From: Candidatus Hodarchaeota archaeon
Lineage (GTDB): Archaea; Asgardarchaeota; Heimdallarchaeia; Hodarchaeales; Hodarchaeaceae
Assembly: GCA_029856365.1 (NCBI GenBank)
Contig: JAHQWW010000096.1
Coordinates: 1 to 14,107 of the forward strand
Reading direction: 5' to 3'
Length of the DNA: 14,107 nucleotides
Made by a program: the position numbers and the translations under genes. Of the stretch, positions 1-14,107 are shown piece by piece. Under the pieces are notes generated by a model, which worked only from the letters and a program-made list of their open reading frames with translations, was not told where the DNA came from and searched no databases. Position 1 is the first letter of the stretch, and every line of letters begins with the position of its first letter.

Positions 1-3000
1 AGATCTGTATAAATCGAAGGATGGTCATCACCAATAACGAATAGTCCCCCACCGTTCTTCACAAAGGTTTGAATTGCTTTAATTTCGCTGGAATGGAAAG
101 CGAACCGTGCTTGGGGAATAATTAGAATATCATAACCTTCAAGTAGCGATAAGGTTAAGCTGGAGGTTGTCAAGTCTACTATATGTCCAGTAGTAATAAG
201 AGAGCTAGTCCATATACTGTAATTTAAAATTGAGTCTGTTCCATGACCTTGATCGATTAAAATGTGGAAATTTATGAAAACCACTACAGTGTTTATGGCA
301 AGATTGTTCTTCACATAAGTTTCTTCAATCACAGGTAAAGCATAAACAGTAATATTAAAATTTCCAAACTCAGTTGGGATCCAAATGTAGTTTAAAGTCT
401 CAATAGCTCCTGTTTGGAGAGAGGGATAAGTTTGGTTACTCACAAGGGTACCATCAATCCAAAGTTGTAATTCAACATGATTCTCAGTACTTATTCCCCT
501 ATTTTGGACCGTCGCATTAAGTATTACCATTTCATTTAATTGAAAAGCTTTTGGTGACTCTAAAGAGACTGCTAGATCATGATGTGGAGGTTGCCAAATT
601 ACCATATTTGTGTCCACCATATAAATTTCAGATCCATTCATATTATAATATAACAAAATACCTTTTCCCTTATGGTAATAGACGTAATCTCTGTATAGTC
701 CAATACTAATATTCCATGCTTCTAAGATGTAACCATACCAGTTATACCACACTGTTCCGACAACAGTTCCAGTCGTATCAAACCAATTAATGGTATCTCC
801 AACCCCAATATCGGTTTCAATTTGTCCAATATAATATGATCCCACCCAAATGCTTCCATCTTCAATTAATCTGGAGATAGTATTGACTGACAACCAATTA
901 CCAGCATTTATATCCACAAAAACATGAACCGAGTCAATATAATCAATGTACGTGAAATTGGTCCATGTCACCCCTTCAATTTCCAAGTCAATATAACTTC
1001 CCATATTGAAGTTTATGATGGGTTTCCCTACTGTTATTATCTCTATTATACGATTGTTTTTCACATATGTTTCATTGATTATGGGCACCGTGTAAGCTTT
1101 AACGTCATATATTCCTATTTCAGTGGGCATCCAGTAGTAGTTTAGCGTCTCAGTATTGCCTGATAAAAGAGAGGGATATATTTTGTTCATAACCAAAGTA
1201 TCATTAATCCAAAGTTGAAACTCCACATTGGTCTCGTTCTTCAAACCTCGATTAGATACTGTTGCGTTTAAAGTTACAGAATCGCCATAACAAATAATTG
1301 AAGGGACTTCAAGATAAGTGACTAGTTCATGGTCAGGTTTAACATAAGAAAACAGAATAGCCAAATCATTCGATGAACTAGTGAGTCCATAATAAATATT
1401 GTAATAATTTTGATTAAGGCCATAATTAAGACCTACAGTGGGATCCCCAATAGTTTCAATATAATCATATTGAAAAACAATCTCTCCAGTCTCATAGAGA
1501 ATTACTTGGAAGCTCCCTGCACGCCCTTCAGAGCCAAAATGATCTATTTTATGATATTCAATAATCAATCTATTCGGATTGGTGAGTGTTAAAGTAAAAA
1601 TGTTGTTAGAGGGGTTAAGATCATCCCAGAAGAGAGCAATAGCATAATAGTAATCAGAGCTGGCAGATGGAAACTCAGAATTTGCTTCAGATAGGGGTTC
1701 AGAGTTATTAAACGAAAGCCAACCGTTACTACTTACGTAAACGACTGAAAATGCTTGACCATACATATGGAACAGGAAAGGCAATTCTACAGCTTCAGAA
1801 TCATCATCATCGAGAGGGAGAATGGCTCCGCTTGTGGCATCAATCCAATTGTAAGTGATTCTATCATCCATTTTATAATTATAAATATCGGGTACTTGAA
1901 CTAATTTAGTTGCATTATTATTTAAAATGATGGATTCACTGGGTACTGGAACAACGTACACTGTAATATTGTAAAAGCCTGGGATAGTTGGTGTCCATTG
2001 ATGGATAAAGATCTCTTTGGTTCTTGTAAGAATTGAAGAAAAAAGATGACTCGCCACTAGTGTTTCATTAATCATTAATTGTAATAGGATCTCAGTTTCA
2101 TTTTCTAATCCCCGATTATAGAGTATTGTATATAACTCACCTGTCTCATCTGGTGGTTGAGTTTTCGGAGTCTTCAAATATACTGCTAAATCATGTTCAG
2201 GGAGTTGATCATTGGGTAAAGATAGAATATTAGCAAACATTATTTCATTATCTTGACGTGTAATGTATTGATCAAAATCATCAGCTAATATACATAATAA
2301 TCCAGAACCAACCTCAACAACTGCACCATAAATACCCTCACAAGTAGAGTCCCAAAAAATAGGTAGTGCTGGACAAGTAACCTCGAGGGCATTGTAATGA
2401 CTCGGAATGTAAATAGAAGTAATATTTTCCATTAATGGGTGGAATAAATCGATAAATGTCGTTGGGCCACTACTACCTATCGAGGAACCAGTGAAAGTTA
2501 TTCCGTAGTTAGCAGCAATCTGTGTTGGGCCATCTGGGGGAGGACTATCACCAATTGCCACAAGAACCCCCCCATTTTGCATATAATCTTCTATAGCGGT
2601 TATTTCACTGGCAGTCCAATCTTCTCCACCTTCTCCAACGAGTATTACTGGATAATTAAGTATTAAATCCGCTGTAATAGGTGAACTAATTTCTTTGACA
2701 AAATAATCCAATTCATTCATGTAAAAAGTCTTTAGACCTTGTAGGGGGCGTTCTCCATGGCTAGAGAGATATGCAATCATTTTAGATGTTGTAATTACTT
2801 CTTTATAAGCAAGATTATCAAGAGTACTATTTTCATCTTCAATAGGTGGTATAAATGCAGTTACATTATACACTCCTTCCTCAATTGGTTTCCAATCATA
2901 AGAGAATGAAACACTTGTCCAATTTACTATTTTTGCAAAAGTAACATCGTGCGCAATAGAATCGTTTATCCACAATTCTACATTCACATTTGTCTCATTT

Positions 3001-4643
3001 TCCCGACCACCATTAAATACTGATACATTAACCAATGTTGAAGTTCCTGGAAACATCCCTGAAGGAGCTTCTAAGAAAATTTTTAGGTTATGCGATGGAG
3101 GAGGTTGTACTGCTTTGTAAGCATTCAAAAGGCCATATCCATAATACTGATCCCATCCAGGTACTCCTAAATCATCAGTTCTATCCCTTAGATGTGATCG
3201 AACTTGTTCTGCTGTCCAATTTGGAAATTCAGATCGAATTAATGCTAATACACCTGATACATGCGGACATGCCATTGATGTACCACTCTTATTACCATAG
3301 CTCCCCGAGAGAATTGTTGAATAAATATTAACACCAGGTGCAGCGATCTCTATGGTATCCCCAAAGTTACTAAAGGAAGCTAAATTATCAATAATATCGG
3401 TTGCGCTAACGGATATAACTTCAGGATAAGCAGAGGGGTAGAAAGGTCTCGAACTTGCATCATTACCAGCTGCAGCTACTGTAATAACATCATTCGCAGC
3501 AGCATAAGCAAGAGCATCTTTTAAGACATTTGATGGGCTATTTCCACCCCAACTATTTGAAAGAATATCAGCTCCTGCGTCAACAGCATGAATTATAGCT
3601 TTAGCAGCATCATAATCATTTCCAATTCCAAAGACATTAAGAAATTTTTCAGCCATAATTTGTACATTAGCTGTTCCAGCAATACCTAAGCTATTATTGA
3701 TTGTTGCTGCTATTATTCCTGCGCAATGTGTTCCATGAGAATGGTCATCCTTTGGGTCATTATCGTAATTCACCCAATCATAGCCTAGATCTACATATTG
3801 AGCACTAAGATCAGGGTGAGTATAGTCAATCCCAGTATCAATTACTGCAACAAGAACTGATGACGGATCCCCTTTTTGAATATCCCATGCAAAATCAGTT
3901 TTAATTCGTTGGGGGCCCCATTGTACGGACCAATTTGGATCATTTGGAGTTGAATCAATTGAATAAATCAAGCTTGGTTCTATATACCGAATTTCTTTTA
4001 AAGAAGCCGATAATTCAATGAAATCTCTTAATGAAGAGATAGGAATGCTCATTACCATAACATTTAGTTTTTCAATGACTTTTTCGATTTTATAATTAGT
4101 TTGAAACAAGTCATATTGAGTATTTTCATTAATATTCAGTGAGTGATTAAACCCGACAATGACCTTGATATTTTCATCGCTTATCTTTATTTTTGAATCA
4201 GCGGACGATTCAAAATAGGGAGTATCCTTGAAATTGGTTCCAATTCCACAATTTTGATAGATTTCATCCCATGTTGAGATGACTAGATCGTCTGATGCTT
4301 CATGAAAGGAGCTCCAATTTACCTTATTTTCCCCAGAAATACTTTCACTTCTATATCCTTCAAATTTATGTTCATTTATGCTATTAAAAATAGATTTATT
4401 ACTAGTTAATGAGGGGTCATTACTGTCATAATATCCTTCTTCAGTATGATTTAACTCAAATATTTCCTTGTTGATATATTGATCATTTACTAATGAATCG
4501 ATAGCTACAACTGCTGAGTCCAAATAATCATCAGGACTCAAAGTGGGTTCTTTAAATAAGGATACTACCAAAATAAGAGTTAACGTTGTTAGGACTAAAT
4601 ATTTTCTAATTAAATAAAAGGAATTGTTAAAATGGTACACCAA
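1..4643 (-). CDS. Large secreted multidomain S8 (subtilisin/thermitase-like) serine protease, 3'-partial (>1540 aa)
   Basis: Manual minus-strand translation gives one open frame from TTG 4643 (or GTG 4640; GGAG 9 nt upstream of the TTG) to the window edge with no stop, which probably explains its absence from the ORF track. It has a signal/anchor (RKYLVLTTLTLILVVSLF), an I9-like propeptide (KVIVGF...IRYIEPS) and a mature start like thermitase (TPNDPNWSVQWGPQRI..AWD). Catalytic motifs: VAVIDTGID (Asp 3837-3839), HGTHCAG (His 3735-3737), oxyanion AAAGN, GTSMACPHV (Ser 3276-3278). CARDB-like, GIFT-like and NIDO-like modules follow. Confidence 0.95.
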   Translation of the reverse strand, partial: MVYHFNNSFYLIRKYLVLTTLTLILVVSLFKEPTLSPDDYLDSAVVAIDSLVNDQYINKEIFELNHTEEGYYDSNDPSLTSNKSIFNSINEHKFEGYRSESISGENKVNWSSFHEASDDLVISTWDEIYQNCGIGTNFKDTPYFESSADSKIKISDENIKVIVGFNHSLNINENTQYDLFQTNYKIEKVIEKLNVMVMSIPISSLRDFIELSASLKEIRYIEPSLIYSIDSTPNDPNWSVQWGPQRIKTDFAWDIQKGDPSSVLVAVIDTGIDYTHPDLSAQYVDLGYDWVNYDNDPKDDHSHGTHCAGIIAATINNSLGIAGTANVQIMAEKFLNVFGIGNDYDAAKAIIHAVDAGADILSNSWGGNSPSNVLKDALAYAAANDVITVAAAGNDASSRPFYPSAYPEVISVSATDIIDNLASFSNFGDTIEIAAPGVNIYSTILSGSYGNKSGTSMACPHVSGVLALIRSEFPNWTAEQVRSHLRDRTDDLGVPGWDQYYGYGLLNAYKAVQPPPSHNLKIFLEAPSGMFPGTSTLVNVSVFNGGRENETNVNVELWINDSIAHDVTFAKIVNWTSVSFSYDWKPIEEGVYNVTAFIPPIEDENSTLDNLAYKEVITTSKMIAYLSSHGERPLQGLKTFYMNELDYFVKEISSPITADLILNYPVILVGEGGEDWTASEITAIEDYMQNGGVLVAIGDSPPPDGPTQIAANYGITFTGSSIGSSGPTTFIDLFHPLMENITSIYIPSHYNALEVTCPALPIFWDSTCEGIYGAVVEVGSGLLCILADDFDQYITRQDNEIMFANILSLPNDQLPEHDLAVYLKTPKTQPPDETGELYTILYNRGLENETEILLQLMINETLVASHLFSSILTRTKEIFIHQWTPTIPGFYNITVYVVPVPSESIILNNNATKLVQVPDIYNYKMDDRITYNWIDATSGAILPLDDDDSEAVELPFLFHMYGQAFSVVYVSSNGWLSFNNSEPLSEANSEFPSASSDYYYAIALFWDDLNPSNNIFTLTLTNPNRLIIEYHKIDHFGSEGRAGSFQVILYETGEIVFQYDYIETIGDPTVGLNYGLNQNYYNIYYGLTSSSNDLAILFSYVKPDHELVTYLEVPSIICYGDSVTLNATVSNRGLKNETNVEFQLWINDTLVMNKIYPSLLSGNTETLNYYWMPTEIGIYDVKAYTVPIINETYVKNNRIIEIITVGKPIINFNMGSYIDLEIEGVTWTNFTYIDYIDSVHVFVDINAGNWLSVNTISRLIEDGSIWVGSYYIGQIETDIGVGDTINWFDTTGTVVGTVWYNWYGYILEAWNISIGLYRDYVYYHKGKGILLYYNMNGSEIYMVDTNMVIWQPPHHDLAVSLESPKAFQLNEMVILNATVQNRGISTENHVELQLWIDGTLVSNQTYPSLQTGAIETLNYIWIPTEFGNFNITVYALPVIEETYVKNNLAINTVVVFINFHILIDQGHGTDSILNYSIWTSSLITTGHIVDLTTSSLTLSLLEGYDILIIPQARFAFHSSEIKAIQTFVKNGGGLFVIGDDHPSIYTD
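277..3092 (-). repeat. Four dispersed ~100-aa CARDB/Ig-like repeats within the S8 protease (~3092-2790, ~2195-1890, ~1331-1027, ~581-277)
   Basis: Shared approximate consensus H-[NDE]-L-x(3)-L-[EK]-x-P ... N-[RG]-G-x(2)-[NT]-E ... L-[WM]-I-[ND] ... W-x-P-x(3)-G-x-[YF]-[ND]-[IV] ... P ... E ... N. Repeats 3 and 4 are the most alike: NATVSNRG..QLWINDTLV..YPSL..ETLNY..ETYVKNN vs NATVQNRG..QLWIDGTLV..YPSL..ETLNY..ETYVKNN. Confidence 0.85.
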
Positions 4644-4874
4644 CCCTGTTTTCTCCGCCAACCAAGCTCTAACGGTTGTGTATTGTGCATTTATTAATTT
4701 TAATAATTTAAATAGCTCGATAATTATGAATATTTTGAATATTGTTTCCAAATTGATTCAACTAGAATTCGAAGGAAGTTTTTCTAAATCAAATTTTGAT
4801 CACTTAGCTTAATAATGAAGGTAATAGTTTTTCTTGATTAAGAGTTTTTACATGTATAAAATTTGAATGATCTC

Positions 4875-5132
4875 ATGATTGGTCTCAAACGCGGAATAGT
4901 GACGCTTTCTCTCATCCACAGTAAAATAGTAACAAGTTCATTCATACCACTGAAGACAATAATTGGTCAATATCTTCTAGATATCCAACATATTGGTAGT
5001 ACAGCTATCACTGATATGATAGCAAAACCAATTATTGATATTGTTGTGGCTATACATAATTTTAGAGGCTTTTATTTGTATAGAATCTATCAAAAGGCTA
5101 ATGTGCGAAAAAGGAGTAATCAGTTCAAGTAA
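4875..5132 (+). pseudogene. Truncated, frameshifted GrpB/UPF0157-family nucleotidyltransferase-fold gene remnant
   Basis: MIGLKRGIV and IQHIGSTAI..MIAKPIIDIVV match the GrpB N-terminal signature (HIGSTS.PG..AKPIIDI). The usual 'Y.P.W...F..E' helix is shortened or absent. After HNF (~5064) the plausible continuation EAFICIESIKRL lies in the +1 frame (5065-5100). The C-terminal half of a typical GrpB protein is missing. Confidence 0.8.
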
Positions 5133-5185
5133 ATAGGGCCAAGGGTAATAGAAAAGTAAAAATGCTTTAGATTAACTCTGGGAGG

Positions 5186-8100
5186 CTATGATATTAGTTT
5201 TTTCTGCTCTTCTTGTGTAAGTTCAATCAAGAGGTTCCAATTAATCGTTTTTTCTAAAAATTCAATTGCTTCGCTTCGTTTATATTTTCTCTCTAGATGG
5301 GAAATAATTTGTTCTGAAAATAAGTAACAGAGACCATTTTTTTGAAGATGAATTTCTTTAATTAATGATAACATTTTTTTATCTTTTCTCGACAATTTGA
5401 TGTTTTTTAAGGTTAATATCCCCTCATTTAGGGCAAACGCGGAAAAGTAATGCAACGAAATATGTTTTCGAACCATTTTCCTAATAATAGAGGAAGGAAA
5501 CTGTTCTGTTGTGAATATATCCTTTAATTGATCTTTGAAAGTTTCCTCCAATTCATGCCCTAATGCTGTCAATCGTTCTTTGAAATATTCTGGGAGTTGT
5601 GCTTCAGAAATGATAATTATACTGGAATATTTACCATTCCAAATTAACATATAAAAACCTTCACGGCTTATAGTTTCGATACTTTTCTTTGATGTACCTT
5701 CTTCACCTCTGGTTTGCATATTCCCAGCTACATCCCCAATGAAGCTAGATATTGCTGTAGACATTCCTGATAATGCATCTGGGTCAGTTTGAAATTCTGA
5801 TAAAGTTTTCTCCACATAAAATTGCAATCCTGACTCATGTCGGGCGAGAATCAATCGAATCGATTTTATATCCTCAAAACTTTGTTCTACTGCCGTGTCA
5901 TGCTTTTGGATAAGAGTTTTACGCGTTTCCCTTTTCCTTTGGATAAATTGAATTGAAGCTCCTATAGCTAAACCCCCAAATAGAAGAACAGCAACAACCA
6001 TTAGTACAAATCCTATAATTTGAAAGATATCTATAGCTGGAGAGAGTATTCTAATTGTTTCTAACTCAGATGAGGGTATAGAATAACTAGATTGCAAGCT
6101 TGACAATCCTGCCCCTGATTGAATTGTTACGTTCGTGAAACCTAATGCTGCTTTTGTATTGTGTCCATCAATTATAAACACCGCTTTTCCTGATTCATCC
6201 GTTTGTGTTATGTGGTTTAAGATCTTTATCGTGCCATTCTTGTACTCAATTCCGATAGAGAACGAGATATTTATCCCTGCAAGAGGGGTTTGTTGATTTA
6301 CTCCTGCTCCAAATCCCTGTTGATAATCTGTTTGATATCTAAGTGTTACAATAAATTTCACATCCTCTCCCTCTTGAATATTTTTCCCAGGTTCAATATC
6401 AACTGATATTTCTATTGGAATACCTTTCAATGTAATATTTAGCTGAATCTCTTGTGCTTGATATCCAAAGGCAGAAATTTGAATACTCATATTATATGAT
6501 CCAAATTTCCAACCTACCGTGTGAAAAATGATTTTAAAAGGTGTTTGCTCTATCTCCATTGTATAGGTGCTGGATGGCACAGAAGAACTATTCAGCCATA
6601 ATTCTATTGTATCAAGGTGTGTGATCTCAATTCCATGGTAAGTATGATAGGTATCAATAGTGATCTCAAGATCTTCTTCAATTTGAATTATACCGTTATT
6701 CGTCATGTGAACTTCTGCTAATGAGACATTTGCTGTTGGCATTTCAATAACGTCAAAAATTAGTATAGTGCTACTGGACTCAAATTCAGAATGAGAAAAT
6801 GTGATGCTGACTGCCTGAAATCCAAGCTGAAGATTAGAAGAGTCAAATCTGAACCAATAGTAATTATTTGTAGAATTAATGAACGTTACTATTGATGTAG
6901 CATTTACATTGGGAGACCCACCAGTAATAAGCTCATTATAATCTGTATTGTTTAATAATAAGAAGAATTCGCTGGAATCAGTAAAAAAGATATTTTCTGG
7001 GGTGTCCAGGTTAGAAACGATTGATGTTGATGCTTTCAGAATTTCTAACTGAAAAACAAAATAACTAGAAGTATAATATTGTTGATCAAATTCAATACAA
7101 ATATTATATACTCCTGATTGTTCTGGATCGAAAATATAACTCCACGAAAAATTAGATTCTTGGTGTGGATCATTCAATAGGGGAACTGGCGAATCAATAA
7201 AGGGTTCACTTGTGTTGAGTAGCTCACCATTGATAACATGGTAAATTTGAACATTTAAAGTAAAGCTATCGCTAGATCCTTGGGATAACTTTGTGGAATA
7301 TCTTCCACTATTATTTTGAATTGGGGTCGTTCCAATGTTCGCTGTAAGATTTGTGTGAGCAGAAATTATGGTTAAATTGAAGTACCACTTTCGAGTATGG
7401 AAACCAACTTTATTTGCTTTAATGACAACGTCTGTATAATTTCCTGTCCCTGGAAATTGAGTAGAGTTTAGCTGAATGAAATAAACATCGGTTGATTTTG
7501 TAATGTTCACACCTGCCACCGTAATAGTAGCCCCATCTATGCCTGTTCCACCAGTTATATTGTACTCAACTCTAAGAGTGGTATCATCACACCATTCCAA
7601 TACCACACTGGTAGCATTGACAATCAATGATGAGTTTTTAACAAAGTTGACATTAATGACTTTTGTCCAATTAACAAACCAAGCCACATGAGTGGTTATG
7701 GTGACAGTGCCTGTTGTACCTGGTATTTGATCTTTAGTTGTAAAAGAGGCATTATAAGAGTGGTCTGTGGGAATTTGGTTCATTTTTACATCAGTAGCAG
7801 TCGTCCAATTAGCATCACACCAGATCAGAGCATTTCTTACATCTGTATCATTATGAATGGATTTGTAAACCGCGGTGATATTTAAAAAATTGTCAACGAT
7901 CACCTCGGTGTCAAATTGGATATTAAATGAAGTATTTACTAATAAATCTATAGTACGAGTGAATGTTCCAACTTTAACCTTATCTAGGCTAATCCAGAAT
8001 ACTTGTAGATCATATGTACCATTAATATTCCTTGTTTGATCCAATGTGTCGTTTATATCCCACGAATCTGATACTAGTGTATTATTATAACTGATATTCA

Positions 8101-9772
8101 GTTTCGAGACTACCTCTGCACCCGTGGATTTATACTCGATCCAATACGAAGCATTACCGAAGGGTTCTCCGACTTGATAATTGAGATCGATTATGTCAGT
8201 AACATTTGCTCTAAAGGGTAATGAGATTGGTGTGCTGTAATGTTCCAAAATGAAGCTAGAAATATAATTTGTCGCATTAAACAGAACGTGCCAAGTGACA
8301 TTCCCGATTAATTCACTGGCATTAATTACCAATGTTGTTTTACCAAAGGTATATTTGTGTGATGGATTACCATCCCAAGTCACATTGGCGTTATTAGTTA
8401 ACTCAGAATACTCTGGGGATTTAGAATCATTCCAGTAGATTTTTGAAGCATTCCAATCAGCTTGGATGCCATTAATAACTATATGACGATTTCGAATCGT
8501 ATCTGTAGTATTGACTTTTATTGTAGAAAAAGTTAGATTCCAAAATGCAATTGAACCATTCTGGACTTGATACCTAGTAGAAGCAGTAAGTGGATTATAA
8601 GAGTATGAATAATTGACTTGGCTTTTTATGGCGAAAGACACTGAAGTATTAGTAGAGAAATCATGTGAATCCGTATTGTTTGCCTTGAAAGAGAAGGAAT
8701 CGAGTTTATAATCTATATTATAAGTCATTGAAACTTCTTTAGGATTTGAATAGATCAGATTGTCCCAATTTGCATCAGTGGGAAGCACTCTAATCGCTGA
8801 AAGGATGTCAGTCGCTCCAAGAAAAGGGTCAACTGACCAGTTACCGTCATGTGCTGATTTTACAACCCAGACACCAGCATCACCATTAGTTAAGTCATCT
8901 TGGCAATACCATTCCCAGTACCCTTTCGTTTTGTCTCCAGTATCATTAAGAACCAACCAATAAAAGCCTTTAGTGACATTGATTGGTTTTGGAAAAGAAT
9001 ATGTAGCCCATGCAGGATCCCACACTGGTCCTGTATCCAAAAAACCAAACTCCTCTTCTAATAATGTTGTACTGAGTTGGTTCCCTGGTTTTCCAGAGTT
9101 ATCGCTAAAAATTGATACATTTCCATGAGGGATTTCGCCATCAATAGCTACATCGATATACTTGAGAAGAACCTCAACACTAGTAATATTAGCATAATCA
9201 TCTTTAACTTCAAATTTTTGCCCAACTTCGAGAAAACTAATCGATATTAGGGCATCTGAATCAGATGTTTCATTCTCTATTAAGCGCCAGTCCTCTTCTG
9301 CAGTGATATTCTGGATAACCATATCCAAGGAATTTCTCGAGAAATTCGTTAAGTTACTAAAAGTAAGAGTTGTATTATGCCGACTAGGATTGCCTTTCAC
9401 CTCACCAATTGAGGCATCTATTGTGTCGACAGAACTTGAATTGATCTTGATTAGTGAATCATAAACTTGATAAATTCCCTCTCCGTTCCCTACTTGGTTA
9501 CCAATTATAAAAGTAGGGGATTTCAAAGTCTTAGGACTATCAGAAGCATTATTTTCTGATAAAGATAAGGAAAAATCAGTTAATTTTTCCTTTAATCTAT
9601 TTATTGATACCAACCTAATTTCCTCAGAATCAATTGAGGAATCCCCAAATTGGCTGAAATCTTGAATAAATAGAAATGGCCCAATAGATAGTAAGATGCT
9701 ACTTAATAAAAAAAAAATAGTAATATGGCTGTGAAACTGGGTTAAGTTTTTGTACTGTGCAAGGGGATTCAT
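5186..9772 (-). CDS. 1528-aa receptor-like single-pass membrane glycoprotein with cytoplasmic longin/roadblock-like domain and putative C-terminal winged helix
   Basis: N-terminal hydrophobic segment (ITIFFLLSSILLSIGPFLFI), then a ~1200-aa beta-rich ectodomain with >50 N-x-S/T sequons by manual count. TM helix IFQIIGFVLMVVAVLLFGGLAIGASIQFI (~5942-6028) is followed by basic RKRETRK. The tail has no sequons and shows a longin-like pattern (IRLILARHESGLQFY...DPDALSGMSTAISSF...IETISREGFYMLIWNGKYSSIIII...LGHELEETF). GGGGA lies upstream of the ATG. Confidence 0.9.
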   Translation of the reverse strand: MNPLAQYKNLTQFHSHITIFFLLSSILLSIGPFLFIQDFSQFGDSSIDSEEIRLVSINRLKEKLTDFSLSLSENNASDSPKTLKSPTFIIGNQVGNGEGIYQVYDSLIKINSSSVDTIDASIGEVKGNPSRHNTTLTFSNLTNFSRNSLDMVIQNITAEEDWRLIENETSDSDALISISFLEVGQKFEVKDDYANITSVEVLLKYIDVAIDGEIPHGNVSIFSDNSGKPGNQLSTTLLEEEFGFLDTGPVWDPAWATYSFPKPINVTKGFYWLVLNDTGDKTKGYWEWYCQDDLTNGDAGVWVVKSAHDGNWSVDPFLGATDILSAIRVLPTDANWDNLIYSNPKEVSMTYNIDYKLDSFSFKANNTDSHDFSTNTSVSFAIKSQVNYSYSYNPLTASTRYQVQNGSIAFWNLTFSTIKVNTTDTIRNRHIVINGIQADWNASKIYWNDSKSPEYSELTNNANVTWDGNPSHKYTFGKTTLVINASELIGNVTWHVLFNATNYISSFILEHYSTPISLPFRANVTDIIDLNYQVGEPFGNASYWIEYKSTGAEVVSKLNISYNNTLVSDSWDINDTLDQTRNINGTYDLQVFWISLDKVKVGTFTRTIDLLVNTSFNIQFDTEVIVDNFLNITAVYKSIHNDTDVRNALIWCDANWTTATDVKMNQIPTDHSYNASFTTKDQIPGTTGTVTITTHVAWFVNWTKVINVNFVKNSSLIVNATSVVLEWCDDTTLRVEYNITGGTGIDGATITVAGVNITKSTDVYFIQLNSTQFPGTGNYTDVVIKANKVGFHTRKWYFNLTIISAHTNLTANIGTTPIQNNSGRYSTKLSQGSSDSFTLNVQIYHVINGELLNTSEPFIDSPVPLLNDPHQESNFSWSYIFDPEQSGVYNICIEFDQQYYTSSYFVFQLEILKASTSIVSNLDTPENIFFTDSSEFFLLLNNTDYNELITGGSPNVNATSIVTFINSTNNYYWFRFDSSNLQLGFQAVSITFSHSEFESSSTILIFDVIEMPTANVSLAEVHMTNNGIIQIEEDLEITIDTYHTYHGIEITHLDTIELWLNSSSVPSSTYTMEIEQTPFKIIFHTVGWKFGSYNMSIQISAFGYQAQEIQLNITLKGIPIEISVDIEPGKNIQEGEDVKFIVTLRYQTDYQQGFGAGVNQQTPLAGINISFSIGIEYKNGTIKILNHITQTDESGKAVFIIDGHNTKAALGFTNVTIQSGAGLSSLQSSYSIPSSELETIRILSPAIDIFQIIGFVLMVVAVLLFGGLAIGASIQFIQRKRETRKTLIQKHDTAVEQSFEDIKSIRLILARHESGLQFYVEKTLSEFQTDPDALSGMSTAISSFIGDVAGNMQTRGEEGTSKKSIETISREGFYMLIWNGKYSSIIIISEAQLPEYFKERLTALGHELEETFKDQLKDIFTTEQFPSSIIRKMVRKHISLHYFSAFALNEGILTLKNIKLSRKDKKMLSLIKEIHLQKNGLCYLFSEQIISHLERKYKRSEAIEFLEKTINWNLLIELTQEEQKKLIS
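9708..9717 (-). repeat. T10 homopolymer (A10 on + strand) in the signal-peptide coding region of the 1528-aa gene
   Basis: The + strand reads ...cttaat-AAAAAAAAAA-tag... and encodes T-I-F-F-L on the minus strand. Confidence 0.9.
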
Positions 9773-9956
9773 TATTTCATCCCACTTTGAGTCCAGACAT
9801 ATTACTAAGGGGAAAGGAATGGTGACAATGTTCCAAGCTAGATCAACGACTAGATTGAGAATAGTATATCACAGTGGTATATAATCAATTCTATAGAAAG
9901 TACAGAAGTGATTATATTCTTAATGAATAACACTGGAATTCCTTCTCTAAGCACAG

Positions 9957-11237
9957 TTAATTATTTTGTTTACGCTTATTACTCGAATTACAACGACCAT
10001 ATGAAAAAACCATTACTACATCATGCGAATGGCATTCATTAGCATTATTATTTGTTACTCTGAAAACGATTGCTTCACATTGGAATGAGTCGATTTGGGA
10101 GACTTCACTGATAAAAGATTTGATGTTACTAGCAATTACTCCTAAGGTGACTTTATCTGAGCCATCACATTTCTTAGAGGAGCAAATTTCTATGTTTTTA
10201 ATTTCTATAAGGAAAACAAAGCCATTTGATGCCTCTTTGAATTTAAGCCAATCAATTCTTTTGTTTAAACCACGTTTTTCACATGCTTTATGGAAAGGTT
10301 TTTCACTAGATTTATATTCAATACCTGATTTCTTGATAGTATATTTTTCAATTTTTAATGTTACAACGTATTTTACCTTTCCTTTACCATGACTTTCGAA
10401 TACATGCGTATAATACTCGGGTTCAGGCTCGGGCTCGGGTTCAGGTTCGGGTTCAGGTTCGGGCTCGGGTTCAGGCTCGGGCTCTGAATTCATAGTGAGA
10501 ATTCTGATCTCAGAAAGTAAATCACCTGGGGGAAATGGATTAAGTACCCAACTGCTATCATGAGATGATTTTGCTGCCCAGTCACCAGTATCTCCATTGG
10601 TTTGATCATCTTGTGTGTACCATTCCCAAAAACCAGCCGCTTGATTCCCAGTATCACTTAATACTATCCAGTAAAATCCTTGAACTACGTTTATTGGGTC
10701 CAAAAATGTGAAAGTAATCCATGTTGGCCCAATCGATACACCTAAATCAAGGGATGCAAATCCTTCTTCCAAGGTGGTCGTACCAAGTGGAGTGCCTGGT
10801 TCCCCATCAATGTCATTAAAGATAGAAACGGTTCCTTGAGGATATTCTCCGTCCTTGAAAAGATCAATATATTGTATATAGAGTTTAATTTGAGTAATAT
10901 TAGCGTTTTCTTCTACTATTTCGAATTTTTGAGCTGCTTCAATATAAGTTGCAGAGACCCTTGTGTCACTATCCTCAGTTTCATTTTCAATTATCAACCA
11001 ATAATCATAAGCACCACTGTTAATATCTGCTGTTTCAGAAGTCTCGTCAGCTATTTCAACAGATAATTGAGAAAGATCGGTTTCGTAAACATTGTTTGGA
11101 AAAGTATTGTTATCGTCTGTTTTATCGATTATTTGATTAGAAAGTAAATTTTCATGATTCACAGTTGAACTACCGAAAATGAAGAATGCTATGATTAATA
11201 GACTCATTTTATGTTGACTTATAATTGTCCTTATCAT
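9957..11237 (-). CDS. 426-aa exported protein: beta-sandwich domain paralogous to the receptor N-terminal domain, (EP)n linker, basic Cys-containing C-terminal domain
   Basis: Signal-like segment (KMSLLIIAFFIFGSS). The domain AQKFE..ANITQIKL...VSIFND..GEPG..L...W.TFTF..PINV..GFYWIVL..WEWY resembles choice-of-anchor-R-type extracellular domains and aligns gap-free to 8822-9292. There is no C-terminal TM helix. Confidence 0.88.
   Translation of the reverse strand: MIRTIISQHKMSLLIIAFFIFGSSTVNHENLLSNQIIDKTDDNNTFPNNVYETDLSQLSVEIADETSETADINSGAYDYWLIIENETEDSDTRVSATYIEAAQKFEIVEENANITQIKLYIQYIDLFKDGEYPQGTVSIFNDIDGEPGTPLGTTTLEEGFASLDLGVSIGPTWITFTFLDPINVVQGFYWIVLSDTGNQAAGFWEWYTQDDQTNGDTGDWAAKSSHDSSWVLNPFPPGDLLSEIRILTMNSEPEPEPEPEPEPEPEPEPEPEPEYYTHVFESHGKGKVKYVVTLKIEKYTIKKSGIEYKSSEKPFHKACEKRGLNKRIDWLKFKEASNGFVFLIEIKNIEICSSKKCDGSDKVTLGVIASNIKSFISEVSQIDSFQCEAIVFRVTNNNANECHSHDVVMVFSYGRCNSSNKRKQNN
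10416..10484 (-). repeat. Coding hexanucleotide tandem repeat (GAR-CCY)n encoding (Glu-Pro)11-Glu linker
   Basis: The + strand reads ctcgggttcaggctcgggctcgggttcagg... (69 nt) with synonymous variation among units. It is GC-rich relative to its surroundings. Confidence 0.95.
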
Positions 11238-11844
11238 AACAAGTTACAGATGATCCAATGTAGTATATTAACTAAACTAGACAGTTTTTCCGAATTTCGG
11301 GGATTGCCTAACTCTTTTTATAATTTACTAGATAATTCTTACACAAATTCGAGAATAATCTTTGCTATGACAAGATCTAGATAGGTGTGTGTTGGAACAT
11401 ACATATATTTAGCCATGGTTTTTATGCAGTTTTACCTCCCTAGTATCAAGTTACTTATAATTCTCAGGAAATCCTTACGTTTCGATTTTGTTAAATTTTT
11501 CCTTTTTTTATCGGAAGTGTACCCAAATCCATGATCACCATAACGCTTTTAGCATTAAGGGTATTTTTTCCAATTCTTTTTTCTTTATTAGGACTCATTA
11601 GAAGATCTCAACCACTTGTTTCTTTTTCACTTGCCAAAAAAAGAAATTATTCTTATTAATGGTTAGATCCTTTACTAGTACTGATCATAGGTCGAGAATA
11701 AGTGTAATTTAAGGGAATTCTTACTATAGAAGCCATAAACTTTTGCATTTAGTTTACAAATAAGTCAAAAAATTGAACAAAACCAAGTAGTAAAATTTAA
11801 ACAGTCCATAGGGAAATTAAGTATTAATTTTCTTCTCTTTATTT

Positions 11845-11851
11845 GAGGTGA
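11845..11851 (+). promoter_or_regulatory. Shine-Dalgarno-like ribosome binding site of mscL
   Basis: GAGGTGA ends 4 nt before the ATG at 11856. Confidence 0.75.
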
Positions 11852-11855
11852 AAAA

Positions 11856-12182
11856 ATGACGACTGAAGCTGAAGAAAAACCAAAAAAGCTTTTACAAGAG
11901 TTTAAAGAATTTCTCAAGAATTATAAAGTTTTGGGATTAGCGGTGGCTTTCATTATGGGCATCTATTTAGGAGCACTCGTTCAAGCACTTGTTAATGATC
12001 TCATCATGCCCATTTTCGAACTCATTCCAGGAACGGATGTCCCATGGAACCAGATAACTTTTTCAATTAGTAATGCTGACTTTCTAATAGGCCATTTTGT
12101 TGGAGAATTGATCACGTTCATCATAATAGCGTTTGTTATATTTCTTATCGTAAAACTTGCTTCAAAATACGATATTGATTAA
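11856..12182 (+). CDS. mscL: Large-conductance mechanosensitive channel MscL
   Basis: N-terminal amphipathic LLQEFKEFL, TM1 VLGLAVAFIMGIYLGALVQALVNDLIMP and TM2 IGHFVGELITFIIIAFVIFLIVK all match MscL signatures. Confidence 0.95.
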   Translation: MTTEAEEKPKKLLQEFKEFLKNYKVLGLAVAFIMGIYLGALVQALVNDLIMPIFELIPGTDVPWNQITFSISNADFLIGHFVGELITFIIIAFVIFLIVKLASKYDID

Positions 12183-12393
12183 TTACTTGCGATTTTACTG
12201 TATTCAACTGGTGTACACGCTTTTCCCAAAATAAATTAAAGATCTAATAATCTAGCCTTCTACATAATAATAAGTCTAAAGATTTTTCTCTCCTAATTTT
12301 AGGATATTAAGTTCTAGGAAGTCTAATGGCGGATAATTAGGATTTTTAATAATTGTTCAATCAATAGAGAAGTGAATATTGATAATCCAGCTT

Positions 12394-12954
12394 CTACGAT
12401 CCTGATAACTGCAGATATTGTGGACGTGGGTGAATTTTTGCTATTATATTAAGAATGTTTGAAGCTAATGTGTGGAAGATCTCTATAATTTCCTGGCCAC
12501 CCCAAAGAGCAGAGGTTTCGTAATACAAACTATCAAACTTTTTTGCCATTAATTGGGCTTCTTCGGAGGAAATAACTTGATCTTTGATCAAATCATTTTT
12601 GTTACCAACTAACACCACAATTGAATGTGGGTTTACTTTGCTTCTATATTCCCTTATCCAGTGTGGTACTGCGTTGAATGACTTTCTGTCATTCAGAGCA
12701 AATACTACTAAACATCCCAAGGACCCTGTATAATAACTTGAACGTATTTTACCAAAAACTTCCTGCCCAGCTGTATCAGCCAATAGAAGTTTGATATGTT
12801 TACCATTTACGATTACTCGTTTTATTGTGTAATCAACACCAATAGTGGGTAAATAATTTGTTGAAAATTTCCAATCAGCAAATCTACGGATAAGGGAGGT
12901 TTTGCCAACATAGAATGAGCCAATTGAGCAAATTTTTAACACTAATTCATTCAT
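12394..12954 (-). CDS. Rab-like small GTPase (Ras superfamily), ~186 aa
   Basis: G1 GSFYVGKT, G2/RabF1-like YLPTIGVDY, G3 DTAGQE, RabF4-like YYTGS, G4 NKND, G5 ETSAL. The likely start is ATG 12954 (GGGGA upstream) rather than the track's TTG 13089. There is no C-terminal cysteine motif. Confidence 0.93.
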   Translation of the reverse strand: MNELVLKICSIGSFYVGKTSLIRRFADWKFSTNYLPTIGVDYTIKRVIVNGKHIKLLLADTAGQEVFGKIRSSYYTGSLGCLVVFALNDRKSFNAVPHWIREYRSKVNPHSIVVLVGNKNDLIKDQVISSEEAQLMAKKFDSLYYETSALWGGQEIIEIFHTLASNILNIIAKIHPRPQYLQLSGS

Positions 12955-13220
12955 TGCCAAGTAATTATCCCCGAACAATTTTAATAAAAATTCCTTCTTA
13001 ATTAATATTTTGGTATTTTTTAGAAAATATGGCAAGTCCTCCTCACAAGAGAAATAGAGGCCAATCCTAGGACTGTTAAGAGGCGACAAAACTTTTTAAA
13101 TATTAATTCGCTAAGATTAATGCGGTATTTTTACTGATAACCGATTAAGATTTATTCTCAAAAACTTAAAGCTTTTACAGGAACATATGGGATATAAAAT
13201 TTATCCATAAGGTGATCCAT

Positions 13221-13260
13221 TGTACTTACAAATGGAGAAGAATCCCCAGTGTAAGTTACA
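13221..13260 (-). terminator. Putative RNA stem-loop downstream of the MFS/75-aa ORF
   Basis: Minus strand TGTAACTTACA-C-TGGGGA-TTCT-TCTCCA-TT-TGTAAGTACA folds into a 10-bp outer stem (one bulged A) and a 6-bp inner stem with a G.U pair and a 4-nt loop. No U-tract follows, so terminator function is uncertain. Confidence 0.35.
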
Positions 13261-13286
13261 TCCTATTTTAAACTCCTCATTCTCGA

Positions 13287-13514
13287 TTACTGATAAACTT
13301 CGGGTGCAATACTTATTAGGAAAAAAGGTACAAATGAAAATACTGCAAGATTCTTTCTAAGAACAGGTCTTGATGTAAGTGTTCCAGTTAAGGAAGACAA
13401 TAGTTCTTGAATCTTTTTCTTCCAAAAAAGTATTCGTGCTAATCCAGCCTCTTTCGACAGTGTAAATCTAGAATATTCAGAAGTTGACTGGGGGTAAAAA
13501 GAGTTATTGATCAT
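13287..13514 (-). CDS. Hypothetical 75-aa protein (doubtful)
   Basis: The ATG start overlaps the MFS 3' end by 11 nt, which could indicate translational coupling. It has a hydrophobic C-terminal stretch (LAVFSFVPFFLISIA) but no recognisable motif. Confidence 0.3.
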   Translation of the reverse strand: MINNSFYPQSTSEYSRFTLSKEAGLARILFWKKKIQELLSSLTGTLTSRPVLRKNLAVFSFVPFFLISIAPEVYQ

Positions 13515-14107
13515 TTTTTACTTTATAGGCACCTGAATCTTTCATTAAAAGACTTACAATTGCTGCTATTCCAAAGACACCTGCAAACAGAATCATATCT
13601 GGCATAATTAGGAATATTATCCCTCCTAACTGGCCAAACATCATTAACACACCATTGGAGCTTTCTTCTGGTACAGGATGGGTTATTTCAGCTGCATAAG
13701 TTAGTCCAACAGGTAATGCTGGTACTAATATGAAACCAAAGATAAAAGCTAGTATTAATGTTAATACAAAATCTCCAGCACCAGTAATCCCCAGTAGTAG
13801 TGCTAAAGGTGTACTTACTATTAAAGCAACATTCAAAAAGATTTTTCGTTTGCCTAATTTATCTGATAATGAAGAAAGGATAACTGCGCCAAATATTCCG
13901 CCCAATATGATCAGTCCTCCAATCATCCCAGTATTAGGAGAAAATCGGCTGAAGATATCATCTATAGCACTCAATAAAGCGTTGAATATTCCTAAACCAG
14001 CAAAAAGTAAGAAGATGAGTAAATTGAAATCTCTATTCTCAAATAAATTCTTGATTCCTTTAGTATGGAACATTTTTTCACGAAAATATGGATTGGGTGG
14101 TTGTGAG
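13504..14107 (-). CDS. MFS transporter, SLC49/FLVCR-like, 5'-partial (C-terminal half only)
   Basis: The frame stays open upstream of the track's ATG 14073 to the window edge (SQPPNPYFREK-MFH...). It contains about 6 TM helices, MFS motif A-like SSLSDKLGKRK, and LPVGLTYAAEITHPVPEESSNGVL, which resembles the FLVCR/SLC49 'E.TYP..E..S.G.L' motif. Confidence 0.88.
   Translation of the reverse strand, partial: SQPPNPYFREKMFHTKGIKNLFENRDFNLLIFLLFAGLGIFNALLSAIDDIFSRFSPNTGMIGGLIILGGIFGAVILSSLSDKLGKRKIFLNVALIVSTPLALLLGITGAGDFVLTLILAFIFGFILVPALPVGLTYAAEITHPVPEESSNGVLMMFGQLGGIIFLIMPDMILFAGVFGIAAIVSLLMKDSGAYKVKNDQ

Follow-up and report, generated by a model that had tools for sequence, protein, structure and literature searches.

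Longin domains are eukaryotic modules on which Rab, Arf and Rag GTPases are docked and switched, and how they first came to be coupled to membranes is among the open issues of eukaryogenesis. The longin and roadblock proteins described from Asgard archaea are either cytosolic or fused to GTPases, to TRAPPC3 or to two-component domains (Tran et al, 2024, PMC10933270; Liu et al, 2020 Preprint, 10.1101/2020.10.19.343400; PDB 8yqg and 9jue). A literature search, the coverage of which was incomplete, found no Asgard longin fused to a surface or transmembrane (TM) protein. Here, a stretch of 14,107 nt from Candidatus Hodarchaeota archaeon (GCA_029856365.1, contig JAHQWW010000096.1), named as the window and used for all coordinates below, was analysed, and a predicted longin domain was found behind the TM helix of a giant surface protein, P0001. 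On balance, we lean towards the reading that P0001 and the adjacent gene P0002 form a two-gene surface cassette of Hodarchaeaceae, in which P0001 would be a receptor or binding protein with a longin platform and P0002 its partner, and that the nearby GTPase P0003 is a chance neighbour.

The ORF of P0001 (5186–9772, minus strand) encodes a putative type I surface glycoprotein of 1528 aa, which from the N to the C terminus comprises a signal or anchor segment, a lectin-like head, a stalk of ~900 aa that is probably Ig-like, a TM helix and a cytoplasmic longin tail. The ORF of P0002 (9957–11237, minus strand) lies upstream of P0001 on the same strand with 184 bp between them, and encodes a paralog of 426 aa with a predicted signal peptide. 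Both genes fall in a conserved block spanning 5172–11364, the only part of the window that blastn aligned with the nearest relatives (L035 and L036; 82–86% identity). This block extends past the P0002 start by 127 bp and past the P0001 stop by 14 bp. Further along the window are mscL (11856–12182, plus strand; Pfam MscL, 1.1e-19), which is a neighbour of the cassette and not a member of it, and P0003 (12394–12954, minus strand; Pfam Ras, 5.9e-44), which encodes 186 aa from its ATG and has an alternative TTG start at 13089.

P0001 and P0002 share a head located at residues 155–330 of P0001 (8783–9310, minus strand) and 73–247 of P0002 (lectin-like domain at 10497–11021, minus strand), with 52% identity over 176 columns (E = 9e-59). 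The original prediction of a shared ectodomain in the tandem pair was thus confirmed, while the length of 176 aa exceeds the ~157 aa given there. The model of the head was all-β (AF2 pLDDT 82.7, pTM 0.82), and a Pfam search with the head sequence returned no meaningful match. When compared by structure, the head matched the lectin-like domain of the Clostridioides difficile surface-layer protease Cwp84 (VIA Z 15.0, 153 residues aligned, rmsd 2.7), phage baseplate and tail-tip proteins (Z 12.5–13.6) and several CBMs (Z 7–8.5). The Cwp84 domain, phage receptor-binding modules and CBM6-type modules have the same jelly-roll fold at 9–15% sequence identity to the head, the likeness being one of predicted fold. 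The head common to both proteins is therefore predicted to be a lectin-like β-sandwich jelly roll. In P0002, the only hydrophobic stretch is a short signal-like segment at the N terminus, and there is no TM helix, as expected of the exported paralog without C-terminal TM that had been proposed. Its head is followed by a (PE)n linker (10416–10493, minus strand) and a Cys-containing C-terminal domain (9960–10415, minus strand). The sole Pfam match of P0002 was to low-complexity PE repeats; the C-terminal domain found no match in Pfam and no usable one in the Atlas feature search, and is conserved with 26–78% identity across orthologs.

The hydrophobic segments of P0001 are an N-terminal one at residues 17–37, which could be an uncleaved anchor instead of a signal peptide, and a single TM helix at residues 1249–1277 (5942–6028, minus strand; Kyte–Doolittle window maximum 2.92), directly followed by the basic stop-transfer sequence QRKRETRK. 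All 58 N-x-S/T sequons were located before residue 1215 and none was present in the 251-aa tail. The type I topology suggested earlier was confirmed. The stalk is probably heavily N-glycosylated. A Pfam search of P0001 gave no meaningful match, and the Atlas feature search provided a weak lead from the stalk to archaeal Big_3_5/MG4 repeat proteins of Ig-like type (score 0.85–0.86).

The cytoplasmic tail was modelled by AF2 with a pLDDT of 81.7, and in this model a juxtamembrane helix precedes the sheet. DSSP placed strands at tail residues 28–35 and 40–45, a helix at 54–79, strands at 88–93, 96–102 and 106–112, and a helix at 119–134. This β-β-α-β-β-β-α topology is the longin order, and the putative longin domain spans residues 1305–1411 of P0001 (tail 28–134; 5540–5860, minus strand). 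The best Foldseek match of the tail was Sec22b (E = 2.7e-4, TMt 0.68). In VIA the longin matches covered tail residues 27–168, with Z scores of 12.7 for synbindin, 12.4 each for sedlin and Sec22, 11.1 for VAMP7 and 9.9 for SRX; the small and medium adaptor subunits scored 9.3–10.9, the Loki roadblock-longin 8yqg 9.6 and the MK-D1 roadblock 7.9. With regard to the roadblock/LC7 (MglB-like) order α-β-β-α-β-β-β, which begins with a helix, the tail has the juxtamembrane helix ahead of its sheet, MglB and MglC ranked below the longins (Z 8.2–8.8), and no Robl_LC7 profile match was obtained for the tail. At the sequence level, the tail hit no Pfam family at E ≤ 10 save a chance match to Calmodulin_bind, an alignment of 45 tail-family members matched no Pfam longin family, and the tail profile found no match among PDB sequences. 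Because Pfam longin families were not matched by sequence, the longin membership of the tail is based solely on structure. The cytoplasmic longin-like domain of the original prediction was borne out at this level, and the tail is predicted to consist of a longin fold and then a small C-terminal domain. This α/β domain (tail ~150–250; 5192–5494, minus strand) had AF2 pLDDT of 80–94 and is conserved across the tail family. Its single VIA row covered residues 163–251 (Z 8.6), and its Atlas row carried HTH_47 in half of the members (TM 0.51). It may be winged-helix-like, to judge from its pattern.

Homologues of the tail were represented by 75 clusters among 1.84 billion proteins, always at the C terminus, the longest of the proteins having 3305 aa. 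At E ≤ 1e-8 they were detected in 103 of 200 Asgard genomes. Within the genus, 19 of 21 genomes carry the tail, as do 51 of 61 relatives, and five copies are present in this genome. The tail module is thus an Asgard-wide family without a Pfam match, found at the C terminus of large surface proteins that cross the membrane once and differ in their ectodomains. Among paralogs within the genus the tails are 58–63% identical and the ectodomains 30–41%. This difference makes it most likely that the tails of all paralogs dock the same conserved partner in the cytoplasm, such that the ectodomains would diversify while the tail keeps its shared partner.

Tandem P0002-like and P0001-like genes were found in ten genomes (GCA_048883125 among them), and in about 10 genomes of the genus a P0002 ortholog immediately precedes the P0001 ortholog. 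Genes for surface proteins often undergo tandem duplication, and the C-terminal domain of P0002 has no detectable relatives in Pfam or Atlas beyond its orthologs; both observations would fit a pair of adhesin duplicates without functional coupling, P0002 being a truncated copy en route to loss. However, both genes have stayed intact and adjacent in these genomes, the heads form separate orthologous sets (48–53% vs 58–75% identity to P0001), and P0002 keeps its own conserved C-terminal domain. We therefore regard uncoupled duplicates as distinctly improbable and favour the cassette. Two further candidates were rejected. An upstream MFS gene was considered as a conserved flank, and the MFS fragment of the window and the MFS gene beside the G011 cassette proved not to be orthologs. 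The loci L054 and L055 were considered as a second, paralogous cassette of an exported and an anchored partner, and their upstream giants have a TM helix of their own and a different tail.

The G1–G5 motifs, the Ras profile and Rab proteins as nearest solved relatives (Sec4, Rab1 and Rab23; E = 1e-32 to 1e-31) identify P0003 as a Rab-like small GTPase, with GxxxxGKT, DTAGQE, NKND and ETSA recognised in the alignment. The C-terminal Cys prenylation motif is absent, the sequence ending in QLSGS and having no Cys close to its end. The stop codon of P0003 lies 1157 bp from the P0002 start, so that the original description of a non-prenylated Rab-like GTPase on the same strand, ~1.2 kb from the pair and past mscL, was accurate, mscL itself being on the opposite strand. 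It had further been proposed that the longin tail binds, recruits or regulates P0003, with P0002 acting as ligand, co-receptor or decoy. Such a coupling would be consistent with the predicted fold of the tail, with a GTPase 1.16 kb away on the same strand and with the dedicated adjacent GTPases of a related tail clade. However, the genomic evidence makes it highly improbable. As mscL is encoded on the plus strand, opposite to all three genes, P0003 cannot be co-transcribed with the pair. Orthologs of P0003 (81–83% identity) were recovered from G009 and G014 alone, in neither case near a cassette; in the closed genome of G009, about 1.9 Mb separate the ortholog (4.497 Mb) from the P0001-like gene (2.567 Mb), and the mscL ortholog (87%) maps to 4.49 Mb with no cassette nearby. 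P0003 also lies outside the synteny block, and where orthologous cassettes have GTPases nearby, these come from five different Ras clades. P0003 itself groups with G000:C171 and the C18 paralogs, outside a 10-row clade of receptor-linked GTPases. A linkage that is not conserved had been named beforehand as a refuting outcome, and the linkage to P0003 was found not to be conserved. Furthermore, as this genome carries 54–59 Ras-family genes, 4–8% of its ORFs have one as close as P0003 (4% within 1.2 kb and 7–8% within 2.7 kb). When the tail and P0003 were co-folded (alignments A1 and A3), both runs scored 0.00, which bears neither way. Taking the gene order and phylogeny together, we judge P0003 to be a chance neighbour of the cassette, probably brought there by rearrangement.

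The broader idea of a TM-longin receptor working with a Rab-like GTPase found genomic support in another part of the tail family, clade A, P0001 belonging to clade B. A same-strand Ras gene was present within 500 bp at 6 of 9 clade A loci, as compared with 2.5% expected, and the adjacent GTPases form one clade (SH-aLRT 98). One clade A member is encoded on contig C45 of this genome (G000:C45, 1624 aa). No such module is present in the window, given the intervening mscL and the position of P0003 in the GTPase tree. As clade A adjoins its own Rab-like GTPase clade, docking of a GTPase by the tail is plausible by analogy; the branch between clades A and B is very long, and the function may not carry over. 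About half (4 of ~8) of the informative P0001-type loci had some Ras gene within 4 kb vs 10–16% expected. This mild excess could reflect a loose, paralog-independent link and was treated as chance. On the other side, about 18 clade B loci with flanks of at least 6 kb had no Ras gene. These loci would also suit a tail unrelated to GTPases, working in dimerisation, sorting or anchoring and joining large surface proteins with one another, with the cytoskeleton or with the machinery of membrane remodelling, by analogy with the longins of SNAREs and adaptor σ/μ subunits. Sec22, VAMP7 and the adaptor subunits score level with the GTPase-platform longins, and a tail far better conserved than its ectodomains fits a generic anchor. 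Against this, the sister clade shows tight linkage to a GTPase clade of its own, and positive evidence of any non-GTPase partner was not found; we consider the anchoring function possible and rather doubtful. Among candidate partners of the tail, a small GTPase with its gene elsewhere ranks first, though at less than even odds.

In the cassette that we favour, P0002 would be secreted, with its lectin-like head, Pro-Glu linker and Cys-containing C-terminal domain, and P0001 would display a like head on a long stalk, cross the membrane once and carry the longin and the small domain in the cytoplasm. P0001 may then serve as a surface binding protein or receptor and its tail as a membrane-tethered longin platform, while P0002 would act with it outside the cell through the same ligand or through head-to-head contact. 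These roles, like the N-glycosylation, the binding of a ligand by the head and the docking of a partner by the tail, are inferred. A stronger version, in which clade B tails recruit or regulate one shared distant GTPase and binding at the head, modulated by P0002, is relayed to a Rab-like switch, seems unlikely to us; if true, it would amount to outside-in small-GTPase signalling in the archaeal lineage closest to eukaryotes. These findings together indicate that Asgard archaea, Hodarchaeales included, have a widespread family in which a predicted longin lies directly behind the TM helix of large, probably glycosylated surface proteins. Clade A and its own GTPase clade offer matched pairs for experiment, the P0001/P0002 cassette is a well-defined case for studying tail binding without a GTPase encoded alongside, and P0003 is removed as a false lead.

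When compared with known systems, a candidate likeness leads to the neighbourhoods of bacterial Group 1 Rup small GTPases (Wuichet & Sogaard-Andersen, 2014, PMC4316618) through an Atlas cluster of bacterial OmpA-domain proteins that aligns to the tail (TM 0.48 over 148 residues), the likeness being weak and structural only. The order in the OmpA-domain protein is reversed (domain, TM, OmpA), and P0001 differs from the Rup neighbourhoods in having no conserved GTPase partner. The clade A receptors such as G000:C45 have a tail homologous to that of P0001 (profile E = 5e-19) and share its build of signal, large ectodomain, TM helix and tail, but they have dedicated adjacent Rab-like GTPases, which clade B lacks. 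The soluble Asgard proteins with longin or roadblock domains come from the same phylum and, by structure, the same superfamily as the tail. The eukaryotic longins, namely the TRAPP subunits synbindin/TRAPPC4 and sedlin/TRAPPC2, Sec22b, VAMP7, Ykt6, SRX and AP σ/μ, have the fold and strand order of the tail over ~120–140 residues, without a sequence-level match. Unlike the longin SNAREs, tail-anchored proteins whose longin domain is N-terminal, P0001 would carry its longin C-terminally, after the TM helix of a giant extracellular glycoprotein and together with an extra small domain.

The 426-aa exported protein P0002 (11237-9957, minus strand) and the 1528-aa membrane protein P0001 (9772-5186, minus strand) share a domain, here called the head, with 52% identity (E 9e-59) between P0002 residues 73-247 and P0001 residues 155-330. 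P0002 begins with a short signal-like stretch and is otherwise free of hydrophobic segments. P0001 contains an N-terminal hydrophobic segment and a single TM helix (1249-1277), behind which come basic residues and a C-terminal tail of 251 aa. Its N-x-S/T sequons, 58 in total, are all N-terminal to residue 1215 and the tail has none, consistent with an ectodomain outside and a tail inside. The original observation of an exported paralog and a membrane protein with a common ectodomain was thus borne out. The head was modelled from 23 orthologous sequences as an all-beta jelly roll (pLDDT 82.7, pTM 0.82), and its best structural match was the lectin-like domain of Cwp84, a surface-layer protease (Z 15.0, rmsd 2.7 over 153 residues). 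Phage baseplate and tail-tip proteins ranked next, along with PHR domains and a number of carbohydrate-binding modules. The head is therefore predicted to be lectin-like, P0002 would be a secreted lectin-like protein, and P0001 a membrane-anchored, glycosylated receptor or adhesin sharing this head. In a weak feature search, the ~900 residues of P0001 from head to TM helix look like Ig-type repeats. The Pro-Glu linker of P0002 (10416-10493, minus strand) is variable in length; it is far longer, (TPEPEP)n, in the genome of an 88%-identical ortholog, where the P0002-like gene (L035:8199-9881) was split in two by gene callers.

The cytoplasmic side of P0001 would be a longin module. The AlphaFold2 model of the tail, built with an alignment of 45 of the 75 cluster representatives recovered by an exhaustive sequence search with the tail, has pLDDT 81.7 and pTM 0.74 and runs from a juxtamembrane helix through beta-beta-alpha-beta-beta-beta-alpha to a small alpha/beta domain. 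The Sec22b longin domain was the top-ranked Foldseek match, and an independent structure search returned synbindin (Z 12.7), sedlin (12.4), Sec22 (12.4), VAMP7 (11.1), SRX (9.9) and a solved Lokiarchaeota longin domain (9.6), with MglB-type roadblocks lower at about Z 8. The assignment of the tail as a longin domain is structural, because no Pfam family and no PDB sequence was matched by it in sequence and profile searches; on the model and these scores, the predicted longin-like domain of the receptor stands. For the small domain at the C-terminus, its pattern and one Atlas lead suggest a winged-helix-like fold.

The tail match was always C-terminal, in proteins of up to 3305 aa, across the 75 cluster representatives. 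The tail profile found five genes in the genome of the window (contigs C120, C7, C5 with a 6872-aa ORF, C23 and C45). In the genus, 19 of 21 genomes have one to eight such genes, and matches were also obtained in 51 of 61 relatives and, at E<=1e-8, in 103 of the 200 genomes sampled from the phylum. Atlas clusters matching nearly the whole tail (TM 0.66-0.74) were Asgard hypothetical proteins. Among paralogs within the genus the tails are 58-63% identical, whereas the ectodomains are only 30-41% identical over partial lengths, a pattern expected if one cytoplasmic partner is common to all paralogs while the outsides diversify. Most likely, the tail of P0001 docks a conserved cytoplasmic partner.

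The window is the whole of contig C120 (14.1 kb), from an Asgard genome bin of 4.24 Mb and 84% completeness. Its minus strand carries, in order, an MFS gene truncated at the contig end (13287-14106), an overlapping 75-aa ORF, the 186-aa Rab-like GTPase P0003 (12954-12394 from the ATG; Pfam Ras 5.9e-44), P0002, P0001 and a giant S8 subtilase surface protein of >1583 aa (3-4751) that runs off the contig. The giant protein combines the S8 domain (2.4e-60) with four CARDB repeats, two GATase-like/ABC_transp_aux (IFT52 GIFT-like) domains and 32 sequons. The MFS ORF, which matches the first half of its profile only (positions 3-164 of 347) and may have a frameshift or a truncation, is no ortholog of the MFS gene adjoining the G011 cassette, as the tandem P0002-P0001 pair is called here. 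On the plus strand are an 89-aa ORF (4863-5132) and mscL (11856-12182), the latter between P0003 and P0002. The 89-aa ORF matches the 159-position GrpB profile at positions 15-55 only and probably represents a gene remnant bordering the rearranged cassette. A Rab-like GTPase is indeed encoded past mscL on the strand of the pair, but mscL itself is on the opposite strand. Since P0003 and mscL are convergent and mscL and P0002 divergent, P0003 is a separate transcription unit.

P0003 retains all G motifs and lacks a C-terminal Cys; among solved structures, Sec4, Rab1 and Rab23 are its nearest relatives. Its P-loop, GSFYVGKTS, places bulky Phe/Tyr where Ras has G12/G13, compared with GDGGVGKTS in the other GTPases of the alignment; it is common to P0003 orthologs and one paralog clade (L062:9874-10452, L063:1690-2277, L058:402-932). 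Such a P-loop might alter intrinsic or GAP-assisted hydrolysis.

The cassette is conserved, and its linkage to P0003 is not. The tandem order, with a P0002-like gene immediately upstream of a P0001-like one, occurs in G001, G003, G005, G007, G011, G016, G018, G019 and G021, and around the 88%-identical ortholog from GCA_048883125. The heads of P0001 and P0002 form two separate orthologous sets, and therefore their duplication is older than these species. The two nearest relatives matched the window at nucleotide level (82-86% identity) in 5172-11364 only. This block reaches 14 bp beyond the P0001 stop at one end and begins 127 bp before the P0002 start at the other, and the sequence on either side of it is different. 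In a paralogous cassette (L054:1-4140, L055:2-5980), the longin-tailed gene is preceded by a giant gene whose product has a separate TM helix and a cytoplasmic tail of ~155 aa, different from the longin tail and winged-helix-like in appearance, which would be a second conserved tail kind on such surface proteins. True P0003 orthologs (81-83% identity) were found in G009 and G014 only among the genomes searched, the matches in the remaining genomes (<=57%) being orthologs of a different paralog. In the closed 4.94-Mb G009 genome, the P0003 ortholog is at 4.497 Mb and the P0001-like gene at 2.567 Mb, and none of eight tail-bearing genes is near the former. The G009 orthologs of mscL and P0003 (L062, C1:4487000-4506999) are 8 kb apart in a relative orientation unlike that of the window, and the window arrangement is therefore a local rearrangement.

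Several orthologous cassettes do have another Ras gene in their vicinity: in G005 it lies 2.4 kb upstream on the strand of the cassette, in G001 and G016 it is divergent and 1.2 kb upstream, in G019 it follows 150 bp downstream, and in GCA_048883125 the distance is 6.8 kb. In a tree including all paralogs of the window's genome, these neighbours fell into five different clades, each beside a paralog located elsewhere in that genome. The genome has 54-59 Ras-family genes, and the share of its ORFs with such a gene nearby is 2.5% for distances of up to 500 bp, 4% for up to 1.2 kb, 7-8% for up to 2.7 kb and 10-16% for up to 4 kb. A Ras gene within 4 kb in 4 of ~8 informative cassette loci is thus a mild excess, which may reflect chance or the location of both gene kinds in variable regions; at ~18 other clade-B-type tail loci with flanks of at least 6 kb, no Ras gene was present. 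The proposed coupling of the tail to its neighbour is not upheld, and P0003 is very unlikely to be the partner.

The tail tree has two fully supported clades separated by a long branch, clade B with the window's gene and 30 others, and clade A with nine rows including G000:C45 (proteins of ~1611-1627 aa, others 2180-2192 aa and 715 aa). In clade A, a same-strand Ras gene, at times two in tandem, lies within 500 bp in six of nine loci; the locus counts for both clades come from related genomes and are non-independent samples. The ten clade-A-linked GTPases form one clade (SH-aLRT 98) with no other paralog of the window's genome inside. The gene at G000:C45:11817-17405 (L064:5818-11406) encodes a single-pass surface protein of 1624 aa with a clade-A longin tail, and 148 bp downstream of it a co-oriented gene encodes a Rab-like GTPase of 188 aa; this pairing is also present in G001, G007, G009 and G011 with GTPases of their own clade, and the C45 pair is the best matched one for experiments. 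The idea of a TM-longin receptor with a Rab-like GTPase thus has genomic support in the genus for clade-A genes, though not for those of the window. Given its predicted longin fold and the example of sister clade A, the P0001 tail has as its leading, if tentative, candidate partner a small GTPase whose gene lies elsewhere. Nearly as likely in our analysis, the tail might act without a GTPase, in anchoring, sorting or dimerisation, and would then resemble SNARE and adaptor-subunit longin domains. Overall, the sequence observation of the first reading was confirmed and its interpretation supported in part, but its three-part system is not supported for this window.

P0001 would be a surface glycoprotein with a fused longin-domain platform, and its tail family is worth experiments. 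Asgard archaea have many soluble longin and roadblock proteins, with fusions to GTPases, TRAPPC3 and two-component domains, and in Lokiarchaeon MK-D1 small-GTPase genes are generally outside the operons of longin/roadblock regulators (PMC10933270; bioRxiv 10.1101/2020.10.19.343400). The literature searched, the coverage of which was incomplete, contained no account of a surface protein whose TM helix is followed by a longin domain. A bacterial OmpA cluster in the Atlas aligned weakly with the P0001 tail (TM 0.48), a lead only. The bacterial Group 1 Rup neighbourhood comprises a Ras-like GTPase and a membrane protein with a domain of unknown kind beside a TM helix and an OmpA domain (PMC4316618).
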